Origin: Gammaproteobacteria bacterium
GTDB lineage: Bacteria; Pseudomonadota; Gammaproteobacteria; UBA4575
Direction of reading: 5' to 3'
DNA length: 33,508 nucleotides
NCBI GenBank assembly: GCA_027297825.1
Contig: JAPUHH010000034.1
Location: 1-33,508 of the forward strand
Both the position numbers and the translations under genes were made by a program. The notes below the pieces were generated by a model. The model searched no databases. It saw only the letters and a list, made by a program, of their open reading frames with translations, and was not told where the DNA came from. This document shows, piece by piece, positions 1 through 33,508 of the stretch (the first letter of the stretch is position 1; each line of letters starts with the position of its first letter).

Positions 1-216
1 TGCGTGTATTTGTGTGCACGCAATGTACACAACAAATGACCAGTCTTTTATCAAAATACTTTCAAATATTGTTAAATAATTTTCATTAAAAATAATTGTA
101 AAAATCTGTAAGGTTTTTACATGTTGTGCGACTAACCAATAAGTTTGTAAATTTTTAAAAACGAAATACTACAAACGAAACTAAACAAAAATGTTATTTA
201 ATTTGGAGATTTAATC

Positions 217-453
217 ATGAAAGCAAAAGTACTCATCACCGCCGTATTGTTCGCGGCCACCAACTTTGCCTCGGCAAATGGCGGCTTATCCATCGACAGC
301 GTTGAAGCTAATGACTACATGTCTGCTGAAAACAGCCAACCTGAAATTGTCGCACAAGGACCGATTGATCAGTTTGAAGTCGTTACACCTGATCGTAACA
401 GAACCTTGGTTGACACCAACCAGCTTAAGCTATCTTACGACGGACAATCTTAA
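217..453 (+). CDS. hypothetical small secreted protein (78 aa)
   Basis: ORF with GGAG 8 nt upstream of the ATG. The N-terminus MKAKVLITAVLFAATNFASA looks like a Sec signal peptide. The mature part is acidic. No family recognised. Confidence 0.45.
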   Translation: MKAKVLITAVLFAATNFASANGGLSIDSVEANDYMSAENSQPEIVAQGPIDQFEVVTPDRNRTLVDTNQLKLSYDGQS

Positions 454-478
454 CAAGGCTACGCGTTAACTCTAGTAG

Positions 479-626
479 GCATGGATGCTCAGTGAACACG
501 GACGTTCTCTAGTTTAATAAAACACAAGGACGATGGTCACGGAGGAAACAGAATATGGATGTTCATCAAGGAGGATGTGAAACAGTTGGGTCGTCACGGA
601 GGAAATTGAACACGGACGTTCTCTAG
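479..626 (+). ncRNA. GGA-repeat element: candidate Csr/Rsm-type sponge RNA or CsrA-controlled 5' leader of the 647 ORF
   Basis: 11 GGA trinucleotides in 148 nt. Hairpins present GGA in the loop: gca-TGGA-tgc 479-488, gaac-ACGGAC-gttc 494-507 and again 608-621, catc-AAGGAG-gatg 564-577. Two direct repeats are present: tgaacacggacgttctctag at 493-512 and 607-626, and gtcacggaggaaa at 536-548 and 593-605. No clear promoter or terminator seen. Confidence 0.4.
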
Positions 627-646
627 AGCTTTATATGAGGTGAACC

Positions 647-964
647 ATGAAAAAACTAATCCTTACCACACTTTTATTAGTCCTAAGCACGGTCAGTAAT
701 GCAGAGGGTAGAGCTTCTGAACCAACCTTCTGTGAATGGTTAGGAGACTCGGCATTTGCGGTCGCCCAAAATCGAGACAATGGAATCGAAGAATATGACT
801 TGATTGGTAAAGTTTTATCAGAAGGTAAAAGTTATGGAGAGCAAAGTATTGTGATTCCACTCATTGATCGGGTGTACGGGATTGAGAGTGACCTTAGTTC
901 TAATGCGGTCGCCTATATGGAAAAACAACACTGTGAAATTGCATCTGTATACTTCATAAAGTAA
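647..964 (+). CDS. hypothetical small secreted protein (105 aa, two Cys)
   Basis: ORF with GAGG 6 nt upstream of the ATG. Signal-peptide-like N-terminus MKKLILTTLLLVLSTVSNA. No family recognised. Confidence 0.5.
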   Translation: MKKLILTTLLLVLSTVSNAEGRASEPTFCEWLGDSAFAVAQNRDNGIEEYDLIGKVLSEGKSYGEQSIVIPLIDRVYGIESDLSSNAVAYMEKQHCEIASVYFIK

Positions 965-1187
965 GCACGTGTTATTAGTTATTTGAAATACGATCAGGAT
1001 AAAAATTACAAAAGCTTTCACTACTTACCAGTAAATGTATTGTGAGATTTTCTCACTCTCTGTGGGCCAAGTTTAGGGGGCTAGGATAAAAACCGTATAG
1101 CAGTATCGTGTATGCACTAAATATTGAATTTTCCAAATGTAAATTTATTAGATAAGCTAGAATATAGCTATATTTTATTGATTTAAT

Positions 1188-1263
<76 letters not shown>

Positions 1264-1309
1264 ATTGATTCGGAATAATAGCGCGTTAGAAAAATTAGTA
1301 TATCTGTAA

Positions 1310-1732
1310 TCAGTTGCGATGCACGCGGATGATGACATCCACATCTTCAATCTGAATATCACTTGGTAATTCTGGTAATTTTGAGATTTTGACATGCTCG
1401 CTCGCAATGTCTTCGAGCTCACCGGTGTCTGAATAGTAAAGGTGATGATGTTTTGATAGGTTGGAGTCGTAAAACACCTTGGAAGGGTCAACGATTACTT
1501 CGCGTACGAGGCCTTGTTTAGCAAACAGGCCCAGCGTGTTATAGACCGTGGCTTTAGATACCTCATCGCTTTGATTTACAGCAGCTAATACTTGTTCCGC
1601 AGACATATGCTGGGGTTGCGAAAATATCACATGACCTATCTTGATGCGTTGATGGGTTGGCGTTATATCGTATTCTTTTAATAAGGATACGACTTCAGCT
1701 CGACTCTTCGGGAATTCGGCTTTTTCGTCCAT
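1310..1732 (-). CDS. Fur family transcriptional regulator
   Basis: 140 aa. Winged-helix part HMSAEQVLAAV...SKATVYNTLGLFAKQGLVREV and an HHH metal-site motif are typical of the Fur family. There is no C-terminal CxxC pair. The metal specificity cannot be told from sequence. Confidence 0.8.
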   Translation of the reverse strand: MDEKAEFPKSRAEVVSLLKEYDITPTHQRIKIGHVIFSQPQHMSAEQVLAAVNQSDEVSKATVYNTLGLFAKQGLVREVIVDPSKVFYDSNLSKHHHLYYSDTGELEDIASEHVKISKLPELPSDIQIEDVDVIIRVHRN

Positions 1733-1811
1733 AGATAAATTATAACTATTAATTAGACGAAGTCTATTTACGTATCTGAAGCCTTGTTTGGCTGTGAATC
1801 TAAGCTATTTT

Positions 1812-2894
1812 CTACCAGGCATAGGTCGAAATTTGTGATGCATTCGCCTTATTGGCAATCAGGTCTGAGGCTATTTTGGCGGAAGGAATGCTTGTTACGA
1901 TGCCATAGCGAAAGTGTCCGGCATTGATATATAGAGCCTCAATTTGTGGGTGTGCACTTATATATGGGACATCGCGAGCGGTGCCGGGACGTAGCGCTGA
2001 CCAGTGTTGCAGCACCTCTACCTCTTTTAATGCGGGGCAAATTTTGCAGGCATGTAAGTGCAGCAGTTCTTTCGCTTCTTGTGTAGTGGAGCGACTAAAA
2101 CCCACGTATTCTAGCGTGCTGCCACATAATAAGAATTGGTCTTGTCGTGGAATAAGGTAAAAGCCGTTATGAATAATAATGTGCGACAGTACATTTTGTG
2201 GTGGTTTAAATAGCAGCATTTGTCCGCGTACCGGTTCAATATCAGTCTTCAGGTCACTCGTACGAGTCAACAATTGCTGTGTCCACGCGCCATTACAAAG
2301 TATGACTTGCTCGGCAAACATGGTTTCTTGTTTGGTTTTAACCCCCACCACTTTGCTGGTTTCTAATACCAGTTGGGTTACTTCGGCGTCTTCAAAAATG
2401 TCTACGCCATGTTTAAGTAAAGATTGATGAACCGCTTTAATCAGTAAAGGCGGGCGCACTTGCATGACGGTAGGTAGACGTAATGCTGCAGAAAACTTTT
2501 TGTCTAGGTTTGGTTCGAGCTGATTTAACTCTTTGCGGTCTAGAAGTTCGATAGGGGTGCTATTTTTTTTTGCCCATGCGAGTGCAGTTTGTTGTTCTGC
2601 CACATCGATAATGAGCATGCCACTTTGCAATAATTGTGCGTCGATTCCCGTTTCGTTTTTTAATACTTCGACGAGGGCTGGAAAAGAGGCTTGGCCTTGA
2701 GTCACCAGCTGTTGCATCTCGTCACTTTGTTGCCAAGGATATAGTTTTGAAAGGATGCCGCCCGCGGCCCAACTCGCTGCGCTACCAAGTTTATTTTTTT
2801 CTACCAGGGCAACATTATAGCCTTCCATTTGTAAGTTGCGCGCGGTAAGCATGCCGATTAAGCCGCCGCCGACAACTAGAATGTCATAAGTCAT
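1812..2894 (-). CDS. thiO: FAD-dependent glycine oxidase ThiO
   Basis: 360 aa. N-terminal dinucleotide fold DILVVGGGLIGMLTARNL and DAO-family layout. Divergent from thiS, the usual thiO context. Confidence 0.8.
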   Translation of the reverse strand: MTYDILVVGGGLIGMLTARNLQMEGYNVALVEKNKLGSAASWAAGGILSKLYPWQQSDEMQQLVTQGQASFPALVEVLKNETGIDAQLLQSGMLIIDVAEQQTALAWAKKNSTPIELLDRKELNQLEPNLDKKFSAALRLPTVMQVRPPLLIKAVHQSLLKHGVDIFEDAEVTQLVLETSKVVGVKTKQETMFAEQVILCNGAWTQQLLTRTSDLKTDIEPVRGQMLLFKPPQNVLSHIIIHNGFYLIPRQDQFLLCGSTLEYVGFSRSTTQEAKELLHLHACKICPALKEVEVLQHWSALRPGTARDVPYISAHPQIEALYINAGHFRYGIVTSIPSAKIASDLIANKANASQISTYAW

Positions 2895-2975
2895 AGTAAT
2901 TTTTAGATGTTGAACAATGCATGGTGTTCACAGATTATAGCGATTGTAGGACAAACTGTTTGGAATAAAGACACG

Positions 2976-3176
2976 ATGCAAATAATTTTAAATGGCAATG
3001 TAAAGAATGTTTCTGACGGTCTTACCACCGCTGGGTTACTCGATGATCTAGGATTGCAAGATCAGCGCATTGCCGTTGAGGTGAACCAAGAGCTCGTGGT
3101 GCGCAGCTCATTTGCTACACATGAGCTCCAAGACGGCGATTGCGTCGAGATTATTCAGGCCATCGGCGGTGGTTGA
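2976..3176 (+). CDS. thiS: sulfur carrier protein ThiS
   Basis: 66 aa from the internal ATG (MQIILNGN...), ending in the diagnostic C-terminal GG (QAIGGG). The longer 2907 start in the ORF track adds a non-homologous extension. Confidence 0.85.
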   Translation: MQIILNGNVKNVSDGLTTAGLLDDLGLQDQRIAVEVNQELVVRSSFATHELQDGDCVEIIQAIGGG

Positions 3177-3865
3177 GGAAATTTACTTTGTCTATTGCGC
3201 ATTACGTCATATGCCGTTACGCCATAATATAGAGGTTTGCGTTTTTTGAGGGTAGGAATGATTTGAATGGTGGCCAGGAATATAAATATCGCGGCCCAGC
3301 ACTCGCAACATTCCTCAATCACTCGCCCAATATGTGTATGATTCAAGCCGGATTTGTCACAAAGCTGCGAGATAGCCAGCACTACAAGCCATAAAGCCAA
3401 AGCCACAGCCCAGGGCTCCAAGTCGAGAATTTCTTGCCAAATGGTGCGCGTGTATCTGGCTAATAAATACAATATAAAAACTGCAAGTATTAAAAATATC
3501 AGCCCGGCTATTATTTTTTGCCACATTGGCACTGAAGCCATGGTGTAAAATTTACCACGTGTGACATGTTCTACCGTTAGTAAGCGATGTAAATCAGCTT
3601 CGCGAAGAAAATAGATGAGCACTACATAAGCAGTTGCGATCGCAGTTAATTTTGAAGAGGCTATATGCGGATTTACAATTAAGGTTAATAACACCACAAA
3701 TGCGCAGCCTAAGAAGGTCAGTGTTATGATTGACACAAAGCCGGCATCTGCAATACCACTGCCACTGATAGTGGGCGGCAGCAAATAGGTATGCACACCA
3801 ATATAGATTGGCAGTAGGGCTAGAAAAAGAAAATTAATTAAATTGGCAGTTCGGCCATTCGACAT
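3155..3865 (-). CDS. hypothetical polytopic membrane protein (236 aa)
   Basis: Long ORF with about 6-7 hydrophobic segments and a basic, proline-rich tail. No family recognised. Its 3' end overlaps the thiS 3' end by 22 nt (convergent). Confidence 0.55.
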   Translation of the reverse strand: MSNGRTANLINFLFLALLPIYIGVHTYLLPPTISGSGIADAGFVSIITLTFLGCAFVVLLTLIVNPHIASSKLTAIATAYVVLIYFLREADLHRLLTVEHVTRGKFYTMASVPMWQKIIAGLIFLILAVFILYLLARYTRTIWQEILDLEPWAVALALWLVVLAISQLCDKSGLNHTHIGRVIEECCECWAAIFIFLATIQIIPTLKKRKPLYYGVTAYDVMRNRQSKFPQPPPMA

Positions 3866-3928
3866 TGCAAATATCGCCTTGAAAGCAGATTATTATTTCT
3901 TATAAAAATGTAACACATAAGTAAGGTT

Positions 3929-4747
3929 ATGACAGTAACAGCAATGCCAACCAGTGTAAGCAAACAGGGCGAAGATACGTTCACCGTTGCGGGGAAAAAT
4001 TACTCCTCGCGCCTGTTGGTGGGCACTGGTAAGTATAAAGACTTAACGGAGACGCGCGCCGCCATCGTCGCCAGTGGAGCGCAGATTGTTACAGTAGCGA
4101 TTCGTAGAACCAATATTGGGCAAGATAAAGACGCGCCTAATTTGCTCGATGTCATTTCACCCACTGAATTTACCATTTTGCCAAATACCGCAGGCTGCTA
4201 CACCGCGAAAGATGCAGTGCGCACTTGCCGGTTAGCCCGAGAATTATTAGATGGGCATGCGCTGGTAAAACTAGAGGTGTTGGGCGATGAAAAAACCCTG
4301 TATCCGAATGTAGTCGATACTTTGGAAGCCGCAACAACGCTAGTAAAAGAAGATTTTCAAGTCATGGTCTATACCAATGATGACCCAATTGTGGCCAAAC
4401 AATTTGAAGAAATGGGCTGTGTGGCAGTTATGCCTCTGGCCGCGCCGATTGGTTCGGGTTTAGGCGTGCGGAACCCTTACAATATCCTCACTATAGTTGA
4501 AAATGCTAACGTGCCTATCATAGTAGATGCCGGCGTTGGTACCGCGTCAGATGCAGCACTCGCTATGGAATTGGGTTGTGATGGCGTGCTGATGAACACC
4601 GCAATTGCAGAAGCTAAACATCCCATATTGATGGCGACAGCGATGAAGCATGGTATCGAAGCAGGCCACTTGGCTTTTCTTGCGGGCCGCATGCCAAGGC
4701 GTCGTTTTGCATCCGCCTCATCGCCGATTGATGGCACTTTTATCTAA
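3929..4747 (+). CDS. thiG: thiazole synthase ThiG
   Basis: 272 aa. Motifs [26 protein letters not shown] and [14 protein letters not shown] are characteristic of ThiG. Confidence 0.95.
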
Positions 4748-4767
4748 CCGCAGCTCTAAATACCTTC

Positions 4768-5439
4768 TTGCAAATGTCTTCTGCAGTGATCCGAAGTTTT
4801 GTGCGTCGGGAAGGCCGCTTTACACAAGGCCAAAAATTAGCCTTTAAAAACTATTGGTCTTTGTATGGCATTGAGCCTGCAGAAGGGCATCTTGATCTAG
4901 CCGGTGTTTTTAGCAACACGCAGCCGACAATTCTCGATATTGGTTTTGGTAATGGCGAAGCGTTGCTTGCCTTGGCTAAACAATATCCAGAGTTAAATAT
5001 TTTAGGCGTAGAGGTGCATCGCCCAGGGATTGGTTCTTTATTAAGAGGCGTGGCAGAAGCAGAAATTAATAATGTGCGTGTGATTAATATGGATGCCGTG
5101 ATCCTATTGCAGGAACATATTGCGGCAGAATTCTTGAGTGCAGTATTGGTCTGGTTTCCTGATCCTTGGTCTAAGAGACGTCATCATAAAAGACGCATGA
5201 TACAAACCGAGTTTGTGCAATTGGTAGCAAACAAGCTCGTGAGTGATGGGGAATTAAATATTGCGACTGACTGGCAGCACTATGCATGTCATATACAAAA
5301 AACTTTAGATAACTGTGCATTATTTGAAAAAATCACTGTTTCGAATTTAATTCAGCAACGTCCGAATACAAAGTTTGAACGTCGTGGCAAAAGACTCGGA
5401 CATCAAGTATTTGACCAGGTGTATAAAAAAGTCCGCTAA
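4768..5439 (+). CDS. trmB: tRNA (guanine46-N7)-methyltransferase TrmB
   Basis: 223 aa. SAM motif LDIGFGNGE and FPDPWSKRRHHKRR are hallmarks of TrmB. The thiG-trmB adjacency is conserved in Pseudomonas-like genomes. Confidence 0.9.
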   Translation: MQMSSAVIRSFVRREGRFTQGQKLAFKNYWSLYGIEPAEGHLDLAGVFSNTQPTILDIGFGNGEALLALAKQYPELNILGVEVHRPGIGSLLRGVAEAEINNVRVINMDAVILLQEHIAAEFLSAVLVWFPDPWSKRRHHKRRMIQTEFVQLVANKLVSDGELNIATDWQHYACHIQKTLDNCALFEKITVSNLIQQRPNTKFERRGKRLGHQVFDQVYKKVR

Positions 5440-5450
5440 GAGCTTGCTAA

Positions 5451-5657
5451 TTATTTCTCAGGTAGGGTGATGCGTCTTGCTGGGCATTCACGCTCCACCG
5501 CCAGCGGGCATACTTCTTCTTCACAATGGCTAATGTTTTGCCAAGCAAATTCGATGGCGCGTAAATCCGATCGATAAAAGTGATCAATCCAGTCAGGCCC
5601 GGCAAATCCGGTGCGAACAAATACATCCATGACTAGGCGTTTAGTGCGTGCAAACAC
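5451..5657 (-). pseudogene. C-terminal STAS-domain remainder of the upstream SulP gene, separated from it by one in-frame TAA
   Basis: Same reading frame as 5667-7241. RTKRLVMDVFVRTGFAGPDWIDHFYRSDLRAI aligns with the last strand and helices of SulP STAS domains (compare E. coli DauA LLLSGVQPQPLKMLRRAGFIDEIGEENF). A Cys-rich tail follows. Confidence 0.55.
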
Positions 5658-5666
5658 AAGTACAAT

Positions 5667-7241
5667 TTAAAAGGCAGCTAGACTCAATGACAATTGGTGC
5701 AACATGTCTTCGCCGGTTGCATCAATATCAGTGATCGCTTCGGCATCAATAATAATAAATTTAAGATCAGATTTTGCTGCAACACGTTCTAATACTTTGG
5801 CTTCAAAGTACATGGCACTGGCAAAAAATAACGGTCCTTCAAAACGCAAAATCGATATATTTGGACAGGTTTTGAGAATGTTGACTTCTGCATCGCGCAA
5901 AGTGCCATCGGTATGGCGTGATAGCACAGCGATATGCGGGCGCATGGTGCGATACATGAACAATCCAAGTGACAGCAAGACACCAACAAAAATACTTTGC
6001 TCTAAATGCGGGGCTAGAATCAGAGTTAACACAAAAGTTAGTATGGCGATAAAGCCATCGTGTTTGTGCACCCGCCATGCGTATTTAATTTGTTTAATTC
6101 GAATCAGGTTGATGACCGCAGAAATAATGACTGCTGCTAATGTGGCTTGTGGTAAGTGATATAAGTATTGAGAGAAGTACAATAGGATAAGTGATGCGGC
6201 GACGAGTAAACCGGTAACAATGGCTGCAAATCCAGTCTTCGCACCAGCGGACATGTTAATGGCCGAGCGCGAAAATGATCCTGCTACAGGATAGGCGCCA
6301 GATAAACCCGAGACAATATTCGCTAATCCTTGTCCAACTAAACCTTGATTGGCATCGATGCGTTGTCGAGTTTGGACCGCAATGGCTTTGGCAACAGAAA
6401 TCGCTTCCATATAGCCGACTACCGCAATCACCATGGCTGTGCCGATTAAGTCAATCGCAATCGATATATCAAAGCTTGGGAATGCAATTGCAGGTAGACC
6501 TGCTGGCACGTTGCCGACCACTTTCCCGCCTAACGCTTCATAACCTAAAATGAAGGAAATCAAACTGGTTGCCACCACCGCGGTGAGTACGCCAGGAACT
6601 TTAGGCACAAAGCGTTTGAGCCCAAAAATAATGGCTAAAGAGGCGATACCCATTAACAGGGTTGGAAGGTGGGTATGTTGCAATGCTTCAACTAAAACAT
6701 TCCATATTGTTAAATAAAAATGATGTCCCGCTTCAGCGGTAACTCCAAGTATTTTAGATAGCTGAGAAGCGGCAATAATAATGGCCGCGGCATTGGTAAA
6801 ACCAATAACGACCGGATGCGATAAGAATTCGACTAATACTCCAAGGCGTAACAGCCCTAGCGATAATTGAAAAATACCCACAATAAGTGCGAGCACTGCA
6901 GCATAGACTATATAACCTTCAGGATTAGCCGATGCCAGTGGCTCTAGTGCTGCTGCGGTCATTAAGGAAACGACGGCAACTGGACCGGTTTGCAGTTGGC
7001 GAGAGGAGCCAAATAGTGAAGCAACAATTGTAGGTAAAAAAGATGCATACAGGCCGTAATAGGCAGGTAAGCCGGCGAGTTGTGCATAGGCCATCGATTG
7101 TGGGATTAACACCAATGCCACAGTGAGCCCTGCCAGGCAGTCTTTCCATAAAATGGAGGGGTCTTTTAGCTCACTAATCCAATCTAAATAGGGAATGAAG
7201 CGGTGAATAAATTCATGAGTATATTGCTGTGCTGAGATCAA
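5667..7241 (-). CDS. SulP family anion transporter with truncated STAS domain
   Basis: 524 aa. Polytopic SulP core followed by the start of a STAS domain (LKFIIIDAEAITDIDATGEDML). It ends prematurely at TAA 5667-5669. A joined product would be about 596 aa, a typical SulP length. Confidence 0.85.
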   Translation of the reverse strand: MISAQQYTHEFIHRFIPYLDWISELKDPSILWKDCLAGLTVALVLIPQSMAYAQLAGLPAYYGLYASFLPTIVASLFGSSRQLQTGPVAVVSLMTAAALEPLASANPEGYIVYAAVLALIVGIFQLSLGLLRLGVLVEFLSHPVVIGFTNAAAIIIAASQLSKILGVTAEAGHHFYLTIWNVLVEALQHTHLPTLLMGIASLAIIFGLKRFVPKVPGVLTAVVATSLISFILGYEALGGKVVGNVPAGLPAIAFPSFDISIAIDLIGTAMVIAVVGYMEAISVAKAIAVQTRQRIDANQGLVGQGLANIVSGLSGAYPVAGSFSRSAINMSAGAKTGFAAIVTGLLVAASLILLYFSQYLYHLPQATLAAVIISAVINLIRIKQIKYAWRVHKHDGFIAILTFVLTLILAPHLEQSIFVGVLLSLGLFMYRTMRPHIAVLSRHTDGTLRDAEVNILKTCPNISILRFEGPLFFASAMYFEAKVLERVAAKSDLKFIIIDAEAITDIDATGEDMLHQLSLSLAAF

Positions 7242-7510
7242 CGAGTTCTCCTGACCATTTTAATAATCCATTAAACCCTGCCAAACAGTGGGATATGCTG
7301 TTTTGAGCTCATACCTTAGTGATTTGCTCTGTGTGCAGGTAGTAACAAAGCGCTTACATGCAGTTATCGCAGTATATTAACATGCTTTATAAAGCCGTGG
7401 ATGTAATTACCCCTAATCTATAGAGTTATATAATATTTTTTTTAATCTTGCAGTGATGAATTTCGTTTTGCTTCTAGAAAACGGTAAAGTGTCTGACTGG
7501 AGATAATTTT

Positions 7511-7576
7511 ATGTCCCCCATTATTATGCTTAGACCGCAAGCTGCGAGCAGTACCGCTATGATGATTTGGCAATAA
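7511..7576 (+). CDS. 21-codon upstream ORF (MSPIIMLRPQAASSTAMMIWQ) abutting prk
   Basis: GGAG at 7499-7502, 8 nt before the ATG. Its TAA stop lies 4 nt before the prk ATG, which itself lacks a visible Shine-Dalgarno. Purely a sequence-level call. Confidence 0.25.
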   Translation: MSPIIMLRPQAASSTAMMIWQ

Positions 7577-7580
7577 GCTA

Positions 7581-8477
7581 ATGTCTATGCAACACCCCAT
7601 CATTGCAGTTACGGGTTCCTCGGGTGCAGGCACCTCAACCGTGCGTGAAGCATTTGAGCATATATTTGCAGAGATTGGTGTTAATCCTGTGGTGATTGAA
7701 GGAGATAGTTTCCAAAAGTATACGCGTGCAGAAATGTATGAGCGCATCAAAATCCCAGACCTGTTCGGCCGACGTTTGACGCACTTTGCTCCAGAAGGGA
7801 ACTTGTTAGAGCGATTAGATCAATTGTTCCGTGACTATAGTGAAACGGGTAGTGGTGAAAAGCGTTTGTATCTACATAGCAGGGAAGAAGCCGTCGCATA
7901 CCCAGACTTAAGTCGCGGCGAATTTACCCCATGGGAAGTGATTCCACCGAATTCTGATCTATTATTTTATGAGGGCTTGCATGGAGGGTTGGTAACAGAA
8001 AACTGCAATATCGCGCAGCATGTTGATCTCTTGGTCGGCGTGGCCCCCACGACGAATCTGGAGTGGATACAAAAAATTCATCGTGACAGTTCAGAACGTG
8101 GTTATACACATGCAGAAGTGGTTAGTACTATTGTACGCCGCATGCCTGACTATGTTACGTATGTTTCGCCTCAGTTTTCTCGCACCGATGTTAATTTTCA
8201 ACGCGTTCCAATTATAGATACTGCCAATCCTTTTGATGTACAAGACATTCCAGCTTTGCATGAAAGTCTAGCGATAGTGCATATTCGTCGCCCAGAAAAA
8301 TTTAGTATTAGTATTGATGAATTGCGTGAGCAAGTTGAAAATTCCTATAGCATTAAATCTAATCAGCTAATTATGCCTGCAGAAAAAATGGTGTTTGCAA
8401 TGGAAACCTTGCTAACACCAACTATAAAAATGTTGCTGGGAAATTGTACAGATACACAATGGAAATCGGCTAAATGA
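7581..8477 (+). CDS. prk: phosphoribulokinase
   Basis: 298 aa. P-loop IIAVTGSSGAGTST and overall similarity to bacterial PrkB/CbbP. The start could also be ATG 7587. Confidence 0.9.
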   Translation: MSMQHPIIAVTGSSGAGTSTVREAFEHIFAEIGVNPVVIEGDSFQKYTRAEMYERIKIPDLFGRRLTHFAPEGNLLERLDQLFRDYSETGSGEKRLYLHSREEAVAYPDLSRGEFTPWEVIPPNSDLLFYEGLHGGLVTENCNIAQHVDLLVGVAPTTNLEWIQKIHRDSSERGYTHAEVVSTIVRRMPDYVTYVSPQFSRTDVNFQRVPIIDTANPFDVQDIPALHESLAIVHIRRPEKFSISIDELREQVENSYSIKSNQLIMPAEKMVFAMETLLTPTIKMLLGNCTDTQWKSAK

Positions 8478-8501
8478 GTTGCGACTAAACTATTAGATTC
8501 C

Positions 8502-9623
8502 ATGACTGAAATGTTTCAACTTGCAACGGCCTCTGGCGGATCACCACGCGAACTTGTGACGACCTGTCTGCGTCAACTTGGCGATGTTCGTGGCAAATTT
8601 AAGTTGGGATTTATTTATGCCAATGACACTCTTAGTAAGGACTTGGAAAATATTTTAGGTCGGCTGAAGCAAGAAACTGGTATCAGTGATTGGGTGGGCA
8701 CAATGGGGATGGGGCTGTGCAGTACCGGCAAGGAATATTATGATGAAACCGCACTGGTTGTAATGCTTGCAGATATCGATACCAAAGATTACGCCATTAT
8801 AGGCGCGAATGATTTAAGTGAAGAGCAATTGCTTGAGCAAGTTTCTAGTTACTGCAAGGAAGAGTTGCCGCATGTAGGAATTATCCATGGCGACCCTAGT
8901 AATCCAGGTACGCCTAATTTGATTGAAAAGATTTCGAATACCGTACCTGCAGCCTATTTAGTGGGGGGTTTAACTTCATCGAATTTTGAGAATCACCAAG
9001 TTGCGAAAGAATTAGTCAGCGGCAGTGTGTCAGGTATTTTTTTCTCACCGCAAGTAAATACCATTGTGGGACATACGCAAGGTTGCTCGCCTTTAGACCA
9101 ACAGCACATTATTACTAAAGCAGATCGCAACATACTTATTGAACTAGATCACCGACCTGCTCTTGATGTGTTTCGGGAAGACATCGGAGAAGTGTTAGCT
9201 AAAGATTTATACAAGGTTGCAAATTATATCTATGCAGGAATACCGATCGAATATTCTGATATGGGTGACTATGTGGTTCGCAATATCATCGGTTTTGATG
9301 AAGAAGAAAAAATCATTGCAGTAGGTGATTATATTTATGAGGGCGGTAAATTTATGTTTTGCCGACGTGACGGTAATAGTGCCAGAGAAGATATGTTGCG
9401 TATGTTAAGAACGATGAAGTCGCGCATGACCACTCCACCTCGTGGCGGCGTGTACTACACTTGCTTAGGACGCGGGCGCTACCAATTTGGTGAAAACTCT
9501 GAAGAACTCAAAATGATTGAAGAAGAGCTAGGTGACTTTCCATTGGCAGGATTTTTTGCGAACGGAGAAATTTTCAATAATCGACTCTATGGTTACACTG
9601 GTGTACTGACGCTCTTTTTATAA
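8502..9623 (+). CDS. FIST domain-containing sensory protein (stand-alone FIST_N + FIST_C)
   Basis: 373 aa. N-terminal GFIYAN...VGTMGMG and C-terminal LAGFFANGEI...YTGVLTLF patterns are typical of FIST_N/FIST_C. No output domain. Confidence 0.7.
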   Translation: MTEMFQLATASGGSPRELVTTCLRQLGDVRGKFKLGFIYANDTLSKDLENILGRLKQETGISDWVGTMGMGLCSTGKEYYDETALVVMLADIDTKDYAIIGANDLSEEQLLEQVSSYCKEELPHVGIIHGDPSNPGTPNLIEKISNTVPAAYLVGGLTSSNFENHQVAKELVSGSVSGIFFSPQVNTIVGHTQGCSPLDQQHIITKADRNILIELDHRPALDVFREDIGEVLAKDLYKVANYIYAGIPIEYSDMGDYVVRNIIGFDEEEKIIAVGDYIYEGGKFMFCRRDGNSAREDMLRMLRTMKSRMTTPPRGGVYYTCLGRGRYQFGENSEELKMIEEELGDFPLAGFFANGEIFNNRLYGYTGVLTLFL

Positions 9624-9634
9624 TTTTTTAAAGT

Positions 9635-10669
9635 ATGCAATTCAACCAATTAGGCACTACCAGTTTAAAGGTCAGTAAAATTTGCCTGGGTACAATGACC
9701 TTTGGCGAACAAAACACAGAAGCTGAAGCGCACGAGCAACTTGATTATGCGTTGTCGCAGGGCGTGAATTTCATTGACACCGCAGAAATGTATCCCGTTC
9801 CCCCGCTAGAACCGACACAAGGCAAAACAGAAGAATACCTAGGTAGTTGGTTTAAAAAGAGCGGTCAACGTGAGCAAATTATTTTAGCATCAAAAGTAGC
9901 GGGCCCAGGCCTGATGCCGTATCTGCGTAATGGTCCACAGTTAATACCTGAACATATCAATGCGGCATTAGAGGCTAGCCTAAAGCGTTTGCAAACCGAC
10001 TATCTTGATTTGTATCAGGTGCATTGGCCGGCTAGAAATACAAACTACTTTGGTGAGCTCGGTTATCAGCAGCTTGACACGGAAACACCTACATCAATGG
10101 AAAACGCGTACGCGTGTTTAATCCAAGTCGTGGAGCAAGGCAAAGTGCGTCATCTAGGTATTAGTAATGAAACGCCATGGGGCGTGATGCAATATCAGTC
10201 TTTAGCTAGAGCAAATAATTGGCCTTCTATAGTAAGCATTCAAAACCCATATAGCCTTTTGAACCGGACCTATGAAATAGGCTTGGCTGAAATTTCGCAT
10301 CGGGAAAAGATAGGCTTGCTGGCTTATTCGCCCCTAGGGTTTGGTGTGTTAACCGGTAAGTACTTAGATGAGAATGCCCCCGCTAATGCGCGACTAACGT
10401 TGTTTAATCGTTTTGATCGCTACAGCAGTAATCAAGGCACCAAGGCCACACAGGCGTATGTTCAATTAGCACTCCAATATGGTATTTCACCAACACAAAT
10501 GGCATTAGCCTTTGTGAATACCAGGCCATTTTTAACGGCTAATATTGTTGGTGCAACCAGTTTAGAACAGCTCAAAGAAAACATAGGTAGCATTAACGTT
10601 GAATTATCTGAAGAAGTCATTGAGAAAATTGAAGCCATCCATCAGCACCAACCCAACCCTTGTCCTTAA
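9635..10669 (+). CDS. tas: NADP(H)-dependent aldo/keto reductase, Tas-like
   Basis: 344 aa. The N-terminus [52 protein letters not shown] is nearly collinear with E. coli Tas. Confidence 0.85.
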
Positions 10670-10685
10670 GAATAGTTTGACCCTT

Positions 10686-11198
10686 ATGGATCTAAAATCA
10701 ATCATTCGTGATATTCCTGATTTTCCTAAACCAGGAATCGTATTTCGCGACATTACAACTTTGCTGCAAAACCCGGAGGGGCTTCGTTATATTATTGATC
10801 ACTTTAGTGATGCTTATTCGGATCAACGAATCGATTATGTTCTCGGAATTGAGTCCAGAGGTTTTATTTTTGGTGCGCCTCTAGCGTATAAACTTGGTGC
10901 GGGGTTCGTGCCTGTGCGTAAAGCAGGTAAATTACCAGCACAAACACATTCCATAGAGTATGAGCTTGAGTATGGAACGGATCGTTTGGAAATTCATAAA
11001 GATGCTGTTCAACCGGGAAGCCAAATTCTTGTCGTCGATGATTTAATAGCAACAGGTGGAACGGCTGCTGCGACAGCTCAGCTTATTGATCAATTGGACT
11101 GCAGGGTAATCGCTTTCGCTTTTGTTATAGAGTTAAGTGGCCTGGGGGGTCGAGATAAACTCCCAGGGGCTCCAATCAAGACAATCATCAAGTATTAA
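10686..11198 (+). CDS. apt: adenine phosphoribosyltransferase
   Basis: 170 aa from the internal ATG ([24 protein letters not shown]...). PRPP motif [13 protein letters not shown]. The 10599 start in the ORF track overlaps tas and adds non-homologous residues. Confidence 0.92.
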
Positions 11199-11237
11199 TA
11201 ATCTATTGAGTCTGGATCCATTATTTGGTGCAAAGTG

Positions 11238-11960
11238 CTACGCGGGCGTGTTTTCTAGAATATCTCGTTGCGTACTGATCCAGTTAAACACTTCTTTATT
11301 TATTTCGGCGGCGGTTTTGCCTTGGCTTTCGATGATTGGACCAATCACCATTTTAATGGTGCCAGGTTTTTTGGTGAGCTGTTTACGTGCCCAAAATTTA
11401 CCAGAGTTATGCGCGACGGGTACGATAGGTGCGCCTGCTTCTGCTGCGAGCATCGCCCCACCAATCCTAAATTTTCGCTTTTCACCTGGCGGTGTGCGTG
11501 TGCCTTCTGGAAAAATTAGGATTGAACGTCCACTCTGTAATTTTTGTTTGCCTTTCAGAGTAAGTTGATCAACAGCTTTTCGACCTGATTTTCGATCTAA
11601 GGCAATCGGTTCAGTAAGTGCCAAACCCCAACCAAAAATGGGTAGGAATAATAATTCTTTTTTTATGACCCAGGTTAATGGCGGGAACACAGTGCCAATG
11701 GCCATGGTCTCCCATGTTGATTGATGGTTTGACATTACGATGCAGGCGCGATCAGGAATATTCTCTTTTCCTTCAACTACATAATGTAAGTCACAAGTAA
11801 TACGTAGCCACCACAGGTTGGCCGCACTCCAGGTAACAATAATTTTATAACGTTGTTTATATGGGACTAAGACTGTTAGTAGACTAAGAAAGCCAAATAC
11901 GATGGTGAATAAAGCCATACCGATTAAATACAGCAACGAGCGAATAGTTTGTATCATCAC
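11238..11960 (-). CDS. plsC: 1-acyl-sn-glycerol-3-phosphate acyltransferase
   Basis: 240 aa. N-terminal TM segment, acyltransferase motifs NHQSTWE and FPEGTR. Sits in a glyQS-gmhB-plsC block as in Pseudomonas. Confidence 0.85.
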   Translation of the reverse strand: MMIQTIRSLLYLIGMALFTIVFGFLSLLTVLVPYKQRYKIIVTWSAANLWWLRITCDLHYVVEGKENIPDRACIVMSNHQSTWETMAIGTVFPPLTWVIKKELLFLPIFGWGLALTEPIALDRKSGRKAVDQLTLKGKQKLQSGRSILIFPEGTRTPPGEKRKFRIGGAMLAAEAGAPIVPVAHNSGKFWARKQLTKKPGTIKMVIGPIIESQGKTAAEINKEVFNWISTQRDILENTPA

Positions 11961-11999
11961 GGTGTGTAGAATTTTATTCGTTACTCTTAGTGACTAAAT

Positions 12000-12536
12000 T
12001 TACTGAGCTAATAAAGAATCAACGGCTTCGGCAAGGTCGGAAAAAATCGGAATATTTCTGGGTAACTGTTCACTTTTTGCGGTCACTGAGCCATTGCCGG
12101 TACGCACCAATATGGGTTGCGCTCCGTGTGCAATTGCAGCTTGCACATCGCGCTGCGAATCGCCTATAAAAGGGGCTTTCTGCAAGGACAAGTTTGCACG
12201 TTTTTCGATTTCAACCAGCATTCCAGGATTTGGCTTGCGACACTCGCCCTTTAAGTCGGGGCAAATAAAAATTCCGTCTATGTGCCCACCGTGTTGCGTA
12301 AGATCCGCTAACATTTTTTGATGAATCGCATGCAAGGTATTGTAATCAAATAATTCGCGACTAATACCTGATTGGTTAGAAGCAACAAACACTTTGACTT
12401 TGGCATGGTTTAGCCTTGCAATAGCTTCTAGACTGCCTTTAATGGCAATCCATTCCTCTGGTGATTTTATAAACTCATCAGATTTTTCATTAATGACGCC
12501 ATCACGGTCTAATATTACTGCTTTAAACTTACTCAT
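12000..12536 (-). CDS. gmhB: D-glycero-beta-D-manno-heptose-1,7-bisphosphate 7-phosphatase
   Basis: 178 aa. HAD motif ILDRDGVIN plus CxC..RKPNPGM and GDSQRD, typical of GmhB. Confidence 0.85.
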   Translation of the reverse strand: MSKFKAVILDRDGVINEKSDEFIKSPEEWIAIKGSLEAIARLNHAKVKVFVASNQSGISRELFDYNTLHAIHQKMLADLTQHGGHIDGIFICPDLKGECRKPNPGMLVEIEKRANLSLQKAPFIGDSQRDVQAAIAHGAQPILVRTGNGSVTAKSEQLPRNIPIFSDLAEAVDSLLAQ

Positions 12537-12558
12537 ATGCTTATCTTGCTAAAGTTGG

Positions 12559-14634
12559 TTATGATTGTAGCCGTGAGAAATCTGCTACATGCATAAATAG
12601 TGAATCTATCTTTGCAAGCAGTGCGATTCGATTGTTTTTTAATGCCTCGTCTTTATCCATGACCATTACATCATCAAAAAATGTATCTACAGGTTGACGT
12701 AAATCAGCAAGTTTATTTAAAGCTTGTGCGTAATCACGCTGTTGAAAAAGGCTTTCAACATCGCTAGACAGTTCCTCAATTGCGATATGTAGAACACTCT
12801 CCGCATTCTCTTTAAACAACTCTTTTTGCACTTGTCCGATATTGTTACGATCTGTCTTTTTTAGAATATTGCGAATCCGTTTATTCGCAACTGCAAGACT
12901 ATGCGCATTGGGCAACTTGCGAAAGCTGCATACCGCTTCAATGCGTATGGCAATATCATTGGGTTTAGTTGGCCGGGTTGCTAAAACAGAGTCAATCACA
13001 TCAGGGGCAATATTACGATCTGCAAAATAGGCATGTAGTCGTTCGATAATATAATCAAAAACTTCATCTACCACGGAATCTGCATTTAGGCTTTTTGGGA
13101 ATAGTGTCGCAGCATGCTTTAGAGTTGCCTGCAAATCTATATCTAAGCGCGTTTCAATGATGATGCGTAACAACGCTAAAGATGCTCTGCGCAAACCATA
13201 AGGGTCTTTGATTCCAGTAGGTTTTTTGCCGATTGCAAAAATGCCCACCAAACTGTCAATACGGTCGGCTAAGGCAAGTGTTTGACCCGCTGCGGAAGTT
13301 GGTAGGTCGCCACCGGCTTGGCGCGGTAAGTATTGTTCTTCGATCGCTAATCCAACCTCCTTATCTTCTGCATCGTGTGAGGCTAAATCATGACCAACAA
13401 TGCCTTGTAATTTTGGGAATTCGCCAACCATCTCGGTAAGCAGGTCGCATTTACTTAATGTTGCGGCGCGTTGGCTGTGGTCAGAGTCTGCATTTGTATA
13501 GGCGCTTAAATATTTGGCAAGTTCGCGGATACGCAATGTTTTGTCATGCAAGCTTCCTAGCTGCTTTTCAAATACAACATTCTTAAGCTTTTCTAACTTA
13601 GATTCTAAAGTTTGGTTTTTATCGCGTTGCCAAAAAAACATTGCGTCTTCAAAACGTGGCGTAATGACTTTTTGATTGCCTTGTTTAACTGCCTCCGGTG
13701 AGGTGCTGTCTATATTACTGATAATAATGAATTGCGACAGAAGCTCGCCCTTGTCATCCAGCAAGGGAATGTACTTTTGATTGTCTTGCATGGTGTTAAT
13801 TAACACCTGTTTATTTATTTCCAGAAATTTTTTATCGAACCCTCCTAGTAGAGCATTGGGCCACTCCACTAAGTTAGTGATCTCATCTAACAAGTCTTGT
13901 GTGTAAGAGGGTTTACCCTTTGCGCTTGCTGCAAGTTTATAAACTTGTTCAAGTATGTTTTTTTGCCGAGCTTCAAAATCTGCTAACACATGGCCTTTAA
14001 CTTCCAACAGTTCCTTATAAGCAGAGGCGTGCTTGACGACAATTTGTTTGGGGCTATGAAACCTATGTCCATAAGTTATATTGTTAGCATCGTGACCAAA
14101 TAAGGTTGTAGCGACTGTTTCCTCACCAAAGATGACGAGTAGCCACCGAACAGGGCGAATAAATTCTGCCGTGGTTTCATTCCAACGCATGCGTTTTGGA
14201 GCAGATAGTTTGTTTATAGTAGTTTCGAGAATTTCAGGTAATAGGTCCACGGTGTTTAACCCTGCACGAACTTCTCGAAATATGAGTCTTGGATTGTTAG
14301 AAGTTTTGTCTACAACTAGTTGATCAATCTCAATCCCGCATGAGCGCGCAAAACCCAATGCCGCTTGAGTGGGCTCACCGTTTTTATCGAACGCCGCTAT
14401 CGCATTAGGTCCTTTGCGTTCAATATGTTGGTCTTGTTGCTTACGGTCTAAGCCTTCAATAATTACTGCCAACCTGCGTGGAGTGCAAAACGTTTTGTGT
14501 GCAGAAAAAGTTAATTTTGCTGCGGTAAATTGAGCACAAAGCAATTCGCCGAACTCATTGGATAGCTTTTGCAGAAGTCTTGCGGGTAAATCTTCTGTAC
14601 CAACCTCAATTAATAAATCTTTTTTGCCGCTCAT
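12559..14634 (-). CDS. glyS: glycine--tRNA ligase beta subunit
   Basis: 691 aa. The full-length ORF starts LLIEVGTEDLPAR. Immediately downstream of glyQ. Confidence 0.95.
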   Translation of the reverse strand: MSGKKDLLIEVGTEDLPARLLQKLSNEFGELLCAQFTAAKLTFSAHKTFCTPRRLAVIIEGLDRKQQDQHIERKGPNAIAAFDKNGEPTQAALGFARSCGIEIDQLVVDKTSNNPRLIFREVRAGLNTVDLLPEILETTINKLSAPKRMRWNETTAEFIRPVRWLLVIFGEETVATTLFGHDANNITYGHRFHSPKQIVVKHASAYKELLEVKGHVLADFEARQKNILEQVYKLAASAKGKPSYTQDLLDEITNLVEWPNALLGGFDKKFLEINKQVLINTMQDNQKYIPLLDDKGELLSQFIIISNIDSTSPEAVKQGNQKVITPRFEDAMFFWQRDKNQTLESKLEKLKNVVFEKQLGSLHDKTLRIRELAKYLSAYTNADSDHSQRAATLSKCDLLTEMVGEFPKLQGIVGHDLASHDAEDKEVGLAIEEQYLPRQAGGDLPTSAAGQTLALADRIDSLVGIFAIGKKPTGIKDPYGLRRASLALLRIIIETRLDIDLQATLKHAATLFPKSLNADSVVDEVFDYIIERLHAYFADRNIAPDVIDSVLATRPTKPNDIAIRIEAVCSFRKLPNAHSLAVANKRIRNILKKTDRNNIGQVQKELFKENAESVLHIAIEELSSDVESLFQQRDYAQALNKLADLRQPVDTFFDDVMVMDKDEALKNNRIALLAKIDSLFMHVADFSRLQS

Positions 14635-14642
14635 AATGCTAA

Positions 14643-15542
14643 TTATTTTTTCAGGAGTGGAAAGTTCAGCTGTTCGCGGCTAGCATGATAAGTATTAGCA
14701 ACGGCTTGTGCGAGTTTACGGATGCGTAAAATATATTGTTGGCGCTCCGTTACTGAAATTACTTGGCGTGCGTCTAGTAAATTAAAAGTGTGTGAACACT
14801 TTAAAACGTGATCATAGGCAGCGATCGGAAGCGCAAGTTCGATCAAGTGTTGGCATTCTTTTTCGCTTGAGTCGAAGTTTTTAAATAGAACTTCAGTGCT
14901 GGCATGCTCGAAATTATAGGCCGATTGTTCTACTTCGTTTTGATGATAGAGGTCACGATAGAGGATAGTTCTATCTTCATGCTGGGCCCAGACTAGATCA
15001 TAAACACTGTCGACGTTTTGCAAGTACATAGCGATGCGTTCTAAGCCATAGGTAATTTCCCCGCTCACTGGTTTACATTCTAGGCCGCCGACTTGTTGGA
15101 AGTAGGTAAACTGTGAAATTTCCATGCCGTCTAACCACACCTCCCAACCCAAGCCCCATGCACCTAGGGTTGGAGATTCCCAATTGTCCTCCACGAAACG
15201 AATATCATGCACAAGGGGGTCGATATTAAGTTTTGATAAGGACTCTAAATATAATTGCTGAATATTATCTGGGGACGGTTTTAATATAGTCTGGAATTGG
15301 AAGTAACGCTGCAAGCGGTTTGGGTTATCTCCATAGCGACCGTCTGTGGGCCGGCGACAAGGTTGAGCATACGCTGCACGCCAGGGTTCTGGTCCGAGTG
15401 CACGCAAAAATGTGCTGGGGTGAAATGTTGCTGCACCCATTTCCAGATCATAAGGTTGATCAATGATGCAACCTTGTGCGGCCCAAAATTGTTGTAATCT
15501 GAGTATAAGATCTTGGAGTGAAATAAATGTGTCTTTTGGCAT
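14643..15542 (-). CDS. glyQ: glycine--tRNA ligase alpha subunit
   Basis: 299 aa from the internal ATG ([25 protein letters not shown]...). Collinear with E. coli GlyQ ([37 protein letters not shown]). The 20-codon extension to 15602 has no homology. Confidence 0.93.
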
Positions 15543-15619
15543 GGTGATGGCTGCATGTAGAGCAGCGAGAGTATAGCTAGGCACTTGACTGGCGGCTAGC
15601 ACATGAAGAGATAATTCAG

Positions 15620-15922
15620 ATTTTTAGGATAGGAATGCTGCGTTACGACGTCCTTGTCTCGCAGCTCTCATCCCTAAGACGTTGGTGAAAAGCTCTCCTA
15701 ATGCTGAGCTATTTACATGCTTCCCTGCTTGCCGTGGCATCCTTGCCACTAACAAATTCCATTCAACGCAGCTTGATTTGTAGAGCCGACATCCTTGTCG
15801 TGAAGTATTCCACCCATGTGAATGTGAGAAAATCCTTCTTAATCCACTTCACAAATCAAGCTCACTACCTGCCTATTGTGATAAGGCTTCCATTTTCTTA
15901 TCACTATGAATCCGTTCAGTCC
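15620..15922 (-). ncRNA. GGA-repeat array: candidate Csr/Rsm-type sponge RNA (or CsrA-binding 3' UTR / glyQS leader)
   Basis: 13 GGA motifs on the minus strand in about 275 nt. Perfect loop presentations are cgac-AAGGAT-gtcg (15787-15800), gtggc-AAGGAT-gccac (15734-15749), gaa-CGGA-ttc (15908-15917) and gac-AAGGAC-gtc (15647-15658) nested in gctgcg/cgcagc (15637-15665). ACAAGGAUGU equals the CsrA SELEX core. No ORF of 60 aa or more on this strand. The 3' end is not defined. A weak hairpin plus UUUU lies at 15687-15710. Confidence 0.4.
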
Positions 15923-16051
15923 TTAGGTGCGTTTGTTGGTGCGACACAGTTTTTCCTTAACCGTATGTCGATAAGCCCAAGCCAGCGCTGCCATACTTGC
16001 GGCGATCCATACAACATATAATGTTGTTAATACATCTGTGTTACCGCTCAT
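15923..16051 (-). CDS. 42-aa predicted single-pass membrane mini-protein (MSGNTDVLTTLYVVWIAASMAALAWAYRHTVKEKLCRTNKRT)
   Basis: Hand-translated and below the ORF-track cutoff. Strong AAGGAGG 5 nt upstream of the ATG. One hydrophobic helix is followed by a basic tail, consistent with the positive-inside rule. No homologue recognised. It could instead be the non-coding 5' part of the GGA-rich RNA. Confidence 0.35.
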   Translation of the reverse strand: MSGNTDVLTTLYVVWIAASMAALAWAYRHTVKEKLCRTNKRT

Positions 16052-16120
16052 TTTGACCTCCTTGTTATGGTCTATGCCTGTCGTAGGCATAAATTTAATG
16101 TCCCTATTACCAGTGTATAG

Positions 16121-16136
16121 AGCAAAGGCTGTGCCA
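16121..16136 (-). promoter_or_regulatory. sigma-54 (RpoN) promoter, -24/-12 type
   Basis: The minus strand reads cTGGCACAGCCTTTGCT. This has the exact spacing and matches YTGGCACGrNNNTTGCW at all conserved positions except one. It lies about 70 nt upstream of the mini-ORF ATG. Confidence 0.55.
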
Positions 16137-16520
16137 GGTTTGTTGGCGGTTACGGCTTGTTAGCTAACCTACTGACAGGCCGGACAATACTGATTTACGC
16201 TAGATAAATACCCACGCTCAAAGACAGTCAATAGGACCAAATTTGTCCCCAGAAATTGACTTTTGGTGACCAATTTCGGCATGGCTTTACTGGATGGTTC
16301 TGGAGTAATAGATAAGTAGTTTTTACAGTGGACCCGGTAAGCCATTTCCATCTGTTTGGGCAAATCTGAAAGTCAGGCTGTGAGATCCATCGCCGCCAGC
16401 ATGTAAAAGCTATCACCATCCATTTTAATCCATGCAGTGGCTAGCAATTTGATTGAGATATGAAAATGTCCATGGCGAATAAAAAGTGTAAGTGTTCATG
16501 CGGCGTGACGAAGCTTACGA

Positions 16521-16556
16521 GCACTATTCTGGTGCTTGATGGCACTATGGTGGTGC
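16521..16556. promoter_or_regulatory. two tandem NtrC-type enhancer sites (GCAC-N7-GTGC)
   Basis: GCACtattctgGTGC (16521-16535) and GCACtatggtgGTGC (16542-16556) fit the TGCACC-N5-GGTGCA NtrC dyad. They are centred about 100-120 bp upstream of the glnA sigma-54 promoter. Confidence 0.5.
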
Positions 16557-16643
16557 AAGTATAGGTAACAGTGCCGCTACCTATCATGAAAAAGCTGCGT
16601 ATAATGCCGCACGAGCACTCAATTGAGTGCGCCAGATCGGTAC

Positions 16644-16659
16644 TGGCACATATTGTGCT
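16644..16659 (+). promoter_or_regulatory. sigma-54 promoter of glnA (glnAp2-like)
   Basis: TGGCACatattgTGCT has correct GG-N10-GC spacing and lies about 80 nt upstream of the glnA ATG. A perfect TATAAT at 16600-16605 may be a sigma-70 glnAp1 -10 box. Confidence 0.6.
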
Positions 16660-16740
16660 TTATGCGCCAGTGAGTGAACGCGATTAGCAATTGATCACGA
16701 CCATAAGAATAACATTCGAGTTGAAGCTAAGGAGAAACCC

Positions 16741-18150
16741 ATGTCCGCGAATGATGTGCTCAAGACAATCAATGATGACGAAGTTAAATTCGTTGATTTC
16801 CGATTTACCGATACCCGAGGCAAAGAGCACCATGTCTCCGTGCCGGCCCACACTATTAATGAAGAAGTCTTTCAAAGTGGCAAGATGTTTGATGGCTCAT
16901 CGATCGCCGGCTGGAAAGGTATCAATGAGTCCGACATGATTTTAATGCCAGATCCTGCTACTGCAGTGATCGATCCATTTTTTAGTGACTCTACCATGAT
17001 TTTGCGTTGCGATATCCTCGAACCTTCTACCATGGAGGGCTATGGCCGCGACCCACGCTCGGTCGGTAAACGTGCCGAAGCTTATCTGCGTTCTACGGGA
17101 ATAGCCGATACCGCATATTTTGGTCCTGAGCCTGAGTTTTTTATCTTTGATGATGTCAAATGGGGCAATGACATGGCCGGCGCATTTTATCAAACTGATT
17201 CAGACGAATCGGCATGGAACTCCGCAAAAAGTTTTGAAGATGGCAACATTGGTCATCGCCCCGGTGTTAAGGGCGGATATTTTCCAGTGCCACCTGTTGA
17301 TTCTTTACAGGATTTGCGTTCAGCAATGTGCTTGGTGCTTGAAGAAATGGGCGTGCCTGTTGAAGTGCATCACCATGAAGTGGGCACTGCCGGACAGTGT
17401 GAGATTGGTACACGTTTTAGCACGTTAACCACACGTGGTGACTGGAACCAAATTTTAAAATACGTAGTGCTTAATATGGCAGATAACTATAATAAGACCG
17501 CGACATTTATGCCCAAACCTATTGTGGGTGATAACGGTAGTGGCATGCACGTGCATATGTCTTTAGTTAGAGAGGGTGAAAACTTATTTAATGGCGACTT
17601 GTACGGCAATCTTTCACAAACTGCGCTCTACTATATTGGCGGAATTATTAAGCACGCACGTGCGATCAACGCCTTTTCTAATGCCAGCACCAATAGCTAT
17701 AAGCGTTTAGTGCCTGGCTTTGAAGCACCTGTAATGTTGGCGTATTCTGCACGTAATCGTTCGGCCTCGATTCGTATTCCGTATGAATCTAATGCCAAAG
17801 CTAGAAGAATTGAAGTGCGTTTTGGTGACAATACCGGTAACCCTTACCTTACTTTTGCAGCCATAATGATGGCGGGTCTTGACGGCATTCAAAACCAAAT
17901 TGATCCAGGTCCACCCAACGATAAAGATTTGTATGACCTACCTCCAGAAGAAGAAGCCAATATCCCAACAGTGTGTTCTTCACTAAATCAGGCATTGGAA
18001 GCTCTTGATAACGATCGTGGCTTCCTAAAAGCAGGCGGAGTTTTCACCGATGACTGTATTAATGCCTATATTGAACTGAAAATGGAAGAAGTGACTGCAC
18101 TGCGTCAGGCTACCCATCCGATTGAGTTTGAAATGTATTACAGCTGTTAA
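16741..18150 (+). CDS. glnA: glutamine synthetase, type I
   Basis: 469 aa. [20 protein letters not shown] and the adenylylation-site region [12 protein letters not shown] are classic GlnA signatures. AAGGAG Shine-Dalgarno upstream. Confidence 0.97.
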
Positions 18151-18173
18151 TCACTAAGATTCGAGCATCTGGT

Positions 18174-18206
18174 CACAAAAACGCCTCTTCTTGAGGCGTT
18201 TTTGTG
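18174..18206 (+). terminator. rho-independent (bidirectional) terminator after glnA
   Basis: Perfect inverted repeat cacaaaaacgcctc-ttctt-gaggcgtttttgtg. GC-rich core stem with a T-run on the plus strand and an A-run on the other. Confidence 0.8.
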
Positions 18207-18305
18207 TAACTTAAGCCTCAAATTCACGGTCAAATTAGTTGCAGAGAGTACTATGTATATCAGTATCTCTGAGAAGGCATTTTATTAGGCTTAAGGAATT
18301 TCACA

Positions 18306-18866
18306 ATGCGTGTGAATTTATTAATGTTAGTTGTATTAGCGATTTTCGCTAGCCATGCACAGGCGCGCATTTATACTTGTGTGGATAAAGATGGCAGCAC
18401 TGTATATTCTGATATACCGCCTACGGATGCTTGTCCCAACGCAGAAGAAGTTAACATAGATGCACTTCCCGATTTAATTAGTACCAAGCCTGTAACGGTC
18501 CCAAATAACACATCACGAATTAACAGTCCCGAGCCAGAGGCTGTAGTTGGCGTGTACCAATCACTCGCAATAATCTCACCTGGGGCAGATGAAATTCTGC
18601 GCAATAATGAAGGCAAAGTACAGATTGCATTTCAAGTCTCGCCTGCTTTGAAAGCACGCAGTGGGCATCAATATGTAATTTTCCTTGGTGATAAAGAGGT
18701 ATATAAGGGTACACAGAGTAGTGTCGTGCTAGAAAATATTGATCGTGGCACACATGCGGTCAGCGCTACAGTTATTGCACGTAATGGCCGTATTATCATT
18801 AGTTCTGAATCTGTGAGGTTTACCTTGCATCGATTTTCTAGATTGCAAGGAAATGCATCTTCTTAA
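18306..18866 (+). CDS. DUF4124-like secreted protein
   Basis: 186 aa. Signal peptide MRVNLLMLVVLAIFASHAQA followed by RIYTCVDKDGSTVYSDIPP, the signature opening of DUF4124 proteins. Confidence 0.6.
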   Translation: MRVNLLMLVVLAIFASHAQARIYTCVDKDGSTVYSDIPPTDACPNAEEVNIDALPDLISTKPVTVPNNTSRINSPEPEAVVGVYQSLAIISPGADEILRNNEGKVQIAFQVSPALKARSGHQYVIFLGDKEVYKGTQSSVVLENIDRGTHAVSATVIARNGRIIISSESVRFTLHRFSRLQGNASS

Positions 18867-19113
18867 TGGTTCCGGCTCAGGAATTTCTGGCGGTTTAGGT
18901 TCTTCATCTAGCCCTTAGCGCTAAACCCCATTATGGTGCGTTTTATTCCATAATAACCTAAAGTATGCACTATAATAATGCACTACATTGAGAGTGCATA
19001 ACTTAAGTCATTGATTTAATTAGCATGTACTCCGTGAACTTTTGGATCAATTCTTGCACTTAAGTCGCTATGACAAAGCGATAAGCGATGTATTGAATCT
19101 ACAACCTTTGCTG

Positions 19114-20175
19114 ATGCCTGACATAAAACACAAAAAGATTTTAGATAACTTAGCTTTGGCGATTTTTATCGTCGATGAGGAGTTGCATCTGAACTATTTG
19201 AATCCTGCTGGCGAAGAATTTCTAAGTACTGGCGCAAGACATGCTACAAATCGGCCCATTACTGATTTTATTAGTGACATCGAGGGTGAGTTTATCCCAC
19301 ACATTCAAGACTCTATCCGAAGCGGACATCCCATCACCGAAAGAGAGGTGTCTATAAAACGCTTGGGTGGAGGTGAAATGACTATCAATTGTGTAATAAC
19401 ACCGATGCTAACGAAGGGTGAGAAGGCAACATGTTTGCTTGAAATTACGCAAGTGGACCATTTATTGCGTATTTCTCGCGAAGAGCATTTGCTGCATGAA
19501 GGCCATGCCACTCGTAATATGTTGCGTGGACTCGCGCATGAAATTAAGAACCCATTGGGTGGTTTGCGTGGAGCCGCACAGTTATTAGCCGGTGAACTTA
19601 GTGAACCAGGCTTACACGATTATACCGATGTAATTATTAGTGAGGCAGATCGACTCTGTAAATTAGTTGATCGTATGCTCGGGCCAAAAATTATGCCGGC
19701 GAAACGAAAGATTAATATTCATAACGTGTTAGAGCATGTCCGCCAATTGGCGATTGCTGAAAATCCTAGTGGAGTTATATTTAAAACGGATTACGATCCA
19801 AGCATCCCACTGTTACACGCCGACCGCGATTTGCTAGTACAAGCCACACTTAATATTGTACGTAACGGTGCGCGCGCGGTAGAGATTAATGGCGAGCTTA
19901 CGCTAAAGACACGCGTGTTACGTCAATATACAGTCGGTGACACTTGTCATCGATTAGTCGTGCAAATAAGTATTATCGACAATGGTTGTGGAATTCCCGA
20001 AGAACTAAAATCACAAGTGTTTTTCCCTATGGTTTCTGGTAGCGCGCAAGGAGTAGGTTTAGGGTTATTTATTGCGCAAAATTTAATACATCTTCATGGC
20101 GGACTTATAGAGTTTGATTCAGTTCCAAACCGCACAGAATTTCGCGTTTTGTTGCCATTAAATGGCACAAATTAA
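19114..20175 (+). CDS. glnL: nitrogen regulation sensor histidine kinase NtrB
   Basis: Sequence from ATG 19114 (MPDIKHKKILDNLALAIFIVDEELHLNYLNPAGEEF) aligns with the E. coli NtrB N-terminus. H-box GLAHEIKNPLGG, plus N and G boxes. The ORF-track start 19042 is a TTG that adds 24 unsupported residues. Confidence 0.88.
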   Translation: MPDIKHKKILDNLALAIFIVDEELHLNYLNPAGEEFLSTGARHATNRPITDFISDIEGEFIPHIQDSIRSGHPITEREVSIKRLGGGEMTINCVITPMLTKGEKATCLLEITQVDHLLRISREEHLLHEGHATRNMLRGLAHEIKNPLGGLRGAAQLLAGELSEPGLHDYTDVIISEADRLCKLVDRMLGPKIMPAKRKINIHNVLEHVRQLAIAENPSGVIFKTDYDPSIPLLHADRDLLVQATLNIVRNGARAVEINGELTLKTRVLRQYTVGDTCHRLVVQISIIDNGCGIPEELKSQVFFPMVSGSAQGVGLGLFIAQNLIHLHGGLIEFDSVPNRTEFRVLLPLNGTN

Positions 20176-20218
20176 TTCATCAATGCCAAACAAAGGAGTA
20201 AAACTAATAAACACTATT

Positions 20219-21628
20219 ATGAGTAATACAAACATTTGGGTCATTGATGATGACCAAGCTATGCGCTGGGTATTAGAGCGGGCATTTCAAAAAGCAGACA
20301 TCCCCGTCACAACATTTGAATCTGCTACAACCGCCATGCATGAACTTGAACGCCATATACCTTCAGCCATAATTACTGATGTGCGCATGCCCGGGATGGA
20401 TGGTTTTGAGTTTCTAGAACGAATTAAAACAGATTACCCTGATCTGCCGATCATTATAATGACTGCGCATTCTGATTTACAAAGTGCAGTAGGGGCTTAT
20501 CAAAAAGGAGCGTTTGAATACCTACCTAAGCCATTTGATGTGAATGAGGCCGTAGCACTCGCTAAACGCGCTTGCTTAGCTGCAAATGAACAAACTAACA
20601 AAGTCGAGCCGGTGGCGACCTCTAGAGATGAGTCGACAGCCATTATAGGCGAGTCACCCGCCATGCAAGAAGTTTTCCGCGTTATAGGCAGGCTATCCAA
20701 GTCGAATATTACCGTGCTAATTACTGGTGCATCCGGTACAGGTAAAGAATTAGTTGCGCATGCTTTACACGAAAATAGTCCGCGAGTTGATGGGCCATTT
20801 ATTGCTTTAAATATGGCAGCCATTCCGCGTGATCTACTGGAGTCGGAATTATTTGGGCATGAGAAAGGTGCATTTACGGGCGCGCAAACCTTGCGTAAGG
20901 GACGCTTTGAACAAGCGCAACAAGGCACGCTATTTTTAGATGAAATCGGCGACATGCCCGCAGATTTACAGACACGTTTGTTGCGCGTGTTATCGGATGG
21001 GCACTTTTATAGAGTCGGAGGGCACGAACCTATTAAAGCAGACGTGCGCATCGTTGCGGCTACACACCAAAATTTAGAAGCGCGAGTGCGTAATGGTGAT
21101 TTTCGTGAAGATTTATTTCATCGTCTTAATGTTATTCGTATTAATATTCCAACTTTGCATGAACGTAAGGAAGATATTCCTATTTTATTGCAACATTTTA
21201 TGCAAAGTTCTGCGCATGAATTAAAAAATGAACCGAAAAAACTTTCTAACGAAGTGGTGGAATATTTAAGCGCGTTAAAGTGGCCAGGCAATGTTCGGCA
21301 GTTAGAAAATATCTGCCGTTGGATATCCGTAATGGCTTCTGGTAAAGAAATCCATATGCAAGATTTACCAGCAGAAATGCTTAAGAATGAAATGTCGGTT
21401 GCAGAATTGGTGGATTGGCAAAGTTTGTTAGGCGAATGGGCGGATCGTGAAATGTCTAAAGGAACAAATGCTATCTTAGATAGAATATTGCCGCAGTTTG
21501 AGGCGGTTTTGATTAAGGCTGCAATGCGGAAAACGGGCGGTAAACGACAAGAAGCAGCTAAGCTTTTGGGGTGGGGTAGAAATACTTTGGCCAGAAAGAT
21601 TCAAGAGTTGGGATTGTTTAAGTCTTAA
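20219..21628 (+). CDS. glnG: nitrogen regulation response regulator NtrC (sigma-54 enhancer-binding protein)
   Basis: Sequence from ATG 20219 (MSNTNIWVIDDDQAMRWVLERAF) is collinear with E. coli NtrC. Receiver domain, AAA+ domain with GESGTGKE-like Walker A and GAFTGA loop (EKGAFTGA), and C-terminal Fis-type HTH. The start is uncertain by a few codons. Confidence 0.92.
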   Translation: MSNTNIWVIDDDQAMRWVLERAFQKADIPVTTFESATTAMHELERHIPSAIITDVRMPGMDGFEFLERIKTDYPDLPIIIMTAHSDLQSAVGAYQKGAFEYLPKPFDVNEAVALAKRACLAANEQTNKVEPVATSRDESTAIIGESPAMQEVFRVIGRLSKSNITVLITGASGTGKELVAHALHENSPRVDGPFIALNMAAIPRDLLESELFGHEKGAFTGAQTLRKGRFEQAQQGTLFLDEIGDMPADLQTRLLRVLSDGHFYRVGGHEPIKADVRIVAATHQNLEARVRNGDFREDLFHRLNVIRINIPTLHERKEDIPILLQHFMQSSAHELKNEPKKLSNEVVEYLSALKWPGNVRQLENICRWISVMASGKEIHMQDLPAEMLKNEMSVAELVDWQSLLGEWADREMSKGTNAILDRILPQFEAVLIKAAMRKTGGKRQEAAKLLGWGRNTLARKIQELGLFKS

Positions 21629-21700
21629 CAGTCTTAACTTTTGCCGAAAGCGGTCATTTCCTGGTTTTATTCTTATTCGTGTTAGTTACTCTAAGACAGC

Positions 21701-22651
21701 TTAAGTCGAGTGAACTAGTAAACTTCCAATAATTTCTCTTACATGTTGATGACTGTTTTTATCTAAGTAATCAACAATACCATCGTTAATTTTTTCGCAG
21801 CATAGTGGGTCGTAGTAAAGCCCAGTTCCAACGCCGACGGTGGTTGCTCCGGCGATGAGGAATTCAATGGCATCGGTTGCATTCACGATACCACCTTGCC
21901 CAATGATGGGGATATTGTAAGGCTTACACACTTGGTACACTTCGTGCACTTTTAATAGTGCAATCGGTTTAATAGCGGGACCGGATAGGCCGCCTTGGTT
22001 GTTATGAATAGTCGGTTGTTTAGTTTCAATATTAATGGCCATGCCCATGACGGTATTAATTACCGCAAAGGCGTCACTGCCGGCTTCGATACAAAGTTTT
22101 GCATTAAGCTTAATGTCGGTTTGATTTGGGGATAGTTTGGTAATCAGTGGCTTGCTGGTTGCGGCACGACAGGCTGCTACTACGCGAGCAGACATGTCTG
22201 GGTCATTGCCAAAGGCCACACCACCTTCTTTTACATTCGGGCAGGAAATATTTATTTCGATAGCATCAATGGGCGAGTCATCGAACCTTAGTGTAACTTC
22301 TACATATTCTTCTATGGTGGATCCTGAAACATTCGCAATAAAACGCGTTTCAGAGAAATCTAAGTTGGGTAAAATTTCATTTACCACAACGTCTACACCT
22401 GGATTTTGTAAGCCAATGGCATTCAGCATGCCATCTGGAGTTTCTGCCAGTCGATGCGGAGAATTTCCAAAACGTGGTTGTAGGGTTGTGCCTTTTAGGC
22501 ATACCGCGCCAATATCTTGATTGGAGAATCCTTCAATACGCGTATATTCTTCACCAAAGCCCACGCAACCGGACAACAACACCAGCGGTGAAGTTAGCTC
22601 TAGACCACAAAACTCAAGTTTAAGTTTATTATTATTTATTTTAAGGCTCAT
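21701..22651 (-). CDS. class 1 dihydroorotate dehydrogenase-type flavoprotein (PyrD 1B catalytic-subunit-like)
   Basis: 316 aa. Collinear with B. subtilis PyrD (SGCVGFG, TTLQPRFGNSPHRLAETPDGMLNAIGLQNPG, catalytic Cys in NISCPNV). No pyrK-like partner in the window. Confidence 0.8.
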   Translation of the reverse strand: MSLKINNNKLKLEFCGLELTSPLVLLSGCVGFGEEYTRIEGFSNQDIGAVCLKGTTLQPRFGNSPHRLAETPDGMLNAIGLQNPGVDVVVNEILPNLDFSETRFIANVSGSTIEEYVEVTLRFDDSPIDAIEINISCPNVKEGGVAFGNDPDMSARVVAACRAATSKPLITKLSPNQTDIKLNAKLCIEAGSDAFAVINTVMGMAINIETKQPTIHNNQGGLSGPAIKPIALLKVHEVYQVCKPYNIPIIGQGGIVNATDAIEFLIAGATTVGVGTGLYYDPLCCEKINDGIVDYLDKNSHQHVREIIGSLLVHST

Positions 22652-23108
22652 GTTTCACGTCGTTTTATTTGAACCGGAAATTCCACCTAATACCGGCAAC
22701 ATCATACGCCTGTGTGCCAATATGGGTTGTGATTTGCATTTAATTCATCCACTTGGTTTTAGTCTAGATGACAAAAAATTACGTAGAGCCGGGCTTGATT
22801 ATCAAGAGTGGACTACCGTTACCGAACATCAAAATTATTCAGCGATGTTAAAAAGTCTTGCGCCGCGTCGAATTTTCGCATGTTCTACTAAAGGACGCAC
22901 AAATTACGATACTCCTAATTACCAAGCGGGCGATACCTTTGTCTTTGGCCCTGAAACGCGAGGTCTTCCTGCAACAGTGTTAGAAAAATATGAGCCAAAT
23001 TATGTTGTTCGTATCCCGATGCGAAAATCCTCGCGTAGTATTAATATTGCCAATTCAGTGGGGATTATTCTCTATGAAGCGTGGCGACAAAACGCGTTTC
23101 ATAGATAA
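22650..23108 (+). CDS. trmL: tRNA (cytidine/uridine-34 2'-O)-methyltransferase TrmL
   Basis: 152 aa from the internal ATG. [26 protein letters not shown] matches the E. coli TrmL N-terminus ([26 protein letters not shown]). SPOUT C-terminal motifs are present. Confidence 0.9.
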   Translation: [152 protein letters not shown]

Positions 23109-23136
23109 AAGTAAAATGTAAGCAAATATAATGTTG

Positions 23137-24132
23137 TTAGATGAATTCTTGTTTCATATCTCGACCCAATAACTCAGACACCGCCGCCTTAAGCTCTATT
23201 TCACCGCTTAGTACTTGCCAGACTTGTTCGCAGATTGGCATCTCCACATGGTGTTCTTTTGCAATTGCATGCACGACTTGCGCCGCATGAAATCCTTCAA
23301 CCACTTGGCCTAATTCATCCATGTATTGTTGTGCGGTTTTGCCTTGTGCCAAGGCTAAGCCGAGGCGTCGATTACGAGACTGATCATCGGTACAAGTTAA
23401 GACTAAATCGCCTATGCCGGCTAAGCCCATCAGGGTTTTTGGATTCGCATGCAAGGCTTTGCCCAAGCGCATCATTTCCGCCAGCCCCCTAGTGACTAAC
23501 GCAGCGCGAGCATTTGCGCCAAAACCCAGACCATCGATAATGCCTGCTGCAATAGCCAAGACATTTTTTACGGTACCGCCTAATTCAACACCCACCACAT
23601 CATTACTAGTGTAAATACGGAAATTCTCACTATGAAAATAGCTGGCCAGCTCTTTAGCAAAATCTAGATCACTTGAGGCAAGACTGACCGCGGTCGGTAG
23701 ATTACTCGCGACCTCTTTAGCAAAAGACGGTCCGGAAAGCACTGCAGTTTTGATGTGATCTCCCAATACTTCCGTAACCACTTGATGCATCAACATCTTG
23801 CTTTGTTTTTCAAAGCCTTTGGTGGCCCAAATAAACTTTATAGGGATATCTAGCGGCACGAGCAGCTCACACACAGCGCGCATCGCATAACTCGGGATTA
23901 CCGCTAATATAAAATCTACATCTTTGATTGCAGTCGCTAAATCATGCTCCGCAGATAAGGTATCTGGGAACGGATGATCAGGAAGATAACGCGGGTTGCG
24001 TCGCTCGGATTGTAGTGAGGTAATTAAGTCTTGATCACCGTCCCAGGCGATAATCTGGTGACCATTGCGAGACAGTTGAATAGCCAGTGCTGTGCCCCAT
24101 GATCCTGTTCCTAATACTGCAGCTGTAGCCAT
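23137..24132 (-). CDS. gpsA: NAD(P)H-dependent glycerol-3-phosphate dehydrogenase
   Basis: 331 aa. N-terminal GTGSWGTALA Rossmann motif and full-length GpsA similarity. Conserved grxC-secB-gpsA context. Confidence 0.95.
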   Translation of the reverse strand: MATAAVLGTGSWGTALAIQLSRNGHQIIAWDGDQDLITSLQSERRNPRYLPDHPFPDTLSAEHDLATAIKDVDFILAVIPSYAMRAVCELLVPLDIPIKFIWATKGFEKQSKMLMHQVVTEVLGDHIKTAVLSGPSFAKEVASNLPTAVSLASSDLDFAKELASYFHSENFRIYTSNDVVGVELGGTVKNVLAIAAGIIDGLGFGANARAALVTRGLAEMMRLGKALHANPKTLMGLAGIGDLVLTCTDDQSRNRRLGLALAQGKTAQQYMDELGQVVEGFHAAQVVHAIAKEHHVEMPICEQVWQVLSGEIELKAAVSELLGRDMKQEFI

Positions 24133-24140
24133 GAATTACA

Positions 24141-24605
24141 CTAGTGTTTGATTTGGCCAGGGTTGGATTTTTGCTCTTCCACCGCATCGATATGTTGTTG
24201 GTATAAGGCATCAAAATTAACGGGATTAAGCAGCAGCTGTGGGAAGCCGCCTTTTGCAATTAACTCTGCGACGACTTCACGTGCAAAGGGAAATAGTATA
24301 TTAGGGCAATAGCTGCCTAGCAATTTACCATGTTGGTTTTTTGGGAAATTTTGCATGAGGAATATACCTGCTTGTTTTACTTCAACTAAGAAAGCGATGG
24401 TTTCATCTTGATTTGCAGTGACAGTAACGGTTACACAAACCTCAAATATATTCTTATCTAGCTTGTTGTTTTCGGTTTGAATATGAACATCTGTTTTTGG
24501 ATTCCATTTCTCTGTAAAAATTTTAGGTGAATTTGGCGTTTCAAAAGAAACATCTTTCACATAGATTTTTTGAATCTCAAATTTTTGCGCTGTTTCATTC
24601 GCCAT
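24141..24605 (-). CDS. secB: protein-export chaperone SecB
   Basis: 154 aa. FEIQKIYVKDVSFETPNSP opening and acidic C-terminus are typical of SecB. Confidence 0.93.
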   Translation of the reverse strand: MANETAQKFEIQKIYVKDVSFETPNSPKIFTEKWNPKTDVHIQTENNKLDKNIFEVCVTVTVTANQDETIAFLVEVKQAGIFLMQNFPKNQHGKLLGSYCPNILFPFAREVVAELIAKGGFPQLLLNPVNFDALYQQHIDAVEEQKSNPGQIKH

Positions 24606-24647
24606 GAGATAAAAATATTATTGGACTGCTTAGAGAATGGAGACTAT

Positions 24648-24908
24648 TTATGACGATAATAATTTGTCTAGTTTGCCATCATGGTTGAGTTCGGCAAGAT
24701 CATCAAAACCACCGACATGCAGATCGCCAATGAGTATTTGTGGAACGGATTGGCGTTTTGTACGCGTCATCATTTCTTCGCGTAATGCAGGGTCATCGTC
24801 GACATTGATTTCGGTATACTTAACCTCTTTACTATCTAGCAAACGTTTAGCTGCATTGCAGTAAGCGCATCGATTCCCAGTATAAATGGTGACCGCACTA
24901 TTACTCAT
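24648..24908 (-). CDS. grxC: glutaredoxin 3 (active site CAYC)
   Basis: 86 aa. Collinear with E. coli Grx3 (TVPQI, GG.DDL). The dithiol motif reads C-A-Y-C rather than CPYC. Confidence 0.9.
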   Translation of the reverse strand: MSNSAVTIYTGNRCAYCNAAKRLLDSKEVKYTEINVDDDPALREEMMTRTKRQSVPQILIGDLHVGGFDDLAELNHDGKLDKLLSS

Positions 24909-25330
24909 TTTTTAGTTACCGGTAGTTGATCGTTAATCCAGGCATTGATTCCACCCTTTAGGCTAAAGACTTGGGTATAATTATTTTTCAGTAATTGTTT
25001 GCTAGCTTGGGAAGATCGATTGCCCATTTTACAGAAAACTAAAATGGGTTTTTCTTTTTCAGCCGATAGACTGTCTATGTTCTGTGCAAGCACGCTTAGC
25101 GCAATATGTTTGGCGCCTATGATACTGCCCTGAGCTTGCTCATTGGCCTCACGTATATCTAGCACTAATGCATTTTGTTTGTTAATGAGTAATACGGCTT
25201 CTGCTGGGGCAATTTCCTTATAGCCTTGAGTGACTCGACGCATCTCCGTCCATAGAATGATGGCAATTACAGCTGCCAAGGCTATAAATAGATAGTAGTT
25301 TCTAGCGGCGAAATTGATGAATTCTTCCAT
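24905..25330 (-). CDS. membrane-anchored rhodanese-domain protein (YibN-like)
   Basis: 141 aa. N-terminal TM helix, rhodanese fold with active-site loop CKMGNRS. Sits in a yibN-grxC-secB-gpsA arrangement as in E. coli. Confidence 0.8.
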   Translation of the reverse strand: MEEFINFAARNYYLFIALAAVIAIILWTEMRRVTQGYKEIAPAEAVLLINKQNALVLDIREANEQAQGSIIGAKHIALSVLAQNIDSLSAEKEKPILVFCKMGNRSSQASKQLLKNNYTQVFSLKGGINAWINDQLPVTKK

Positions 25331-25413
25331 TTAGTGGCTGCTCTGAATCGAAAATAAATCGTTATGTGAAGTTTGGCATAAGTTTAATGCCAGAACAGTG
25401 AAAGGCAAATGCT

Positions 25414-25779
25414 TTAGTATTTATGTGTAGAGCAAAATACTTGCTGCATCATTTCGATTAGTTTAAGAGTACGATCATCTCCTACGCGGTAAAAAACACG
25501 ATTTGCATCTTTGCGGGATGTTAAAATGCCTTTGTCACGTAGTATGGCTAAATGTTGAGAAATGTTGCTTTGTGAGGTGCCGACACTGTCTACAATATCT
25601 TGCACGCTAATTTCGCGTTCGCCCAGGACACATAATATTTTTAGCCGTAAAGGATGTGACATGGCCTTTAAGGATCTTGAAGCCTGCTCAATATCCTCAT
25701 CACGATGGATGAGTTCTTCTGCGCTAGTACTCATAATGTCTGTGTCCAAAATATTATTAATAGTTGCTTCCATGCCCAT
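25414..25779 (-). CDS. ArsR/SmtB family regulator, YgaV/BigR/SqrR-like two-cysteine type
   Basis: 121 aa. KAMSHPLRLKILCVL and C-terminal VFCS mirror E. coli YgaV (AMSHPKRLLILCML ... VYCP). wHTH with SNISQHLAILRDKGIL. The start may be a downstream Met. Confidence 0.82.
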   Translation of the reverse strand: MGMEATINNILDTDIMSTSAEELIHRDEDIEQASRSLKAMSHPLRLKILCVLGEREISVQDIVDSVGTSQSNISQHLAILRDKGILTSRKDANRVFYRVGDDRTLKLIEMMQQVFCSTHKY

Positions 25780-25874
25780 TTTTATACATATCGTATAGGC
25801 TAATATTATAAATGTCTAATACATTAATAAAATAATATTATCAATGACTTATGTGATATTTTCGGCTTATTGTA

Positions 25875-27095
25875 ATGATTAAAGATAACCTTGCGGGCCT
25901 AAAACAAAGGGTTAGGCTCATGCTGGTAACACACTTTTGTACGGCACTTTGCTGTTGCGGTGCCATTACATCTGATGTGCAAGCCGCTGCTTTACAGCAA
26001 GAAACTGAAAAAAAGCTCGTAAACGTCCAAGCACAAATACAAAAAAGCCAACGTAAGCTTGAGAAAGATCGTGGAGAGGTAGGTCAACTTGAAAAGGAGT
26101 TACGCGAGTCCGAACAACAGATCGGAAAACTCAAACAAAAACTCAAGGCAACCGAAACGAATCTGGAAAATAGCCGGCAGCACATTCAAAGTTTAGCTAT
26201 ACAAAAACAGGCATTACTTGAGAAGCTTGCTAAGTACCGCGGCATTTTGTATGCCCAAATTAGATCGGAATATTTATATGGTGGCAAGGAAAAATTAAAG
26301 CTGCTACTCAATCAACAAGAGCCAAATAATTTATCTCGTACCTTGATTTACTACGATTATTTGCACCGTGCTCGGCTGCGGGAAATTGAGCAGGCGACAG
26401 AAATTTTGCAATCTGTAGCAGAGGTGCAAAATAAAATTGTTGAACATAAAAATATAGCGGTTCAGGCTCAAAGCGAGTTGCTAAATGAAAAACAATCGCT
26501 AGTAGAGCAGCATCAGAAGCGAGAAGCAGTACTTACTAGCTTAAGCGCTAACGTTTCAAGTGAGCAGAGTAGATTGTCATCGCTTGAAAGCGATGAGAAA
26601 AAGTTAAAAGAATTAATTCAAAGCCTACATGAGGCTTTAGCTAATATCCCGATAATTGATCAAGGCCAAGGTTTTGCGAAGCTTAAAGGCAAACTTTTTT
26701 GGCCCGTAGTGGGTAAGCCCAATAATTCGTTTGGGCAAAAACGCAATGCGGCACGCAGCAAGTTAAGTTGGCAGGGAGTATTTATCCCCAGCAATGAGGG
26801 CAATAATGTGCGGAGTATATTTCATGGCCGAGTTGCTTTTGCAGAGTGGATGCGGGGCTTAGGATTGCTGATAATTGTCGATCATGGTGACGGCTATATG
26901 AGTTTGTATGGGCATAATCAAAGTCTTTATAAACAACCCGGCGAATGGGTCGATGCGGGAGATCTTATCGCTACGGTGGGTAATAGTGGTGGCAATACTC
27001 GTTCTGGCTTGTATTTTGAAATTCGCAAGCAGGGTAAGCCGATCAATCCAGCAAAATGGTGTACCCGACCCGCAGCAGCTAGTCGAGCTGGCTAA
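25875..27095 (+). CDS. envC: murein hydrolase activator EnvC (coiled-coil + degenerate M23/LytM domain)
   Basis: 406 aa. Signal peptide, long coiled-coil region, C-terminal LytM domain (GLLIIVDHGDGYMSLYGHN). The start could be Met-16 (25920). Confidence 0.8.
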   Translation: MIKDNLAGLKQRVRLMLVTHFCTALCCCGAITSDVQAAALQQETEKKLVNVQAQIQKSQRKLEKDRGEVGQLEKELRESEQQIGKLKQKLKATETNLENSRQHIQSLAIQKQALLEKLAKYRGILYAQIRSEYLYGGKEKLKLLLNQQEPNNLSRTLIYYDYLHRARLREIEQATEILQSVAEVQNKIVEHKNIAVQAQSELLNEKQSLVEQHQKREAVLTSLSANVSSEQSRLSSLESDEKKLKELIQSLHEALANIPIIDQGQGFAKLKGKLFWPVVGKPNNSFGQKRNAARSKLSWQGVFIPSNEGNNVRSIFHGRVAFAEWMRGLGLLIIVDHGDGYMSLYGHNQSLYKQPGEWVDAGDLIATVGNSGGNTRSGLYFEIRKQGKPINPAKWCTRPAAASRAG

Positions 27096-27297
27096 GTTTG
27101 TTTGTGACTAGAAGGCTTCCAGTGGTCGGTTTACTGCTCCTGCGCAAGCATTTGCGTCTAAGATATAGGCGAAAAGCTAGGTAACCTCAGCTGAGGACCC
27201 TTTTTAGGGAACCTTTTACGTAACGTTTAACCCTAAAGAAGGGTAGCTATATGTATTGCGTATCTAATTTTTCCTTTCATAATGGAGTTATGATCAG

Positions 27298-28632
27298 ATG
27301 GAACAGCCACAGTCAAGGAGGGCGTTGATGAAATATAAGCACCCCATGGGTATCGGGGTACTGTTGGGCATCGTTTTCGGCCTAACTTTAATTTTGGGCC
27401 ATAATGTTTGGGCAGGAAAGCAAAAAATTGCAAGCCTGCCACTTGAAGACTTACGTGTTTTTACGGATGTATACGCACGTAAAAAACAAGATTATGTAAC
27501 CGAAGTTGATGACAGTATGCTTATTGAGAATGCTATTCGTGGCATGTTGTCTGGTCTCGATCCGCATTCGTCTTTTTTGGATGAAGAACAATTTCGTGAA
27601 CTTCAAATTGGAACCTCTGGTGAATTTGGTGGTTTGGGTATTGAAGTTGGCATGGAGAACGGGTTTGTCAAAGTTATTGCGCCCATTGATGACACTCCTG
27701 CAGAACGTGCTGGTGTAAAAGCAGGCGATTTAATTATTAGGTTAGATGGCAAGTCGGTAAAAGGTTTGGCCTTAGGAGAAGCCGTCAAGCTCATGCGTGG
27801 CAAGAAAGGCTCAAAAATTGATTTAACTATTTTGCGTGAAGGCGAGGACAGCCCTTTAAACATCATCATCACACGCGATGTTATAAGAGTACGCAGTGTA
27901 AGAAGCCGCATACTTGAACCAGGTATTGGTTATGTGCGTATTTCTAATTTTCAATCTAAAACGACACGCGGATTGCTAGATGCTGTTGAAAGTTTGAAAA
28001 AGAAAAACAAAGGTGAGCTAAAGGGCTTGGTGTTAGATTTGCGTAACAACCCTGGCGGTGTATTAACAGGAGCTGTTGGCGTTTCTGATGCATTTCTAAA
28101 AGATAATAAGTTAATTGTCTACACCGAAGGGCGTGTGGAAGATTCAGAATTAAGATACAACGCAAGTACAGGTGATTCTATAAATGGTGCGCCGTTAGTG
28201 GTGTTGATTAATCAAGGCTCTGCTTCAGCATCAGAAATTGTCGCTGGTGCAATGCAAGATCATAATCGTGCAACGATTTTAGGCACCACATCTTTTGGTA
28301 AAGGTTCAGTGCAAACAATTTTGCCACTAAAAGAAAACGCGGCATTGAAATTAACCACCGCTCGTTATTACACGCCTGCAGGAAGATCTATCCAAGGCGA
28401 AGGTATTGTTCCTGATGTGCTTTTACAAGTAGAGGATGATGGTGAGGATGAAATCAAATCCTTTTCCTTTAACATGCTTTCTGAAGCAGATTTAGAGGGC
28501 CATCTTGAAAATGATAGTAAGGTGAAAGCAAGAGAGCCAAAGACAGTGGTCTCAATTCCTAAAGCGCTTGAAGGTGATACCACAGACTATGCGTTAGAAG
28601 AAGCGCTAAAAATTTTAAAAGGTACGAGCTAA
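27298..28632 (+). CDS. ctpA: S41 family carboxy-terminal processing protease
   Basis: 444 aa. PDZ domain (GIGLE-like GGLGIEV), catalytic GSASASEI and TSFGKGSVQ motifs. The start could be ATG 27328. Confidence 0.9.
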   Translation: MEQPQSRRALMKYKHPMGIGVLLGIVFGLTLILGHNVWAGKQKIASLPLEDLRVFTDVYARKKQDYVTEVDDSMLIENAIRGMLSGLDPHSSFLDEEQFRELQIGTSGEFGGLGIEVGMENGFVKVIAPIDDTPAERAGVKAGDLIIRLDGKSVKGLALGEAVKLMRGKKGSKIDLTILREGEDSPLNIIITRDVIRVRSVRSRILEPGIGYVRISNFQSKTTRGLLDAVESLKKKNKGELKGLVLDLRNNPGGVLTGAVGVSDAFLKDNKLIVYTEGRVEDSELRYNASTGDSINGAPLVVLINQGSASASEIVAGAMQDHNRATILGTTSFGKGSVQTILPLKENAALKLTTARYYTPAGRSIQGEGIVPDVLLQVEDDGEDEIKSFSFNMLSEADLEGHLENDSKVKAREPKTVVSIPKALEGDTTDYALEEALKILKGTS

Positions 28633-28665
28633 TAAAGCCAAGTAGCTACTTTGTAAATCATCTAT

Positions 28666-29442
28666 ATGGTATGTTTGTATAAACTGATACTAGTTGCTTT
28701 ACTCTTTGTAATACCTTTGCAATGGGTGGGTGCTGAGTCCCCTGCAATTGCTATTATTATCGATGATATAGGCCATAATCTCAGAGCTGGCGAACGTGTT
28801 ATTAAATCCCGTTGGCCAATCGCATGTTCAATTCTTCCCGCACGTCCATATTCCATACAGTTGGCACAAATGGCGCATCAATACGGTAAAGAAGTGCTGG
28901 TGCATCTGCCAATGCAAGCGGAGAATGCGCAACGACTCGGTCATGGAGCATTAACCGTAAGCATGAGCAAATACGAGTTTGCGAGTACGGTAAATACCAG
29001 CATTGATGCAATTCCTTATGCGCAAGGAATTAATAATCACATGGGTAGCTTATTGACACGCGACACGGATCATATGGATGCACTAATGCGAGTTATCGCT
29101 AATCGAGATGACTATCTTTATTTTGTCGACAGTAAGACGACTGCAAACACGGTCGCAGGTAAAATTGCGAACGACTATCATATTCCTAATCTAATGCGTG
29201 ATGTATTTCTTGATACCACCGCTAACGATAAAGAGTTTGTGCGGGGCCAAGTTAAGCGCCTAGTTAATATCGCTAAACAACAAGGTTATGCGTTAGCCAT
29301 TGGCCATCCTTATGACTCCACCTTAGCTGTGCTCGAACAGGAGTTTTCAAAACTGAGTCAGAAGAATATACAATTCGTTTCCGTCAGCGAATTAATTAAA
29401 ATAGCAAAACAGAAGCAATGGCAAACGTACTCATCCCTCTAG
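28666..29442 (+). CDS. yibQ: divergent polysaccharide deacetylase family protein (YibQ-like)
   Basis: 258 aa. Signal peptide, then IAIIIDDIG and NNHMGS motifs typical of YibQ. Conserved envC-ctp-yibQ context. Confidence 0.8.
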   Translation: MVCLYKLILVALLFVIPLQWVGAESPAIAIIIDDIGHNLRAGERVIKSRWPIACSILPARPYSIQLAQMAHQYGKEVLVHLPMQAENAQRLGHGALTVSMSKYEFASTVNTSIDAIPYAQGINNHMGSLLTRDTDHMDALMRVIANRDDYLYFVDSKTTANTVAGKIANDYHIPNLMRDVFLDTTANDKEFVRGQVKRLVNIAKQQGYALAIGHPYDSTLAVLEQEFSKLSQKNIQFVSVSELIKIAKQKQWQTYSSL

Positions 29443-29972
29443 CCCAAGGTTGTGAAGAGCTAGAAGCCGTTACTATCATTGATTTGTTGCGGCGAGCCGA
29501 TATAAACGTCATTACTGCGAGCTTGGATGAAAGACCTGTTACTGCATCACGTGGCACAGTTATTGTTGCCGATACCACATTAGATCAGGTGCTAGATCAA
29601 GAGTTTGACATGGTGGTATTGCCTGGTGGTCTTCCAGGTGCGGATCATTTGAATGCAGATGATCGAATTCATCAACTTTTACAACGCACTGCAAATAATA
29701 ATAAACACATCGCCGCCATATGCGCGGCACCAAAAGTTTTAGCGAGTGCTGGGCTGCTTGAAAATAAAAAAGCCACTGCTTACCCCGGTGTGTTAGAGGC
29801 TCTTGAGCTTGAAAACACCGAAGTTACTACTGCAGTCGTTCAACAAGATGGGAATATCTTTACTTCGCGTGGCCCAGGCACTGCAATGGACTTTGCATTG
29901 GAATTAATTTCTTGTTTAGTGGGGGGCGCAATGCGCAAGCAAGTTGAAGCAGGGCTGCAGCGACCTTCCTAG
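29418..29972 (+). CDS. yajL: DJ-1/PfpI family protein, YajL-like
   Basis: 184 aa. Collinear with E. coli YajL (GCEELEAVTIIDLL, nucleophile elbow AAICAAP, GPGTAMDF). Overlaps the yibQ 3' end by 25 nt. Confidence 0.85.
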   Translation: MANVLIPLAQGCEELEAVTIIDLLRRADINVITASLDERPVTASRGTVIVADTTLDQVLDQEFDMVVLPGGLPGADHLNADDRIHQLLQRTANNNKHIAAICAAPKVLASAGLLENKKATAYPGVLEALELENTEVTTAVVQQDGNIFTSRGPGTAMDFALELISCLVGGAMRKQVEAGLQRPS

Positions 29973-30119
29973 CTCTAATTTTGTCTAGGTAGATTGTCGG
30001 TAGGCTTGACTCGATGCTTGGCGATAAGCGTGGTTCGAGGCGTGAACGGGTTCACAAATTAAACTTCATGAGCTCAATATGATATGCACGCATGAGCCTA
30101 CAGGGAAGCAGGCTTTCAG

Positions 30120-30148
30120 ACCCACGACTGAAAGGCCGTGGGTTTTTT
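30120..30148 (+). terminator. rho-independent terminator (orphan, 150 nt after yajL)
   Basis: acccacg-actgaaaggc-cgtgggt stem-loop followed by TTTTTT. Confidence 0.65.
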
Positions 30149-30555
30149 ATTTGTGCGGTCATAAATCCCATCCTTATCGTAATTTCCTGCATTCTCGATA
30201 AGCCTCAATATCATTGAGGTAAATAACTTAAACGTTGTGATTGTGTGTAATGTTTTACCAACTGCTAGGCATGCGTAATAAAAACTCACCTTTAAGCAAT
30301 AACATAGGTATCTGAAAAGATACTGCTTTTAGACAAGAATTTACTTATAGAACCTAATACAATATATATAGACTAAGTGTTAAGTCATAGATCGGCATAA
30401 CACATAAAACAATAGATCGCGATACATCGCGACGAAAGTTTCAGGAAGGAATGTGCTCTAGTTTTCTAGGGCCACTGAGAATAAGGACATGGTAGGTCTG
30501 CATTGCTGGGCCGAGTCTGCTTCACGTCGTGCTATCGCATCACAAAATATTTGCG

Positions 30556-31122
30556 ATGCAAAAACACGAATCTGGTTTCACATTAATCGAACTGATGATT
30601 GCGCTAGCGGTAGCCGCGATTGTTTTGACCTTGGGCATGCCTAGCTTTGGGCGCATCATGGAACGCAATGGTTTGGCGGTTCAGGTGAATGATTTCATCT
30701 CCTCCCTAAACTATGCGCGCAGCGAAGCCGTTAAGCGAAAACAGAATGTAGTGGTTTGTAGAAGCGATACCACAGTTACACCTTTAAATTGTAATACCGG
30801 TACGGGTTACGAAGATGGCTGGTTGGTCTATATCGATTTTGACCGTGATGGTAGTTTTGATGTGGGTACAGATGAAATTATTTGGACTCATGATGCGCTG
30901 AAACAAGGCATGCAATTTTACGGTGGTGGTAATTACACTAATCGCATTGCATTTAATGCTAAAGGTAGAAGCACACAGAACGGAAGTTTTACGCTTTGCA
31001 AGGATAATGATGCAACCAAGGCACGCGTTTTAGTCGTAGATTCTGGTCGTGTACGGTTAACTGCGATGGGGCCAAATGGTAAGGCTGAAGATTCTAGCGG
31101 TACCGAGCTTATAACTTGCTAA
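30556..31122 (+). CDS. fimU: type IV pilus minor pilin, GspH-domain (FimU/FimT-like)
   Basis: Sequence from ATG 30556 (MQKHESGFTLIELMIALAVAAIV) carries a class III prepilin signal with G/F cleavage site and Glu+5. GspH-like body with Cys pairs. First gene of a fimU-pilVWXY1-type cluster. Confidence 0.8.
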   Translation: MQKHESGFTLIELMIALAVAAIVLTLGMPSFGRIMERNGLAVQVNDFISSLNYARSEAVKRKQNVVVCRSDTTVTPLNCNTGTGYEDGWLVYIDFDRDGSFDVGTDEIIWTHDALKQGMQFYGGGNYTNRIAFNAKGRSTQNGSFTLCKDNDATKARVLVVDSGRVRLTAMGPNGKAEDSSGTELITC

Positions 31123-31646
31123 TGAATATGAAAAATAAAACTAAGGGTTTCACTTTAATGGAAGTGCTGGTGGCTTTGGTGGTGTTATCGATCGGTTTGC
31201 TTGGCATCGCCGGGATGCAGTTATTCAGTTTAAAGAGTAACCAAGATTCGAGCCTGCGTACACAGGCTACCTATATTGCCTACAGTTTAATTGACAAAAT
31301 GCGTGCGAATCGAACTGTAGCCTTAGCTGGAACGTATGATATTGCAGTGGGTACAGGGCCGAGTGGTACGCAAAATTGTTACACAAGTAATTGCACTGCG
31401 ATACAACTCGCAGCCTTTGACCTTAATTTATGGAAATGCGAATTAGGCAATTTTTCCGGCGATGCAATTTGCACCACGACTTTAAATGTAACCCCCGCAT
31501 TACCCCTAGGCGATGGTAGCGTAGTGTTAAATGTATTGAATAACGAGGTCACCATACTGGTGCAGTGGCAGGATAGTGCCAATCGGAAAGATTTGAATCT
31601 AGTTACTACACCGCCGCAATCACTGCAGATCGTGGCGCAGCTCTAG
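31122..31646 (+). CDS. pilV: type IV pilus minor pilin PilV
   Basis: MNMKNKTKGFTLMEVLVALVVLSIGLLGIAGMQ is the characteristic PilV N-terminus. The ATG overlaps the fimU stop. The track start 31116 is a TTG. Confidence 0.85.
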   Translation: MNMKNKTKGFTLMEVLVALVVLSIGLLGIAGMQLFSLKSNQDSSLRTQATYIAYSLIDKMRANRTVALAGTYDIAVGTGPSGTQNCYTSNCTAIQLAAFDLNLWKCELGNFSGDAICTTTLNVTPALPLGDGSVVLNVLNNEVTILVQWQDSANRKDLNLVTTPPQSLQIVAQL

Positions 31647-31651
31647 TCAAT

Positions 31652-32785
31652 ATGAAATTCAGAAAATCGCAAACTGGACTCACCATTATTGAGATTATGA
31701 TTGCATTGCTGCTGAGTCTGTTTTTAATGGGCGGTGTGATCGCAGTGTATTCCACCACCAAACAAACATATCGAATCACAGAAAATTTATCGCGCGTACA
31801 GGAGAGTCTTCGCTTTAGTATGGACTTACTCGCTAAGGATGTTCGCATGGCGGGATATATGCCCTGTCGTTACCAAGCAAACTTATCCAATATTCTCACC
31901 GGCGGCGGTGCTGTTTGGTGGCAAGATTTTTTTAATACAGGATTAGCAGGATTTGAAGGCGGTGTGAGTACATTTCCGGCTTCTTTACCAGCAGTGGGTA
32001 CCAATCCAGGAGACCGTGTGATAGGTGCTGATGCCATCGCGATATTTAAAGGCAGTGAATTTGAAAGCAGTGTATTAGCCCACGACCTTGGGGCTAGAAG
32101 TATTACCCTACAGCGTGACATACCTTCCCCTGCTGCGATAGAAGAAGGTGAGGTTGTAATTGTTTGCGATTCTTTTCAAGCGACGATGCTGCAAATATCA
32201 AACTCTACTCCAATTACGAATCGTATTTTTTATAATGAGACTGCGACGAATATTTCGCCTGGCAACTGTACTGCCGGACTCGGATCGCCAAATACCGTAG
32301 TGTGTGGGGCCCCTGGTAGTGGCCAGCCCTATACCTTTGGTAGTGATGCGCAGGTTGTAAAGTATTCACCAGTTATTTATTACATTCGTGAAAGTGAAAA
32401 TACGCCTGGTGTTAAATCACTTTATCGTGAATTCTTTGAAGCACGATTAACCGCAGGTGTTGAAACTGCAACGATGATAGCAGAAGAATTATTGCAAGGT
32501 ATAGAAACCATGCAAGTTCGATACGGGCATGATACTGATGCAGATGGTGTCGCGAACCAGTATGTTATTGCCAGCGCATTAACTGCAGCGCAGTGGCCAG
32601 AAGTTGTTGCAGTACAAATTGGGCTCATTATGGTTTCAGGTGAAGAGTTGTCTACTAATATTGACACGAGTACTTATAATGTTGCGGGGACTTTAATTTC
32701 TGACAGCAGCACACCTGCACACCCTGCGGATAGAAAACACCGTCAAGTAGTAAACACCACGATTACGATGCGTAATCGAAATTGA
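31652..32785 (+). CDS. pilW: type IV pilus assembly protein PilW
   Basis: 377 aa. Prepilin-type N-terminus QTGLTIIEIMIALLLSLFLMGGV and PilW-like length and position. Confidence 0.85.
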   Translation: MKFRKSQTGLTIIEIMIALLLSLFLMGGVIAVYSTTKQTYRITENLSRVQESLRFSMDLLAKDVRMAGYMPCRYQANLSNILTGGGAVWWQDFFNTGLAGFEGGVSTFPASLPAVGTNPGDRVIGADAIAIFKGSEFESSVLAHDLGARSITLQRDIPSPAAIEEGEVVIVCDSFQATMLQISNSTPITNRIFYNETATNISPGNCTAGLGSPNTVVCGAPGSGQPYTFGSDAQVVKYSPVIYYIRESENTPGVKSLYREFFEARLTAGVETATMIAEELLQGIETMQVRYGHDTDADGVANQYVIASALTAAQWPEVVAVQIGLIMVSGEELSTNIDTSTYNVAGTLISDSSTPAHPADRKHRQVVNTTITMRNRN

Positions 32786-33342
32786 TGTTAACAATGCAAT
32801 TACGTTTTCATAAATCAAAGCAAGTCGGAGCGGTGTTATTTACCGGGCTAATTATTTTAGTAGTGTTGTCACTGGTTGCGGTGACCAGTATGCAAGGCGC
32901 AATACTTGAGGAACGTATGGCCGGTAATAGTAAAGATGAATTTATTGCATTCGAGGCTGCCGAAGCAGCGTTGGTAGCAGCAGAAGCATTGATAACATCG
33001 GGTGCACTGACGCTTACCAATTTCCAAGTAGGGGATACAGACGGCTTGTATAAGAACGATTCGGATACGATTCATCAAGATATTGATTGGGGGTCGGAAG
33101 CTATCGACGTATCTGGATTTAATCCAGCTGAGGTGACTACACCTCCCAAATTTGTAATTCAATATATTTCTGAAACTGCGCCGCCAGGCGAAAATCGAAG
33201 TTTTCGTGATGAGAGCTATGGTGAGCCAGGCTCTTCTTCTATTGGTAACGCAGTGCAATTGTTTCGTGTCACGGCCCGCGGCACTGGGGGCAGTGACGAC
33301 ACTGTAGTATTTCTTCAATCTGTATTTGGTGCGCAGTGGTGA
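32782..33342 (+). CDS. pilX: type IV pilus minor pilin PilX
   Basis: 186 aa. The hydrophobic N-terminus followed by MQGAILEERMAGN is the PilX_N signature. 4-nt overlap with pilW. Confidence 0.75.
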   Translation: MMLTMQLRFHKSKQVGAVLFTGLIILVVLSLVAVTSMQGAILEERMAGNSKDEFIAFEAAEAALVAAEALITSGALTLTNFQVGDTDGLYKNDSDTIHQDIDWGSEAIDVSGFNPAEVTTPPKFVIQYISETAPPGENRSFRDESYGEPGSSSIGNAVQLFRVTARGTGGSDDTVVFLQSVFGAQW

Positions 33343-33508
33343 AGTTTTTAATTCAATTGTGTAATCAAACCTTAATGCTTTACCAATACAACCACTGCGC
33401 AATTAGATACTGTTTAAACAGTACATTGTTGGCTTTGTTATTGTGCTTTGCCATTAACGCGGCGGCATTAGATTTGGATATTGCAGATATTCCATTAGAA
33501 GTCGCACC
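33339..33508 (+). CDS. pilY1: PilY1-like tip adhesin, N-terminal fragment (runs off the window)
   Basis: Open frame from GTG 33339 (GTGA overlap with the pilX stop) or ATG 33375. Signal-like LLALLLCFAINAAA is followed by LDLDIADIPLEV, resembling the start of PilY1 proteins. Position after pilX fits. Confidence 0.5.
   Translation, partial: MKFLIQLCNQTLMLYQYNHCAIRYCLNSTLLALLLCFAINAAALDLDIADIPLEVA

What the first reader, a model, noticed from the sequence alone, without database searches (positions are those of the whole stretch)
15620..16061. Large GGA-loop array between glyQ and glnA: candidate undescribed Csr/Rsm-family sponge RNA
Read on the minus strand, the supposedly empty spacer upstream of glyQ carries 13 GGA motifs in about 275 nt. 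The count rises to 16 if the mini-ORF and its AAGGAGG are included. Two are textbook CsrA hairpins: cgac-AAGGAU-gucg, whose ACAAGGAUGU equals the SELEX consensus core, and guggc-AAGGAU-gccac. Others are gaa-CGGA-uuc, gac-AAGGAC-guc nested in a 6-bp outer stem, plus AAUGGAA, AGUGGAU, GAAGGAU, GGUGGAA, UUAGGAG and UUAGGGAU. No ORF of 60 aa or more is on this strand, and the plus-strand 106-aa ORF looks like an artefact of the TCC-rich complement. Size and motif density are in the CsrB/CsrC range. Together with the 479-626 element this would give the genome at least two such RNAs, as is common in Pseudomonas, Vibrio and Legionella. The 3' end is unclear, with only a weak 5-bp hairpin plus UUUU at 15687-15710. 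The region could alternatively be a CsrA-binding 3' UTR of the mini-ORF or a long leader of glyQS.
Basis: partly seen in the sequence, partly recalled or inferred. Interest (0 to 1): 0.7.

Follow-up and report, generated by a model that had tools for sequence, protein, structure and literature searches.

The report
Sigma-54-driven mini-gene with CsrA-sponge-like tail
The glnA–glyQ spacer holds a conserved transcription unit in which a sigma-54-type promoter and a 42-codon membrane-protein gene are followed by about 290 nt of structured RNA with roughly a dozen GGA motifs in hairpin loops, which is most likely a new, unusually wired decoy RNA for the global regulator CsrA/RsmA.

Summary
There are 16 GGA on the minus strand of 15620-16061, against 3.6±2.2 per 442 nt in the window (dinucleotide-shuffle p≈0.003). 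The array recurs in all 17 orthologous loci I recovered from uncultured marine Gammaproteobacteria: 9-14 GGA against 0-2 TCC, always glnA<- ->mini-ORF->array->glyQS.

The GGA triplets sit in loops or linkers (mean unpaired probability 0.74 against 0.36 for the rest). Stems covary: 92.6% of cells pair against 23-55% in slid controls, and 11 of 27 pairs show compensatory changes. One hairpin, cgACAAGGAUGUcg, equals the CsrA SELEX core.

It is not a free-standing sRNA gene. An invariant sigma-54 promoter (TGGCAY-N5-TTGC, 16136-16122) with an IHF-like site and a conserved upstream palindrome precedes a conserved 42-aa one-helix ORF (16051-15923, pN/pS≈0.3). The array follows with no promoter or terminator in between.

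Half the relatives have a canonical terminator after the last hairpin. The window's lineage does not, so its 3' end stays open.

There is no Rfam Csr/Rsm match and no GacA box. CsrA binding, transcription and the presence of csrA in this genome are untested.

Best reading: a CsrA/RsmA-sequestering RNA of the mRNA-tail (RsmW/RsmU) type under sigma-54 control. That makes it a new variant of a known kind.

The parts
16234..16273 (-). Conserved upstream activating region. It reads TTGGTCACCAAAAGTCAATTTCTG followed by the palindrome GGACAAATTTGGTCC, with a TGTC-N20-GACA core. It is the presumed binding site of an unidentified sigma-54 enhancer-binding protein.
   Evidence: It is conserved in sequence, and at a fixed distance (about -100 to -140 from the -24 element), in the 15 orthologs whose promoter was located. 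It does not resemble the NtrC sites in front of glnA.
16165..16175 (-). IHF-like site TCAGTAGGTTA. Relatives have ATCAATAGGTTA, which fits WATCAANNNNTTR. It lies between the upstream region and the promoter.
   Evidence: It is conserved at the same position in the orthologs whose promoter was located. The IHF consensus is quoted from general knowledge.
16122..16136 (-). Sigma-54 (-24/-12) promoter TGGCACAGCCTTTGC. The inferred transcription start is near 16110.
   Evidence: It is the only exact TGGCAC-N5-TTGC match in the 33.5-kb window. TGGCAY..C.TTGC is invariant in all orthologs that include this region, about 85 nt upstream of the mini-ORF ATG.
16074..16090 (-). 5' UTR hairpin AUGCCU-ACGAC-AGGCAU. 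In most relatives the loop carries GGA (GCUC-AGGAC-GAGC, GCCA-GGGAU-UGGC).
   Evidence: The stem is kept through sequence changes across orthologs.
16057..16063 (-). Shine-Dalgarno sequence AAGGAGG of the mini-ORF, 5 nt before the ATG. It contains a GGA.
   Evidence: GGAGG is invariant in the 11 orthologs aligned.
15923..16051 (-). Mini-ORF of 42 aa, MSGNTDVLTTLYVVWIAASMAALAWAYRHTVKEKLCRTNKRT, with one predicted transmembrane helix and a basic tail.
   Evidence: Length and frame are kept in 17 orthologs. pN/pS is about 0.30, and variable sites number 33/38 at codon position 3 against 13/38 at position 2. The 5.8-billion-protein collection holds 29 clusters, all 64-98% identical. There is no Pfam or NCBIfam family.
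15801..15922 (-). 5' half of the GGA array. It contains GAA-CGGA-UUC (15917-15908), GUGAUAAG-(AAAAUGGAAGC)-CUUAUCAC (15904-15878), further GGA at 15845, 15835 and 15811, and the 5' arm (15861-15847) of a long helix.
   Evidence: Clade-B relatives have AAAGC-AAGGAU-GCUUU and ACACAU-ACGGAA-AUGUGU here instead.
15787..15800 (-). Hairpin A, CGAC-AAGGAU-GUCG. ACAAGGAUGU equals the core of the CsrA SELEX consensus RUACARGGAUGU.
   Evidence: The sequence shows this directly. GGA is invariant, and the stem covaries (GAU-ACGGAU-AUC in L090, UGAC..GUCA in L094). The unpaired probability of the GGA is 0.90.
15771..15785 (-). 3' arm (CUCUACAAAUCAAGC) of a long helix that pairs with 15861-15847 (GCUUGAUUUGUGAAG).
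   Evidence: The MFE fold pairs 14 of 15 positions. Relatives keep UGUAGAG/CUCUACA, and L090 has UGCAAG/CUUUGCA (read by eye, not tested statistically).
15734..15749 (-). Hairpin B, GUGGC-AAGGAU-GCCAC, with a 3-bp extension.
   Evidence: All 8 pairs show compensatory changes across 17 sequences. The unpaired probability of the GGA is 1.00.
15719..15728 (-). Hairpin C, GC-AGGGAA-GC.
   Evidence: GGA and the two G-C pairs are conserved, with no covariation. The unpaired probability is 0.96.
15691..15710 (-). Hairpin D, AGCUC-AGCAUUAGGA-GAGCU, followed by UUUUC.
   Evidence: Two of 5 pairs show compensatory change. It is conserved as an internal element with two more GGA sites downstream, so it is unlikely to be the 3' end.
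15667..15677 (-). The invariant UUAGGGA(U/A)GAG motif, predicted to form the small hairpin UCUUA-GGGA-UGAGA.
   Evidence: It is invariant in 17 of 17 sequences. The unpaired probability is 0.69.
15637..15665 (-). Terminal nested hairpin E, GCUGCG-a-GAC-AAGGAC-GUC-guaa-CGCAGC. It is the last GGA site.
   Evidence: It is nearly invariant. In L103 it is followed directly by UUUUUCUUU. In clade B a separate terminator follows it. In the window the tail is AUUCCUAUCCU, which is not a convincing terminator.
15562..15575 (-). Block TATACTCTCGCTGC, about 20 nt upstream of the glyQ ATG (15542), invariant apart from isolated single-base differences. It is the presumed -10 element and G+C-rich discriminator of glyQS's own promoter, and it is not part of the GGA RNA.
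   Evidence: It is conserved in 12 of the 13 sequences (the thirteenth contig ends before it) and in further orthologs. In clade B it lies downstream of the terminator.

Best explanation
A sigma-54 RNA polymerase, helped by an unidentified enhancer-binding activator and IHF, starts transcription near 16110 on the minus strand. The roughly 475-nt or longer transcript first encodes a conserved 42-aa single-helix membrane protein. It then continues into a roughly 290-nt structured domain that displays about 11-13 GGA motifs, mostly in the loops of short hairpins spaced 9-46 nt apart.

This domain, as part of the full mRNA or after processing to a stable 3' fragment, binds several dimers of the global translational regulator CsrA/RsmA and titrates them away from their mRNA targets. 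In that way it couples whatever signal the sigma-54 activator senses to the Csr regulon. The mini-ORF's own leader (a GGA hairpin in most relatives, plus the GGA-containing Shine-Dalgarno) suggests that its translation is itself repressed by CsrA.

Shown: motif enrichment, conservation, loop exposure, stem covariation, promoter conservation, coding constraint on the mini-ORF, and strict co-occurrence of ORF and array.

Inferred: transcription from this promoter, co-transcription of ORF and array, CsrA binding, and the sponge effect.
For: - **Enrichment.** There are 16 GGA against about 9 expected from shuffles and about 3.6 for the window mean. Such density occurs in 0.16% of windows of unrelated DNA.
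- **Conservation.** All 17 orthologous loci carry 9-14 GGA and 0-2 TCC between the mini-ORF and glyQ.
- **Exposure.** GGA triplets are predicted unpaired with mean probability 0.74, against 0.36 for other bases, across the 17 orthologs.
- **Covariation.** On a MAFFT alignment that was not fitted to the structure, 92.6% of cells pair against 23-55% for slid controls. Eleven of 27 pairs have compensatory changes, against 1-6 in slid controls and 0 of 500 shuffles reaching that number.
- **Motif match.** Hairpin A matches the CsrA SELEX core ACARGGAUGU (sequence; consensus as quoted in PMC4347634).
- **Promoter.** The sigma-54 promoter is the only exact match in the window and is invariant in relatives, with an IHF-like site and an upstream palindrome at fixed distances.
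- **One unit.** No sigma-70-like promoter or terminator lies between ORF and array.
- **3' end in relatives.** A canonical intrinsic terminator follows the last GGA hairpin in all 10 clade-B relatives, with compensatory stem changes in L102.
- **Linkage.** ORF and array are strictly linked: the covariance model hits only the 17 ORF-bearing loci and nothing in 80 other glyQ loci or in the nearest outgroup, L091/L092.
- **Precedent.** RsmW and RsmU are RsmA sponges derived from mRNA 3' UTRs and are independent of GacA.
Against: - No Rfam Csr/Rsm family matches, even at E≤10.
- No GacA/UvrY upstream box is present in the window or in any ortholog.
- csrA is not in the window. I could not check it in the rest of the genome, so its presence rests on the general near-ubiquity of CsrA in Gammaproteobacteria.
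- No transcript data are available.
- In the window's own lineage there is no convincing terminator. Only about 60 nt separate the last hairpin from the glyQ promoter block, so a discrete RNA end is unproven.
- The whole-region fold is not markedly more stable than shuffles (z=-1.46).
- Several helices are invariant and therefore uninformative.
Confidence: 0.6

Rival explanations
1. The GGA array is a cis-acting regulatory tail. CsrA, or another factor, binds the 3' UTR together with the 5' leader only to control the stability or translation of the mini-ORF mRNA. The RNA is then a CsrA target rather than a sponge that changes free CsrA levels.
For: The array is physically part of the mini-ORF transcript, and the two are strictly co-inherited. 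The leader has the classic two-site layout for CsrA repression: a GGA hairpin in most relatives plus GGA in the Shine-Dalgarno.
Against: Eleven to thirteen sites far exceed what known CsrA-repressed mRNAs need (typically 2-6, from general knowledge). That number is in the range of CsrB, CsrC and RsmZ. Known multi-GGA mRNA tails (RsmW, RsmU) act in trans. The difference between target and sponge is quantitative and depends on abundance, which is unknown here.
Confidence: 0.17
2. The array is a long 5' leader of glyQS, in this lineage at least. Transcription from the sigma-54 promoter reads through into glyQS, and the structured GGA region modulates glycyl-tRNA synthetase expression.
For: In the window and the other clade-A relatives, no terminator separates the array from glyQ, and the gap is only about 60 nt. 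The gene order is invariant.
Against: All 10 clade-B relatives have a strong intrinsic terminator directly after the array. All relatives whose contigs reach that far have a nearly invariant TATACTCTCGCTGC block downstream of it and in front of glyQ. In L103 the last hairpin is followed by a U-run. No T-box or other known leader was found. The nearest outgroup has glnA-glyQS without the element.
Confidence: 0.08
3. It is a conserved structured RNA whose GGA loops are recognised by some partner other than CsrA, such as a different RNA-binding protein or the ribosome's anti-Shine-Dalgarno. Alternatively it has a structural role unrelated to protein titration.
For: There is no sequence homology to known Csr/Rsm RNAs, and the presence of csrA is unverified. 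The sigma-54 control has no precedent that I could find among Csr sponges.
Against: A(N)GGA in the loops of 3-5-bp hairpins, with an exact match to the SELEX core and 9-46-nt spacing, is the specific signature of CsrA/RsmA ligands. I know of no other bacterial protein with this preference.
Confidence: 0.12
4. It is a chance or compositional artefact: a purine-rich spacer, or the mirror image of a plus-strand gene.
For: The region is A+G-rich, and the window contains a 106-aa plus-strand ORF.
Against: Shuffle p is about 0.003. The motifs are conserved position by position over 17 species-level relatives, with compensatory stem changes. The antisense ORF is broken in every relative.
Confidence: 0.02

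Closest known systems
RsmW of Pseudomonas aeruginosa (PMC4950607)
   Same: It is an RsmA-binding, multi-GGA RNA lying directly downstream of a small hypothetical ORF (PA4570). There is no terminator in between and no promoter of its own. It is expressed as one unit, appears to be processed from the 3' UTR, and is not activated by GacA.
   Different: RsmW has 7 GGA (3 of them in loops) in about 120-220 nt. This element has 13 in about 290 nt. The promoter upstream of PA4570 is described with -35/-10 elements, whereas here it is a sigma-54 promoter with a UAS and an IHF-like site. There is no sequence similarity. PA4570 is a 74-aa basic protein, not a 42-aa membrane peptide.
RsmU (sRX061) of Xanthomonas campestris (PMC7694677)
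   Same: It is an RsmA sequester that belongs to none of the known sRNA families and derives from the 3' UTR of a protein-coding mRNA (comEA). It ends at a rho-independent terminator.
   Different: RsmU has only 4 predicted GGA motifs, and the mutant still bound RsmA. The parent gene is different, and no sigma-54 promoter is reported.
CsrB/CsrC and RsmX/RsmY/RsmZ (Rfam Csr/Rsm families)
   Same: Size range, GGA count, GGA placed in hairpin loops, and multiple copies per genome are all comparable.
   Different: No covariance-model match was found at any threshold tried. There is no TGTAAG-N6-CTTACA GacA/UvrY box. Those RNAs are free-standing non-coding genes, whereas this one is fused to a coding mini-gene.
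CrcZ/CrcY of Pseudomonas (PMC8395346, PMC6296734)
   Same: [quoted passage not shown] That promoter logic is the same as inferred here.
   Different: CrcZ titrates Hfq/Crc through A-rich motifs, not CsrA through GGA. CbrAB is restricted to pseudomonads. The upstream site here (TGTC-N20-GACA, GGACAAATTTGGTCC) is different.
mRNAs that titrate CsrA: Campylobacter flaA (PMC4894983) and the Salmonella fim leader (the latter from general knowledge)
   Same: They are protein-coding transcripts that also act as CsrA antagonists, so they are dual-function mRNAs.
   Different: Those use a few sites in a 5' UTR of an abundant mRNA. They do not have a dedicated, structured array of more than 10 sites downstream of the coding region.

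Membership tests
CsrA/RsmA-sequestering RNA (functional class) | Many GGA / A(N)GGA motifs, well above chance | tested here: met
   There are 16 (13 non-coding) against about 9 (about 7) in shuffles. The 0.16% tail of the background is reached. All 17 orthologs have 9-14.
CsrA/RsmA-sequestering RNA (functional class) | GGA presented in hairpin loops or single-stranded linkers, with the hairpins under selection | tested here: met
   The unpaired probability is 0.74 against 0.36. 92.6% of cells pair, and 11 of 27 pairs carry compensatory changes, above all controls.
CsrA/RsmA-sequestering RNA (functional class) | Sites resembling the SELEX consensus RUACARGGAUGU | tested here: met
   Hairpin A reads ACAAGGAUGU (10 of 10 of the core). 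Hairpin E reads ACAAGGACGU (9 of 10). The sequence comes, and the consensus from papers found.
CsrA/RsmA-sequestering RNA (functional class) | Binds CsrA and relieves repression of CsrA targets | not testable with these tools
   This needs EMSA, RIP or heterologous complementation.
CsrA/RsmA-sequestering RNA (functional class) | The host encodes CsrA/RsmA | not testable with these tools
   There is no csrA in the 33.5-kb window. The rest of the genome could not be fetched because the quotas were exhausted.
CsrA/RsmA-sequestering RNA (functional class) | Discrete transcript with its own promoter and terminator | tested here: inconclusive
   A conserved sigma-54 promoter lies upstream of the mini-ORF. 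A terminator is present in clade-B relatives and a U-run in L103. There is none in the window's lineage.
Rfam Csr/Rsm families (CsrB, CsrC, RsmX, RsmY, RsmZ and others) | Covariance-model match at or near the gathering score | tested here: not met
   There is no hit at gathering thresholds on the whole window, and no Csr/Rsm hit even at E≤10 on 15400-16800.
GacA/UvrY (BarA) regulon sRNAs | Upstream activating sequence TGTAAG-N6-CTTACA | tested here: not met
   No match with ≤3 mismatches occurs in the spacer. There is no conserved match with ≤2 mismatches in the 17 orthologs, only two scattered non-homologous hits.
Sigma-54-dependent promoter | -24 GG and -12 GC with exact spacing (TGGCAC-N5-TTGC) | tested here: met
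   There is an exact match at 16136-16122, the only one in the window. It is invariant in orthologs.
Sigma-54-dependent promoter | Upstream enhancer (activator sites about 80-150 bp upstream), often with an intervening IHF site | tested here: met
   A conserved palindromic block lies at -100 to -140 and an ATCA(A/G)TAGGTTA block at about -40 from the -24 element, both at fixed distances. The identity of the activator is unknown. These sites differ from the GCAC-N7-GTGC NtrC sites at 16521-16556.
Sigma-54-dependent promoter | Transcription requires RpoN and an AAA+ activator | not testable with these tools
   This needs genetics or in-vitro transcription. NtrB and NtrC are encoded 3 kb away, but their sites are not at this promoter.
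3'-UTR-derived Rsm sponge (RsmW/RsmU type) | GGA RNA directly downstream of an ORF, with no intervening promoter or terminator | tested here: met
   no such signals; the array starts at the stop codon.
3'-UTR-derived Rsm sponge (RsmW/RsmU type) | Processed to a stable shorter RNA | not testable with these tools
   This needs a Northern blot or RNA-seq.
glyQS leader / T-box | Known leader model, continuity with glyQ | tested here: not met
   There is no T-box or other leader hit. A terminator and a separate promoter-like block intervene in the clade-B relatives.

The most novel reading that the evidence does not exclude
This would be a dual-function RNA under sigma-54 enhancer control. One transcript would make a conserved 42-aa membrane peptide and, through its 13-site GGA tail, sequester CsrA.

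A signal sensed by an AAA+ activator would then reprogram the Csr regulon directly. That signal could be related to nitrogen or carbon balance, given the invariant position back-to-back with the NtrC-controlled glnA-ntrBC locus.

As far as I could find, this would be the first Csr-type sponge driven by sigma-54 instead of the GacA/UvrY family, and the first that also encodes a conserved protein. In the terminator-less lineage, read-through might additionally couple it to glyQS.
Probability: 0.35. Interest if true: 0.72.

Novelty: new variant of a known kind. Interest (0 to 1): 0.58.

Why it matters
Csr/Rsm sponges are the main input channel into one of the most global post-transcriptional networks in bacteria. 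Almost all known ones are wired to the GacS/GacA (BarA/UvrY) two-component system.

A conserved sponge-like RNA that is instead placed behind a sigma-54 promoter, with its own enhancer and an IHF-like site, would show that the Csr network can be plugged into a different class of signal-transduction system. It is also fused to a small membrane-protein gene under purifying selection. That would add a case to the short list of dual-function (coding plus protein-titrating) RNAs.

The element also defines a new structured RNA family and a new small-protein family, neither annotated, in a clade of uncultured marine Gammaproteobacteria that encode phosphoribulokinase and so may fix carbon through the Calvin cycle. 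Nothing is known about post-transcriptional control in that clade.

The central prediction, GGA-dependent CsrA binding, can be tested in vitro and in E. coli without cultivating the organism.

Tried and rejected
- **Rfam.** I scanned the whole window at gathering thresholds and 15400-16800 at E≤10. The only hits were chance snoRNA-type hits, with no Csr/Rsm family among them.
- **GacA box.** I searched for TGTAAG-N6-CTTACA in the window and in 17 orthologs. Nothing conserved was found.
- **GTDB genome scan.** A scan of species-representative genomes with GlyQ returned only relatives of 73% identity or less, with no element. That spent the single genome scan without giving close relatives. Close relatives came instead from the protein collection and the encoding-contig look-ups and from a metagenome scan with the mini-ORF.
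- **Exact look-up of the 299-aa GlyQ.** This failed because the gene was called from an upstream GTG (319 aa).
- **RNAalifold on the raw alignment.** It proposed pairing CUCUA with the downstream UAGGG. I set this aside in favour of pairing with the upstream UGUAGAG, because L090 changes both arms together. That helix was only inspected by eye.
- **Identity of the activator.** I compared the upstream site with the NtrC sites that are present before glnA, with CbrB (TGTTAC/GTAACA), and, from memory, with GlrR (TGTC-N10-GACA), FleQ and NifA motifs. None fits. NtrC acting from its sites about 400 bp away is not excluded.
- **csrA.** A tblastn search of the window found nothing.
- **Families for the 42-aa protein.** Pfam and NCBIfam gave nothing.
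- **Plus-strand 106-aa ORF.** I rejected it as a gene.
- **Paralogy with the 479-626 element.** I rejected sequence-level paralogy, because the covariance model gives no hit there.
Full report
**1. The observation**

Read on the minus strand, 15620-16061 contains exactly 16 GGA and only 2 TCC. Thirteen GGA lie in the 286 nt between the stop codon of a mini-ORF and the last hairpin (15922-15637). Two lie inside the ORF and one lies in its AAGGAGG ribosome-binding site.

The window average is 3.6±2.2 GGA per 442 nt on this strand. Dinucleotide-preserving shuffles of the region give 9.2±2.2 (p=0.0025). For the non-coding 316 nt they give 7.2±1.9 against 13 observed (p=0.0035).

In 700 kb of DNA from 80 other Gammaproteobacteria, only 0.16% of 300-nt windows reach 13 GGA. 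In this window only two places do: this one, and the plus strand around 299-840.

**2. Context**

The flanking genes are as follows.

| Gene | Coordinates | Strand | Source |
|---|---|---|---|
| glyS | 12559-14634 | - | |
| glyQ | 14643-15542 | - | |
| glnA | 16741-18150 | + | |
| DUF4124 gene | 18306-18866 | + | |
| ntrB | 19042-20175 | + | |
| ntrC | 20162-21628 | + | |

The glnA-glyQ spacer is 1.2 kb long. The window is a contig of an uncultured "Gammaproteobacteria bacterium" MAG. It also encodes phosphoribulokinase.

**3. Relatives**

Closer relatives came from three sources:

- the large protein collection followed by encoding-contig look-ups;
- a metagenome scan with an alignment of the mini-ORF protein;
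- look-ups of further mini-ORF homologues.

This gave 17 non-redundant orthologous loci, with GlyQ 79-93% identical. Every one has the same order: glnA <- spacer -> mini-ORF -> 230-300-nt array with 9-14 GGA and 0-2 TCC -> glyQS.

The nearest outgroup (L091/L092, GlyQ 81%, 50% G+C) has glnA next to glyQS with a short spacer. It has neither the ORF nor the array.

**4. The RNA is structured and shows its GGAs**

I aligned the 3' domain (window 15799-15631) of the 17 loci with MAFFT, without reference to any structure (A4). Six helices drawn from the window sequence were then tested.

| Measure | This structure | Controls |
|---|---|---|
| Cells forming standard pairs | 92.6% | 23-55% when the 3' partners are slid by 1-3 columns |
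| Pairs with compensatory double changes (of 27) | 11 | 1-6 in slid versions; 0 of 500 column shuffles reach 11 |

Individual helices behave as follows:

- Hairpin B (GUGGC-AAGGAU-GCCAC) covaries at all eight pairs. Variants include GUAAC-UAAGGACA-GUUAC and AUGGU-AUGGAU-ACCAU.
- Hairpin A covaries as well (GAU-ACGGAU-AUC, UGAC..GUCA).
- The terminal nested hairpin and hairpin C are invariant, so they are uninformative.

The GGA triplets themselves are invariant in the loops. Across the 17 full arrays, the partition-function probability of being unpaired averages 0.74 for GGA bases and 0.36 for all other bases. In the window, 10 of 13 GGA exceed 0.5.

Successive GGAs are 9-46 nt apart. Hairpin A reads cgACAAGGAUGUcg, which is the core of the CsrA SELEX consensus RUACARGGAUGU (consensus as quoted in the papers).

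The whole-region fold is not strikingly stable (z=-1.46). That is expected for an RNA made of short hairpins.

**5. It is the tail of a small gene, not a lone sRNA gene**

Directly upstream lies a 42-codon ORF (16051-15923) with an AAGGAGG site 5 nt before its ATG. Several results indicate that it is a real coding gene:

- It is kept in frame and length in all 17 loci.
- pN/pS is about 0.30.
- Thirty-three of 38 third codon positions vary, against 13 of 38 second positions.
- The product has one hydrophobic helix and a basic tail.
- The 5.8-billion-protein collection holds only 29 clusters of it, all 64-98% identical and none with a Pfam domain. Direct scans of the window's protein against Pfam and NCBIfam found no family.

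No sigma-70-like promoter or terminator is detectable between the ORF and the array.

A covariance model of the 3' domain (R1) finds only the 17 ORF-bearing loci. It finds nothing in the 80 distant glyQ loci, in the outgroup, or elsewhere in the window. ORF and array are therefore inherited as one unit.

**6. The promoter**

About 85 nt upstream of the ATG is TGGCACAGCCTTTGC (16136-16122). This is the only exact TGGCAC-N5-TTGC match in the window. It is invariant as TGGCAY..C.TTGC in every ortholog that includes the region. This is a canonical sigma-54 -24/-12 element, and it places the start near 16110.

Two further blocks sit at fixed distances upstream:

- An IHF-like block: TCAGTAGGTTA in the window, and ATCAATAGGTTA in relatives, which fits WATCAANNNNTTR.
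- A conserved 40-bp block, 100-140 bp upstream, containing TTTGTCACCA..GNCAAATT..GGACAAATTTGGTCC.

This is the classical enhancer-IHF-sigma-54 layout. glnA has its own sigma-54 promoter (16644-16658) and two GCAC-N7-GTGC NtrC-type sites (16521-16556). The mini-gene's upstream block does not resemble these, so its activator is probably a different enhancer-binding protein. NtrC acting at about 400 bp is not excluded.

No GacA/UvrY box occurs in the window spacer or in any ortholog.

**7. The 3' end**

All ten clade-B relatives have a textbook intrinsic terminator immediately after the last GGA hairpin (AAAGGCAAGC..GCUUGCCUUUUUU; called by the scanner in L086). L102 has compensatory stem changes in it. 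In the nine whose contigs reach that far, about 100 nt of unconserved sequence follows, and then a nearly invariant TATACTCTCGCTGC block just before glyQ.

In the seven 'clade A' loci, which include the window, that terminator is missing. Only about 60 nt separate the last hairpin from the glyQ block. In L103 the last hairpin is followed directly by UUUUUCUUU. In the window the tail is AUUCCUAUCCU, which is unconvincing.

The hairpin-plus-UUUU at 15710-15687 is a conserved internal element (hairpin D), not the end.

**8. What it most likely is**

The combination fits a CsrA/RsmA-sequestering RNA:

- about a dozen A(N)GGA motifs in the loops of short, covarying hairpins;
- an exact SELEX-core site;
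- a size of about 290 nt;
- a dedicated terminator in half the lineage;
- no conserved ORF on either strand of the array.

In architecture it is closest to RsmW, which lies in the 3' UTR of the small ORF PA4570, forms one transcription unit with it and is GacA-independent (PMC4950607). It is also close to RsmU, which lies in the 3' UTR of comEA and is "not a member of the sRNA families known to antagonize RsmA" (PMC7694677).

Its promoter logic resembles that of CrcZ, an RpoN/CbrB/IHF-driven decoy, but CrcZ titrates Hfq rather than CsrA (PMC8395346 and PMC6296734).

In most relatives the mini-ORF leader carries a GGA hairpin in addition to the GGA-containing Shine-Dalgarno. This suggests that the peptide's translation is itself CsrA-sensitive.

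Three literature searches found no sigma-54-driven Csr/Rsm sponge. Failing to find one is not proof that none exists.

**9. Membership versus mechanism**

As a sequence family it is not CsrB, CsrC, RsmX, RsmY or RsmZ, because no Rfam hit appears even at E≤10. It is not part of a Gac-type regulon by the usual promoter criterion either.

As a functional class it meets every criterion that can be computed: motif number, loop presentation, consensus match and conservation. The defining biochemical criterion, CsrA binding and titration, is untested. So is the presence of csrA in this genome. It is not in the window, and I had no remaining quota to fetch other parts of the genome.

**10. Rivals**

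- The array could be a purely cis-acting CsrA-responsive tail of the mini-ORF mRNA. Its 11-13 sites argue for titration, but abundance is unknown.
- It could be a glyQS leader in the terminator-less lineage. The terminator and separate promoter block in the sister lineage argue against this, as does the absence of any known leader.
- It could be the ligand of an unknown partner.
- Chance, or an antisense gene, is excluded.

**11. Verdict**

The refinement is that the element is the GGA-rich tail of a sigma-54-promoted, protein-coding mini-gene, conserved in a narrow clade of uncultured marine Gammaproteobacteria. I rate it a new variant of a known kind.

| Quantity | Value |
|---|---|
| Confidence that it is a CsrA-titrating RNA | about 0.6 |
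| Overall interest | 0.58 |
| Probability of the full sigma-54 dual-function model | about 0.35 |
| Interest if that model is true | about 0.7 |

Noticed in passing
window 479-626 (+), wider 299-840: This is the only other GGA-dense stretch of the window (13 GGA per 300 nt). It lies between two small ORFs (about 218-452 and 647-964), both without family matches. It carries hairpins such as GAAC-ACGGAC-GUUC and CAUC-AAGGAG-GAUG, and a 21-nt direct repeat GTGAACACGGACGTTCTCTAG at 491-511 and 607-627. Its only Rfam signal is an insignificant RsmY hit (10.7 bits, E=9.4). My covariance model of the glyQ-side element does not match it. It could be a second CsrA-binding RNA or a CsrA-regulated leader of the 105-aa ORF.
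   Followed up: partly
window 16521-16658 (+): This is a textbook glnA control region. It has a sigma-54 promoter TGGCACATATTGTGC (16644-16658), two NtrC-type sites GCAC-N7-GTGC (16521-16535 and 16542-16556), and, between them, an invariant block that reads GCTGCGTATAATG on the glnA strand. That block looks like a sigma-70 glnAp1 -10 element.
   Followed up: partly
window 15923-16051 (-) and loci L085-L107: The 42-aa single-helix protein forms a small unannotated family: 29 clusters, deposited only as 'hypothetical protein', with no Pfam or NCBIfam model. It is always found between glnA and glyQS. Its function is unknown.
   Followed up: partly
window 15562-15605 (-): The block GCTAGCCGCCAGTCAAGTGCCTAGC-TATACTCTCGCTGC lies in front of glyQ. 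The TATACTCTCGCTGC part is invariant apart from isolated single-base differences in the relatives that include it. It looks like a -10 element with a G+C-rich discriminator, of the kind seen at stringent-control promoters, but it has a poor -35 and the sigma-70 scanner did not call it.
   Followed up: no
window 16074-16090 (-) compared with L086, L090, L094 and others: The 5' UTR hairpin of the mini-gene has GGA in its loop in most relatives (AGGAC, GGGAU, UGGAC), but ACGAC in the window itself. This lineage may therefore have lost one presumptive CsrA site in the leader.
   Followed up: no
window 18306-18866 (+): A DUF4124 protein gene sits between glnA and ntrB, and the same arrangement is seen in most relatives fetched. 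No NCBIfam family matches it.
   Followed up: no
loci L086, L088, L095-L102, L105 compared with window, L085, L087, L090, L094, L103, L104: The family splits into two lineages. One has a dedicated intrinsic terminator plus about 100 nt of extra spacer after the array. The other has neither. It is not known which state is ancestral.
   Followed up: partly

Follow-up and report, generated by a model that had tools for sequence, protein, structure and literature searches.

A probable Csr/Rsm-type sponge RNA with a sigma-54-type promoter and an embedded membrane mini-protein gene in an uncultured gammaproteobacterium

We describe here a conserved RNA gene of ~480 nt on the minus strand of the window (the whole stretch of 33,508 nt analysed), which comes from an uncultured gammaproteobacterium. 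The gene lies in a divergent intergenic position between glnA (glutamine synthetase) and glyQS (glycyl-tRNA synthetase), and its product is probably a Csr/Rsm-type sponge RNA of a new variant, wired to sigma-54 and dual-function; it has some twelve GGA hairpins resembling those that sequester the global regulator CsrA. To our judgment the balance tips slightly in favor of an independent gene of ~475 nt, running from 16110 to 15637 on the minus strand, that has a sigma-54 promoter and serves both as the mRNA of a small protein and as a likely CsrA-titrating RNA. Going by sequence features, the promoter would depend on sigma-54, the RNA would bind CsrA and the mini-ORF would be translated. The full regulatory picture is more tentative, and we give it somewhat less than an even chance: a Csr/Rsm-type sponge controlled by sigma-54 and a dedicated enhancer-binding protein instead of GacA/UvrY, which in one subclade may double as the mRNA of a 42-aa membrane protein whose translation is gated by the titrated CsrA itself.

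Organization and conservation of the RNA gene

The window was compared with 16 related loci (L001-L005, L007, L008, L010, L012 and L081-L087). Among the genomes with the locus are complete MAGs (OZ244982.1, WLWD01000004.1, CBDCTA010000022.1 and JANQOB010000018.1). An earlier note on this DNA had reported a promoter, a leader hairpin, a Shine-Dalgarno sequence, a 42-codon ORF and a GGA array, and all of them were found where it had placed them. The features, all on the minus strand, are as follows.

16265..16272 (-): upstream box 1, TGGTCACC (T[TG]GTCACC in relatives), candidate site for an enhancer-binding protein
16235..16248 (-): upstream box 2, GGACAAATTTGGTC, near-palindrome GACAAA-T-TTnGTC at a conserved distance
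16165..16177 (-): IHF-like site, TGTCAGTAGGTTA (consensus WATCARNNNNTTR)
16136-16121 (-): sigma-54 (-24/-12) promoter, TGGCAC-AGCCT-TTGCT (TGGCACAGCCTTTGCT), exact consensus match
16110 (-): predicted transcription start, 12 nt past the C of the -12 GC, placed by standard sigma-54 geometry
16091-16073 (-): leader hairpin UAUGCCU-ACGAC-AGGCAUA, predicted in the MFE fold
16063-16057 (-): Shine-Dalgarno AAGGAGG, 5 nt 5' of the AUG at 16051
16051-15923 (-): mini-ORF, MSGNTDVLTTLYVVWIAASMAALAWAYRHTVKEKLCRTNKRT, 42 codons plus TAA, one transmembrane helix and a basic tail
15637..15922 (-): GGA array, 13 GGA, mostly A(N)GGA, beginning right at the stop codon (TAAGGA)
15665-15637 (-): final hairpin GCUGCG-AGACAAGGACGUCGUAA-CGCAGC, probable 3' end region
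15570..15575 (-): TATACT, -10-like element of glyQ's own promoter, the downstream boundary, outside the RNA gene

The arrangement of promoter, mini-ORF and GGA array is shared by the window and 12 further loci (13 ORF-class loci), and this conservation across related loci places it far above chance. Four more loci form an ORF-less class, in which the promoter alone drives a GGA-hairpin RNA; here the sigma-54 promoter lies immediately 5' of the GGA hairpins and the RNA is shorter. Since these four distant relatives keep the promoter without the ORF, the sigma-54-driven GGA RNA appears to be the core element and the ORF a subclade-specific one. Profiles built from the ORF-class leader and array gave no nhmmer match to the ORF-less RNAs at E<=10, and as the RNA bodies are thus not alignable by nhmmer, homology between the two classes is drawn from position and promoter only. 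Nor did these profiles reveal a paralogue anywhere else in the window or the loci.

Sigma-54 promoter and upstream elements

The motif TGGCAC-N5-TTGCW, searched with zero mismatches, has a single match in the window, at 16136-16121 on the minus strand. At least one exact match was also obtained in 8 of 100 shuffled windows, so the motif taken by itself is only modestly unlikely, and this frequency speaks for a reading in which the motif is not a working promoter and the RNA is produced by processing or from a promoter, of the sigma-70 or another type, that escaped recognition. Conservation argues strongly against this reading, which we regard as very improbable. TGGCA[CT]-N5-TTGC[TA] is present on the same strand and at the same place in all 16 related loci. 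Across the 17 loci TGGCA and TTGC are invariant, the GG at -24 and the GC at -12 keep their spacing, and the 5-nt spacer between the two elements varies freely. Moreover, the upstream architecture is fixed, and no sigma-70-like promoter was found on the minus strand from 16140 to 15600. With its invariant -24/-12 elements, variable spacer and upstream sites at fixed distances, the near-consensus sigma-54 promoter first proposed from the window alone looks genuine. The window also encodes an NtrC equivalog and NtrB and contains a glnAp2-type promoter; the NtrC equivalog and this promoter indicate that the organism uses sigma-54.

Upstream of the promoter, box 1, box 2 and the IHF-like site keep fixed distances, although the intervening DNA shows little conservation. 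Box 1 is the best-conserved block 5' of the promoter. It starts exactly 136 nt upstream of the -24 T in the 13 ORF-class loci (135 in L004) and at -158 to -161 in the four ORF-less loci. In 12 of the 13 ORF-class loci box 2 stands at exactly -112 from the -24 T, and the two boxes can be read together as ATTTGTC-N20-GACAAAT. Every locus except L007 (16 of 17) has an IHF-like core, TCA[AG]-N4-TTA, at -41 to -44 relative to the -24 T (the consensus WATCARNNNNTTR is quoted from PMC3045617). The predicted activator sites (-136 and -112) and the IHF-like site (-41) fit the usual sigma-54 layout, with upstream sites some 100-200 bp away and, in many cases, an IHF site between them and the promoter. 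None of the GlrR (TGTC-N10-GACA), CbrB, LuxO, FleQ-like or NifA boxes is conserved upstream of the sRNA promoter, and box 2 does not match the NtrC, GlrR, CbrB, LuxO, FleQ or NifA boxes.

In the mechanism that we propose, an enhancer-binding protein would bind T[TG]GTCACC and GACAAATTTnGTC, ~160 and ~135 nt upstream of the start, the IHF-like site at ~-60 would bend the DNA and bring the activator to the polymerase, and transcription would start at the enhancer-dependent sigma-54 promoter.

NtrC boxes in the glnA intergenic region

Because the gene is divergent from glnA, nitrogen status sensed through NtrC had been named in the earlier note as the obvious candidate input, and an activator acting from the shared glnA enhancer would let the RNA report nitrogen limitation to the Csr system. 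Several observations make this attractive. The RNA gene is always divergent from glnA, ntrBC lies 3 kb away, and two canonical NtrC boxes share its intergenic region. NtrC enhancers can act from hundreds of bp away, and sRNAs dependent on NtrC and sigma-54, such as NrsZ, are known. The placement of the boxes tells a different story. The box pair (TGCACC-N5-AGTGCY, 16557-16520) belongs to glnAp2, at ~-120 and ~-140 from its start. It lies upstream of the sRNA -24 element by 400-420 nt in the window and by a variable 300-390 nt in the relatives. Sixteen of the 17 loci have no NtrC half-site up to 260 nt away from the sRNA promoter; the other, L008, has a single, non-conserved TGCACC at -105. Furthermore, the boxes that do keep a fixed distance have a core (GTCACC / GACAAA) that differs from the NtrC sequence TGCACC-N5-GGTGCA. 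The sRNA promoter therefore has its own, different upstream element, and NtrC can no longer be taken as the obvious input; we consider activation through the glnA enhancer unlikely, although it is the strongest of the alternatives weighed here.

Leader and mini-ORF

The leader hairpin is conserved in position, with changes on both sides in 4 of 7 pairs. Its loop carries a GGA in most relatives (UGCUCAGGAUGAGCA), the window copy being without one. The sequence GGAGGTCA at the Shine-Dalgarno is invariant in the 13 ORF-class loci, GGAGG standing 5-6 nt upstream of the AUG in all of them, so that a strong Shine-Dalgarno is combined with an optimal spacing. In the consensus fold, the Shine-Dalgarno GGA of the relatives lies in the loop of a short hairpin, UGAC-AUGGAG-GUCA. 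The leader hairpin and the Shine-Dalgarno region together resemble a pair of CsrA sites, and for this reason free CsrA would probably gate translation of the mini-protein.

The mini-ORF is intact, with 39-43 aa, in 13 of 13 ORF-class loci, so that the frame is kept in relatives, a check that had been named beforehand. Its variable columns fall 16/7/27 on the three codon positions, 12 codons show synonymous variation only, and pairwise dN/dS ranges from 0.04 to 0.29. This codon-level conservation indicates that the 42-aa membrane mini-ORF of the earlier note is a real gene under purifying selection. The RNA would thus be the mRNA of a conserved single-pass membrane protein of 42 aa, probably oriented N-out/C-in. 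Searches with the mini-protein against Pfam, NCBIfam and PDB sequences gave no match; 31 clusters, all unnamed, were present in a database of 5.8 billion proteins, and the frame is preserved in these as well.

Two other reading frames were considered and rejected. A 55-aa ORF would begin at an upstream ATG at 16090, which is inside the hairpin, has no Shine-Dalgarno and is not conserved. A peptide apparently shared by the ORF-less RNAs ('MKSVKTR...') has no ATG in L012, its ATG abuts a GGA without spacing, and the hairpins explain the conservation.

GGA array and 3' end

The 301 nt 3' of the stop codon contain 13 GGA, compared with 6.9 +/- 2.1 in mononucleotide shuffles and with a background of ~2.5 per 300 nt on the same strand, so that the excess over composition-matched sequences is only ~2-fold. 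A transcript of 488 nt has 17 GGA, 14 of them ANGGA. Array hairpins include GUGGCA-AGGA-UGCCAC, CGACA-AGGA-UGUCG and the last one at 15665-15637. In the window transcript the GGA cores have a mean unpaired probability of 0.65, against 0.41 for all positions, and the same tendency is seen in 17 of 17 homologues (0.54-0.84 for GGA versus 0.36-0.42 overall). The array said to follow the mini-ORF stop is thus borne out as one whose GGAs are preferentially unpaired or in hairpin loops. In a consensus fold of nine close homologues, 8-10 of 9-12 GGA are unpaired, as in AGCA-AGGA-UGCU and GACA-AGGA-UGUC. The transcript fold is more stable than shuffles (z = -3.0). Compensatory change in that consensus fold affects 6 of 77 pairs, a weak structural covariation, since the close homologues are too similar.

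Based on these folds, the leader, the Shine-Dalgarno region and the ~290-nt tail would present 13-18 GGA, the majority of them in single-stranded linkers or hairpin loops. CsrA/RsmA recognizes motifs displayed in this way, and the RNA would for that reason most likely titrate CsrA in the way CsrB and RsmZ do. The same features may also be read as those of a small-membrane-protein mRNA whose leader and 3' UTR, both rich in GGA, work in cis, through CsrA or another factor, with no sponge activity in trans. The clear purifying selection on the mini-ORF and its strong ribosome-binding site, the resemblance of the leader hairpin and Shine-Dalgarno GGA to a repressed CsrA target, and the lack of a match to any sponge family in Rfam are all in line with purely local control. 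Nevertheless, four relatives keep the promoter and the GGA-hairpin RNA without any ORF, at least 10 GGA lie 3' of the stop, far beyond what control in cis needs, and the tail matches the ORF in its degree of conservation, the array being alignable to L001-L005 with nhmmer E-values of 1e-40 to 1e-83. We therefore judge an mRNA acting solely in cis to be improbable, somewhat more so than control by NtrC, and retain titration of CsrA as the preferred function.

The stem of the final hairpin is invariant in 11 aligned sequences. A T-run comes after it in L005, and nine relatives have a separate canonical terminator 3' of it. In the window, L081 and L082 the hairpin is followed only by AUUCCUAUCC, with no U-tract, and the window copy has no convincing intrinsic terminator. 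Further downstream, beyond the terminators, the block GCTATACTCTCGCTGC is conserved 5' of glyQ in all ORF-class loci. The array was also considered as a leader of glyQS, and this was rejected, since a terminator and a separate glyQ promoter intervene in nine relatives.

Relation to the Csr/Rsm RNAs

In several respects the RNA is much like CsrB/CsrC and RsmX/RsmY/RsmZ. It is intergenic, probably independently transcribed and a few hundred nt long; its 13-18 GGA motifs are for the most part A(N)GGA and are displayed in hairpin loops and linkers; it would end in a terminal hairpin or terminator; and its sequence diverges fast between clades while the motif pattern persists. It differs from them in having no Rfam match and no GacA/UvrY box, in its sigma-54 promoter with an IHF-like site and upstream boxes in place of sigma-70, and in its conserved, translatable 42-codon ORF; binding of CsrA is in the present case predicted. 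Rfam searches returned no Csr/Rsm or other sRNA family (window at the gathering threshold, locus at E<=10, seven related loci at E<=0.1).

The GGA hairpins might instead serve a role outside the Csr system, by binding another RNA-binding protein or by pairing with CU-rich/UCC targets such as ribosome-binding sites. The negative Rfam result and the weak covariation would agree with such a role, and so would the outcome of tblastn searches with E. coli CsrA and P. aeruginosa RsmA, in which no csrA was found in the window and 80 loci. On the other hand, CsrA is widespread in Gammaproteobacteria, and Csr/Rsm antagonists are defined by A(N)GGA displayed in short hairpin loops, in 10-18 repeats with a terminator after them. 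A function unrelated to CsrA seems to us quite improbable. Criteria of this kind for GGA hairpins were applied to Csr/Rsm antagonists in PMC11882849, where Pf2/Pf3 were scored in E. coli by glycogen or a CsrA-repressed reporter.

The GacA box TGTAAG-N6-CTTACA, allowing up to 3 mismatches, had no match in the intergenic region or in either GGA region. To our knowledge, sponge RNAs in every well-studied case have sigma-70 promoters, mostly under GacA/UvrY-type regulators. A departure from the GacA type had been anticipated, and the missing box and the sigma-54 promoter in place of a sigma-70 one agree with it; in the literature searched, likewise, no Csr/Rsm sRNA is reported to depend on sigma-54, in keeping with the claim that this wiring sets the RNA apart from known sponges. 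In P. stutzeri and P. aeruginosa, the effect of RpoN on gacA/rsmZ is negative and the rsm genes have no RpoN box (PMC8249394).

Comparison with sigma-54-dependent and dual-function RNAs

The sigma-54 wiring of sRNAs has so far been described, as far as we know, for the Hfq sponge CrcZ and for GlmY, Qrr and NrsZ. CrcZ and CrcY of Pseudomonas are sigma-54/CbrB-dependent sRNAs that sequester Hfq/Crc. With them the RNA shares the nature of a (putative) protein sponge with repeated single-stranded motifs and an enhancer-dependent sigma-54 promoter, but the motif is GGA (CsrA-type) instead of the A-rich CA motif of Hfq, the CbrB box TGTTAC-N14-GTAACA is absent, and CrcZ encodes no peptide. The GlmY/GlmZ promoters of Enterobacteriaceae combine sigma-54, GlrR/QseF and IHF, with -24/-12 elements and activator sites more than 100 bp upstream that contain TGTC/GACA half-sites (PMC3045617). 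The anatomy of the promoter is the same here (-24/-12, IHF sites WATCARNNNNTTR and distal activator sites), although TGTC-N10-GACA is missing and the half-sites are spaced by N20, with an adjacent GACAAA-T-TTnGTC; moreover, GlmY and GlmZ act through RapZ and base pairing and not by means of GGA arrays. NrsZ of P. aeruginosa is a sigma-54-dependent sRNA encoded beside nitrogen-regulation genes, with modular repeated hairpins (PMC4253122). Our RNA gene is likewise of the sigma-54 type, near nitrogen-regulation genes and built of repeated hairpin modules, but NrsZ is activated by NtrC and acts by base pairing, whereas here the proximal upstream element is not an NtrC site and the repeated unit is a GGA hairpin.

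Through their Csr/Rsm systems, bacteria switch carbon metabolism, motility, biofilm formation and virulence on a global scale. If our reading is true, such a system can plug into the all-or-none, signal-gated sigma-54 network. The promoter anatomy (two boxes, IHF-like site and -24/-12) makes the hypothesis directly testable, even in a heterologous host, and offers a template for finding non-canonical Csr sRNAs in those uncultured lineages in which Rfam models fail.

With SgrS/SgrT, Spot 42/SpfP, RNAIII/hld and SR1/SR1P the RNA has in common a small-protein ORF and a riboregulatory part on one transcript, and mRNAs can titrate CsrA, as do the decoys in the fimA 5' UTR and the flaA mRNA of C. 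jejuni (PMC8916003, PMC4894983, PMC13501541). The known dual-function sRNAs of which we are aware act by base pairing, and the literature searched describes no dedicated sponge of the Csr type with a coding region for a conserved small membrane protein. A membrane mini-protein placed inside a sponge and behind a CsrA-like site would, if confirmed, represent a new type of dual-function RNA, and the embedded mini-protein would be a built-in reporter of free CsrA.

Organization of the locus

We read the minus strand of positions 15000-16800 to check each element that the earlier note had placed between glnA and glyQS, and all of them were present: promoter, hairpin, AAGGAGG-N5-ATG, 42-codon ORF and a GGA array after the stop codon.

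Features of the glyQ-glnA region, with the basis of each call
16136-16121, minus: sigma-54-type promoter TGGCACAGCCTTTGCT (sequence reading)
16091-16073, minus: leader hairpin UAUGCCU-ACGAC-AGGCAUA, 7 bp (sequence reading and fold)
16063-16057, minus: Shine-Dalgarno AAGGAGG, 5 bases ahead of the ATG at 16051 (sequence reading)
ATG 16051 to stop TAA 15925-15923, minus: mini-ORF, 42 codons (ORF calling and reading)
Abutting the stop codon (TAAGGA), minus: first GGA of the array (sequence reading)
Start 15542, minus: glyQ, then glyS (gene annotation)
16741-18150, plus: glnA (gene annotation)
18306-18866, plus: DUF4124 protein gene, between glnA and ntrB (domain annotation)

Downstream of glnA, the window annotation gives the DUF4124 gene, ntrB and an ntrC equivalog.

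The probable sigma-54 promoter and its relatives

TGGCAC-N5-TTGCW is matched exactly only once across the 33.5 kb of the window, and at least one match was found in 8 of 100 shuffles, so that the motif by itself is only suggestive. A genome scan with GlnA yielded 80 loci, the closest of which belong to uncultured Gammaproteobacteria/Thiotrichales MAGs (GlnA identity 80-89%), and the divergent glyQ-glnA arrangement is widespread. Five of these loci (L001-L005) have an intergenic region of 1.0-1.27 kb and carry TGGCA[CT]-N5-TTGC[TA] on the glyQ strand, with a mini-ORF homologue downstream. Four others (L007, L008, L010 and L012), with a region of about 0.8 kb, show the promoter motif in the equivalent position, and no ORF follows it. 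The element is absent from L006, L009, L011 and L013, all with short intergenic regions, and no further carrier occurs among the 80 loci. Seven more loci (L081-L087) came from a metagenome scan in which the mini-protein alignment was the query; in all of them the promoter lies 79-93 nt ahead of the ATG.

Across the 17 loci, that is, the window and 16 relatives, TGGCA and TTGC are invariant and the 5-base spacer varies freely (AGCCT, GGCCC, GTCCC, AACGC, AAGCA, ACCGA, GTACT and others). Three upstream blocks, separated by poorly conserved DNA, stand at fixed distances from the T of the -24 element: an IHF-like TCA[AG]-N4-TTA at -41 to -44 (the IHF consensus is quoted as WATCARNNNNTTR in PMC3045617), GACAAATTTnGTC at -112, and the box T[TG]GTCACC at -136, or at -158 to -161 in the class without the mini-ORF. 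Judged by its sequence, this layout is that of a classical enhancer-dependent sigma-54 promoter, and no sigma-70-like site was found on the strand of the RNA gene. The invariant -24/-12 elements, the free spacer and the fixed blocks bear out the promoter proposed in the earlier note, which is very probably functional; standard sigma-54 geometry predicts a transcription start near 16110.

The activator

The same note had named NtrC as the candidate input. No NtrC-type boxes were found besides a pair associated with the glnAp2-type promoter.

Elements of the glnA control region
16557-16541: NtrC-type box TGCACCACCATAGTGCC
16536-16520: NtrC-type box AGCACCAGAATAGTGCT
16600-16605, within GCTGCGTATAATGCCGC (16594-16610), plus: glnAp1-like TATAAT
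16644-16659, plus: glnAp2-type sigma-54 promoter TGGCACATATTGTGCT, with a GTGC -12 variant

The boxes flank the glnAp1-like TATAAT and precede the glnAp2-type promoter by about 120-140 nt; positions 16520-16670 of the plus strand make up a glnA control region of the ordinary kind, which the relatives conserve. The distance from the NtrC boxes to the sRNA -24 element varies, being 400-420 nt in the window and 300-390 nt in the relatives, and in 16 of the 17 loci no NtrC half-site lies within 260 nt of the sRNA promoter. Moreover, the conserved upstream boxes fit neither the NtrC, GlrR (TGTC-N10-GACA), CbrB, LuxO and FleQ-like patterns nor that of NifA. Since these boxes differ from the known patterns and the NtrC sites are distant, the activator is most likely an enhancer-binding protein different from NtrC. 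NtrC might drive the sRNA promoter from long range, but the sequence lends this reading no positive support.

The mini-ORF and its protein

The frame is intact in all 13 loci of the ORF class (39-43 aa), with invariant residues that include T5, D6, V7, W15, A21-R28 (AALAWAYR), K32, K34 and C36. Variable columns number 16, 7 and 27 at codon positions 1, 2 and 3, respectively, 12 codons show synonymous variation only, and pairwise dN/dS is 0.04-0.29. No close relative was found in which the nucleotides are kept and the frame is broken, and on this comparative evidence the mini-ORF is a real gene, as had been proposed. Searched by profile, a set of 5.8 billion proteins yielded 31 clusters (39-73 aa), 64-98% identical to the window mini-protein and all unnamed, and the protein has no match in Pfam, NCBIfam or PDB sequences. 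It consists of a single hydrophobic helix and then a basic tail, for which the positive-inside rule predicts an N-out/C-in topology; more speculatively, the example of known small membrane proteins suggests that it might act as a modulator of a membrane sensor or transporter.

The GGA array and the fold of the RNA

The minus strand has its highest GGA density at this locus (13 per 300 nt vs. a mean of 2.45), with 13 GGA in the 301 nt that follow the stop codon vs. 6.9 +/- 2.1 in mononucleotide shuffles. The predicted transcript, from 16110 to about 15637, has 17 GGA, 14 of them A(N)GGA, and is more stable than shuffles (z = -3.0). The probability of being unpaired averages 0.65 in its GGA cores, compared with 0.41 for all positions, a bias present in 17 of 17 homologues (0.54-0.84 vs. 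0.36-0.42), which upholds the idea of a Csr-like RNA. Typical hairpin units are GUGGCA-AGGA-UGCCAC, CGACA-AGGA-UGUCG and the terminal GCUGCG-AGACAAGGACGUC-...-CGCAGC. When nine close homologues are folded to a consensus, 8-10 of the 9-12 tail GGAs fall in unpaired columns; compensatory changes occur in only 6 of the 77 pairs, so the structure is backed mainly by thermodynamics and conservation and not by covariation.

The leader hairpin is kept in position, not in sequence, with changes on both sides in four of seven pairs. Its loop carries GGA in most relatives (UGCUCAGGAUGAGCA) and reads ACGAC or AUGAC, without GGA, in the window and L081 (compared with L001-L004 and L083-L086), so that one putative CsrA site looks to have been lost in the window strain. 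The Shine-Dalgarno GGA lies inside the loop of a short hairpin, UGAC-AUGGAG-GUCA. Together, the two GGAs resemble a CsrA-repressed translation initiation region.

A canonical terminator follows the array in nine relatives, and a T-run follows the last hairpin in L005. Neither follows the array in the window, L081 and L082, so that in this subgroup the sigma-54 transcript could run on into glyQS. In window-type strains just AUUCCUAUCC follows the last hairpin (15600-15640, minus strand), about 60 nt ahead of the glyQ -10; glyQ retains its own conserved TATACT promoter downstream of the array.

The class without the mini-ORF

The RNAs of the four ORF-less loci are 184-278 nt long with 6-10 GGA, and their hairpin arrays begin directly after the sigma-54 promoter and end in CAAGACA-AGGA-UGUCUUG. 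At about 3250-3540 (minus strand of each) these loci have the same promoter, IHF-like site and a TTGTCA[AC]C box. With nhmmer the RNA bodies could not be aligned to those of the ORF class, and homology of the two classes thus rests on position and promoter architecture. Such divergence is not unusual among Csr-type RNAs.

Comparison with known systems

We lean, by a modest margin of confidence, towards an RNA that would be transcribed through sigma-54 and an enhancer-binding protein other than NtrC, would titrate CsrA and, in the subclade of the window, would also encode a 42-aa membrane protein, its translation probably gated by CsrA. The locus matches no Rfam family and no GacA box was found at it, so the RNA is not assignable to CsrB, RsmY, RsmZ or related families. 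It agrees with the operational criteria for nominating new Csr sRNAs (PMC11882849), having many GGA motifs, a promoter and, in nine relatives, a canonical terminator. Known sigma-54-dependent sRNAs include GlmY/GlmZ (activated by GlrR with IHF), Qrr (LuxO), NrsZ (NtrC) and CrcZ (CbrB), the last also a protein sponge, but for Hfq. The literature searched contained no sigma-54-dependent Csr/Rsm sponge; RpoN is reported to affect gacA/rsmZ negatively in Pseudomonas, where a search of the rsm genes for an RpoN box found none (PMC8249394). Nor did it contain a Csr-type sponge encoding a conserved small protein, although absence there is no proof.

A second GGA-dense stretch

Near the start of the window, positions 451-650 of the plus strand are also dense in GGA (13 in 351-650 vs. 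a mean of 2.9 per 300 nt). They lie between ORFs 217-453 and 647-964, of 78 and 105 aa, which have signal-peptide-like N-termini and no Pfam or NCBIfam match. Two direct repeats, GTCACGGAGGAAA and GAACACGGACGTTCTCTAG, lie inside the stretch, which lacks a terminator, a sigma-54 site and a GacA box and whose stability does not exceed that of shuffles (z = 0.22). An inverted repeat, TGTAAAAA-N9-TTTTTACA (98-122, plus strand; it contains TGTAAGGTTTTTACA), stands about 100 nt ahead of the 78-aa ORF and is reminiscent of a GacA/UvrY-type box, but its spacing is wrong and no match appears at up to three mismatches. The stretch itself may serve as a CsrA-controlled intercistronic leader or as a decoy embedded in an mRNA. 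The metagenome contig L088 carries a near-identical stretch, followed by genes unlike those of the window.
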